A stretch of DNA of 64,000 nt from Eledone cirrhosa. Taxonomy: Eukaryota. This document shows, in pieces, positions 1 to 64,000 of the stretch. Numbering within the stretch: the stretch's first letter is position 1; every line of letters starts with the position of its first letter. The notes beneath the pieces are model-generated. The model did not search any database and had not been told where the DNA came from. It worked only from the letters and a program-made list of their open reading frames with translations. The position numbers were made by a program, and so were the translations under genes. The stretch is from the NCBI GenBank assembly GCA_964016885.1, contig OZ024751.1:22320001-22384000 (forward strand). Direction: 5' to 3'.

Positions 1-89
1 CACTCGTTCTCCAATTCTGTATACATACACACGTGAACTCACACACACACACTGGCATGTGAGTGAGTGCATGTATGTATGTATGTATG

Positions 90-126
<37 letters not shown>

Positions 127-460
127 GGAGGCACATGGCTTAGTGGTTAGAGAATTGGCCTTGCAATTGAAAGGTTGTGAGTTCAATTCTCGGACTGGGT
201 GATGTGTTGTTTCCTTGAGCAAGACACTTTATTTCACATTGCTCCAGTTTACTCAGCTGTAGAAATGAGATGATAGGGACTGGGGTCCCTATCATTCCAC
301 TGCAAAGTGGTCGTGGAGGTGCTACAGCAAAAAAGCACCCAGCACTCACTGTAAATGAGGTTGGTGTTAGGAAGGGCATCCAACTGTAGAAATCAAGCCA
401 GAATCAGTTCCTGTCCCACCCTTGCAAGCAAGGAAAAGCAGACGTAAAATGATGATGATG
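127..460 (+). mobile_element. tRNA-head SINE family A, near full length, with RTE-type 3' tail
   Basis: A-box TGGCTTAGTGG, B-box GTTCAATTC, TCCTTGAGCAAGACACTTT core, ends CCCACCCTTGCAAGCA..GACGTAAAA(TGA)n; close copies at 51878 and 57718. Confidence 0.85.
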
Positions 461-550
461 ATATATATGTGTGAGTGTGTGTGTGTGAATGTGTGTATCT
501 ATATGTGTGAGTACATGTTTATATATTTCTATTTATATATTATTACATAA

Positions 551-661
551 AATTGTTTCTACTTTTGGCACAAGGCCAGCAATTACCCCAGTATATTACT
601 GGTACTTTATTTTATCGACCCCGTAAGGATGAAAGGCAAAGTTAACCTCGACGGGATTTCA
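551..661 (-). mobile_element. SINE family B, 3' fragment
   Basis: Reverse complement of TTTGCCTTTCATCCTTACGGGGTCGATAAAATAAAGTACCAG..GTAGAAACAATT; more than 15 copies in the window. Confidence 0.8.
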
Positions 662-777
662 AACAGCCTTATTTATATATATGCATACATATATTTAAAT
701 CTGGCTACACACACACATATATCATCATCATCACTGTTTTTACGTCCGTTCTTCCGCTAGCATGGGTTAGACCGATA

Positions 778-828
<51 letters not shown>

Positions 829-877
829 TAAGAATAAAGGAACAAGGAATCAGTGTTGCATCATAACATATTTGATA

Positions 878-969
878 ACATATTACATATGTTTCACTGT
901 CGATCAGCTCAAGGAACGATCTATTATTGATCGAACCTGGCTCTGGAATCAAAAGATCCTCAGATATGC
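878..969 (-). ncRNA. Type I hammerhead ribozyme motif
   Basis: GCAUAU-CUGAGGA-long stem II-GAAA-CAUAUG-UA^AUAUGU; 6-bp stem I, palindromic stem III; homologue at 26830. Confidence 0.7.
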
Positions 970-1095
970 CTCAATATGTAAGCTCGTCTCTGGTTTTGGG
1001 TGAATATCTCCAGTACCTTGTTATATTTACCACATTCCAACAACATGGTATTCTGAGGTCTCTGCATATTGGTCCGTTATTCATCCTAAAATCCT

Positions 1096-1149
<54 letters not shown>

Positions 1150-1854
1150 TATATATATTTAAAATCATATGAACACATACACACATAGATGTATATCATC
1201 ATTTACACATACAAGCATATGCATATATGATCATTTATACACATACAAAGACATATATATACATACAATCATAAACAAATATATACACAAACATATATAT
1301 GATCATATACACACATAAACATATATATATATATATGCATATATATATATATATAAACATATACACACATATACAAGTACATTTATACAATCATATAAAT
1401 ACATATACTATACACATACACATATATATACACATCCAAACACACAAACACATCACACAAAACTGTCTCATTAAGCTTTGTAAAGTAATTAATTTTACTT
1501 CAATGATATATTTCAATAGATCCACTCACCCCTCACACTTCTCTCACACACTCACACACACACATGCACACACACATACATGTATACACATCCGTATGTA
1601 TGCAGGCATATTACACCTACACACACATACACACAGACACACATAGGCCAATACACACATGCATATATGCACCTGTATACATACACACGCATGTGTGCTT
1701 GTGTGTATATATGTGTATACATACACACATATATACACACAAGCACACATGCAAAGACACACATATACAAGTATATATATATATATATATATATACGCAC
1801 ATATATATATATGCATATATATATATATATATATACACACACATATACATATAT

Positions 1855-1895
<41 letters not shown>

Positions 1896-1974
1896 TACAT
1901 ATATACAGATGTATGTATGTACACACATTGCGTCAATCTATCACATACACACTCCACTCTCTCTATCCCCCTCT

Positions 1975-2222
1975 TTCACACACACTACTCCCCACTCTCT
2001 CTCTATCCCTTTCTCTCACACACACTACTCCCCACTCTCTCTCTATCCCTTTCTCTCTCACACACACTACTCCCCACTCTCTCTATGCCCCTCTCTCACA
2101 CACACTACTCCCCACTCTCTCTCTATCCCTCTCTCTCACACACACTACTCCCCACTCTCTCTCTATCCCTCTCTCTCACACACACTACTCCCCACTCTCT
2201 CTCTATCCCTCTCTCTCACACA
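1975..2222. repeat. ~40-bp minisatellite, about 6 copies
   Basis: CACACACTACTCCCCACTCTCTCTATCCCTCTCTCT units. Confidence 0.85.
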
Positions 2223-2329
2223 CATAAATTGCACAGTTTGCAAATATTTGGAGTATAATTTGCTATGGAAGTAATGTACTCCTGGCATTGCCAGGAGATA
2301 TGAGCAGTACACAACTAATTTATTTAACA

Positions 2330-3090
2330 ACAAACACCCAGCCGATTCTGTATGGTGGTAGTGCTAGTCCCACAACAAAATGCATCCAGTCAACCCTGTA
2401 AGATGGTAGCGCTGGTCACACAGGTGATATGACTAAAAAGTATCCAGTCCATTCTATAAGGTGTTCATACTCTTGCCATGACAAACACTATGCAGTCCAC
2501 CCTGTAAGGGCGGGGGGGCGGGGTCTTACCATTGCCATGAAAAACAGTCCCCGGTATACCCTGTAAGAAGGTCATATTGTTGCCATGACAAACAATCCCC
2601 AGTCCACCCTGTCTGGTTTTAGTGCTGGTATCAAACAAACAGTTCCCAGTCCATCATGTAAGGTGGTCATACTGTTACCACAACAAACAGGTCCCAGTCC
2701 ATCATATAAGGTGGTCATACTGTTACCACAACAAACAGTTCCCAGTCCATCATGTAAGTGGGGTCATACTGTTACCACAACAAACAGTTCCCAGTCCACC
2801 CAATCAGATGGTAATGCTGGTGTGAAGACAAATAGTACCAAGTCCAAACTGTAAGATGGTAGTGTTCATGCCACAAGTAAAAGCCCCCAGTCAATCTGTA
2901 GATTTGTGGGGCTTGAGTCACAATAAAATGCTCCTAGTACATGCTATGGAGGCATCCAGCTACAGAATCCAAGCTCCAAACAGAGCAAGACATGATCATT
3001 TAACGAGTCTAGCTTCAGTAGGTGACAACTTATCTAACCCATGCAAGCATGGAAAATAGATGTTCAATGGTGATGATGAAGATGATGAAT
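2330..3090 (+). repeat. Degenerate ~43-bp tandem array of a SINE-internal motif, ending in a SINE/RTE-type tail
   Basis: Repeated CCCAGTCCA(C/T)C(C/A)TGTAAGGTGGT, then GGCATCCAGC..CCCATGCAAGCATGGAAAA..(TGA)n. Confidence 0.7.
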
Positions 3091-3387
3091 AACTACAAGC
3101 ATTTGTTGGTTGTTTTCCTTGCCAAAGCAGAGGTAGGCCTTTTGAGCCTCTTTAGGGTCTTTTTTGAGGCAATGTTTTATGGTCAGAATGCTCTTCCTGT
3201 AACTTCCTACAATACAAAGGGATATGGCATATCGATTCTAAACCAAGTACACATAATACATCATCTATAATTTATTATTCCAGGTAAATGATGGAATATC
3301 AATAGATTTTTATAACTAGAATATAAACCATCACAAAATTTCTCACAAAGCAATATATATATAAACATCTCTCTCTCTCTCTGTATG

Positions 3388-3418
<31 letters not shown>

Positions 3419-3589
3419 TACTATATATATATATATATAGTAATAATAATAAATATATATATATATAAAATTGAGAATTTTGATATAATTGTAAATAGTT
3501 GGTATAAAAAACATTATTTGTCTTTTGGCTTCAAAATGACAGCGAAGATCACAGAAAAATATATGTACATTACATGCATGCAATACTGC

Positions 3590-3661
<72 letters not shown>

Positions 3662-4020
3662 CTAGATGTAATATATCACATATTTAGATGAAATCATCTG
3701 CACTAAACAATTACAAGTCATTAGATTTAAGGAAAAAAAATGAAATGGATATTATAAATTTTGACTGCCTTTGAACTAAAATTCAAGATTTAGTTTGACA
3801 GAAGCTTTGAAGAAAATCAACCACAAGTGTATGTGTATGTATATGTGTGTGTTTGCATGTATATATAGATATATATGTGTGTGTATGTATATATATATAT
3901 ATACATAAATATGTGTGTACATACATGTTTGTATATAACCATTATCATCATTTAACGTTTGCTTAAATCAGGTTGATGATGATAATGATATGCAAACATA
4001 TATGTCTGCGTGTGTGTATT

Positions 4021-4063
<43 letters not shown>

Positions 4064-4066
4064 TTT

Positions 4067-4105
<39 letters not shown>

Positions 4106-5484
4106 GTATATATATATATATTTATTAAAATAACAGATTAAAGTTTAAGCAAAGAATCGCTGCTTTCACCCTTAACGGTATCTTATATATTTGATATATA
4201 TTTATCCTTATCGAGCCCTCTTTGGATTTTAGTCTTCAAATTTATTATTATTACTATATATATATATATATCAGAAGGCAGTGAAAAAAATACTCTTTGA
4301 AGGAGGAAAAAAAAATTGAAAATTTGTTATAAAAATTTTATTAAATTAGAATTTATGTCTTCAGGATTCAAGAAAAAAAAACATCTTTCATTATTGCTGT
4401 TTGTACATATTTAGATGGAAAAAAAAAAGCGTTTTTTAATGCATTGGAGAAAAAAGAAGACTCTATGAAACTATATTATTGAGTCTGTTACTGTGTAGAT
4501 ATTTTTAGTTATATCCTAATAAAATACACCTGATGCTCAGCTAGGATCTAGTGCATATTTTATAACAAACTTGACTTGATAAAGGATTCATTTTATGTTG
4601 GGTCTTAAAGATACAATAAAGGTGTGGTTAAATATATATGTGTATGTGGTTAAATATGTGTTTGTATGTGTGCTTATGTATATGTTTATATATGTGTGTT
4701 TATGTATGTTGTGTATGTGGTTAAATATGTGTTTGTATGTGTGTTTATGCATATGTTTAAATACATGTGTTTGTGTATGTTGTTAAATATGTGTGAATGT
4801 GTTTGTTTGTGTGTGTGTGTGGTTAAAAATGTGTTTCTGTATGTGTATTCGTGTACAGGGTTAAATGTGTGTTTTTGTATAGGATTAAATATGTGAGTGT
4901 TTATGATTAAATATGTGTATGTGTATGTAGTTAAAATTGTGTGTGTTTGTGTACATGGGTAAATATGTTTGTGTATGTGGTTAAATATGTGTGTGTTTGT
5001 ATATGTGGTTAATTATGTGTGTTTGTATATATGGTTAGATATATGTGTATGCAGTTAAATGTTTGTGTGTCTATGTGTATGCGGTTAAATGTGTGTGTGT
5101 TGGATCTCTGTCAGTTCCACTAACGAGTGTTCCAGTTGTTTCATCAATGGAACAGACTGCTTGAGAAATTTAACATGCAAGTGGCTGAGTATTCCACAGA
5201 CACATTCCTTTCACATAGTTTTCAGGGAGATTCAGCATGACAATGCACGACAAGGCTAGCCCCATAAATTACAGGTATAACTCACTATGTGTCAAGGCCC
5301 TTTGAATCACAGGTACAACTAATGTTTGCCCGTTGAATGGATTGGAGTAACATGAAATAAATCACCTGAATCCTCTACAAACCTTAGTATTATTTCAATG
5401 TGTCTCTTTTATATGAATTCTAAAATAGTTAGCTCCCTTATATCTCCATACAATAAATATAATTATCTCTGTATTAAATACCAA

Positions 5485-5546
5485 AGGCTGATGATCTGAG
5501 ACTTATTTCAATGAAGTCTGAAATAGTTAGAGAAACAATTGTACCT
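5485..5546 (+). ncRNA. Type I hammerhead motif with short stem I
   Basis: AGG-CUGAUGA-UCUGA..UUAGA-GAAA-CAAUUG-UA^CCU, followed by AATAAA and a microsatellite. Confidence 0.55.
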
Positions 5547-5717
5547 AAACGACACCAGAGTTAATGTAATAAATCTCTCTCTCTCTCTTTATATATATAT
5601 ATATATATATATACACAAACACACACACATTATATATATATATAACTATTTCTTTTAAGCATGAAACTGATATGACAATATGTTAATGCATCCTCTTGTT
5701 TGTTCGTTTATTGTATT

Positions 5718-5749
<32 letters not shown>

Positions 5750-5754
<5 letters not shown>

Positions 5755-5958
5755 AACGAGTAGGACCCCGATGGCTGAGCTCAAGCCGTTTCGACAGCTA
5801 ATTCTGGACTGAATTAGAGTCCAGAATTAGCCGTCGAAATGGCTTGAGCTCAGCCATCGGGGTCCTACTCGTTCCTATTACCCACTCTACTACCCTAAGT
5901 ATTGAGTACTTTGGTGCGTTATGATCCACCTGGTTCCTTACCACATTTCCTTCGTTAT
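5750..5958 (+). mobile_element. Fold-back element with the 3' half of a hammerhead (Penelope-like relic)
   Basis: 61-bp inverted arms 5750-5810 and 5818-5878 plus an ~80-bp tail, (TA)n on both sides; sister copy at 55287. Confidence 0.7.
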
Positions 5959-6133
5959 ATATATATATATATATATATAGGAAAAAGTATGACCCCGACG
6001 GCAGAACTCAAGCCGTTTCGACGGCTATATATATATATATATATATATACACACGCACATATCATTCTAAATCTTCTGCAACAAAGTATTTATAGAGGCA
6101 ATGAATTTTGGGTAGACAATGTTGCTTTTGAAG

Positions 6134-6164
<31 letters not shown>

Positions 6165-6468
6165 ACTGAATGTTAATCTAAAATGATAAAGAGATAATCG
6201 TTTATTTCTTTTTTCTTTTTGCTTTCAGTACAAACCAACTAAAACCGATCAAAACTTGCTTCAAGAAATGATTTTAAATTACACAAGATTCAACCTTTAA
6301 CAGTGTAGTAATTAGATTCTTCTATCCAGAAACTTCCATTTATTACAAGAATTGCTTCTTGTGAAAATGTATTTGCTATCATATCTTAGGAATGAAAGTA
6401 ATTTAACTCCTTCATTACATTGTATTCCAAATTATTAATGAAGAATTTGGAGGGTTCTACTGAAATTA

Positions 6469-6979
6469 TTAACCCTTCATTAGAATATTTCTAATGAAAG
6501 ACATTGCCCATGATTTACAAATAATTTTGAAAATAATTACAAATAAGGAGGGATTTAATAATATAACTAACTTTCTCATTATTGAAATAGTGTTTTGAAC
6601 ATAAATTAAAGATTCTTACATAAAATTAAGAACGGCAAACATAGATGGGCTGGCCATATCTCTCATCTCAGAGACAACAGCCGGGCTATTAGAGCAATGA
6701 AGTGGACACCAAGGCAGTCGAGAAGAACCAGAGGACAGCCAAAGGCAAGATGGCATGATGATCTGACCTGATACCTTGGCCTAATATGGCCAAAGATAGG
6801 AAGCAGTGGACATCCACCAGGGGGGGGGGGTCCTCCAATAGGAGTGAGAAGATTCTGGATTTTAGATTTTGGACATCAAATTTTGATGGAAGAATTTTAA
6901 ATAAATATACTTTACAATAAACAGTTTGATATCATAGAACCAGGGGAGGTTTTAGGTAGTTTGGCATCAAAAGGGTTAA
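6469..6979. mobile_element. Non-autonomous DNA transposon with TTAA-CCC...GGG-TTAA ends (piggyBac-like), interrupted by an RTE fragment
   Basis: TTAACCCTT at 6469 and AAGGGTTAA ending at 6979; related sequence at 42686 and 52488. Confidence 0.55.
6632..6850 (+). mobile_element. RTE LINE 3' fragment
   Basis: Translates to RWAGHISHLRDNSRAIRAMKWTPRQSRRTRGQPKARWHDDL. Confidence 0.75.
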
Positions 6980-9493
6980 TAAAAATACTTTTTTTTCTCT
7001 TTTTATCTTTTATGTTTTACTTTATTCCATTTATTTATTTTTAACTTTCATCATACCCAAAACAATCCTAACCATATACTTCACAAAACAATCCTAACCA
7101 TATATTTTACAATCTTCTATATAAACCGTGAAAGAATGTGGCTTAGTGGTTAGGGTACTGGATTTGCAATTGTTAGGTTGTGAGCTCGATTCCCAAACTG
7201 TTTGGTATGTTGTGTCCTTGAGTAAGACACTTTATTTCATATTGTTCCAGTCCAATTCAACTGGAAAAAAATGAGTTACAACAGCAATATGATATATGTC
7301 ATGGAGAGAGGAAACCAACTGCTGATTTCTAGAAAACATTTAGCCCAGGCTTGTGCCTCAGAAAGCAGAGCCACACTCACCCATGGTCAGTCAGTCTGGA
7401 TGTGAAACTCATGGCAAGTCCCAACCAGAAAAAATCTCTATTTTTTCTTTTTTCATATAAACTAGACTGCTTTGAAACATTCATATCATTAATATTCTTT
7501 GATGGAGAGGCATGAACACCATATATTCCCATTATCTTCTTTTCCCATTTCTCTATATGATATTTCCAGTAAATTAAGTTCAATCACCTACTCATGGACT
7601 CTATTGGTTAAGAATTTAACAACACAGAGCAAGAAAAATACTGATGTTCTTTGATGTTACACATCTCTCATTATTTCACCTGTGTGTCAAATAAACCAAA
7701 TTAAAAAAAAAAAAGAATTTCTTAAACGTAATTTTCATAATATAAATAGAATTAAAACTGAATAAAGTTTTTGATTTTTTTTTTCAAATTTTGAAATATT
7801 TATATTCAATAATTCCTTTTCGTTTCCTTATTTCGATAAAGAAATTAAATTTAATTTACAGGAAATATAATGTAATATAAAATTGAAGCAACTTTTCAAT
7901 GCATCATGAAATACCAATATTCTGAAGAATAACAGAAGAACAGCATTACAACAAGTTGGAGAAAAATAATAATTTTTCCGGTTTTTATTTTTATTTTTTT
8001 AATTTTTGTTTTTTAATTCATTAATTGGTAATGTGGCTTAGTGGTTAAGGTGTTAAACTTGGGATCATAAAGTCATAAGTGTGATTCATGTAATGGGTGA
8101 CACATTGTGTTCTTGAGAAAGACACTTCATTTCACAATTATTTTCATTATGATCAAGGCAGGGAGTCTTTATCATTAAAACATCAAGGGGTGATTACTAG
8201 CAGTTGGATATCAAAAGGGTATGAAAAACATTGTGACATATTTAAATTTAAGTAAAAAAAAAAAAAATCATCAACAACAACAACAAAATCAAATGGCACT
8301 CACATTATCCTCGGTGAGCAAAAAAAGAATATATGTTAGGTTTTTTTGAAAGAATGTAAAGAAAAAATAAAACATTATCTAGACTATATTTAGTCAAGTG
8401 AAGGTGGCTTAATGGTTAGGGAGATGGATTCAGTATCGTGAAGTTATGAGTTCAACTTCCAGACCCAGTGATATGTTGTATTCTGGAGCAAGACACTTTA
8501 TTTCACATTACTTCTTTTGCCAGGAGTTGCAACTGGTAGATAGTATTAGCAACTGGAAAGATCACTGGTAACCTTGATTTCCCTGGTTCATTTTGACAAG
8601 CTGGTAAGAGAATGAGGTCTGGGACCTTGTCAATTTGGATCAATAATTTAGTTAACTATAGAATATTATCGTTTATGATGTAAGTGTCAAAGTGTGTGGC
8701 TTAGTGGATAGAGGTTTTGGCTCATGATCATAAGGTTGTGAGTTTGATTCCCAGTAGTGCATTGTGTCCGTGAACAAGTCACTTTATTTATTTTACATTC
8801 GCTTACCGAGTGGGGTGGGGTGGAACTTGTGAAATTGGACCAAGGAAACAATGATTCCATTGGTCTTTCCATTGCAACTCCTGGGAGAATGAGCAACATG
8901 AAATAAAGAGTCTTGCTCAAGGACATAACGCATTGCCTGCTCTGGTTAATTGAACTTGCAACCTCACAATTGAGAATCCAATTCTCTAACCACTAAGCCA
9001 CATGTTTTCAAATCAGTCTAAGGAAAATATATTTCCATTGGTCTTTCAATTGCTAACGTTATCTACAGGTAGCAACTCCTGACAGAAGTGTTACAGTTTT
9101 AATAGTGATGGAAGATGGGAACTGAACTAAGAATGGACAGAGCTAGAACAGATACTGCAAAACATCCTGCTTGAAGCTTTAATAATTTTGGCAATTTGCT
9201 GCCCCTTGACTGGTACATATTTTATTTAGTCCAAAAATATAAAAGAAACAGTAAAGCTCAACAGGATTTGAACCCAGAGTGCAGAGAACCAAGGCAAATA
9301 CCAAGGTTTTAATCCAACACTCTAACAATTCTGCCAAGTAGATTCTCAATAATATTTAAAAACTGCCGAAACTTACAGATATGTAATAAAAACAACAACA
9401 CTCTTTGCTGAAATATAAATATCTTTCCTATATGTTGGTGCAAAGTGAAATAAATAGAATGCATACACACACATATATTATATATATATATAT

Positions 9494-9580
<87 letters not shown>

Positions 9581-9607
9581 CATTAATACATACATATATA
9601 TATCTAT

Positions 9608-10034
9608 CTAGGGCGGGTAAAATTCCTGAGATCCATGGACGAGTTCTCTCCAGCGGTCTCTGTCCCTCATTATCACTGCCATGTCCTGCGTCTCCAACAG
9701 ACCAGTGTCTGTCCTTAGGGCATCAACATACGTTAACCTTGGTCTTCCTCTTCCAGTGTGTCCATGTAGGGGCTCCCACAGGAGCACTGAGTGCAATGTC
9801 AACTCTGGATGTTGGTGAACATGTCCAGCTAACCTCAGTCTCCTCTGTGTCACTTTTGAGCTGACTTTTGGGATGCTCCCATACAGCTCTGAGTTTTTCA
9901 TCCTCAGTGTATACTGATTAATGTTCAGAGCCATCCTCAGCATTCTCGTGTAGCACCCATCCACCATCTGAGTGAGTTTCTTGGTCAGTGTCCAAGTCTC
10001 AGACCCGTACAGCAGCACAGACTCCACTACAGCA
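9608..10034 (-). mobile_element. RTE-clade LINE 3' fragment
   Basis: VESVLLYGSETWTLTK..RRLRLAGHV..GRGRPRLTYVD..DRDRWR C-terminal RT motifs; flanked by (TA)n. Confidence 0.85.
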
Positions 10035-10238
10035 ATATATATATACATGTATATATATGTATATATACATGCAATTATATACATACATATAGATATATAC
10101 GCATATAAATATATTTATCATAGACACACACACACACACACATATATATACATACGTATATAAAGTGTAAATGTAAAGGAGCTTAATCTTTTAAGCATAT
10201 GAGATGAATTTGCAGAACAGGTGATCTGAACTGAATAA

Positions 10239-10252
10239 TCACTTAGAAATAC
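10239..10252 (-). CDS. Possible terminal coding exon (G-I-S-K-stop) of the IgSF gene
   Basis: tcttctgtcag|GT ATT TCT AAG TGA fits the phase-1 donor at 12787; the site could also be a donor or chance. Confidence 0.25.
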
Positions 10253-10485
10253 CTGACAGAAGACACCACCAAATACAGGTACACATGCAGACATACACAT
10301 ATACTTGCACACACAAACGTACACAGGTGTAGTGAACAAACACATAAGCCGACTTCTATGTATAACTTCACATATACAAATATATAACATAACACAATGC
10401 CTACATTGGAACTATATATATATAGACACACATATATTAAAATATATAAAAACAAATGGAATAAACATATTTCTTTTCTGGTGTA

Positions 10486-10519
<34 letters not shown>

Positions 10520-11268
10520 CTCACATACACATATATACACACACAAACAAATACATGCATATACATACACCCACACATATATATATATATATATATCTGC
10601 TGGATGAGGTGTATGTTGTTGATCTATATAAATGCATTCAGTATACTCTGTTAACTGGTTGGTGATAGGAAGGGCATCCAGCCATAGAAAACCTACCCCC
10701 CTCCCCCCAAAAAAATTCAGGAGGACCCTTCAGCTGTGTAAAAGACATGACGACCTTCCTAGTACTGGTGCCATGATAAAAAGTCACTCTGTAGAATGTG
10801 GGATCATATGTAAGTGAGATATCTGCTCCCTGTCCATCTGAGAGGTTAGTTGTCCAGCCTGACAATTGATTGGTCTGTGATGACCTATCCAACAGCAGGG
10901 AAGATGAACATTGAATGATGTTGATGATGATGATATCATCATCAACATTTAATGTCAATTTTACCATTGAACTTGTGTTAGCTTGGATAAGTGAATATCA
11001 AACAATATATAAATATTCATATATATCTATATATATATATATATATAGAGGGAGAGGACGAAGGAGCGAGAGAGAGTGAAAGAGAGTGAGTGAGAGAAAG
11101 AGAGTGGCAGAGAGAGAGAGTGAATGATAGAGAGAGTCAGTGGGAGAGGGAGAGTGAGAGAGAGAATGGGAGTTACCAGCTTAGTACTTGATAATTAGAG
11201 TGTATGTATTGTAATGAGTTACTGCTCGACAGCTGAGCTCTTGCTGTTTCGATGGCAAGTGTATGTAT

Positions 11269-11345
<77 letters not shown>

Positions 11346-11357
11346 TATATGTATATA

Positions 11358-11408
<51 letters not shown>

Positions 11409-11409
11409 G

Positions 11410-11493
<84 letters not shown>

Positions 11494-11507
11494 TATACAT
11501 ATATACA

Positions 11508-11761
11508 TATATTAATAAGAGGAATTCCAACTTTGTCTGATTTACTCGTTTTATTTACAATCCTTTAAAATATATATAATGGTATTATAATGAAATAGTA
11601 TGATAGAATATTAAATTCTAAGTGTTAATTCTAAGTTCAATTAACACTTAGAATTTAATATTCTATCATACTATTTCATTATAATACCATTATATATATT
11701 TTAAAGGATTGTAAATAAAACGAGTAAATCAGACAAAGTTGGAATTCCTCTTATTAATATA
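11508..11761. repeat. Apparently perfect palindrome, 123-bp arms, 8-nt loop
   Basis: 11508-11630 is the reverse complement of 11639-11761. Confidence 0.9.
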
Positions 11762-11802
11762 ATCTTCTATACACAATCATACACACCCGTGTATATTTAC
11801 CC

Positions 11803-11888
<86 letters not shown>

Positions 11889-11994
11889 TTCTCCACATTT
11901 CTCCGTGTTATGTCTTCATTGTAGTATTAAATTTAATTATATATATATATCAATGATATTAATAAATGGAAACTATATTTATAAAACCATATTT

Positions 11995-12053
11995 ATTTTA
12001 TTATATATATTTCAAGGGTACCAAAATTTTGGCACGCTCTCATCAGATAAAAT
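11995..12053 (-). ncRNA. Type I hammerhead motif (left arm of palindrome)
   Basis: AUUUUAU-CUGAUGA-GAGCGUGCCAAAAUUUUGGUACCCUU-GAAA-UAUAUA-UA^AUAAAAU. Confidence 0.75.
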
Positions 12054-12065
12054 ACCAATTTTTGG

Positions 12066-12124
12066 ATTTTATCTGATGAGAGCGTACCAAAATTTTGGTA
12101 CCCTTGAAATATATATAATAAAAT
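12066..12124 (+). ncRNA. Type I hammerhead motif (right arm of palindrome)
   Basis: AUUUUAU-CUGAUGA-GAGCGUACCAAAAUUUUGGUACCCUU-GAAA-UAUAUA-UA^AUAAAAU; predicted cut after 12117. Confidence 0.75.
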
Positions 12125-12500
12125 AAATATGGTTTTATAAATATAGTTTCCATTTATTAATATCATTGATATTATACTCCAGAAAACTTGTAGAGTGCTT
12201 CGAATCTGTTATAAATAAATTTGTTGAATAAGCCTAGCAGAGCACATCGCTCTCCAGGCTTAAGTACAGCAGATTTCTTCCAGAGAGAGGAAGAATTGAT
12301 ACCAGTACTATACTGGTACCTTTTTTAATCTACCTCTGAAGGATGAAGGGTAAAGTTGACCTCGGCAGGGGTTGAACTTAAACAGCAGAGAGCCAGAGCA
12401 AATACCATAAAGCATTCTATCCGAGGTTCTAAAAACTCTGCTAATTTGCCGTTTATACACACACATATATATATGTATATATACATGCACACATATATAT

Positions 12501-12533
<33 letters not shown>

Positions 12534-12590
12534 CATCCAAACCCATGCAAGCGTGGAACACGGACGTTAAACGATGATGATGATGATGAT

Positions 12591-12621
<31 letters not shown>

Positions 12622-12656
12622 CACACACACATATATATACACACACATATATATAT

Positions 12657-12701
<45 letters not shown>

Positions 12702-12786
12702 TATATATATGTATATATACATACACATAAAAGCACACATATACACATATCACTCACAAAAAGCGCTAATATTTTCAAATTCTTAC

Positions 12787-12933
12787 CATTTCTGTTCGAT
12801 CCTCGGCATGCAATCCGGCCAATCAGGAAACAGGCAGTGATGACTAGTGCAGCTGCTATCATGCCACCGATTATAAAACCTAACGCTGTTCCAGTAGTAA
12901 TCGATGATGGTGATATTCTTACTGTTTGGATTT
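12787..12933 (-). CDS. IgSF receptor exon: stalk and transmembrane helix
   Basis: cag|AA ATC..AAT G|gtaaga, 147 nt; ALGFIIGGMIAAALVITACFLI followed by basic GRIACRGSNRN. Confidence 0.9.
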
Positions 12934-13195
12934 CTGGTGAGGAAAAATAAAAAAAATAAGGAAGACAGGTAAAAAAAGTAGTGTCGGACTGATTTGGCTG
13001 AAATGAACATAGAATAATACATATATACACACACATTATATATATGTGTGTGTGTGTGTGCTTGCGTGCGTGCGTGTGTGCGTGCTTGCGTGCGTGCGTG
13101 AGTGGCTACCTTTTTCTGTCCTTAAGGGTATTTTGCCAGATTTTCTAATGCAATTATCATTTATAGCAATTCTGTGCTTTGGATTTCAGCGTTTC

Positions 13196-13239
<44 letters not shown>

Positions 13240-13575
13240 GATAACCCCACATGCATACATCTTCACCCACAAACACACAACATGCTTACACACACAGAAA
13301 CAAACCCACCCACAAACACATACATACATGTACACACACATACACAGATGCTTACACACACATACACATAGACAAACACACACATATACACACACACATA
13401 TACACACACACACCCACAAACACACAGAGACAAACTCACACATATACTCCCACACCCACAAATACACATGCTTACACACAGAAAAACAAACCCATGTGTA
13501 CACAGATGTAGTTAACATGCACATAAGTAAAAAACAAAACACTGCAAAAAAAAAAAAAAACCCCCAAAAACCAAC

Positions 13576-13881
13576 CTTCAGTTTTGGTGGTAAACTTGAG
13601 AGTTTCACTTCTGTTGCGCTCACCAGGGCGTGTGTTTTCTGTGTGCAACGAGAAGGCGTACTTAGCGCCACGTTTCAGGTTGTTGATAGTTACGAAAATA
13701 TCATTGCCATTTCCTTGGTCTGCGTGGATTGTTTCTATCCATTCACCATCATATGAAATAGGTCGGTGGGACAAATAAAACAGCTGTTCGTATCCTCCGT
13801 TAAAAGCTGGAGTCCATTTTACTGTGATGGTTGTATGAGTTATATTTACAACAGTGAAATCCATTGGTTCCAAAGGTGGAC
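13576..13881 (-). CDS. IgSF receptor exon: fibronectin type III domain
   Basis: cag|GT CCA..GAA G|gttggt, 306 nt; PPLEPMDFTV..ITVKWTPAFNGGYEQLF..INNLKRGAKYAFSLHTEN. Confidence 0.92.
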
Positions 13882-14309
13882 CTGCAAGTTACATTTCAAG
13901 GATTAGTTAAAAGTGGCCTTAGAGGTCCAGTTAAATATATATAGAGGTGATTAAAAGATATAACTACAGGTTATATTTCAAGGATCATTTGAATATATAA
14001 TTAATATGTATGATATATTGTGTGTTACATAAATTTCATCATAGCATGTGACTATGGGGGCCCTGACCAGACAGTACTGAATGCTGCTTGGGATTGACCC
14101 CTCAGACCTTTTCCCAGTGACCTGGAGGCTATCCATAATGCTGCAAATGATACCCTGGTCTAGCTTGCCAGTCTTGACCTGTCTCTCTAGTGACTGTGCA
14201 TATGTCATACGACAAGAAGATTACAAATACAATCACAAAAGGGTTAACCTTAAAATATATATATATAAAAACAACAACAATAAAATAAAACAAGAAATGA
14301 TTATGTTAC

Positions 14310-14639
14310 CTGCTGGAATTATTGTGATTTGATGACTACTGGCTCCAATTGAGTTACTAATATTCAAGTTTAGTGTTCGGGTTTCTGTTTCCCTCAGGTC
14401 TGTTATTGTGAAGATGACAGCATGTCCCTCTGCTGTCACTTCTCTGCCATATGCTGAGAGTAAAACTACTGTTGGCTGTATTTCTGTACTAATGTCTGGC
14501 TCAGATGTGACCACATCTTCGAAAGACCAAGACATTTCACTATAAACTGGGAATGAATAAAAGCTAACAGATATACTCAGATTGCCTCCATATTCCAAAG
14601 AAACATTTGATATGGCATCTATCTCAAAGACAGGTTTAG
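14310..14639 (-). CDS. IgSF receptor exon: Ig-like domain without cysteines
   Basis: cag|CT AAA CCT..GCA G|gtaaca, 330 nt; FYSFP..MSW..FTITDL..LNISNSIG. Confidence 0.88.
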
Positions 14640-15377
14640 CTGTAAGGAAGAAATGGACAGAAGAAAAAGAAGAAAAAATGAATTAACTTTTAAACTGGGG
14701 AAAAAAAAAAAATGAAATATGATAAAAGGAAATTTACGGCTCACATTTATGTAGATTTAACTGGCTTCCTACAAGATTATATCTCATAAAATATTTCTCA
14801 AGTGTTATAATGATAACAGTCCCAGGCCTATCATGAAAAATAAAAGAGAAATGGAGTGTCTTGCCCAAGAACACAATGCACCATCCAATCCAGGAATTGA
14901 ACCCATGTTCTCAAGCAGAAGGAGGAAGGATTTGAACTCAGAAAGCAGAGCTGGATCAGATGTCACAAAGCTTCTGAACTGGGCTAGTACTTTATTTATT
15001 GAACTCCAAAAAGATGTGAAGACATGATCTAATGGTTAGTGTGTTGGAGTTAGGATCATAACATCATGAGTTTGATTCCTGAACCGGGTGCTACTTTGTG
15101 TTCTTGAGCAAAACACTTCATTTCACTTGCTCCAACATAATCAGCTGAGAGTGAGTACCAGCAGTAGCTGGGGAGTTAATCCTGTAATAGAGTGGCATCC
15201 TGTCCAGGGGGAATTATTGTATTCTCAGTTGCTTAATGCCAAGGAAACCAGAGATAAGCATGAGCCTGATGAGCCTCCAAACAAGAAAGAAGGAAAAAGA
15301 CAGAAAGAAGGAAATATAGTGAAAAAGGAAAGAAAGAAAGCAAGAAAGGAAGCAAAAAAGAAGAAGAAAGAAAGTAC

Positions 15378-15674
15378 CGTGTATGATAAATTCAGCTGAA
15401 CCTGACTTCATTATATTGCCGTTTCTATCAGGAATACCATTTTCGACTAAACATTTGTAGGTACCACCATCTTCAAACGTTATATTTTCTAACGTTAACA
15501 CAGCCGGCTCTGAGCTTGACTCAATCGTGTCAAACTCTTGTAAGATAATTTCACTCCACATGTGCTGCCACCTATATGTATATCTATTAGGTTCTCCATC
15601 CGCGATACATGTCAGATTTGCTTGATTCCCTTCAGTGGCATTTGGAGGAGTTACCACTTGTGCATCTGGAGGAT
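15378..15674 (-). CDS. IgSF receptor exon: Ig domain
   Basis: cag|AT CCT CCA..CAC G|gtactt, 297 nt; LTCIADGEP..YRW..LTLENITFEDGGTYKC. Confidence 0.93.
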
Positions 15675-15920
15675 CTGTCATAATAAATAAAATAGATCAG
15701 ATCAGATTAGATCAGAGAAAGTAACATCAATGATATTCAATAGCTTTTGACTTGGTATACACACACACACACATATATATATGTATATGTGAGTGTGTGT
15801 GTGTATGTATGTATATGTCTATGTATATATTTATATATATAATATATATGTATATATATACAGTATATATATAGTAATATTACAAAGACCAAAATCCGAA
15901 GAGGGCTCGCTAAGGATTTA

Positions 15921-15963
<43 letters not shown>

Positions 15964-16404
15964 ATGTTGATCTTGTAGGTGGTCATGTTGGTACCATGAT
16001 GGTAAAAGACTCAGTCCACCTTGTTAGATGGTCATTTTGGTACCATGAGGGAAAGGCACCCAGTCAACCCTGTAAGGTGGTTGTGCTAGTACTATGATAG
16101 AAAAGCACCCAGTCTACCTTACTAGCAGATGGCGATGTTGATGCCACAATAAAAAACACTCAGTCTAAGCTGTAGGGGTGAGGAAAGGAATCTATCTAGT
16201 TGCAGAAACCACCCCTGAAAATAGATCCATATGAGCAAGACATGGTCACCTTGATCTGATCTAACCTGGCTAGTTTCTTAACATGACAACATATCTAACC
16301 CATGCAAACATGGGAAATAGATGTTAAATGATGATGATATATAATAAACCTTCTAGTTGGGTTTTTGATGGACACTTTCATTGATTTCAATCCATGATAT
16401 ACTC

Positions 16405-16500
16405 AGCCAGTCAATTTCCTAATGTTGGTGTCCCCAGTAAGACATAAGACATCAAACTGATGGAGAAATTTATTAAAGACGCAACCCTCACAAGTCACAG
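16405..16500 (+). pseudogene. Possible Tc1/mariner transposase N-terminal (HTH) remnant
   Basis: QFPNVGVPSKT*DIKLMEKF resembles the FP..PVPSK.TI.KL..KF motif; internal stop. Confidence 0.3.
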
Positions 16501-16576
16501 CGCTGGAGATGGAGATCGGAGTAAACTGTTGACAGGTTGGATTCAAATGTTTGCTTCCCCACACATGCATACAAGC

Positions 16577-16622
<46 letters not shown>

Positions 16623-16706
16623 GATATATATACACAGGCACGTGTACCTATATATATATATATATACACATATATAAACATCCGCACTCACCTGTATTTA
16701 TCTACT

Positions 16707-16755
<49 letters not shown>

Positions 16756-16934
16756 TCACATAATTACATAAATAGTTCACACACACACACACTGGTGTTT
16801 AACAGTCTATATATACATTATATATATATATATACATATATAAGTAGATAAATAAAGGTGAGTGTGGATGTTTATATATGTGTATTATCTATAGATATAC
16901 ATACATATATATACATATATATATATATAGGTAG

Positions 16935-17009
<75 letters not shown>

Positions 17010-17501
17010 TAGATGTGTATATATATATATGTGCGTGTATATGTGTATATGTGTATATATATATATATTTATATATATTTGTACTATACACATAAAATGT
17101 TGTTAAGACTAACTTGACTTAAAAATCATAATTCCTTGCAGCATTAGAATGCTAGAAAGGTATGTTCTCTTTCATATCAAATTCCATCATCTTTGAAAAT
17201 ACCATCTTTTGAAGTTTATAGCAATATTTTAATGATAAAAGTTACATTTCGATACTTTTGCAATGATTTATTCCTATATTGGTTGACATATTGGAGTATT
17301 CCAGTAGATATTTATTTATTTTTATGTTTTTTGGGTAGATGTTGGGGTATATTTTCTGTTTATAGAGTATATTTTTATTGATATTGTATTTTGTCATCAT
17401 ATATATATATCTATCTATCACATATATGTTATCTATCTATCTATCTATATATCTATCTATCTATATGCCTTTATATCTATCTATAAATATAACATATATG
17501 T

Positions 17502-17554
<53 letters not shown>

Positions 17555-17583
17555 ATCAACACCATCATATTGAATTATGAGGA

Positions 17584-17617
<34 letters not shown>

Positions 17618-17767
17618 CATTGCTAACTGGTTGTGGTGGTGCTACAATAAAAAGAACCCAGTACATTTTTACTAAGTGATAGTGGTTGTGCCATGATAAA
17701 ATGCACACAGTACACTCTGTAAAGTGCTAGCCATTAGGAAGGTCATTCATAATGATGATGGAAGTAA

Positions 17768-17958
17768 TAATTGTTTCTATTTTAGGCACAAGGCCAGCAA
17801 TTACTTCAGTGCATTACTGGTACTTTATTTTATCGACCCCGTAAGGATGAAAGGCAAAGTTAACCTCGGCGGGATTTGAACTCAGATCGTAAAGGGACGT
17901 AACTCTATGCTGGAAAGCATGGCGTCTGACCCGCTACCGATACTGCCAATTCCCCGCC
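17768..17958 (-). mobile_element. SINE family B, full length
   Basis: GGCGGGGAATTGGCAG head, GAGTTCAAATCC B-box, conserved body; second copy at about 18215-18405. Confidence 0.85.
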
Positions 17959-18172
17959 CTTTGATGGAAGTAATGATGTGGATAATAAAGCTGAGGATGA
18001 TGATGATTATAATGAGGATGCAAGTGGTGGTGGTGGTGGTGGTGGTGGTCATGTTCAGGAGCATGATGATGATAACAGGTGATAATAGTGATGTTGATAA
18101 TGCTTATGATGGTTGAGGTGTTGACTATCATGATGATGAAGAGAGTGGTGATAGTAGTAGTGGAGATGATGG

Positions 18173-18205
<33 letters not shown>

Positions 18206-18799
18206 CGATGATGTTAATTGTTTCTACTTTTGGCACAAGGCCAGCAATTATCCCCCAGTGCATTACTGGTACTTTATTTTATCGACCCCCCCCGTAAGGA
18301 TGAAAGGCAAAGTTGACGACCTCCAGAGGAATTGAACTCAGACTGTAAAGGGACGTAACTCTATGCTACAAAGCATGGTGTCCGACTCTCTACTGATACT
18401 ACTGATGACAAAGATGATGTTGACAATGATGATGATGATGATGATGATGATGATGTTGACAATGATGATGATGATGAGGATGATGATGACAATAATGATG
18501 ACAATGATGATGATATATTGTGCATCTGGAGGATTGTTAAAGAATTTAAAGAATATCTTCCAATAGATATGCTCACTAAAAAAAAAGCAGGAATGAACAA
18601 AATAAAAATGAATTAAATAATTTAAAAAACTGAAAAATAAATCTTTATCAGTAAATAAAATATATATTTATATAAATTCCAACATTTAGAATACATTTGA
18701 CACAGACCAATGAAAAAAAGAGTAAAAAAAAAATTAATAATAAAAACAACAACAACAACAACAGCAACAATAATGATGATAATAATAATAATAATAATA

Positions 18800-19313
18800 A
18801 TAATGATTTCTTTATTAACCACAAGGATTTACATAAAGTAGACATTAAGGACAATACAGGACAATACAGGACGGTACTAATGGGCATTTCTGCGTGTAAA
18901 AAAACAAAAACAGAGGATGTAACAAAAAATAACAATGAAAAATTCCCCAATAGGAGGGAGACTTCGGAGTGACATTTGTGGAGAAAGCCCAGTAAAAGGC
19001 CACAGTGACCCTGACCACCAAGGCAAGTGCCCTCTCCCAGTTTTCCACCTTTAATTTACAGATATATACTCAGAGTAGGCCCATTCACTCGGGCCATTCT
19101 TGCCTCTCTCACCCATCTTTCAACAAAATGCTGGGAAGAGAGCACTTCCCTCTCTACCCTGATTTTCCTTTTCAAATGAAATTTGAAAAAGTCAATCAGG
19201 GCATCACCGAAGAGGTAAGTGCTCGTCTTCAGCCCTTTCAAACGTGTCCACCATACTATCTCTTTCGCCATGGCCACCAGACAGATAAAAACTGCCTGCC
19301 CTTCCCAGCTAAA
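18800..19313 (-). mobile_element. L1/Tx1-like LINE ORF2 C-terminus and 3' UTR
   Basis: AMAKEIVWWTR..FFKFHLKRKIRVER..FVERW-stop, then AATAAAGAAATC(ATT)n. Confidence 0.6.
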
Positions 19314-19716
19314 GGAATAATAATAATAGTAATAATAATTGTTTCTACTTTTGGCACAAGGCCAGCAATTACCCCAGTGCATTACTGAATGATTTCTTTA
19401 TTGGCCACAAGGGCTGACATCAAGAAAAAAATAATAGTAATAATAATAATAATAATAATATCTGAAGAAACTGAAAGAATGTAACAAAGACTGCATTTAT
19501 TGGTTAGCAGTGGAATTAGGTTCTTCAAGAATTTCAGCATTTGAACATCTTGTAGAATAAAGAAGCTGTTTTTTTTTTTTTTTTTTTATTATTATTTTTT
19601 TCAAAGTCTATCATTTATTGTAGGAGACATAAAGGTCAGATGTTTTAATGAAGAATGGAGACAACTGCAATGATGAAAATAATAATAATGACAATAATAA
19701 TTACTGAATAACCTAG

Positions 19717-19747
<31 letters not shown>

Positions 19748-19766
19748 AATGTATGTAAATACATAC

Positions 19767-19797
<31 letters not shown>

Positions 19798-19926
19798 TAT
19801 ATATATACATACACAAATGTATGTAAATACACACACATATATATATACACATATATATACATATATATGTATACATATATATATATATATATATAAATGA
19901 GGAAGTTATAGTTCATTATACAAACG

Positions 19927-19973
<47 letters not shown>

Positions 19974-20201
19974 TTTTTTTAAAATAAATATATAGGCAAG
20001 AAGAAGTACTAGTACCATATATAAACATTGATTATGAAAATCAATGGGAATTTTAATGAAATCTATTCATGAATTTCTAAAAGTGACATATTTTTATTTA
20101 GTTTATATTTTATTTAAAAAAAAATTGTATGGAGATTACAAGATTTAGAAGTCTGAAAGAAAAAGCATCTATATATATGTGTGTGTGTATGTATATATAT
20201 A

Positions 20202-20232
<31 letters not shown>

Positions 20233-20299
20233 CTATATATATATATACATATATATGTCGAAACGGCTGGAGCTCAGCCATCAGGGTTCTGACTCTTTT

Positions 20300-20346
<47 letters not shown>

Positions 20347-20584
20347 CATATATACATACATCTTCTATCTATATATATATGTATATATCCATATATATAC
20401 ACACACATAAATATATATATATATAAGAAGAAATTAAAAGATCGTTAAAATGCGCATTTCAAGAAGAAATTAAAAGATGGTTATTATGCGCATTTCAAAA
20501 ACAAATATCATCCTGGGATGAACATGTTGATTTGACACTACCTTGCTCACAGGTGTTTTTTTTAAGCTTCATATCATGTCTCCC

Positions 20585-20655
20585 TATTTTATCTGATGAG
20601 AACGCAAATATCATCCCAGGATGATATTTGTTTTTGAAATGTGCATAATAAAATA
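20585..20655 (+). ncRNA. Type I hammerhead motif in a Penelope-like repeat
   Basis: UAUUUUAU-CUGAUGA-GAACGCAAAUAUCAUCC/GGAUGAUAUUUGUUUUU-GAAA-UGUGCA-UA^AUAAAAUA; inverted partial copies at 20425-20520. Confidence 0.78.
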
Positions 20656-20857
20656 CATGGAACTTTTTTAACCATCTTTTAATTTCTTCTTATATATACT
20701 CCAGTCCAATAAACTGTTGAGTGCTACTTATCCGATATTTGCATTGCTTTATTGTGCTACAATAAAACTCACCTCCTACATATATATATATAATATATAT
20801 ATATATATATGTACATCTCTGTTTATATGTGTGGGTGTGTAGATCCATAAGTAATAT

Positions 20858-21040
20858 GGATTCTACTTTAGGCACAAGGCCAGCAATTACCCAGTACATT
20901 ACTGGTACTTTATTTTATTGACCCCGTAAGGTTGAAAGGCAAAGTCAACCTCGGCGGGATTTGAACTCAGACTGTAAAGGGACGTAACTATGCTAGAAAG
21001 CATGGCGTCCAACCCTCTACCGATACTGCCAATTCACCGT
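20858..21040 (-). mobile_element. SINE family B
   Basis: Matches the 17768 copy; further copies at about 21800-21990 and 22015-22195. Confidence 0.8.
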
Positions 21041-21222
21041 AATATAACATGAAATAAATATATATGGCTATATCATCATCATCATCGTTTAACGTTTCAT
21101 ATTCCATGCTTGCATGGGTTTGGACGGGAGTTTTCCCACTTGAGGCAAGAGTCTTGCTCACATAGGACTGTCTGGCGGGTTTTCTACAGCTGGATGCCCT
21201 TCCTAACACCAACCACATTTAC

Positions 21223-21253
<31 letters not shown>

Positions 21254-22199
21254 CTGTGTGTGTGTGTGTGTCATGTTTAGATAGATATATTCATAAACAC
21301 ACACATACTCATGTATACGGATAGTCACTGATATATGAATACATAGACACCCACACAAACACACAATCCAACCAACACTCATACACACTCTCACACACAC
21401 ACACACAGACGTAAAACAATTTGAACATTAATAGAATTGTTACTAAGAATATAATTCTTAGAGCTTCAATAATCACCAGAAACCTTGGGAAGTGATGGAT
21501 TAGTGAGATAATCCACTCACTTACAAGTGGCATGTATCTTTTATAGAAGAATCTAGAAGTATTTGAGAAAACTGTCTCAATAGTAGACATGTTGGACTAC
21601 TTAAGGTGATGCCTGGAACAGGTATTAATACAGAGCTAACATTAATCCAAGCATAACAAAGAATACTTTCTTGCTCTTTTACTGGTTCCAACCGTAATAT
21701 AAATATAATAGTGTTAGATTATAATCCTCAGTAAAAGAATTCTTTATTGTTTGTTTAGTGGAAGCACAAAGGCACAAAGTAGGAAGAACTATAATAATAA
21801 TAATTGTTTCTACTTTAGGCACAAGGCCAGCAAATACCCAGTGCATTACTGGTACTTTATTTTATCAAACCCGTAAGGATGAAAGGCAAAGTTAACCTCG
21901 GCGGGATTTGAACTCAGATCGTAAAGGGCCGTAACTCTATGTTGCAAAGCATGGCGTCCGACCCTGTATTGATACTGCTAATCTACCGCACCTATAATAA
22001 TAATAATGATAATAATGATTTCTACTTTAGGCACAATGCCAGCAATTTAGGGGGAGGGAAAAGTTGATTAAATCGACTTCAGTACATTACTGGTATTTTA
22101 TTTTATCAACCTCATAGGAATGAAAGGCAAAGTTAATCTCAGCAGGATTTGAACTCAGAACATAAAGGGCCTTAAATCTATGCTGACGCTCTTGGGTAC

Positions 22200-22830
22200 A
22201 TAATAGCATCACTAGTGTTGGTGCCATAATAAAGTGCACCCTATATATTCTGTAAAGTGGCTGATAATTGAATGCAGACAAAACATGGTAGAGAAGACTC
22301 TTTCAAAATTGCTGGGTAGATGACCTCTTCTCTAGTGATGGTGCTATGATAAAATGCACCCTGCTCACTCTGTAATGTGGTTGGCAATTGAACACAGACA
22401 ATACAGGGGAGAGAGGACTCTTCAATATTGCTGGGTACATGACAACCTCTCTAGAGCTGGTGCTATGATAAAATGCACTGTGTACACTCTGTAATATGGC
22501 TGGCAATTGAATGCAGATGATACAGGATAGAGAGCACTTCAATACTGCTGCGTACATTCTCTAGTGTTGGTGCTATGATAAAGTGCACCCAGTACACTCT
22601 GTAATGTGGTTGGCAATTGAACACAGACAATACATGGTAGAGAGGACTCTTCAATAATATTCTTTAGTGTTGGTTCTATGACAAAATGCGGCGAGTACAC
22701 TCTGTAAAGTGGCTGGCAATTGAATGCAGATGATACAGGGTAGAGAGCACTTCAACAATTCTGAGTACATGATAACATTGCTAGTATTGGTGCTATGATA
22801 AAATGCACTTGGTACACTCTGCAAAGTGAT
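22200..22830 (+). repeat. ~120-bp tandem array, about 5 copies, containing a SINE-internal motif
   Basis: CTAGTGTTGGTGCTATGATAAAATGCACCCAGTACACTCTGTAA..GGCAATTGAA units. Confidence 0.8.
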
Positions 22831-23224
22831 AGAAATACGACAAAGTAAAGGTTAAGCTTACAACTAACGCGTCACTACATTTCCAAAAACATACAGAAGA
22901 CAGTAGAATTTTTCAAAAATAATTTGCAAAGAAAATGAAAACATAAAGAAATGGAATATCAAAGTAAAGTTAGCAATCTTATAATATAGAAGAATCTAGA
23001 AAAGACAGAACACGATTTTAATCCAATAGACGCTGTAGATTATATTGGAAATATAAAAATAATAGAGAGGATGAGAAGAAAGGAGGGGGTGATTGTGGTT
23101 GTGTGGAGGTAGGGACAAGTGGTGGTGTAGTATAGTGTGCTGCTGTGGTGGGGTTGGAAGCGATGTTACAAGTTTTGTTTTGATAACCATATACATATAT
23201 ATATATATGTATATATATTTATAT

Positions 23225-23512
23225 CATCACTTCACTTCACATCATTTTACGTCCGCTTTCTCCCTGCTTGCAAGGGTGGGACGGGAACTGATTCTGGCTT
23301 GATTTCTACAGCTGGATGCCCTTCCTAACACCAACCTCATTTACAGTGAATGCTGGGTGCTTTTTTGCCGTGGCACCTACAGCTGAGTAAACTGGAGCAA
23401 TGTGAAATAAAGTGTCTTGCTCAAGGAAACAACACATCACCCGGTCTGAGATTTGGACTCACAACCTTTCGATTGCAAGGCCAATGCTCTAACCACTAAG
23501 CCATGTGCCTCC
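23225..23512 (-). mobile_element. SINE family A, internally deleted
   Basis: Head and tail match 127-460; middle segment missing. Confidence 0.8.
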
Positions 23513-23538
23513 ATATATATATATATATATATTTATAT

Positions 23539-23576
<38 letters not shown>

Positions 23577-23754
23577 GTATATAATAACTACCTACATATA
23601 TATATATATTATTGGTATATATTATTATCGGTGGCAGCTGATATGTGTGTGTGTGTGTTGATAGTGAGAGAAGTAATGATGGAATTGGAGAGGAAGTGTT
23701 TCTAAGACAACACAGACTGGCAGCTACAGTTAGATTAACATTACAGATAATAAA

Positions 23755-23856
23755 CACTGCTACTACTACTACTACTGCTGCTACTACTACTACTACTACT
23801 ACTGCTGCTCCTGCTACTATTACTACTGCTGCTGATGCTGTTACTACTACTACCAG

Positions 23857-23914
<58 letters not shown>

Positions 23915-24009
23915 ACTACTACTACAACCACAACAACTACTACTACTACTACTGCTGCTGCTTCTGCTACTATTACTACTGCTGCTGATGCTGTTACTAC
24001 TACCACCAG

Positions 24010-24070
<61 letters not shown>

Positions 24071-24286
24071 GCTGCTGCTGCTACTACTACTACTACAACC
24101 ACAACAACTACTACTACTACTACTGCTGCTCCTGCTACTATTACTACTGCTGCTGATGCTGTTACTACTACTACCACCACTACCACTACTACTACTACTA
24201 CTACTACAACAACCACAACAACTACTACTACTACCACTGCTGCTCCTGCTACTATTACTACTGCTGCTGATGCTGTTACTACTACT

Positions 24287-24318
<32 letters not shown>

Positions 24319-25246
24319 AATTCTTGATGGTGTTAGTGGTGGTCAGAAAGAATGATAGTGATGGGGATGATGATGGATGGTGTTTGTTCTGGTGGTAGTG
24401 GCAGTGATAGGGGTGTTGTTGTTGATGATGAGGTTGGGGTTGGTGGTGATGGTGATGGTGGAGTGGATGGTGATGGTTGTGGTGCATGGTGGTGATGGTG
24501 GTGATAGTTGTTGTGGTCATGATTATTTGTGTTAATTGTGATGATTAGTGGTGGAGGTGGTAATGGTGATATGGTGGTGTGAAGGTGGGAATGAAGATGG
24601 TGGTGATGGAGGTGGTGATGAGGATAGTGGTGGTGAAGGTCATAGTGGTGTGATGTAGATTGGTAGCGGTGGAATAACTATGATGGTGGTAGTAGTGTTG
24701 ACCATTGCAATGGTGATGGTGGTGATGTTAGTGGTGGTAAATGTAGTGTTGGAAGTGGTAGTTGTGGCAGTGGTGATGGTTCATGGTGGTGGTGATTTGT
24801 GGTTTGGAGGATGATGGTGGCAATTATAGTGATGATGGCAGTGGGGTTCGTGATTGTAGTGGTGGTAAATATAGTGTTGGATGTGGTAGTTGTGGCAGTG
24901 GTGATGGTTCACGGTTTGGGGGATAATGGTGGCAATTATAGTGATGATGGCAATGGGGTTTGTGATGGTAGTGGTGGTAAATGTAGTGGTGATGGTACAT
25001 CATAGTGGTGATTTTTAGGGATGATGGTGGCAATTATGGTGATGATGGTAGTGGAGTTCACGATGGCAGTGGTAGTGGTGAAGATAATGATGATGATGAT
25101 CATCATCATTTTGGTGGTTGTAACATAATAATGGTAGTGGTGATGGTGTTGCTGCTGATGCTGCTGATTTTGATGATGCTGCTGCTGATGATGATGATGA
25201 TGCTGATGGAGATGATGGAGATGATGATGGTGATGATGATGCTGGA

Positions 25247-25283
<37 letters not shown>

Positions 25284-25360
25284 ATGATAATGATGATGAT
25301 GATGATGATGGAGATGTTGATGATGGTGCTGTTGCTGCTGATGATGATGAAGGTAATGTT
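23755..25360. repeat. (ACT)n/(GCT)n compound microsatellite followed by a GGT/GAT low-complexity tract
   Basis: Directly visible; a ~45-bp motif GCTCCTGCTACTATTACTACTGCTGCTGATGCTG recurs 4 times. Confidence 0.85.
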
Positions 25361-25523
25361 GAGAGGAAATGAGATGTGTAGGTACTTGACATATTTAAAA
25401 TATATTGTAGAAGACAATCAGAAAGAAAACAGCAAATTCTATATGTAAACATACAAACACTCACACACACACACTAAGCACATCACATACACAGACACAC
25501 ACCATACATGTGGTTAGTGTGTA

Positions 25524-25570
<47 letters not shown>

Positions 25571-25998
25571 GTGTGCTTAATGCATGTATATTATATATAC
25601 GTGTGCTTAGTGTGTGTGTATATATATATGTGTGTGTGTGTACTTAGTGTGTATATATTATATATGTGCGCTTAGCGTGTATGTATTATATATGTGTGCT
25701 TAGTGTGTATGTATATATATATATATGTATTTAATGTATATATATTATGTATATATATATGTGCTTAGTTTGTATATATTATATATATATATACATCTTT
25801 AGTATGTATATTTATATATATATATATATCATGTGTATGCTTAGTGAGTGTATTTCTATAAATGTATGTTTAGTGTATATATTATATATGTGTGTATATA
25901 AGGAAAGCATAGCACTTAGAATCATTCATTGATACAGTTTATTGGTAAAAAGCAATCATAAATAAACCATGTCACCCTACTCCCCCTCACACACACAC

Positions 25999-26060
<62 letters not shown>

Positions 26061-26769
26061 ATATATATATATACATATATATATATGTATACAAATAAAA
26101 AGAAAAGGCCAATATTGGAAACAGTGAAAGAGTGTCAAGACAATGACAACAACAAAAACAACAACAATGATAAAGAAAATATAAAAATAGTCTTGCCATT
26201 CTTGTATTCCAGGGCCCCACCCACCATAAATATATATATATATATGAGTATCTATATATATGAGTATATATATATGTGTGTGAGTTTATATATATACACA
26301 CACACATATGGTTCAGAATCAGAAGAGAATAAATGAATATAAGATAAAACGGAAAATATTGCTTGATTGCAACAACAACAACAACAAAAAGAAAGAAGGA
26401 AAGAAAGAAAGGCCGAGGCGGGGAAGACAGGATGGGAAGAAATGAAGGAGGTAAGAAACAAAGAAAAGGAAAAAGAGTTACAATATAAATACTGAAGAAA
26501 GTCAAAGAGATATTTATGAAAATAATCATAAATATTTTCGCTTTGGCTATGTATATACCACAAATGTTTTAAGGCCATGCAACTTACTAAAGGTGGGGTT
26601 AGACTTGCAGAGTCTCTATGACATGGGGACCCCTTTTTTAAGCCATTATTTACACCTGGGTGCCCATCCTGGCACCAATTCTTTTTGTCACCTCATAAAA
26701 CATACAGGGATACAGTGTAGCTATTCTGAATGGGATACACATATACAGTTCCATTGGCTATGAGCATCA

Positions 26770-26806
<37 letters not shown>

Positions 26807-26829
26807 GGAAATTCTGGTTTGTAGAATCG

Positions 26830-26926
26830 AGACATATCTGAGGATCTTGCGATTTCAGAGTCAGGTTTGATCATTATATCGATCGTGCCTCGAGTTGGTC
26901 GCCGGAGAAATGATTGTAATATGTCT
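26830..26926 (+). ncRNA. Type I hammerhead motif
   Basis: AGACAUAU-CUGAGGA-UCUUGCGAUU..GGUCGCCGGA-GAAA-UGAUUG-UA^AUAUGUCU; 8-bp stem I; (TA)n-flanked. Confidence 0.75.
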
Positions 26927-26968
26927 AATAATTCTTATTCGTCGCACTACTGATTCTCCGTTTCTTAT

Positions 26969-27006
<38 letters not shown>

Positions 27007-27134
27007 AAAGTTATATTTAAATTGTTGGGATACAACAAGCAAATAATTTTATAACTGATATAAAGCACTCAACAAATAATTGGAGTAAAAATACGATATT
27101 AACAAATGGAAACTATATTTATAAAACCATATTT

Positions 27135-27197
27135 ATTTCATTATACATATTTCAAGGACACCAAGTTAAATTATGGTGTGCTTTCATCAGATAAAAT
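27135..27197 (-). ncRNA. Type I hammerhead motif
   Basis: AUUUUAU-CUGAUGA-AAGCACACCA..UGGUGUCCUU-GAAA-UAUGUA-UA^AUGAAAU; same family as the 12-kb pair. Confidence 0.75.
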
Positions 27198-27989
27198 ATA
27201 ATATAGAGCAGTTTTATAAATAAATATTGACATACCCTTAAAGAATGCAACCATTACTGTTGAAAGCTCCTGTTGGAAGCACATATATATATATATATAT
27301 GTGTGTATGTGTATGTGTGTGTGTGCATATATGTAATGAACCAATGTTGGATGTGATGGATGTTATCCAAATGTCTTGCTACCCCTGATTTTCCTGCCAG
27401 ATGATTTTTGCCTGTAAAATCTGGTGTTAGAAAGGGAATCCAGCCATAAAAAGCAAGCTAAAATCAGTTCTGTATGAGCAAGACATGATCACCTGACCTG
27501 ACTTGCCTCATAATATGAGAACCCATGTAGCCCATGTAAGTTTTGAAAATAGACATTAAACAATGATGATGATGATGATGATGATATTTGGCAAGGACAT
27601 CCAGCAATAAAAAACAAGCTAGAAACAGTTCTGTATGAGTAGGACATGGTCACCTGACACTGATCAGACATATCTCATAACGTGACAACCCATCTAACCC
27701 ATGCAAGCATTGAAAATAGACATTAAACGGTGATGATGATGCTGATGATGAGGATGATAGTGATGATATTTAAATAAAAATACAAAAATAAAAAAAAAAA
27801 CATGTATATAAAATATTTCTGTCTGCGTGTCTGTGTGTCTAGCAGAAGTAACAGCAGCAGCAGCAGCAGCAATAGAAGAAAGACTTGACTGGCTAAACTT
27901 AATTCCTTACATTAAATACATTTTCCAGCGAGACAATGTGAAGACAATGAAATCATGTTGCTAAGATGTTTTACAATTACATTATGTTC

Positions 27990-29070
27990 ACCATAACAAC
28001 AATAACAGCAACAACAACAACAAGAGCAATAACAACAATAAGAGCTTCAAAAAACTCAACAACACACAACAGCAACAAAAACAACAACAACAACAACAAC
28101 AAGAGCTAGAGAAAAAATAATAAAATCAACTATATACATGAGCAAAAATAAGAGCTAGAACAACAACAACAACAACAACAACAACAGCCGCTAGAACAAA
28201 AACAACAACATCAACCACTAGAACAAAAACAGCAACAACATAACAACACACAACAAAAACATGAAGAAAAACAGAGACAACAACAAAATAAACAGCAAGA
28301 ACAATAACAACCAAATCAACAATAGCAAAAATAAAATCAACAACATCAAAAACAACAAAACAACAACAACAGCAATCACAAAAATAACAACAAAATTAGC
28401 AACAATAACAATAACAAAAAAAAACAACAACAGTCATATGTACATAAAAATATATCAAAATCGAAAATCCAAGAGTAACAACAACAACAACAATAACTAA
28501 TGCAACAATTACAGATATAAATATATTAGACAGTAATTAATAATAATATAAATGATATTAAATAATTAACAAACACATCAAGAATAATTACAATCTACAG
28601 TAACAACAACAACAACAGTAACAACAACAAAGGCAATAGTGACAACAAGAACAACAACAACAACAGTAACAATAACAACAACAGTAACAACAACGAAGGC
28701 AATAGTGACAAGTACAACAACAACAACAGTAACAATAGTAACAACAGCATCAGCAGCAGCAATAACAACAACAAAGGCAATAGTGACAACAAGAACAACA
28801 ACAAATAACAACAACAACAGTAGCAATAACAACACCAGTAACATCAGCAGCAGTAACAACAATAGTAACTGTAACAACATCAGCAATAACAACAGTTACA
28901 ACAACAAGAACAGTAACAACAAGAACAGTAACAACAATAGCAGAAATACAACAACTGTAACAACATCAACAATAACAATAATAGCAGTGATAACAACAAC
29001 AGTAACAACATCAACAGCAGCAACAATAACAACAAAGTCAATGGTAACAGCAACAACAACAACACAAACA
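27990..29070. repeat. (AAC)n-derived low-complexity tract
   Basis: Directly visible. Confidence 0.85.
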
Positions 29071-29288
29071 TGTGTATGGTGGGTTTAGATAAAAAAAAAA
29101 TTGCATTTGTTGTTGTTGTTGTTGTTGTTGTTGTATTGCTGTAACCATAGCAACAAACATCTTTAGTTTCATTGTTAAGTTATATTTAACAGTTTTAGTC
29201 TGTTTCAAGCTTCATTTGATTCTGGAAAACATTGGTGTCTGTGTGTGTGTTTATTGTGTGCGTATGTGTGTGGGAGTATGCGTGCATG

Positions 29289-29319
<31 letters not shown>

Positions 29320-29922
29320 CATATATAAACACACACACACACACCACACATACATACACCCACGCACACATATATATATATAACCAGTCAAATACTGGGG
29401 CTGATTCTTCCTCTATATCTTTGTCTCCTTTCCATTCTCTCACATTCTCTATCCTTCTCTGGGAGAAGGATAGAGAATGTGACCCCATTACCAAAGGTAC
29501 TGCTGTAGTCGATGGCAGTCGGGTTCATAAGCCGTGCTAAGTGGATATCGGAATGAAATGCCTATTGAGGAAGGGAAATTCTTGTTCCATCTTAGGCTAC
29601 ATTACTAACTTGCATATTATGCAACTTGGAGTGCAGTTTATGGATTCCTAGAAACCTATCAAAGATATTTATCATTTAATATCTAATATATATCGATCAG
29701 GTCCAGGTATGTCTTTAACTTGTTTGTATTTTTGTTGTTGTTGTATTAAGGTGACAGCACGCCTCTGGTCACATTTTTCATTGTGTCACATTACCTAAGT
29801 CATGTTGTTACTCTGAGCATTAATTTATTGATTTCTTCTTATTGAGTGCTTCGTGGCAGCCTTCAAAAATCGATTGCGAACCTGCTACCTGCAGCTGCAA
29901 CTTTGGTTATACTCACTATTAT

Positions 29923-29985
<63 letters not shown>

Positions 29986-30310
29986 TACATATACATATAT
30001 CATCATAATCATTTTAAGTCCATTTTTCCATGCTTGCATGGGTTATTTATACATGGTGGCTGTAATCTCCTTATGGGGTGTGACCACCTTTCACACTTCC
30101 TTCTTCTTGAGTCCTTCATGTAGGCATTTAGACTACACCTATTTATATGACTTTCAACCAGAAAAATCTTTTCGAAATTACCCCTTTTATTGTAACATAT
30201 AGTAGTTTGAGGTGATTTTAGTCCATGAAAGTTCAGGCTTTTGATCCGGTGACCTCTATAACATTCGCTACACACATTCTTCTATTCACTTTCTAAGCAC
30301 TAATATGTAT

Positions 30311-30370
<60 letters not shown>

Positions 30371-30795
30371 TCATATATATAAATATATATATAAATATAT
30401 ATTATCCATAACACATTCCTACCAGCTTTAAAACATTATTTACTGCTAATCGTCTGTTTGCAACACATCTAACTTTACAACACAAAATATTTCTATTGCT
30501 ATGAACATTTGCGATACACATTATTCAATTGACTAGCTGAAAACACTAAAATATGTATATACATTTTCCCAATAACATTTCTTCAAACTAAATTATCTAA
30601 TTAAATTATCAATGTACATTTCTACAAACACATTCATATAACGTTGACTTTCATTGATGCTGTATATTAAGATCTAGAGTTTTCATATCCAAGCTCTATT
30701 TTATTTTAAATGTATTCTTAAGCCCTGAATCTTCTCAAATTCCTGCTGCATTACTTTATTTGTTATTATGCCATTGTTATATCATGTTTTACATG

Positions 30796-30889
30796 TTACA
30801 TCTGAAGAAGTGTTTTCCATATACTCAGGATTACTTAACTGTGTGAACATAATTAAAATTGAGTAGGTACAGAAATGTATATCATGTAG
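30796..30889 (+). ncRNA. Hammerhead motif with degenerate stem II
   Basis: UUACAU-CUGAAGA-..UACUCA/UGAGUA..-GAAA-UGUAUA-UC^AUGUAG. Confidence 0.5.
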
Positions 30890-31632
30890 TAAAACATAGA
30901 AATTTATCTTCCTTTCTTTGTCTCAATTCCTGTATACTTATAATTCGAAGATGTTTTCTTATAAAATGAATCTTGCTACTATGAATTATTACTATCTATG
31001 TTGAATACCAAGTGTTGTTTATATTCAGATGAATTATTTATGGTATAACATAGTTGGTGATAGGAAGGGTATCCAGCTGTAGAAACCAAGCAAAATAAAG
31101 ATCTGTAAGAACAAAACGTGATTTCTGAACCTTATTTGTCTCGTAACATGACAACCTTTTTATCTCTTGCAAGCATGAAACAGTTCTAGGTTGATAAAGT
31201 AAAGTACCAGTGAAGTACTAGGGTTGATTCTTCCTTTATATATCTTTCTCACTTCCTTTCTATCACTCTCTCTTTCCTTCTATGGAAGAACTCAGCTGTG
31301 TTCAAAACAGGTTTTAAAAACAAATACCCAAGAAACATTTTATGTCACTATGCTACCCTTACAATTTCACCCATCAGGATTTTCAGGTCCATACACACAC
31401 ACACACACACACATATATAATAATAATAATGAAATTATTGTGTACAGTGCTCAGGTGCACTACAACTCATCAAAGGTGCATGTATAGTACATAGAATAAT
31501 ATACAAATGTCAGGGAAGTGAATAGCGTATGAGTCATGATATACATGTGTACGTGTGTATAGAGGGGGAATATTAGGTGTATAAGATGTATATAAGTGTG
31601 TATTGAGTATCTCTTCCTTTCATGTTGCTTAC

Positions 31633-31666
<34 letters not shown>

Positions 31667-31745
31667 AATCTGGATAGAACCAGTTTGAAACTGGTTATAC
31701 CATTATTCAACAGAGTACTTGATACTTCTGGTAGTAGAGTATGTT

Positions 31746-31860
31746 TATATTATAAAGAGTTGGGACTGAGTTCTTGCCATTTCAACAGCTAGCTCCAGAC
31801 TCTGAATCTGGAACTAGCTGTTAAAACGTCAAGAACTCAGTCCCAACTCTTTATAATATA
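31746..31860. mobile_element. Fold-back palindrome carrying a hammerhead 3' half
   Basis: Arms centred on AACAGCTAGCTCCAGA/TCTGGAACTAGCTGTT, then (G/A)AAACGTC. Confidence 0.6.
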
Positions 31861-31919
31861 TATATATATAATTTTTTTAATAATTTATCTTGACTCTGTT
31901 TTCCGTTTATTTTTCACCG

Positions 31920-32196
31920 AAACATGCTTTCCAGCATAGTTACGTCCCTTTACGATCTGAGTTCAAATCCCGCCGAGGTTAACTTTGCCTTTCATCCTTA
32001 CGGGGCCGATAAAATAAAGTACCAGTAATACACTGGGTAATTGCTGGCCTTGTGCCAAAAGTAGAAACAATTATATATAGTGGAGTTCAAATCCCACCGA
32101 GGTTAACTTTGCCTTTCATCCTTACGGGGCCGATAAAATAAAGTACCAGTAATACACTGGGTAATTGCTGGCCTTTTGCCAAAAGTAGAAACAATT
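31920..32196 (+). mobile_element. SINE family B with tandem duplication of its 3' half
   Basis: GAGTTCAAATCCC..GTAGAAACAATTA occurs twice. Confidence 0.8.
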
Positions 32197-32649
32197 ATAC
32201 ATAGTGGAGTGGGGAGGCCAAGGTAGAGGAAGACCTGGATGTAGTGGTGAGAGCTGATCTCAGATAGCTAAAGCTCACGGAGGAGATGACAAAGGAATGA
32301 GATAAGTGGGGAGATGCTGTACTGAGAAGGACCGATACACCCAACACATGCAAAGCATGGAACAATGGATGTAAAATGTTGATGATGATATATATTATTC
32401 TCTCTCATGTTCACACACAGCTATATATATATACATATAGATATATATGTATATATATATCTATAAATATATCTATATCTATAGACACACATATATATAT
32501 ATATGATAATAATAAATGCATTGAGTGCTCAAGTTGGTGAAGCAACAGTAACATGAAGTGACAAATCATTAAACTATATCATCATCATCTTCATCATCAC
32601 TCTTACATCCGATTTCTACACTTGCATAGTTTAATTGTAAGATATATAT

Positions 32650-33295
32650 ATCATCATCATCATCATTTTACGTCCGCTTTTCCCTGCTTGCAAGGGTGGG
32701 ACGGGTCTTATTCAGCACAGCATCTCTCCACTCGTCACGGTCCCTCGTCATCTCCACCGTGAGCTTCAATGATCTGAGGTCTGTTCTCACCACCTCCGCC
32801 CATGTTTTTCGTGGTCTACCTCTACCACGTCTCCCTTCAACTGGCATTTCCTGGCACTTCTTCACCCATCGGTCATCCTCCATGCGCATCACATGTCCAT
32901 ACCACCTCAGTCTCCTCTCCCGTACACTACATTCTATCCCTCTCAGACACAGTTTCTCTCTCAACACATTTATGCTGGGTCGTTCACGCACATTTACACT
33001 GCACATCCAACGGAGCATGCTTGCCTCATTTCTCTCCAGCCGTTGCATATCCTCTGCAGTTGCTGCCCATGTCTCACTACCATGCAGCATCACGCTCCTC
33101 ACACAGGCATCATACAACCGGCCTTTCGTACGCAGGAGAAACCCTTCTTCGTCAACAGAGGAAGCAGCTCCCTAAACTTCTTCCAACCCGTCCTTATTCT
33201 AGATACTATGGCCTCGGAACACCCTCCTCCCATGCTAATCTGATCTCCTAGGTACCGGAAGCTATCCACCACTTCTATAGCGCCCTCTTGCATTT
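32650..33295 (-). mobile_element. RTE LINE 3' fragment, frameshifted
   Basis: IEVVDSFRYLGD..WKKFRELLPLL..YDACVRSVMLHGSETW..RLRWYGHV..GRGRPRKTW; (TGA)n tail. Confidence 0.92.
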
Positions 33296-33371
33296 GAAAA
33301 ATGTGTTTATCAGTGCGACTATATATATATGTATATAGTTTAATGCTTTTATATATATATATATGTAACAA

Positions 33372-33445
33372 GCTGTCTGATGATGACACAACACTCGCAC
33401 ACAGAACAGTGGTGCCAGTGTCGTCACTGAAATATATATCACAGC
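33372..33445 (+). ncRNA. Hammerhead motif with imperfect stem II junction
   Basis: GCUGU-CUGAUGA-UGAC..GUCA(CU)-GAAA-UAUAUA-UC^ACAGC. Confidence 0.55.
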
Positions 33446-33512
33446 ATTATTATTAAAGGACTTGAACATCTGAAACTACTTCGCTTTTCCTTATTCTATA
33501 TGTGTGTGGTGT

Positions 33513-33575
33513 GTATATAGTTTAATGGTTTTATATATATATATATGTGTGTGTGTGTATATAGTTTAATGGTTT

Positions 33576-33606
<31 letters not shown>

Positions 33607-33623
33607 ATATAGTTTAATGGTTT

Positions 33624-33660
<37 letters not shown>

Positions 33661-33675
33661 ATAGTTTAATGGTTT

Positions 33676-33710
<35 letters not shown>

Positions 33711-33811
33711 ATATAGTTTAATGGTTTTATATATATATATGTGTGTGTGTATATAGTTTAATGGTTTTTTATATATATATATATATGTGTGTGTGTGTAT
33801 ATAGTTTAATG

Positions 33812-33854
<43 letters not shown>

Positions 33855-33871
33855 ATATAGTTTAATGGTTT

Positions 33872-33904
<33 letters not shown>

Positions 33905-33923
33905 ATATAGTTTAATGGTTTTT

Positions 33924-33956
<33 letters not shown>

Positions 33957-33967
33957 ATAGTTTAATG

Positions 33968-34022
<55 letters not shown>

Positions 34023-34039
34023 ATATAGTTTAATGGTTT

Positions 34040-34070
<31 letters not shown>

Positions 34071-34131
34071 ATAGTTTAATGGTTTTATATATATATATAT
34101 GTGTGTGTGTGTGTATATAGTTTAATGGTTT

Positions 34132-34162
<31 letters not shown>

Positions 34163-34179
34163 ATATAGTTTAATGGTTT

Positions 34180-34214
<35 letters not shown>

Positions 34215-34227
34215 ATATAGTTTAATG

Positions 34228-34272
<45 letters not shown>

Positions 34273-34289
34273 ATATAGTTTAATGGCTT

Positions 34290-34322
<33 letters not shown>

Positions 34323-34339
34323 ATATAGTTTAATGGTTT

Positions 34340-34370
<31 letters not shown>

Positions 34371-34387
34371 ATATAGTTTAATGGTTT

Positions 34388-34420
<33 letters not shown>

Positions 34421-34437
34421 ATATAATTTAATGGTTT

Positions 34438-34476
<39 letters not shown>

Positions 34477-34585
34477 ATATAGTTTAATGGTTTTATATAT
34501 ATATATATATGTGTGTGTGTGTATATAGTTTAATGGTTTTATATATATATATATATATGTGTGTGTGTATATAATTTAATGGTTT

Positions 34586-34620
<35 letters not shown>

Positions 34621-34637
34621 ATATAGTTTAATGGTTT

Positions 34638-34672
<35 letters not shown>

Positions 34673-34733
34673 ATATAGTTTAATGGTTTTATATATATAT
34701 ATATATGTGTGTGTGTATATAGTTTAATGGTTT

Positions 34734-34772
<39 letters not shown>

Positions 34773-34805
34773 ATATATAGTTTAATGGTTTTATATATAT
34801 ATATA
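33513..34805. repeat. Compound minisatellite AGTTTAATGGTTTT(AT)n(GT)n, roughly 25-30 units
   Basis: Constant 14-nt core with variable dinucleotide runs. Confidence 0.9.
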
Positions 34806-35243
34806 TTGCTATCTCTCTCTCAAGGTCAATATCTAAATCAAAATGAATCAATTGAAATAGTTATAAACAGGAAATTAAATCAAGCTCTGGATACAGCTCA
34901 GATCAGATCAGATATACTGACAGTTTACTTTCCTCTTCAGTCGGGCATAGTATTAGGTCTTTAATCTAGAATCTTGAAAGGTTTATTGGTTCTTATTGAT
35001 TATATTGAACTGTGTCAGTCCATGGACAGCTGCTCTAATCTAAATAGTTGAGCTCTTGTTTATATTGGATAGTGAAAATGTGACATGATTGTGGGGAAAA
35101 TAATTTTTTTTTTTCCTTTTTACTATAGAAGATAAGTAGAGGCAGATTTATGAGTAAACAACTCTGTGTGCATGTATGTATATATTCATATGTATATATA
35201 TATTTAATATGTATGCATATATGTATTTATCTATGTATGTACG

Positions 35244-35277
<34 letters not shown>

Positions 35278-35292
35278 CAAATATATATATAT

Positions 35293-35391
<99 letters not shown>

Positions 35392-35909
35392 CATATATTA
35401 TATATCTACATATATTATAAATAATGTCCAAAACGTCAAAACTCTTTTCCTATTATTTCAGGCATCGAACTAATATATTTCTTCATTGTACTGTGTTATT
35501 TGCTTTGTTATTTCTGTTTACTTTTTACACACATATAATATATATAAAGGGTGAGCCATAGGTAACTAGACAGTCAATGCATATTGATTGCAAGGTTCAC
35601 AGTTAACTTTTTGAACATCTGCTTATTTGAGTGTGATCAGCCATGGTTCATCATCATCATTTCATTTTACGTCCGCTTTTTCCCTGCTTGCAAGGGTGGG
35701 ACGGGAACTGATGCTGGCTTGATTTCTACAGCTGGATGCCCAGGTTATATATTTTAAACTATTTTTGTTAGCTATATTAATAATTTCGTAATGCATGACC
35801 AAAATTTTAGTAAATATTATTATTTGGAATATAAATGTCTGACTTATCTCACAACGGAACAACTCGTTTAATTCATGCTTGTGTGAAAATTGGGCGTTAA
35901 ATAGTGATG

Positions 35910-35944
<35 letters not shown>

Positions 35945-36298
35945 GGACATTCAAACAATGACTATATATATATATATATATATATGAAGAAATATATATA
36001 TGTATTGAAGAAATATATATATTGATGACCCCCTTTGGTCATGAATGACCATGTGATTTGCACTGATGATGTCCAAGGGAAAGGTAATGGCTGATACAGC
36101 TTGGCTCCAGCGACGTCGCAACTCATTTCTACAGCTGAGTAAACTGGAGCAATATGAAATAAAGTGTCTTGCTCAAGGACACAACGGATCTCCTGGTCCA
36201 AGAATTGAAATCACGACCTTTCAATTGCAAGTCCAATGCTCTAACCACTAAGCCATGCACATGTACATATGTATATATAAACATCACATAATTAGAAG

Positions 36299-36529
36299 TG
36301 GAATTAGTAACTTTGCTGTATTTTTTTGACTATAGAAAATAATCTAATAATAAAAGAATGTATAAGCCCCTAGAATGGAAAAAATGGGCATTAGTGTACA
36401 TGTGGAATGATCCCACACATCTTATTCCCACACATGCTGATGCCTATATTTTTTCAATTCTAGTTCCCTTATACACTGATATTATTGTAATATTTGTAGT
36501 AAAAAGAATATCGCAAAGTTAGTAATTCT
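36299..36529. mobile_element. Degenerate fold-back MITE
   Basis: GAATTAGTAACTTTGC / GCAAAGTTAGTAATTC ends, with inner arms TGTATAAG..CTAGAAT..AAAAAAT..GGCAT also complementary. Confidence 0.55.
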
Positions 36530-36904
36530 ATTCAATATATGTATATATCTGTGTGAATACCCATAGGTTTTGTAGCTCCTTTTTTATATGATAATTTTGG
36601 TATTGTATGTATGTGTTCTTTGATTAATAAAGAATGGATTATTGTTGTAAATTTGATATCTCAGTCATTGATATTATTCAACTGGAAAAATTGCCCAAAT
36701 GAACATCAAGCTGCTGTCCATAGTCTCAGATAGTCATGATGTTTGGAAGGTCCTTGCTGTTTCCAGTAGGCCTTTGAAGTGTTTCATATTATTACTATTA
36801 TTATTATTGTACCCCCTACCACACACACAGTCTATATAACCTGCCCTTGTAATATCCCATTCACTGACACCCATGTGGTAAATAAAAGAAATCATTATTA
36901 TTTT

Positions 36905-37097
36905 ATGGGTGGTGGATTGGCAGTATCGGTAGAGGGTCGGACGCCATGCTTTGACACATAGAATTACGCCCCTTTACGATCTGAGTTCAAATTCCGCCGA
37001 GGTTGACTTTGCCTTTCATCCTTACGGGGTCGATAAAATAAAGTACCAGTAATGCACTGGGTGATTGCTGGCCTTGTGCCTAAAGTAGAAACAATTA
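36905..37097 (+). mobile_element. SINE family B, full length
   Basis: Head, B-box and body as at 17768. Confidence 0.85.
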
Positions 37098-37369
37098 TTA
37101 TTTTTATGGCAATTATTATTATTATTATCATCATTGTTGTTGTCGTCGTTTTCATATAAGCAGTATGACAGAAACTATTGCAGTAACTTTATATCAAGAA
37201 ATAATATCTTTATAAATATGTAGATTGAATTGTATATTTTCTGTCCATAGAAATAAATCTATGGAAACACAAAAGCATCACCCATAACTAAACCACCAAA
37301 ATCTAAAAATAAATTCAATGCAAGCTTTGCAGAAAGAAAGAAAGAAAGAAAGAAGAATCATCTACTTAC

Positions 37370-37651
37370 ATTGAACGATGAGGTTCATTGATTCCTGCGA
37401 TATTAGTGCACCATATATATGTGATTCTGATTTTGCAGTGCATGTGTACTGGCCAGCTTGGTTTCTGCTTATATTCTTCAGCTCTAGAATCACAGGACTG
37501 TTCTCAAATGTATGGTTGCTGTCGTTTACTAAAACCTGCCCAAACTGTAATGATACTTGAGGACTTGGGTTACCTTCGGCTGAACACTGAAGTGTTTTGT
37601 CTTGACTTTCACTGACTGTAGAATCTTCTGTCAGTTCAATTGCCGGACGGT
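37370..37651 (-). CDS. IgSF receptor exon: Ig domain (absent from the ORF track)
   Basis: ttttcag|AC CGT CCG..GTT CAA T|gtaagt, 282 nt; RPAIELTEDSTVSESQDKTLQCSAEGNPSPQV..LELKNISRNQAGQYTCTAKS..MNLIVQ. Confidence 0.92.
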
Positions 37652-37980
37652 CTGAAAATATATTTGCAAAAATATATATAAATCTTCCTGCTATATCAAA
37701 TGTTAAACTAATATATTAATATATTTCTTCATTGAACTGTGGCATTTGCTTCGTTATTTCTGTGTATATACACATTGTAAATTTGGTTGGTGTTAGGAAG
37801 GGCACCCAGCCATAGAAAACCTGCCAGGGACAGTTCTGCATGAGTGAGACACGGTCTCTCGCCCAATCCCGCCTGAAGTGGAACAAAATTGTCCAACCCA
37901 TGCTAGCATGGAAGATGAGGGTTAAACAATGATGATGATGATGATGATGATGATGATGGTGTGTGTGTGTGCAAAAAAGC

Positions 37981-38087
37981 AAAAGTGAAAACGCACAGAG
38001 GTATATATAAAGATAATTATTTTTTTTTAATCTGTCGGATTAAAGAAAAAAATAATCTTTAAATATACCTCTGTGCTTTTCACTTTT
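37981..38087. repeat. Imperfect palindrome, ~50-bp arms
   Basis: AAAAGTGAAAA.GCACAGAGGTATAT / ATATACCTCTGTGCTTTTCACTTTT. Confidence 0.7.
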
Positions 38088-38155
38088 ACTTTTTACCTAT
38101 AACCTTTGATTTGCATGGAACTTTACTCCCCTTCAACTACACACACATATATATA

Positions 38156-38246
38156 AAGGGTGTCCTCCAAAAATGTATACATCATTCTAATAAATATTGC
38201 CTGTACAGGTAATCAAAGTGTGTATACATGCTTTTGAGGCACCCTG
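38156..38246. mobile_element. ~90-bp Tc1/mariner-type MITE
   Basis: TIRs AAGGGTGTCCTCCAAAAATGTATACA / TGTATACATGCTTTTGAGGCACCCTG in a TA/TG context. Confidence 0.6.
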
Positions 38247-39944
38247 TGTGTATATATATGTAGTTCAAGATCAATAAGATGAACATAAAGATACAGTAAC
38301 AGTGTCAGGAGAAAATGAACCGAGTACAGACCAGGAAGTGGCATCCAGCCATAGAAACCATGCCAAAATGGAACATATGAACAAAACACAGCCATTGTCT
38401 GACTTGTCTGTTTAGCTAGCTTCAGTGTGACAACCTATGGAAGCCATGCAAATGTGGAAAATAAACATAAAACTATGATGATAACGGCAATCACTTTGAA
38501 ATAAACAGCTCTATATTATAAGACCAGGGCTGGTTTCAGCTGGGTTTGGTAACAAAAGGGCTAGTAACAATGTGTTTATTTCTTTGTGATATTTGAGATC
38601 AAATTATCTGCAGAAATTCCAGTAACTTAACCCCTGTTCAACTAAAAAGATGTTTAACCTGTTGACTGGTGTGTATATTTTACACAGCTATAGTTGCTGT
38701 GCTGTTTTTTTTTTTTTTTCAGTATAATGACTAATTTTTTAAACAAACATTTATCAACAACACATATTTGAATGATTGACAAACGTCACATCATTAAAGT
38801 AGTAACCCCATCTAGCTTTGAAGTTATGAAGTGTTGGAAGCGAGTTCATAACTTTGAAGTTATGAACTGTTGGAAACGAGATCAAACATATTAGGACGAG
38901 ATATCTCGTCTGTGGCACTGGAATGCATAAATGTTAGGATCAGTTATCTCGTCTTCGGCACTGAAGAGGTTAACAAGAAATGGTAGAGATTCTCATTATT
39001 GGTAAGTACTTTTGGTACTATAACTTATTGATACAGGAATCGGGTGATTCTTGAGAAAGAAAAGAATTATTGCTGCTAAATTAAACAGATAGGATATATG
39101 ATAAATAAAAATAAAACAGTCTTCACATAAATAATAAATATTAATGTTTACTAAGTTTATAAATATGTATGTGTGTGTGTATATATTTATATATATATAT
39201 AAATATAAATATATATGTGCATATATACAGATATATATATATATATATATATATAAAGATAAATATATATGTGCATATACACAGATATATATTTAAAGAT
39301 AAATATATATGTGCATATACACAGACACATATATATATATATATACATAAAGATATATATATATATCATATATATATATATATATTATCAGGGAAATAAT
39401 GATATATATATATAGATATATATACACCATTATTTCCCTAAATATAGGTGCACGGGTTATATGAGTTTATCCTGCTTTAGTGATTTTTCTGGTTGATTTG
39501 AAAAAAAAAAAACCCCCAAAAACCACAAAAAAAAAAAGAAAGAAAATAGGAAGGAAGGAAGGAAGGAAGGAAAAGCAAACAAAAGACATCTACTGAAATT
39601 TCCCTCTACCTGCCGCCGGCCAGCTCCAAACTTGAACAAAGTCTGATTAAAACTGATATAAAAGTACACTGGAAGTTTTACAGAGATGTACTGTAGTACT
39701 ATTACTGCTGTTCTGTACTATATTATACTATTACTACTACTATATTGTTTAACCCTTTAGGATTTACATTACTATTGTGTTTTCACAGTGAACACTTTAC
39801 CTCACATAATTATCTCACATAATATCGAATTTATGAGATTTTGATATTATCTATTTTGAGAACAATACATAAGTATGAGCAACCAGTTATGGCTGGCTTG
39901 AACAGAAAAATGTGAGAAGATTCTGGTTGGATATAGCCGAGTTA

Positions 39945-40370
39945 AGGTGGTGAATTGGCAGAGTCATTAGAATGTCTGGCAGAATGTTTTGTGGTATTCA
40001 TCCCAGATTTCTGCTCTGAGTTCAAATTCAGCTGAAGTCAACTTTGACTTTCAACCATTTGACGTTGATAAAAAAGTACCAGTCAAGTACTGGGTCGATT
40101 CTTTCTCTATATCTCTTTCCCACTTCCTCTCTATCTTTCGAGGTCGATAAAAAAGTACCAGTCAAGTACTGGGTCGATTCTTGCTCTATATCTCTTTCCC
40201 ACTTCCTCTCTATCTTTGGAGGTCAATAAAAAAAGTACCAGTCAAGTACTGGGTCGATTCTTTCTCTATATCTCTTTCCCACTTCCTCTCTATCTTTCGA
40301 GGTCGATAAAAAAAGTACCAGTCAAGTACTGGGGTCGATTCTTCCTCTATATCTCTTTCCCACTTCTATT
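39945..40370 (+). repeat. SINE B-related element whose 3' end plus flank is repeated 4 times (~80 bp)
   Basis: GATAAAAAAGTACCAGTCAAGTACTGGGTCGATTC..TCTCTTTCCCACTTC x4. Confidence 0.8.
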
Positions 40371-41006
40371 CTCTTGAGGCAATGTTTATAGCTGGAAACA
40401 CACCCTGACAGCGACCCTTTTAGTCACTTCTTACAACATGCTAGGATATGGTATGGTGTATCTACACTAAAAACTGGGACACATGCAGATGACATACATA
40501 TCATGATCATCGTTTAATGTCCATTTTTCCAAGCTAACATGGGTTAGACCAATTGTCCTGTTGTGAGAAATGTCAGGTCAGGTGACCATGTCTTGTTCCT
40601 ACAGAACTGATTTTAGTTTGGTTTCTACAGTTGGATGCCCTTCCTAATGTCAACCACATTTACAGTGTGGGCTGGGTGTCTACCCACCTCCCAACATACC
40701 TCTCTATATATTTGTCTATCTGTCTGTCTGGCTATCTGTATAGATGAATATAAGTACCATATGGAGGAACAAAATAATGAGCAAACTGCCAAAAGTGGGT
40801 TCTGAAAACAAATACACACATACACAGACAAATACACACACACACAGACATACAAACTTATAGGTTAAGACACATACATGCAGGCCAATATGTATAAACA
40901 CACACACACACATACACCTCCCACACACACATGTAAGCCCAGACAACATACATATGCATCCCTTCTCTGAAATATGGGGCAGTTAACCAGGATAAGATGT
41001 ATTAAT

Positions 41007-41078
<72 letters not shown>

Positions 41079-41203
41079 AACTGTGATGATGATGATATGT
41101 ATATATAAACGGCAATGATATATATGTATATATATATATATGATGATATATATATATATATATATATATATGATATATATACATATATATATATATATAT
41201 ATG

Positions 41204-41311
<108 letters not shown>

Positions 41312-41312
41312 G

Positions 41313-41377
<65 letters not shown>

Positions 41378-41509
41378 ATATATATACATATATATATGTG
41401 TATATATATATATATATGTATATATGGTGATGATATATATACATATATATATGTCCCACCCTTGCAAGCAGGGAAAAGCGGACGTAAAATGATGATGATG
41501 ATGATGATG

Positions 41510-41556
<47 letters not shown>

Positions 41557-41592
41557 GATGATGATATATATACATATATATTTATGGTGATG

Positions 41593-41637
<45 letters not shown>

Positions 41638-41942
41638 TGTAAGTGTTTAGTCATTTGGGCTGGTGTTTCTACATGAAATGACTTTAAGTTAATATAATTA
41701 TTCGCATGAATGCTTGATCAATGGACTGGCACTTATATCCACCAGACAACCATCGAGACATTACATCCAACCATCGGTACTAGAGTGCAATAAAAGATGA
41801 TGTTGTTGTTGCTGTTGTTTGTTGATTTTATTATCTAATGTCTCCAAAATCCCAGAGATATAATGTGAAAATTGGTTAAGTGCAATAAAAATAGCAATTG
41901 TAAAAATGGGATACAGAGAAGTTAGTTAAAAAGAGAGTAGAT

Positions 41943-42640
41943 AAAGAATTTCCCATTTTATAAATTCACAGGTTTTCAGTTCAAATATATTGCAGTTATA
42001 TGGTTGCTTTCATTGCTGCTGTTGTTGTTGTTGTTGTTGTTGTTGTATATTTAGCAATTATATACAAGGCATGTGGCTTAGTGGCAAAAGTATCTTAAAG
42101 AATTTTATTTTATAAATTCACAGGTTTTGAGTACAAATATATTGCAGCTATACTGTTACTGCCATTACTATTGTTGCTGTTGTTGTTGTTGTTGTTGTAT
42201 ATTTACCAATTATATTTAAGGCATGTGGTCTAGTGGTAAGTGTCTTAAAGAATTTGATTTTATGAATTCACAGGTTTTGAGTTGAAATCTATTAAAGCTA
42301 TTTTTTCTTGTCATTATTGTTGTTGTTGTTGTTGTTGTTCTTGTTGTTGCTGTTATATGTTTGGCAATTATATTTAAGAGGGTGGGTGGCCTAGTGGTAA
42401 GTGTGTTGAACTCATTATCAAAATGCTGTGGGTTTAATTCCTTGACTGGGTTGTGTGTTGTATTCTTGAGCAAAATACTTTTTTTCACAGCTGAAAATGA
42501 GTACCAGCTGTAACTGGGAGTTGAATCCTGTGATGGACAGGCGTCCTATCCAGGTGGGTGTCTTGTACTCTCAGTTACTTAGCACCTTGGAAATCAAGAT
42601 AAGTACCAGCTTGTTGAACTTCTGGGTTTGAGACAGACTT
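41943..42640 (+). repeat. Three diverged ~135-170-bp units, each ending in a SINE A-box, followed by the complete SINE
   Basis: AAAGAATTT..AATTCACAGGTTTT..(TTG)n..CAATTATAT..GGCATGTGG..TAGTGG x3. Confidence 0.7.
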
Positions 42641-43677
42641 TAGACTTTTTTTTTTAGAATTATATTCAATTTGATGTGACTTCGATAACCCATTCATTAC
42701 CATAATTCTAATGAAATACACTGTCTATGATTTTCAAATAATTCTGATGATAATCAAATATTTGAAGATTTAGTAATATAACTAACCATCTTTTTATTAA
42801 GCTGGTGGTTGGAAAATAACAAAGGTTCTTACATAACATTATGACGGAGGTTTTTTTTAGATAAATATAAACACTTCAAAATAGATGACTTTGTCTCATA
42901 GAATCAGGAATAGTTTGGTATGGTAAATTATGATTTCATATTTTATAGTTAGATAAGTTAGATATACAGTTAGAGCACACAAAGATTTTATGTTTAGATA
43001 TAGACTGTAAAGTTTAGATACATGCTGTAAAGTAGTTGGTGATAGGAAAGGCATCCAGCCATAGAAAGCATGCCAAATAAAGGGTTGGGAGGACTCTTTA
43101 GTTGTGTCAAAGACATGACAACCACTCCTGTGCACTTCAATAGAACGTGAAGCTATACTCAAGCAAGATGCAGGTCCTTGACCTGTCCGGGAGATCAGTG
43201 GCTCCGCTTCAGTACTGACTTGGTCAACTCTTGCTAGCAGCAAAAGTAGATGTTAAAACGATGGTGATGATGATGATGATACCATTACACTGGTAATAAT
43301 GTGACCACTTTTCTCCAGCTTACTACAGTGGACTGAAACAAAATACTTTGTCTTGATGGCAACAACCCAATCTATTAAACATGCTCCAAACACCATAATC
43401 CTGGTAATCCTCAAGTCAGGTTTAAAGATTTCCAGTATGCTAATTATTATAATAACACTGCATAAAATTCAACTGAAGCAGAATGAGAGTGTATGTCAGG
43501 ACACACATACTTATTTATATATGCTCAAGGACACAATGTATTGCCTGGTTCAGGAATTGAACTCACAACCTCCTGATTATGAATCCAATGCCCACTAAAC
43601 CACTAAACCACACACACATACACGTTCTCTAGATACAGTTATGCCATTAGTTTTCCGTTATGTTTACAATTTACTTT

Positions 43678-43862
43678 AGGCAGTATCAGTAGAGGGTCAG
43701 ACGCCATGCTTTGGAGCATAGAGTTACACCCCTTTATGGTCTGAATTCAAATCCCGCCGAGGTTAACTTTGCCCTTCATCCTTACAGGGGTCAATAAAAT
43801 AAAGCACCAGTAATGCACTGGGATAATTGCTGGCCTTGTGCCAAAAGTAGAAACAATTATTA
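43678..43862 (+). mobile_element. SINE family B
   Basis: Matches the 36905 copy. Confidence 0.8.
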
Positions 43863-44196
43863 TTGTATATATCTAAATATAAACTGGCACACTATTGTTT
43901 TAGAGAAATATTTATGATTTATAATATTATTACTATTATTCTTACTATTCTACACACACACATATATACATTTATATATATGTAGATATCTATACACACA
44001 CACGTATATATATATATATACCCACATATATGATGGCTCTTTACTTGATATCAAGTATGACCACCTTTTGCCCCTGTTCCTACTTCCCTGAAATGATGCA
44101 CTGTTTCCCCATCATTACACACGCACATCATATACACATCATATACATATACACACATATATATGTATATATATTCACACATATCCACATACACCG

Positions 44197-44231
<35 letters not shown>

Positions 44232-44237
44232 TTATAG

Positions 44238-44284
<47 letters not shown>

Positions 44285-44542
44285 TTATAGTTTTTTTATA
44301 TATATATATATGTTATATTTTATATATATATATATATAAGACCCGTCCCACCCTTGCAAGCAGGGAAAAGCGAACGTAAAATGATGATGATGATGATGAT
44401 ATATATATATATATATATTGGTTATAGTTTATATATATATATATATATATATAAAGGTTATAGTTTATATATATATATATATATAGGTTATAGTTTATAT
44501 ATATATATAAAGGTTATAGTTTATATATATATATATATATAT

Positions 44543-44590
<48 letters not shown>

Positions 44591-45291
44591 TATGTATGTG
44601 AAGATATATAGAGGCATAATCATAAAGTACACTAACCAGTATAAAATTCAATAAATGTTCCTTTAATGTCCAGTTCCAGTCCCAATATATGGAACCCTGT
44701 TTAATTCAGTGTAAAACATCTCCAATGGACCATAACATGTCTTTCTATGCAGATGAGGATAATTTTATTTTTTAAGAATTAACTATTAGGATTTCCAACA
44801 TAAACTGGAAAAATTCCAGTCATTTGGTCTATTTTGTGTTTTGTTGTAACTATTTGCTGGCTACAGTGTTTAATATTGTTTGTTTTTGTTAGTATGTATG
44901 TATGTGTGTGTGTGGGGGATACATGTGTGTATGTGTGTGTGTGTGGGGGTTCATGTGTGTATGGGGCACCTATGTGGGTGGGGGAGGATGGGGGGGTAGG
45001 GGGTTCGGTACATGTGTGTATGGGGCATGTATGTGTGTGTGTGTATGGGTGGGGTGTACGTGTGTATGGGGCATGTATGTGTGTGTGGGGAGGTACATGT
45101 GTGTATGGGGCATGTATGTGTGTGTGTGTGGGGGCAGGGGCAGTACATGTGTGTATGGGGCATGTATGTGTGTGAGTGTGTGTGTGTGGGGGGAGGGGGG
45201 AGGGTACACGTGTGTATGGGGCATGTATGTGTGTGTGTAGGGGCCATGTGTGTGAGTTTGTGTGCATATGTGCATGTGTGTGAGTGTGTTT

Positions 45292-45997
45292 AATAATTGT
45301 TTCTACTTTTTGGCACAAGGCCAGCAATTATCCCAGTGTATTACTGGTACTTTATTTTATCGACCCCCATAAGGATGAAAGGCAAATTTAAATTCGCCGA
45401 GATTTGAACTCAGACTGTAAAGGGCCATAACTCTATGCTGCGAAGTATGGTGTCTAATGCTTTAGTGATACTGCCAATCCACCGCCTGTGTGTTTAATAA
45501 TTGTTTCTGATTTAGGTAGGAGGGGAAAGTTGATTAAATCAACACCAGTTCATAACTGGTACTTTTATCGACCCTGTCAAGATGAAATGTAAAGCTAGCT
45601 TCAACAGGATTTGAACTCAGAACATAAAGGGTTGTAACTATATGCCACAAAACATTTTGTCTGATGGTCTATGGATTACTGCCAATCCACTGCTTTTCCT
45701 AGTAGTACTAATAATTGTTTCTACTTTTTGGCACAAGGCCAGCAATTATCCCAGTGTATTACTGGTGCTTTATTTTATCGACCCCGTATTTTTGGGGCAC
45801 AAGGTTAACATTTTGAAGGGAAGGGGAAAGCCAAATAAATTGATCCTAGTTTGTTACTGGTACATTATTTTATCAACCTCTGTCAAGATGAAAGACAAAA
45901 CTAACCGTGGCAGGATTTGAACTCAGAACATAAAGGGATGTAGCTATATGCTGCAGCACATGTTGTCTGATGCTCTATCGATTATTGTCAATCCATT
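45292..45997 (-). mobile_element. Cluster of 3-4 SINE B copies next to an exon donor
   Basis: Repeated AATTGTTTCTACT..GATTTGAACTCAG..CTGCCAATCC units. Confidence 0.8.
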
Positions 45998-46055
45998 GCC
46001 AAACAAAACAACAATAGCAAAAATGAAAAATAAAAAAAAACATAACTGTACTTAC

Positions 46056-46337
46056 ATTCAACTAGCACAATAACACTTTGGGCTATGTGCTTGCCATGTT
46101 GCATAACTGTGAATGTGTTCTCGGCCCTGCAGGCTAGCCTGTCAGAATGGTTGGAACGGTTGACGGGGTGGAATCTCAGAACAGATCCTGTATGGATAAG
46201 CCCTCTGTTGGCCGAAAACCACTTGTAGAACACATAGGGAGGGTTACCAGGCTTCGCTTCGCAGTATAGCGATTGGTCACTGCCTTCGAGCCAGGGGAAA
46301 TCATGACTGCTGCTGATCATTGGCTGTCCAGGAGGAT
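46056..46337 (-). CDS. IgSF receptor exon: Ig domain (most 5' exon found)
   Basis: tcttcag|AT CCT CCT GGA..GTT GAA T|gtaagt, 282 nt; PPGQPMI..LYCEAKPGNPP..YKW..LACRAEN. Confidence 0.92.
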
Positions 46338-46509
46338 CTGAAGACAAAAGAATTAACACAGAAATCTTAGTATCACTATTATCACCACCATTGTAATCAT
46401 CAACATCAATGTATTTTCACTTAGTTTCTATGGCAGGATGCCCTTCCTAACACCAACCACATTACAGTGTGGACTGGATGCTTTATATATATAATTGCAT
46501 ATCTTTTAT

Positions 46510-48993
46510 ATATTTATATAACTGTATCTATCATTATAAATATAACTGTCTTTATATATATATAACTAAATTTATATAACTGTCTTTATATATATAACAA
46601 TATATATATATATAACTGTCTTTATATATATAACAATATATATATAACTGTCTTTATATATATAACAATATATATATAACTGTCTTTATATATATAACAA
46701 TATATATATAACTGTCTTTATATATATAACAATATATATATAACTGTCTTTATATATAACTCTCTCTCTATATATAACTGTCTATATAAATATATAACTA
46801 TATATATATATAACTGTCTTTATATATATAACAATATATATATAACTGTCTTTATATATATAACTCTCTCTCTATATATATATAACTGTCTATATAAATA
46901 TATAACTATATATATATATAACTGTCTTTATATATATAACAATATATATATAACTGTCTTTATATATATAATATATATATATAACTGTCTTTATATATAT
47001 AACTCTCTCTCTATATATATATAACTGTCTATATAAATATATAACTATATATATATATAACTGTCTTTATATATATAACAATATATATATAACTGTCTTT
47101 ATATATATAACTCTCTCTCTATATATATATATAACTGTCTATATAAATATATAACTATATATATATATAACTGTCTTTATATATATAACAATATATATAT
47201 AACTGTCTTTATATATATAATATATATATAACTGTCTTTATATATATAACTCTCTCTCTATATATATATAACTGTCTATATAAATATATAACTATATATA
47301 TATATAACTGTCTTTATATATATAACAATATATATATAACTGTCTTTATATATATAACTCTCTCTCTCTATATATATATAACTGTCTATATAAATATATA
47401 ACTATATATATATATAACTGTCTTTATATATATAACAATATATATATAACTGTCTTTATATATATAATATATATATAACTGTCTTTATATATATAACTCT
47501 CTCTCTATATATATATAACTGTCTATATAAATATATAACTATATATATATATAACTGTCTTTATATATATAACAATATATATATAACTGTCTTTATATAT
47601 ATAACTCTCTCTCTATATATATATATAACTGTCTATATAAATATATAACTATATATATATATAACTGTCTTTATATATATAACAATATATATATAACTGT
47701 CTTTATATATATAATATATATATAACTGTCTTTATATATATAACTCTCTCTCTATATATATATAACTGTCTATATAAATATATAACTATATATATATATA
47801 ACTGTCTTTATATATATAACAATATATATATAACTGTCTTTATATATATAATATATATATAACTGTCTTTATATATATAACTCTCTCTCTATATATATAT
47901 AACTGTCTATATAAATATATAACTATATATATATATAACTGTCTTTATATATATAACAATATATATATAACTGTCTTTATATATATAATATATATATAAC
48001 TGTCTTTATATATATAACTCTCTCTCTATATATATATATAACTGTCTATATAAATATATAACTATATATATATATAACTGTCTTTATATATATAACAATA
48101 TATATATAACTGTCTTTATATATATAATATATATATAACTGTCTTTATATATATAACTCTCTCTCTATATATATATAACTGTCTATATAAATATATAACT
48201 ATATATATATATAACTGTCTTTATATATATAACAATATATATATAACTGTCTTTATATATATAACTCTCTCTCTCTATATATATATAACTGTCTATATAA
48301 ATATATAACTATATATATATATAACTGTCTTTATATATATAACAATATATATATAACTGTCTTTATATATATAATATATATATAACTGTCTTTATATATA
48401 TAACTCTCTCTCTATATATATATAACTGTCTATATAAATATATAACTATATATATATATAACTGTCTTTATATATATAACAATATATATATAACTGTCTT
48501 TATATATATAACTCTCTCTCTATATATATATATAACTGTCTATATAAATATATAACTATATATATATATAACTGTCTTTATATATATAACAATATATATA
48601 TAACTGTCTTTATATATATAATATATATATAACTGTCTTTATATATATAACTCTCTCTCTATATATATATAACTGTCTATATAAATATATAACTATATAT
48701 ATATATAACTGTCTTTATATATATAACAATATATATATAACTGTCTTTATATATATAATATATATATAACTGTCTTTATATATATAACTCTCTCTCTATA
48801 TATATATAACTGTCTATATAAATATATAACTATATATATATATAACTGTCTTTATATATATAACAATATATATATAACTGTCTTTATATATATAACTCTC
48901 TCTCCCTATATATATAACTGTCTATATAAATATATAACTATATATAACTGTCTTTATATATATAACAATATATATATAACTCTTTATATATAT

Positions 48994-49067
<74 letters not shown>

Positions 49068-49074
49068 CTGTCTT

Positions 49075-49110
<36 letters not shown>

Positions 49111-49115
49111 ACTAT
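46510..49115. repeat. 2.6-kb AT-rich satellite with higher-order structure
   Basis: AACTGTCT core subunits in ordered 3-mer and 4-mer cycles. Confidence 0.9.
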
Positions 49116-49409
49116 CCAGTTTTGAATAGGTACATCATATCTGTGCATGACGTAAGAAGTGATTAAAAGGGTTGGTGTCAAAAAGGACATCTGGTTGCAA
49201 AACATTGCCTAAAATAATCCACCAACGAAAAATGACATAAAAATGGTGATGATAGTGATGATATATAAGTATGGAATTCTTCACACACACACTCACACAC
49301 ACACACACATGTATATATATATATATATTTTATACCTGGTAATCTATTGGAAAAGCACATCTCATAATTACAGTTATTTTATGCAAGTCAATATAAGAGT
49401 GCATTATGC

Positions 49410-49483
<74 letters not shown>

Positions 49484-49527
49484 CTTGCAAGCACAGGGAA
49501 AAAACGGACATAAAATGAAATGAAATG

Positions 49528-49576
<49 letters not shown>

Positions 49577-49848
49577 TATGTATATATATATATCTGTGTG
49601 CAACAAAAGAGTGTACAGTATTTACTGAAGAGACTGCAACGAAGATTAAATGAGCAATTTCTTGCAGCAGAGAGTGCAGTTGACATGGTAACTATCAAGT
49701 TGATGCTGGTTTCCTGCAGTTTATTTCAAATGTAATTGTCAGATAATTTAACATATATTCACATGTACAAGTATTCACATCAACAAAGAGCACAAAAGAG
49801 GCAGGTACACACACACATATATACATATATATATATACATACACACAC

Positions 49849-49917
<69 letters not shown>

Positions 49918-50099
49918 ATAAATATATATATGTATGTATATATATATATTATATATATGTATATATATATATATATATCTATATCTATCTATATATATCT
50001 ATATATATATGATATATATGTAGGTGTATATATATATATAATATCTGTCTCTCTATATATATAATATATATGTAGGTGTATATATATATATATATATAT

Positions 50100-50282
50100 A
50101 ATTGTTTCTACTTTTGGTACAAGGCCAGCAATTACCCAGTGTATTACTGGTACTTTATTTTATCGACCCCGTAAGGATGAAAGGCAAAGTTAACCTCGGC
50201 GGGATTTGCACTCAGAATGGCAAGGGCCGTAACTCTATGCTGCAAAGCATGGCGTCTGACCTTCTACCGATACTGCCAATAA
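50100..50282 (-). mobile_element. SINE family B
   Basis: Matches the 17768 copy. Confidence 0.8.
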
Positions 50283-50312
50283 TATCTCTCTCGCTATATA
50301 TATATGTAGGTG

Positions 50313-50357
<45 letters not shown>

Positions 50358-50382
50358 GTAGGTGTATATATATATATATATA

Positions 50383-50608
50383 GATGGGCTGGACACGTCG
50401 CCCGGTTCACCGATAATCGGTGGACCCGCGCAGTTGCTGAGTGGTACCCGCGCGAGCGGAAACGACCACATGGAGGCCTCCCGAGGGTGGAGTTACGATT
50501 TTAAGAATACAATTGGGACTACATGGATGAGGAAAGCACGATCCAGAGAGCAATGGACAGCGTTCTGTGACCACCGGCGCCGAATGGACACCTGACAGAC
50601 TGGTCAAG

Positions 50609-50612
<4 letters not shown>
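50383..50612 (+). mobile_element. RTE LINE 3' fragment, CpG-rich
   Basis: RWAGHVARFTDNRWTRAVAEWYPRERKRP; flanked by (TA)n. Confidence 0.85.
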
Positions 50613-50644
<32 letters not shown>

Positions 50645-50648
<4 letters not shown>

Positions 50649-50856
50649 GGAGGTGAGTTTTATTGTAGTACAATAAAGCAATGCAGATATCGGATAAGAA
50701 GCACCCTACAGTTTGTAGGACTGGAGTATACATAATATATAAGAACAAAAGATGGTTAAAGGAGTTCCATGTATTTTATTATGCGCATTTGTTTTTGAAA
50801 TGCGCATAATAAAATACATGGAACTCCTTTAACCATCTTTTGTTCTTATATATTAT
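50645..50856. mobile_element. Penelope-like relic with a 59-bp-arm palindrome and hammerhead 3' half
   Basis: Arms 50732-50790 and 50798-50856; GAAATGCGCATA^ATAAAATA; homologous to 20630-20780. Confidence 0.65.
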
Positions 50857-51442
50857 ATATATATATATATATGTGTGCATCATCATCATCATCATCTTCG
50901 TTTAACGTCCAGTTTCCATGCTAGCATGGGTTAGACGGGAGTTGTCCCACTTGAAGCAAGGTTTAGTCGGGTGACCGTGTCTCGCTCATATAGAACTATC
51001 TGGCAGGTTTTCTACGGCTGGATGCCCTTCCTAACACCAACCACGTTTACAGTGTGGAACTGGGAACTTTTTACCGTGTTACCTACACGGCCACATTACA
51101 GCGTGGACTGTGTGTTTTTTTCTCGTGACACCTACACGATCTCGATCTCATTTATCTCATTTATTTGGATTGATATATGTACATATATATATATATATGT
51201 AAGTGGAAGAGATGTATCACTCTCTATATATGTCTGTATATACTACCATGTATTCATATACATGTATTCATATACATGTATACATGTATGCATGTGAATA
51301 ATTGTATATATATAGTACAGTATATATTATATAGACATTAACATATATACTCTGCATCTTGTATGTTGATAACACCTCACTATTGAACTTTATACCTGTA
51401 CAGGTAAACATTGAAATCCTCACATACTGTTATATAATCATG

Positions 51443-51474
<32 letters not shown>

Positions 51475-51877
51475 CACACACATATATATATATATACATA
51501 TATATGTGTATACACATACACACACATATATATATGTGTATACACATACACACACATATATATATATATGTATACACATACACACATATATATATATGTG
51601 TATACACATACACACACATATATATATATATGTATACACATACACACACATATATATATATATGTATGAATATGTGTGTGTGTGTATAAACTTGTTATAT
51701 GCAATTATGTTCATGACCATATATAAGAATCTGTGCATTTCCTATTATATATATTTTGTATGTGTGCATGTATATACCTTTTAGGTATGTGTGTGTACAT
51801 TTGTTATATGCAAATATGTGCATGTGTGTATATAAGAGTCTGTGTTTGCATATATATATATATATTTATATTGTTAT

Positions 51878-52221
51878 GGAGGCACATGGCTTAGTGGTTA
51901 GAGCATTGGCCTTGCAATCGAAGGGTTGTAAGTTCAATTCTCAGGCCGGATGATGTGTTGTTTCTTTGAGCAAGACACTTTATTTCACATTGCTCCAGTT
52001 TACTCAGCTGTAGAAATGAGATGACAGGACTGGAGTCCATATCATTTCACTGCAAAGGGGTCGTGGAGGTGCCACGGCAAAAAACCACCCAGCACTCACT
52101 GTAAATGAGGTTGGTGTTAGGAAGGGCATCCAGCTGTAGAAATCAAGCCAGAATCAGTTCCCATCCTACCCTTGCAAGCAGGGAAAAAGCGGACGTAAAA
52201 TGATGATGATGATGATGATGA
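51878..52221 (+). mobile_element. SINE family A, full length
   Basis: Matches 127-460. Confidence 0.85.
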
Positions 52222-52487
52222 TTGTTTGTGCACTTTTAGACTTAAATTCATCTGTATTAAGCTACTACCACTTCTCACTCTTCATATTATGGACATTCGA
52301 TCCTACCACACATCAACCTTTCTACACCATACCATTCCCCCCACCATACCATCTCCACTCCCACACCACACCCTGTCCTCCCCTTAAACCTAATACCCTG
52401 TCTCCCCCAACAATAAAACCCTACTCCCCTATTCACCCAAATTTACTGTAATCTATAAAAATACAAACAAACCAACTAACAAAATAC

Positions 52488-52722
52488 TTAACCGTTTCGT
52501 CACAATATTTCTCATGAATAATATTTCAATTAATTAATGAAGAATTTTGAGGGATTTATTTAAATCATTAATTATTTCATTACTAAGATAGTAACTTAAT
52601 GTAAGGTTCTTATATATAATTATATTGGAAGATTTTCATTTAAATTGGAAACCTTTAAAATGGGTAATTATATTTCATAGAATCAAAGCTGGTTTTGGTC
52701 GGGTTGGTAACAAAAGAGTTAA
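52488..52722. mobile_element. TTAA-flanked non-autonomous DNA element
   Basis: TTAA at both ends with imperfect TIRs; interior resembles 6469-6979. Confidence 0.45.
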
Positions 52723-53355
52723 TCCTCAAATTTCCATTATATAACATTCTATATTCCATCTTCCAAAATAATTTTCTCTTTTGTTTGTCCAACTCTTCAA
52801 TTGATTGCCAAATTACATGTCTTAGGGACTAAATCCGGTGTTAGGAAGGGCATCCAGCCATAGAAAACCAGCCAGAAACACCCCTATATGATCGGAATAC
52901 GGTCACCCGACCCAACTTGCCTCTAAATGGGACCCGTCTAACCCATGCAAGCATGGAAGATAGACATTAATTGATGATGATGATGAAATCAAATTTATCT
53001 GGTTTTATCTCTTTTACGACTGGTAGATAGTAACAGCAATTGGAAAGACTGATGGTTCTCTTGGTCTGATGAGTTCCACCTCACTCAGCGAGTAAGCGAG
53101 GTCTGGTATGTTGTTGATTGAAATCATAATTTTTTTGTAAATAAATTCCTCACCTCCACCTCATGACACCAAAGAAAGAAAAAAAAAATCATCTGTTTAT
53201 CAATGACTTTGGAGGTATAAAGTGTAAACTTCACCTAACTGAGATTTGAACCCTGAATGTAGAGTGGTGATAATAAATATTATTTTCACTCTAGTCCATT
53301 TCTCTAGTATGCTTTCTGCTTTCCCTTATAGCACCTGTTATTTCTATCACTTATA

Positions 53356-53900
53356 CTAAGAGTGTCAGCTGAAAAGTTCACTAGAGCTGTGAAATCTTGT
53401 ATACACTAATTTCAACTCTTTTTATGGACTAGAAAGCTAGAGAATGACTCCCCTCCTATTGACATGGGAATCCCCCCATTCTGAAGCCCTCCCTCCTGGC
53501 TCAGAAGCACCATGGGGTCCAGTGGAAGACACTCAACCACCTGAGAACAGGAATGGGACGATCAAAAGCTGCTATGGCCAGATGGGGCTACAAGACCAGG
53601 GCCCAACCATCTGCGAATGCGGAGAGGAGGACCATACGATGCAGCACTGCCTTGTTTGCCCTCTACTACACAACCAGTGCAGCTTAAAAGATCTCGCAGT
53701 ATTTAATAATAATGCAAAGGACTGTGTAAAGAAATGGGAAACTGTCATATAACCACATGCTTCGAAGATACGAAAAGAAGAAGAACTCTGTTTTATTAAT
53801 AACTACATTGTTTATTACCAAGCACTATGTTGAAAAATAAACATTTGGTGATTCCATGAGTGTATCTTGGTCAGCCTATGAACTTTTCAGCTGACCCTCG
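53356..53900. mobile_element. Mariner-type MITE with a nested LINE fragment
   Basis: TIRs GTCAGCTGAAAAGTTCA / TGAACTTTTCAGCTGACCCTCG-TA. Confidence 0.65.
53425..53785 (+). mobile_element. LINE 3' end with CCHC knuckle (Vingi/Ingi-like)
   Basis: Frameshifted WKTLNHLRTGMGR..RWGY..CECGEEDHTMQHCLVCP; (GAA)n tail. Confidence 0.65.
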
Positions 53901-54282
53901 TATATCTTATATCTGAGTATAATTGCTGTTTGCTTTCTAATAGATAGATCTCCCCTTTAATATACTTACCTGTCCATTATCAAATTCAATGCTTACAGAC
54001 AGTATCTTATGAGTAATCTTTTTTAAGATGATATACAACTGCAATTTAATGTGCAGCAGCAGTCACAAGCAGGCAGATGCAGTCTTTTGTTCCGTTGTAC
54101 ATCAGATAGCCAGTGCATACACACATCCACCCACCCACATACACCTCCGCCTACCACACGCAGGTACACACGTACGTCCTTCACTAAGCTGTTTGATTTA
54201 TATAGTTGCACACAGCTGCAGACTGTTGCTACAGTAACTACTGCAGAAACATACCTTATTCAAATATATCTACTACATATGC

Positions 54283-54409
<127 letters not shown>

Positions 54410-54422
54410 TATATATATAAAT

Positions 54423-54539
<117 letters not shown>

Positions 54540-54606
54540 TATAGTAATAATAATAAATTTGAAGACTAAAATTCTTTGATTAAACTTTAATCTGTTATTT
54601 TAATAA

Positions 54607-54647
<41 letters not shown>

Positions 54648-55206
54648 AATATATATATATATATAAATATATATATATATTTCTATATTTAGCGCAGAAA
54701 TGCACTGCAATAGCTGCACAGAGTTTTTAATGCAAAATAATTGAATTCCCATCCACTACTAATTACAGTAATTTTCTAAACCTTATATATAGCAGTAATT
54801 AGCTAATTGCAAATTATGAAATGCTTCCACACATTTAGAAATTATCAATTACACCTGGTAGAGATAGAATGAAAGAAAAATGCCTGAGTGGAGAGTGTGA
54901 TGGATTGCCATCTCATAGTTGCCGAGTTCAAATCAACATCATGTTCTTCATTTTGTGGGGGGAGTTTTTTTGGGGGGCTAAGGGGTGGTGAATAGATTTA
55001 ATTCTACACATCTCGGTTCAAATACGATGTCTAGAGATCTGGGCTATATACACATGCAGAGTAGACAAACTGTAGTATTTCAAGAATTTTTTCAAATAGG
55101 AAATCTTTGCATCGTTTGTCTAAATGAGTATTATAAAAAGTATCTAAATTAGTAGAAGGAACTTCATCAGGATATCATTCTCCCCAACTAATTCCAATCG
55201 GTAAAG

Positions 55207-55273
<67 letters not shown>

Positions 55274-55286
55274 TATATAAATATAT

Positions 55287-55482
55287 ATAGGAACGAGTAG
55301 GACCCCGACGGCTGAGCTCAAGCTGTTTCGACGGCTAATTCTGGACAGAATTAGCCGTCGAAACGGCTTGAGCTCAGCCGTCGGGGTCCTACTCATTCCT
55401 ATTACCCACTCTACTACCCTAAGTATTGAGTACTTTGGTGCGTTATGGTCCACCTGGTTCCTTACCACATTTCCTTCGTTAT
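55287..55482 (+). mobile_element. Fold-back element with hammerhead 3' half (sister of 5750)
   Basis: Arms 55287-55342 and 55347-55402; GAAA-CGGC-loop-GCCG-UC^GGGGUCC. Confidence 0.7.
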
Positions 55483-55488
55483 AAATAT

Positions 55489-55521
<33 letters not shown>

Positions 55522-55537
55522 AATATATATATATATA

Positions 55538-55573
<36 letters not shown>

Positions 55574-55586
55574 AAAATATATATAT

Positions 55587-55653
<67 letters not shown>

Positions 55654-55732
55654 AATATAAGTATGCATGTATATATATAAATATAAGTATGCATGTATAT
55701 ATATAAATATAAGTATGCATGGCAGATGGGTA

Positions 55733-55777
55733 AACGGTGCTGATGATAGCTAACAAGCTTGAAACTAGTACATCGTT
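55733..55777 (+). ncRNA. Minimal type I hammerhead, copy 1
   Basis: AACGGUG-CUGAUGA-UAGCUAACAAGCUU-GAAA-CUAG-UA^CAUCGUU; predicted cut after 55770. Confidence 0.8.
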
Positions 55778-56198
55778 CCTGTGTCAGTGTTGAACAAAAA
55801 GGTGACGTGGTTGCCTTAACACCGTATGGCATAAATTCAGGCTGTTCAGTTTGTTTACAAACGAACAAAGCGACGTTAGCGCCGCTAAACTGATACGTGC
55901 ATATATGTATGTGTACCTGTATGCATATGTATGTATATATGTATATATATATATATATGTGCATGCTACTGTACGTCTGTATACATATATGTATGTACGT
56001 ATACATGCATACTTACATTTAAGTAAGTGCCATACTAAGAGTGAGAAATGAAATTTCGTTTTCATTTTGTTTCAATTTATCGTTTTCGGTATGCCTGACC
56101 GATTTAACTCACTCAATATGCAAATTAGGCTGCTCAGCCGTTAATTTTCATAAGGAAAGTATATACTTTCGACCGTTCAACTATCTGGCAGATGGGTA

Positions 56199-56243
56199 AA
56201 CGGTGCTGATGATAGCTAACAAGCTTGAAACTAGTACATCGTT
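56199..56243 (+). ncRNA. Minimal type I hammerhead, copy 2
   Basis: Identical to copy 1; predicted cut after 56236. Confidence 0.8.
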
Positions 56244-56556
56244 CCTGTGTCAGTGTTGAACAAAAAGGTGACGTGGTTGCCTTAACACCGTATGGCATAA
56301 ATTCAGGCTGTTCAGTTTGTTTACAAACGAACAAAGCGACGTTAGCGCCGCTAAACTGATACGTGCATATATGTATGTGTACCTGTATGCATATGTATGT
56401 ATATATGTATATATATATATATATGTGCATGCTACTGTACGTCTGTATACATATATGTATGTACGTATACATGCATACTTACATTTAAGTAAGTGCCATA
56501 CTAAGAGTGAGAAATGAAATTTCGTTTTCATTTTGTTTCAATTTATATATAAATAT

Positions 56557-56623
<67 letters not shown>

Positions 56624-56662
56624 AATATATATATAAATAAATATATATATAAATAAATATAT

Positions 56663-56716
<54 letters not shown>

Positions 56717-56829
56717 GCAAAAGTTCTATTTAAATTGTTGGGATACAACAAGCAAATATTTTTATAACTGATATAAAGCACTCAACAAGTATTTGGAGTA
56801 AACATACGATATTAACAAATGGTATATAT

Positions 56830-56864
<35 letters not shown>

Positions 56865-56914
56865 AATATATATATAAATATATATATGTATATAAATATA
56901 TATATATATATGTG

Positions 56915-57545
56915 GGTTCTATAGAAGTGGTTGATAACTTCCGGTACCTAGGTGATCAGATTAACATGGGAGGGGGGTGTTCCGAGGCCATAGTATCTAG
57001 AATGAGAATGGGTTGGAAGAAGTTTAGGGAGCTGCTTCCTCTGTTGACAAAGAAGAGTTTCTCCCTGCGTATGAAAGGACAGTTATATGATGCCTGTATA
57101 AGATGCGCGATGCTGCATGGTAGTGAGACATGGGCAGCAACTACAGAGGATATGCGATGACAGGAGAGAAATGAAGCAAGCATGCTCCGTTGGATGTGCA
57201 ATGTCAATGTGCATGAACAACCAAACATAGATGAGCTGAGAAAGAAACTGGGTATAAGAGGGATAAGTTGTGGTGTGCAGGAGAGAAGACTGAGATGGTA
57301 TGGACATGTGATGCACATGGAGGATGACCGCTGGGTAAAGAAGTGCCAAGAAATCCCAGTAGAAGGAAGACGCAGTAGAGGATGACCACGAAAAACATGG
57401 GCAGAGGTGGTGAGAACAGACCTCAGATCACTGAAACTCACCGAGGAGGTGACGAAGGACCTGTGGCAAGTGGAAAGATTCTGTGCTGAATAGGATCTGT
57501 CCCACCCTTGCAAGCAGGGAAAAGCAGACGTATGATGATGATGAT
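56915..57545 (+). mobile_element. RTE LINE 3' fragment with stops
   Basis: Same family as 32650-33295: IEVVDNFRYLGD..HGSETW..RLRWYGHV. Confidence 0.92.
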
Positions 57546-57717
57546 ATATATATATATATATAGAAATGGAAGTTCAGCATAATCAAAGCTCTGGCTGCAG
57601 TTAAGCTAACGAATGCAATCAGAATGTGCATCTAAGCACTCAATAAGGTATTTTACCTTAGAGTAATAACATTACGTTTAGACAGTTTTGCAAATATATA
57701 TAAATATATATATATAT

Positions 57718-58097
57718 GAAGGCACATGGCTTAGTGGTTAGAGCATTGGCCTTGCAATCGAAAGGTTTTGAGTTCAATTCTCAGACCGGGTGATGTGTTG
57801 TTTCCTTGAGCAATTGCTCAAGTTTATTCAGCTGTAGAAATGAGATGATAGGGACTGGGGTCCCTATCATTCCACTGCAAAGTGGTCGTGGAGGTGCCAT
57901 GGCAAAAAAAGCACCCAGCCCACACTGTAAAGTGGACGTGTAGGCACCACGGAATAAAAAGCACCCAGCACTCACTCTAAATGAGGTTGGTGTTAGGAAG
58001 GGCATCCAGCTGTAGAAATCAAGCCAGAATCAGTTCCTGTCCCACCCTTGCAAGCAGGTAAAAGCGGACGTAAATTATGATGATGATGATGATGATG
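57718..58097 (+). mobile_element. SINE family A
   Basis: Matches 127-460 with one extra internal repeat. Confidence 0.85.
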
Positions 58098-58363
58098 ATA
58101 TATATATATACTCTGGCTGCTGTATTTCACCTTTAAATCAATCATCACGACAGACATGGAAATCCAAGGAATGGATCTGTATGCTACAATGGTTGACCAT
58201 GGACTCCAGAGCTCAAACTTTGACAATGCTTCACCACTGCCTCAAGACATCGTATGACTCACAATGTAGAAGATTTATACTGCTTTATGTTAACTAATAA
58301 ATCAGTTTATTCGAGCATCAAATTTTCCCTTCAGTTATAAACACACACACAAACACACACAAA

Positions 58364-58394
<31 letters not shown>

Positions 58395-58879
58395 ACAAAC
58401 ATACGTACATACAAACACAGAGACACACACTCAGAGAATTTTCTTGTTTTCAATCTATGAGGCTAAGAGGCAGTTGTTTAAGTGGAGGGTCCTGGAAGGA
58501 AATTAACAGATGTTTAAAAGCAAGAATGTGAGATCAAGTGGAATCTAAAGACATACAATCTTCAATGAAGTGACAATATTAAAGATAAATATAATATAAA
58601 TATATGGCTTAAAAGGGATTGACCAATCTGATGCTTGTATAAAATGGACATGACATTATCATCACCATCATTCCCATCATCACCACCACCATCACCCTTA
58701 TCATCACCACCACCATCACCTTTATCCTCATTATCCCCATACTCATCATCATGGCCATCACCATCACCATCACCATCATCTTCATCATCATCATCATTAT
58801 TTGAAACGTCCATCTTTAGTTTTCCTATAATCTATAACTTTGAATTACTGTATTTTTACTCATGTACGCATGTATTTAC

Positions 58880-59570
58880 AATGCGTGTGTGCTTATGTGT
58901 GTGTATGTGTGTGTGCATTGTGTGTTTGTGTGCTTATGTGTCTGTACGTTTGTGTGTTAGTGAGATTATGTGTGTGTATTGTGTACTTATGTGTCTGTAT
59001 TTGTGTGTTTGTATGCTTATGTATCTCTGTGTCTGTGTGTGTATTGTGTGCTTATGTGTCTGTATGTGTGTGTATTGTGTGTGTTTGTGTGCTTATGTGT
59101 CTGTATTGTGTGTGTTTGTGTGCTTATGTATCTCTGTGTGTGTATTGTGTGCTTATGTGTCTGTATGTGTGTGTGTATTGTGTGTGTTTGTGTGCTTATG
59201 TATGTGTGTGTGTGTGTGTGTGTGTATTGTGCTTATGTGTCTGTGTGTGTGTATTGTGCTTATGTGTCTGTATGTGTGTCTGTATTGTGTGTGTTTGTGT
59301 GCTTATGTGTTTGTGTGTTTGTGTATTGTGTGCTTATGTTCTTTAAGTGTGTATTGTGTGTGTTTATGAGCTTATGTGGCTGTATGTGCATTTGTATTGA
59401 GTGTATTTGTGTGTGTGTTTGTGTGTCTGTATGTGTATTTGTCTGTGTGTTGTGTGTTTGTGTGCTGAGTCTGTATGTGTTTGTATTGTGTGCTTATGTG
59501 TTTGTATGTATATATGTATTGTATGTGTGTGCTTATCTGTCTGTATGTGTACTTTGTGTGTGTGTGTGTG
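58880..59570. repeat. GT-rich degenerate minisatellite
   Basis: Recurring TGTGCTTATGTGTCTGT and GTATTGTG. Confidence 0.8.
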
Positions 59571-59584
59571 CATGAGGGTTTGGC

Positions 59585-60055
59585 TTATGTCCCTATAGAT
59601 ATATATGTATTATGTGCCTATAGATATATATGTATTATACCCCTATAGATATATATGTATTATGTCCCTATAGATATATATATATGTATTATGTGCCTAT
59701 AGATATATATATGTATTATGTCCCTATAGATATATATATATGTATTATGTCCCTATAGATATATATGTATTATGTCCCTATAGATATATATGTATTATGT
59801 CCCTATAGATATATATGTATTATGTCCCTATAGATATATATGTATTATGTCCCTATAGATATATATGTATTATGTCCCTATAGATATATATGTATTATGT
59901 CCCTATAGATATATATATGTATTATGTCCCTATAGATATATATGTATTATGTCCCTATAGATATATATATGTATTATGTCCCTATAGATATATATGTATT
60001 ATGTCCCTATAGATATATATGTATTATGTCCCTATAGATATATATGTATTATGTG
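59585..60055. repeat. ~25-bp minisatellite
   Basis: TATGTCCCTATAGATATATATGTAT, about 18 copies. Confidence 0.9.
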
Positions 60056-60232
60056 TCTGTATAATCATGAATGCATGTATAAATGATCTGTGAAGCTCTG
60101 TTATTCTTATACTGGTTTCAGTCAAACTATGGCCATGCTGGGGCACAAATTTCAAGAGATTTAGTCGATTGTATCAACTCCAGTGTTTATTTTTTTCACG
60201 CCTGATACTCATTCTCTGTTGTGATAATAATT

Positions 60233-60790
60233 AGTCTTATTATCTGCCGTGGTAAAAATAAGTCTTATCTGCCGTGGTAAAAATAAGTCTTATCTGCTAT
60301 GGTAAAAATAAGTCTTATCTGCTATGGTAAAAATAAGTCTTATCTGCTATGGTAAAAATAAGTCTTATCTGCTATGGTAAAAATAAGTCTTATCTGCCGT
60401 GGTAAAAATAAATCTTATCTGCTATGGTAAAAATAAGTCTTATCTGCTGTGGTAAAAATAAGTCTTATCTGCTATGGTAAAAATAAGTCTTATCTGATGT
60501 GGTAAAAATAAGTCTTATCTGCTGTGGTAAAAATAAGTCTTATCTGCTATGGTAAAAATAAGTCTTATCTGATGTGGTAAAAATAAGTCTTAACTGCTAT
60601 GGTAAAAATAAGTCTTATCTGATATGATAAAAATAAGTCTTATCTGCTATGGTAAAAATAAATCTTATCTGATATGGTAAAAATAAATCTTATCTGATAT
60701 GATAAAAATAAGTCTTATCTGATATGGTAAAAATAAATCTTATCTGCTATGGTAAAAAGAAATCTTATTCTATGCTGTGGTAAAAATAGT
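60233..60790. repeat. 25-bp minisatellite
   Basis: AGTCTTATCTGCTATGGTAAAAATA, about 22 copies. Confidence 0.9.
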
Positions 60791-60988
60791 TTCTGATTTA
60801 GGAAGAAGGGGAAAGTCGATTAAATCAACCCCAGTGTACTTACCCAAGGTACTTTATTTGATTGACCTCATAAGGATGAAAGGCAAAGTTAACCTTGGCG
60901 GGATTTGAATTCAGAACGTAAAGGGCCATAACTCAATGCCACAAAGCATGCTGTCTGACGTTCTACCGATACTGCCAACCCACCACCC
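60787..60988 (-). mobile_element. SINE family B
   Basis: GGATGAAAGGCAAAGTTAACC..GGATTTGAA..CTGCCAA. Confidence 0.8.
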
Positions 60989-61139
60989 TCTGCTGTGGTA
61001 ATAATAAGTCATGCTTCACAGAATTCTGAAGCAAACTATTAACTTCGAAGCAACTGAACTGGAACAGAAATCTTCAAGTTTAACAGAAGCAAGGTCTTCA
61101 TTGTGTGTAGTTGGGTTCGGTTGGTTGAATTTATAAGTA

Positions 61140-61762
61140 ATGGCTACATGAGTTTAAGAAATGATGGTTACTTGAGTGTAAGAAGTGGTGGCTACATGAG
61201 CAGAAGAAATCAAGGCTAAATGAGAAAGAAACAATAGCTACATGAGTGTAAGAAACAATAGCTACATGAGTGTAAGAAATGATAGCTATATAAGTGTAAG
61301 AAATAGTAGCTACATGAGCAGAAGACATGATAGCTACATGAGTGTAAGAAATGGTGTCTACATGAGCAGAAGATATGATAGCTACATGAGTGTAAGGAAT
61401 GGTGTCTACATGAGCAGAAGACATGATAGCTACATGAGTGTAAGAAATGGTGTCTACATGAGCAGAAGACATGATAGCTACATGAGTGTAAGAAATGGTG
61501 TCTACATGAGCAGAAGACATGATGGCTATATGAGTGTTAGAAATGGTGTCTACATGAGCAGAAGACATGATAGCTACATGAGTGTAAGAAATGGTATCTA
61601 CATGAGCAGAAGACATGATGGCTACATGAGTGTAAGAAATGGTGTCTGCATGAGCAGAAGACATGATGGCTACATGAGTGTAAGAAATGGTGTCTACATG
61701 AGTAGAAGACATGATGGCTACATGAGTGTAAGAAATGATAGCTACATGAGTATAAGAAATGG
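61140..61762. repeat. 48-bp (2 x 24 bp) minisatellite
   Basis: CTACATGAGCAGAAGACATGATAG alternating with CTACATGAGTGTAAGAAATGGTGT. Confidence 0.9.
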
Positions 61763-62083
61763 TGGTGGTCGGGAGCGGGAGGGGATGAGCCAAAGAGATC
61801 ACTAGATAGATATGTAGAAATATGAAAGTGTTACAATTTTTACACCAACTCACCCAAATATATACACTTTTAAACAAAACAATTTTGTATCATAAAACCA
61901 GGGGTGATTTCAGGTTGTTTGATATCAAAGGAGTTTATTAAAATGCAAGAAATTTTTAACAAGAGGGAATCAAATCATGCAGCTAAAAAATGGCTGACTG
62001 AATACATATGTTTTTTTTTTCTCAAAAATAATTTTTTAAGCTTTTTCCTCTTATTTTTATTTCCTCTTTTATTTCTAATTTTA

Positions 62084-62119
62084 TCTTCTGAAGAAGGACT
62101 ATTGCCTGAAACGTTAAGA
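62084..62119 (+). ncRNA. Minimal hammerhead motif (Penelope type)
   Basis: UCUU-CUGAAGA-AGG(ACUAUUG)CCU-GAAA-CG-UU^AAGA; the downstream ~100 bp recurs at 35430-35530. Confidence 0.6.
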
Positions 62120-63139
62120 CTCTTTTCCTACTATATCAAGCATTAATCTAATATATTTCTTCATTGTACTGTGTCATTTGCTTTGTTGTTTCTATTTACT
62201 TCTTGCATATATAAATAATGCATTACTTGTTTTACTTCTTACGTTATACTAGATTGCCACTAATTTATAATAATTAACACAGTAATTTATTATAATTAAC
62301 ACAATAATTTATTATAATTAACACAGTAATTTATTATAATTAACACAATAATTTATTATAATTAACAGTAATTAAGTTAAACTAACAGTTGCTGTATATC
62401 TTGATATCCATTCATTCTTTTCATTTCAATTTCTAAGTCTGTGTCTTGTTAATCAGCTTCTATCACAATTTCACTACAGATGGCGCTACTACAACTTAAT
62501 CTTCCCCCACACCCTCCCCACTCCTCCTCCCCCAACATGGTCTTTACTTACCATCAGTTTTCATTAAGATTTCCAATCTTTAACACCTGTCTGTTCACTT
62601 CACTTTCTTCTTCATCAGTTGTTCAAGTATTCACAAAAGTATACATACACATGACCTAACCATCACCCAGCCACCACACCACCATTCCACAACCACCACC
62701 ATACCATAACCACTACCGCCACTACCAATACAACACACTACCACAACCACCAGCACCATTACTCAACCACAACCATACAACCACCACCACCACCACCACC
62801 ACCACCACACTACCACCACTACCACAACCACCAGCACTATCACTCAACAAGCACCACCACCTCCACCATCACTCAACTCCCATACCACCCAAATATTCCC
62901 ATCAGCATTACCACCACCCAACCATCATCACCCCCACCCAACCACCATCACCAACACACAACCACCACCATCACCATTACCACTACCATCGCCGCCACAA
63001 ACACTACCACAAACACCGCCACCACCACCACCACCACCACAGTTAACAACACCACCAACCAAATGCTCCAGCATTACCACCACCATCACTGCCACCATTG
63101 CTACTAACTTCCCCCTCAACACCTCCACCAGCTCCCCCC

Positions 63140-63305
63140 CCCTCACCCCCCATCAAGCTTCGTCTACCTCCTACCCTGTCAACACCTCCACCAGTCCCCC
63201 CATCAAGCTTCGTCTACCTCCTACCCCGTCAACACCTCCACCAGCTCCCCCCTCACCCCCCATCAAGCTTCATCTACCTCCTACCCCGTCAACACCTCCA
63301 CCAGC
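63140..63305. repeat. ~50-bp C-rich tandem repeat, 3 copies
   Basis: CCCCATCAAGCTTCGTCTACCTCCTACCCCGTCAACACCTCCACCAG. Confidence 0.8.
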
Positions 63306-63877
63306 TTCATCCCCCCCCTCTTTCACTACCTCAACCAGGCTTCTTCTTCAACCCCTCTGTCACCAACAGGCTTCATCTTTCTCTCCCTAAACCTCATTTA
63401 CCTCAATCAATCAATATTTTATATTGATCTATTGCGACGTGTGATAAACAGGAGGAGTTACTTGATCTTCCACAGTGATAAATATCTAGCATGGGTCGGA
63501 TGGGAAACCTTGAGACAATGTTTTACAGCTGGATGTCTTTACTGATGCCAACTCTTTTAGTCACCTCTTCCAACATACAGGCATACAGAGTACCTATTTG
63601 AAAAGTTGAGTACTCTTATGATTAGTGGCTTCGCTGATCTCAGCACTGCAGCTCCCCTCTCTCTCTCTCTATCATCATCATCATCATCATCACCAACATC
63701 GTTTGACGTCCATCTTCCATGCTAGCATGGGTTAGACGGTTTTGTTCCATTTGATGCGGGGAATGGTTGGGTGACTGTGTCTCGCTCGTACGGAAGTATA
63801 TATATATATATATGCACAAATATATATGTACACATACATGCACACACACATATATATGTGTATATATACACACAGTG

Positions 63878-63990
63878 AAGGCGTGTGGCTGGGTGGTTAG
63901 AGAATTGGATTCACAATCTTGAGGTTGTGAGTTTGATTACCGGATCAGGTGATGCGTTATGTCCTTGAGCAAGACACTTTATTTTACATC
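63878..63990 (+). mobile_element. SINE A-like 5' part
   Basis: GGCGTGTGGCT..TGGTTAG..GTCCTTGAGCAAGACACTTT. Confidence 0.7.
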
Positions 63991-64000
63991 CTTCTGCCTG

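What the first reader, a model, noticed from the sequence alone, without database searches (positions are those of the whole stretch)
55720..56546. Tandem hammerhead pair defining a 466-nt retrozyme-like, potentially circular RNA
Seen: two apparently identical 361-bp direct repeats, each starting with a minimal type I hammerhead (7-bp stem I, CUGAUGA, GAAA, palindromic ACUAGU stem III, GUA^ site). Cut sites at 55770 and 56236 are 466 nt apart. There is no credible ORF, the flanks are TA-rich, and short inverted copies of an internal motif (TAAGTATGCATG) sit at the 5' junction. Known: minimal HHRs with a palindromic stem III occur in Penelope pLTRs and metazoan non-LTR retrozymes, cleave as dimers, and retrozymes yield circRNAs. 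Inference: a young non-autonomous retrozyme, antisense to the host gene. Caveat: the first pair of stem II is a U-U mismatch.
Basis: partly seen in the sequence, partly recalled or inferred. Interest (0 to 1): 0.85.

Follow-up and report, generated by a model that had tools for sequence, protein, structure and literature searches.

The report
Hammerhead retrozyme with two-ended Penelope footprint
This is a very young copy of an abundant 466-base non-coding repeat carrying a hammerhead (predicted self-cutting) RNA motif, a new member of the known animal "retrozyme" parasites, and its many genomic copies end at two fixed points in a way that suggests a Penelope-type jumping-gene enzyme likely copied them from both ends of a DNA cut, probably off an RNA circle that has not yet been observed.

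Summary
Observation confirmed: exact 361-bp repeats, period 466, two hammerheads. The pair is 1.77 units of a genome-wide tandem family: 27,416 hammerhead cores, and this exact subvariant at 10 loci, so no artefact. Two stem I pairs covary; U·U at stem II also occurs in a cleaving axolotl retrozyme. Added here: arms end in (TA)n at two fixed unit sites, A (~250) and B (~310). All 28 of 28 head-to-head pairs use one of each, arms run up to 14.9 units, and arm lengths are not mirror images. This is the Penelope 'tail', likely from priming on both cut strands. 5' ends are modestly enriched just after the cut site (15 of 94, 7.4 expected), a hint of cleavage in vivo. Not shown: cleavage, transcription, circles, the partner enzyme. 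Some arrays have mixed units, so linear multimer templates remain possible. The scan reported 468-472-nt relatives before on other DNA. New member of a known kind.

The parts
55720..56546 (+). Main arm, 1.77 units (unit position 416 through to 310; position 1 = 55771), 3' end at site B
   Evidence: no mismatch to the 466-nt unit
55720..55786 (+). Hammerhead 1 with extended stem I; core 55740-55770; predicted cut after 55770
56186..56252 (+). Hammerhead 2; predicted cut after 56236
55771..56236 (+). Predicted 466-nt monomer (linear or circular RNA)
   Evidence: circular fold z -8.3 against 40 shuffles; -4.5 without the microsatellite hairpin
55888..56020 (+). Long self-complementary TA/TG/CA microsatellite hairpin (about unit 118-250); length varies between copies
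   Evidence: fold
56481..56487 (+). Site A (unit 245-251; also 56015-56021), one of two fixed 3' end points of arms
56488..56546 (+). Penelope-type tail (unit 252-310) ending at site B, joined to (TA)n
55658..55721 (-). Three inverted 12-16-nt pieces starting at site A, spaced 26 nt with target TA between them: aborted second arm; 2-nt overlap with the main arm
   Evidence: similar short pieces at L197 and L203
55481..55657 (.). Left TA microsatellite target
56547..56716 (.). Right TA microsatellite target; a target-site duplication cannot be resolved in it

Best explanation
It is a very recent insertion of a protein-free, hammerhead-bearing 466-nt tandem repeat (a non-LTR retrozyme) into a TA microsatellite, likely made by a Penelope-like reverse transcriptase-endonuclease acting in trans on a predicted self-cut and probably circular RNA. 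Steps: (1) multimer arrays are transcribed (inferred; promoter unknown); (2) hammerheads cut, probably as pairs through the palindromic stem III (predicted; supported by covariation and indirectly by 5' ends near the cut); (3) monomers are ligated to circles (inferred from other animals); (4) the enzyme nicks both strands of (TA)n and primes one strand at site B and the other at site A (end points shown, enzyme inferred); (5) each cDNA runs for 0.1-15 units across the cut junction (arm structure shown); (6) the two 5' ends are joined through 0-6-nt microhomology or short inserts, giving head-to-head arms with a tail on one (junctions shown). Here the B arm ran 1.77 units and the A arm aborted after at most 16 nt.
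For: Family size: 10,718 exact and 27,416 relaxed cores, controls 0. Ends: 932 B-to-TA junctions against 4,817 read-throughs, 561 forward-strand A junctions, and only 3 at an internal TATA control site. 28 of 28 divergent neighbour pairs are A/B, p 3e-9. 57 of 94 arms exceed one unit, maximum 14.9. Units within an arm and across arms differ by a median 0.0%, between loci 4.0%; a private variant is in 6 of 6 units on both arms of L190. Stem I pair 18-54 occurs as GU 43, UG 12, AU 6, CG 2, other 3 of 66. 5' ends at unit 1-40: 15 of 94 against 7.4 expected, p 0.006; 1 of 4 later arms ends at unit 2. RT + GIY-YIG elements with long open frames are in the genome and show the same two-end pattern. 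In vitro, a Penelope-like protein cuts and extends both strands from two internal sites (PMC11167929).
Against: No cleavage, transcript or circle was observed. Mixed arrays: period-2 units in L162, a recurring three-unit pattern on both arms of L168, and one shared CpG change in each arm of L031 do not fit copying from one monomer circle. No partner found: the unit has no homology to the flanks of 50 GIY-YIG loci other than nested older copies; best tail similarity p 0.017 among 7 comparisons. The number of covarying pairs (2) is not above shuffles (2.5) and stem II has no compensatory change. The lowest-energy co-fold of two hammerhead regions is not the double hammerhead, and inner stem I pairs have probability 0.18-0.28 in the circle. 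Eight of nine Xenopus dimers did not cleave in vitro (bioRxiv 2026.07.22.740005). The 5'-end windows were chosen after seeing the data (7 tested). Integer-unit arm lengths, expected of a circle, are not significantly enriched (p 0.07-0.13).
Confidence: 0.6

Rival explanations
1. Same element, enzyme and two-site priming, but the templates are linear, partly cleaved multimer transcripts of donor arrays; circles are rare or not the intermediate.
For: Mixed unit patterns shared by both arms (L168, L031) and period-2 arrays (L162); multi-unit arms whose 5' ends lie at unit 2-4 (L172, L179, L185, L209), as expected of run-off at a cleaved 5' end; the anole element uses unprocessed RNA in vitro (PMC11167929).
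Against: Most young arrays are uniform over up to 12 units on both arms; a 15-unit arm needs about 7 kb of uncut RNA; dimer or trimer circles, or later duplication, could also give the mixed patterns.
Confidence: 0.28
2. Arrays grow at the DNA level (unequal crossover, slippage) from single insertions and the hammerhead is an inert relic.
For: Period-2 duplication in L162 and microsatellite length changes inside arrays; proposed for vertebrate retrozymes in bioRxiv 2026.07.22.740005.
Against: The youngest subvariant is multimeric at most of its 10 loci with almost no divergence; both inverted arms share private variants; stem I changes are compensated and subfamily changes fall on core position 7 and loop 2.
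Confidence: 0.06
3. The inverted arm arises by fold-back or self-priming of one cDNA, not by a second priming on the target.
For: Self-priming was proposed for head-to-head Penelope structures (PMC3846280); two loci join at an internal palindrome (L044, L063).
Against: Arm lengths fit a mirror copy in only 2 of 38 insertions, the A arm is longer in 17 of 38 (rho 0.23, p 0.17), and junction coordinates differ on the two sides.
Confidence: 0.04
4. The duplication is an assembly artefact.
For: The locus lies in TA tracts and was not checked with long reads.
Against: Same architecture at dozens of loci; identical subvariant at 10 loci.
Confidence: 0.02

Closest known systems
Metazoan non-LTR retrozymes (Cervera and de la Pena 2020, PMC7229834; parts 2-4 of 6 and a word search read, supplement not readable)
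   Same: Short non-coding tandem units, one type I hammerhead each, weak palindromic helix III, self-paired predicted circle, co-occurring Penelope-like elements; U-U at the base of helix II as in axolotl HHR_Amex2.
   Different: Unit 466 nt, slightly above their 150-450 range. The words 'inverted', 'orientation' and 'octopus' do not occur in its main text: head-to-head arms and fixed A/B ends are not described there. Cleavage and circles were shown there, not here.
Animal retrozymes as non-autonomous Penelope-like derivatives (Li, Clavereau, Pollet 2026, bioRxiv 10.64898/2026.07.22.740005; parts 1-3 of 5 read, supplements closed)
   Same: Protein-free hammerhead tandems dependent on Penelope-like elements.
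   Different: Their link rests on co-occurrence and pLTR homology (24 of 57 Xenopus families). Here no pLTR homology was found; the link rests on insertion anatomy.
Penelope-like element insertion structure: inverted 5'-truncated copy and a tail at one end (PMC8557442 and PMC3846280, passages read; PMC11167929, parts 1-2 of 4 read)
   Same: Head-to-head arms, tail on one end only, two initiation sites, AT-rich or microsatellite targets.
   Different: No ORF; tail 59-65 nt against 30-40; both arms can be multi-unit; the one-A-one-B rule is counted here (28 of 28).

Membership tests
Metazoan non-LTR retrozyme | Short head-to-tail units with one type I hammerhead each | tested here: met
Metazoan non-LTR retrozyme | No protein; no LTR arrangement | tested here: met
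   ends fall at varied unit positions. Primer-binding site and polypurine tract were not searched for.
Metazoan non-LTR retrozyme | Many dispersed genomic copies | tested here: met
Metazoan non-LTR retrozyme | Self-cleavage of the RNA | not testable with these tools
   Only indirect: covariation and 5'-end excess after the cut site
Metazoan non-LTR retrozyme | Expressed as monomer circular RNA | not testable with these tools
   Predicted fold only
Type I hammerhead ribozyme | Core CUGANGA, GAAA, UH with stems I-III | tested here: met
   core and stem III were fixed by the search pattern, so their invariance is no evidence
Type I hammerhead ribozyme | G10.1-C11.1 pair at the base of stem II | tested here: not met
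   U-U, kept in 100 of 100 listed cores where it was left free; precedent HHR_Amex2
Type I hammerhead ribozyme | Score above an Rfam hammerhead gathering threshold | tested here: not met
   HH9 18.5 against 52 bits
Minimal PLE hammerhead (Cervera and de la Pena 2014, PMC4209133, passages read) | Helix II 7-8 bp, helix I 4-5 bp, helix III absent | tested here: not met
   Helix II 4 bp, helix I 6 + 9 bp, helix III 2 bp: their 'canonical' metazoan type
Non-autonomous Penelope-like derivative | Inverted 5'-truncated copy with a tail at one end | tested here: met
Non-autonomous Penelope-like derivative | Microsatellite or AT-rich target | tested here: met
Non-autonomous Penelope-like derivative | Homology to the pLTR of an autonomous element | tested here: inconclusive
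   None in 50 loci drawn from 150 scored of 10,596 GIY-YIG candidates
Non-autonomous Penelope-like derivative | Target-site duplication | tested here: inconclusive
   Not resolvable inside (TA)n
Plant LTR retrozyme | Type III hammerhead in LTRs with 4-bp target duplication | tested here: not met
   Type I topology and tandem arrays

The most novel reading that the evidence does not exclude
The family is a natural record of Penelope integration. One enzyme dimer primes both cut strands at two fixed, non-interchangeable sites on a single small RNA circle and rolls round it from each primer, while hammerhead cuts in vivo end some arms. This would explain the Penelope tail and head-to-head structure as two-ended priming and give direct genomic evidence that animal retrozymes move through circles. 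Support: 28 of 28 A/B pairs, 5 of 16 first-pass B arms stop right at site A (p 3e-4, post hoc), and 5' ends are enriched after the cut.
Probability: 0.4. Interest if true: 0.62.

Novelty: new member of a known kind. Interest (0 to 1): 0.37.

Why it matters
The kind of element is known. The value is as a test bed. How Penelope-like elements form their tail and inverted structures, and whether they mobilise retrozymes from circles, are stated as open in PMC8557442, PMC11167929 and bioRxiv 2026.07.22.740005. This family offers about a thousand young insertions with readable ends, a 466-nt template that is easy to make, and two defined start sites for an in vitro assay. The subvariant here is nearly absent from four public runs, so insertions may still be polymorphic.

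Tried and rejected
RNA evidence: no RNA holder listed; the four runs laid are contigs of unknown kind and none spans the locus, so nothing follows on expression. A 1,164-nt contig of run X2 sharing 35 nt at site B looked like a partner; its flank has no match in this genome and was dropped. Partner search through GIY-YIG hits: older retrozyme copies near three loci (L102, L118, L119) are about what chance gives at this copy number; tail alignments were not significant; a repeat with older subfamilies failed on a script error and was not rerun. Rfam microRNA matches are microsatellite noise below threshold. Fold-back origin of the inverted arm was rejected. Pile-up of arm lengths at whole units was not significant. 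L206 carries the marker base but is another subvariant, so 10 loci, not 11. Literature: searches showed no cephalopod retrozyme paper and no count of A/B pairing. Lunse 2017 is not held, the PMC7229834 supplement was unreadable and bioRxiv supplements are closed; these may bear on novelty. PMC8490949: passages only, nothing relevant.

Full report
Observation. Numbering the unit from 55771, the insert is one arm from position 416 round to 310, 1.77 units with no mismatch. It lies between TA tracts. Open frames are short or run through the microsatellite. Minus-strand Ig exons lie on both sides, at 46.4 kb and, beyond the window, at about 71, 81, 102, 105 and 106 kb, with one FN3 exon and one likely transmembrane exon at 13-14 kb. 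The element therefore most likely sits antisense in an intron of one multi-Ig membrane protein gene; that these exons form one gene is inferred. The genome is a 3.0-Gb animal genome; that it looks like a cephalopod is my recall, not tested.

The hammerhead. Rfam gives only a weak match (18.5 bits, threshold 52) and the isolated region folds no better than shuffles, so the case rests on comparison. In 66 distinct copies from young and old subfamilies (72 found, 6 left out as junction-cut or near-duplicate; the core and stem III were fixed by the search pattern), 95.5% of cells pair against 92.9% in shuffles (0 of 500) and 31-43% in slid controls. Pair 18-54 appears as GU 43, UG 12, AU 6, CG 2, other 3; pair 8-62 as UG 26, AU 17, CG 1, other 21. 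The count of covarying pairs, two, is not above shuffles, relatedness inflates the score, and stem II shows no compensation. With position 7 and stem II left free, the common changes in the first 100 listed cores are at core position 7 and in loop 2, and the U-U at the base of stem II is kept in 100 of 100. That U-U is also in axolotl HHR_Amex2, which cleaved 22% as a monomer and better as a dimer (PMC7229834), and in the hammerhead of an autonomous family in this genome. The shape is the canonical metazoan type, not the minimal type (PMC4209133). The palindromic stem III gives a -6.8 kcal/mol duplex, but the lowest-energy co-fold of two regions was a different structure. The unit folds well as a circle (z -8.3; -4.5 without the microsatellite hairpin; 40 shuffles).

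The family. The exact 31-nt core has 10,718 matches and the relaxed core 27,416, controls 0. Older subfamilies of 420-430 nt are 75-85% identical. The window's subvariant is marked by one base: 59 matches at 11 places, one of which belongs to another subvariant, leaving 10 loci with almost no divergence. In the four public runs laid, the other base dominates (626,388 of 627,979 depth in X1). This points to a very recent burst.

Insertion anatomy. In 47 stretches plus the window and later sets, arms nearly always end on the RNA 3' side at one of two places, A (unit 243-255) or B (300-310), and run into (TA)n. Genome-wide there are 932 exact B-to-TA junctions against 4,817 read-throughs, and 561 forward-strand A junctions (the reverse count of 1,283 is inflated by overlapping matches); an internal site with its own TATA gives 3. 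Microhomology to TA alone thus does not explain the ends. Among the 48 B and 56 A ends listed for the first 195 Mb of contig C1, 28 of 28 diverging neighbour pairs within 15 kb were one A and one B (p 3e-9); one further same-strand A/A pair lay 13 kb apart. Of 94 measured arms (8 ambiguous ones left out), the median is 1.57 units, 57 exceed one unit and the longest is 14.9. In 38 two-armed insertions the A arm is longer in 17 and only 2 fit a mirror copy. Central junctions show 0-6 nt of overlap or short inserts, in one case a sixfold repeat. The window copy is a B arm whose A arm stopped after at most 16 nt and was repeated three times; L197 and L203 look similar.

Link to Penelope-like elements. 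An inverted 5'-truncated copy, a tail at one end only and microsatellite targets are published hallmarks (PMC8557442, PMC3846280). The anole protein cuts and extends both strands and starts at two internal sites that bound the tail (PMC11167929). This genome has 10,596 GIY-YIG candidates, 150 scored, including frames of 938 and 1,096 aa with RT. The L108 family has two ends 64 nt apart, and its inverted copy L113 uses one on each arm. No partner was identified: there was no pLTR homology in 50 loci and tail similarity was not significant.

Template. Units differ by a median 0.0% within an arm (191 pairs) and across arms (147), against 4.0% between loci (9,371); the sample is weighted to young arrays. 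L190 has a private change in 6 of 6 units on both arms. This fits rolling round one circle, or copying a uniform multimer. Against a single monomer circle: L162 alternates two unit types (0-2 against 13-15 differences), L168 repeats a three-unit pattern on both arms, and L031 has one CpG change in each arm. 5' ends fall at unit 1-40 in 15 of 94 arms (7.4 expected, p 0.006, one of 7 post hoc windows) and at 427-466 in 5 (7.9 expected); of four arms mapped later, one ends at unit 2. I read this as a modest hint that some templates had been cut at the hammerhead. Five of 16 first-pass B arms stop at site A (p 3e-4, post hoc), which fits collision with an A-primed complex on the same RNA or a stall at the foot of the long hairpin.

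Verdict. A real, young member of the animal non-LTR retrozymes with a clear Penelope-type footprint. Membership as a repeat family and two-site end formation are shown; cleavage, transcription, the circle and the enzyme are inferred. Earlier notes of this scan, read after my reading was set, describe 468-472-nt and 420-nt relatives in the same terms; they are not independent support. My literature searches showed no count of the A/B rule, but its qualitative form is in print and some supplements could not be read. Novelty: new member of a known kind. Interest 0.37.

Noticed in passing
window 55285-55480: A second head-to-head element beside the same TA tract: 59-nt inverted arms about 55344/55345 and an 80-nt tail on the right arm ending in (TA)n. 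The same family flanks L033, L045, L048, L067 and L116, so TA tracts collect several Penelope-type insertions.
   Followed up: partly
window 12046 (-), 12073 (+), 27190 (-): Another hammerhead-like family (CTGATGAGAGCG...GAAATATATA) with a palindromic stem III, in head-to-head form at 12 kb; also in L118.
   Followed up: no
L108 (G000:C1:145869500-145877500), L113, L119: Penelope-like family with a 938-aa RT + GIY-YIG frame; its hammerhead can be read with a U3-A8 core pair and palindromic ACCGGT stem III (my reading); two end sites 64 nt apart.
   Followed up: partly
L110:2275-5562: Open 1,096-aa Penelope-like frame with an inverted pLTR upstream, a candidate active element.
   Followed up: partly
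L041 flanks (G000:C1:5539800-5545200): The unique flanks on the two sides of this insertion are reverse complements over about 14 nt, an inverted rather than direct duplication of target DNA.
   Followed up: no
L173 central junction: Six tandem copies of a 12-nt piece of the unit at the arm junction, resembling iterative templated end joining.
   Followed up: no
window 12308-46416 (-) and G000:C11 beyond the window: Multi-Ig, FN3, transmembrane cell-surface protein gene spanning more than 90 kb.
   Followed up: partly
window 32668-33446, 56900-57573, 9608-10114: Fragments that look like 3' ends of LINE-type reverse transcriptase genes (label recalled, no Pfam hit for the one scanned).
   Followed up: no
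window 57727-57784 (+): tRNA-like match above the Rfam gathering score (32.5 against 29 bits), possibly the head of a SINE.
   Followed up: no
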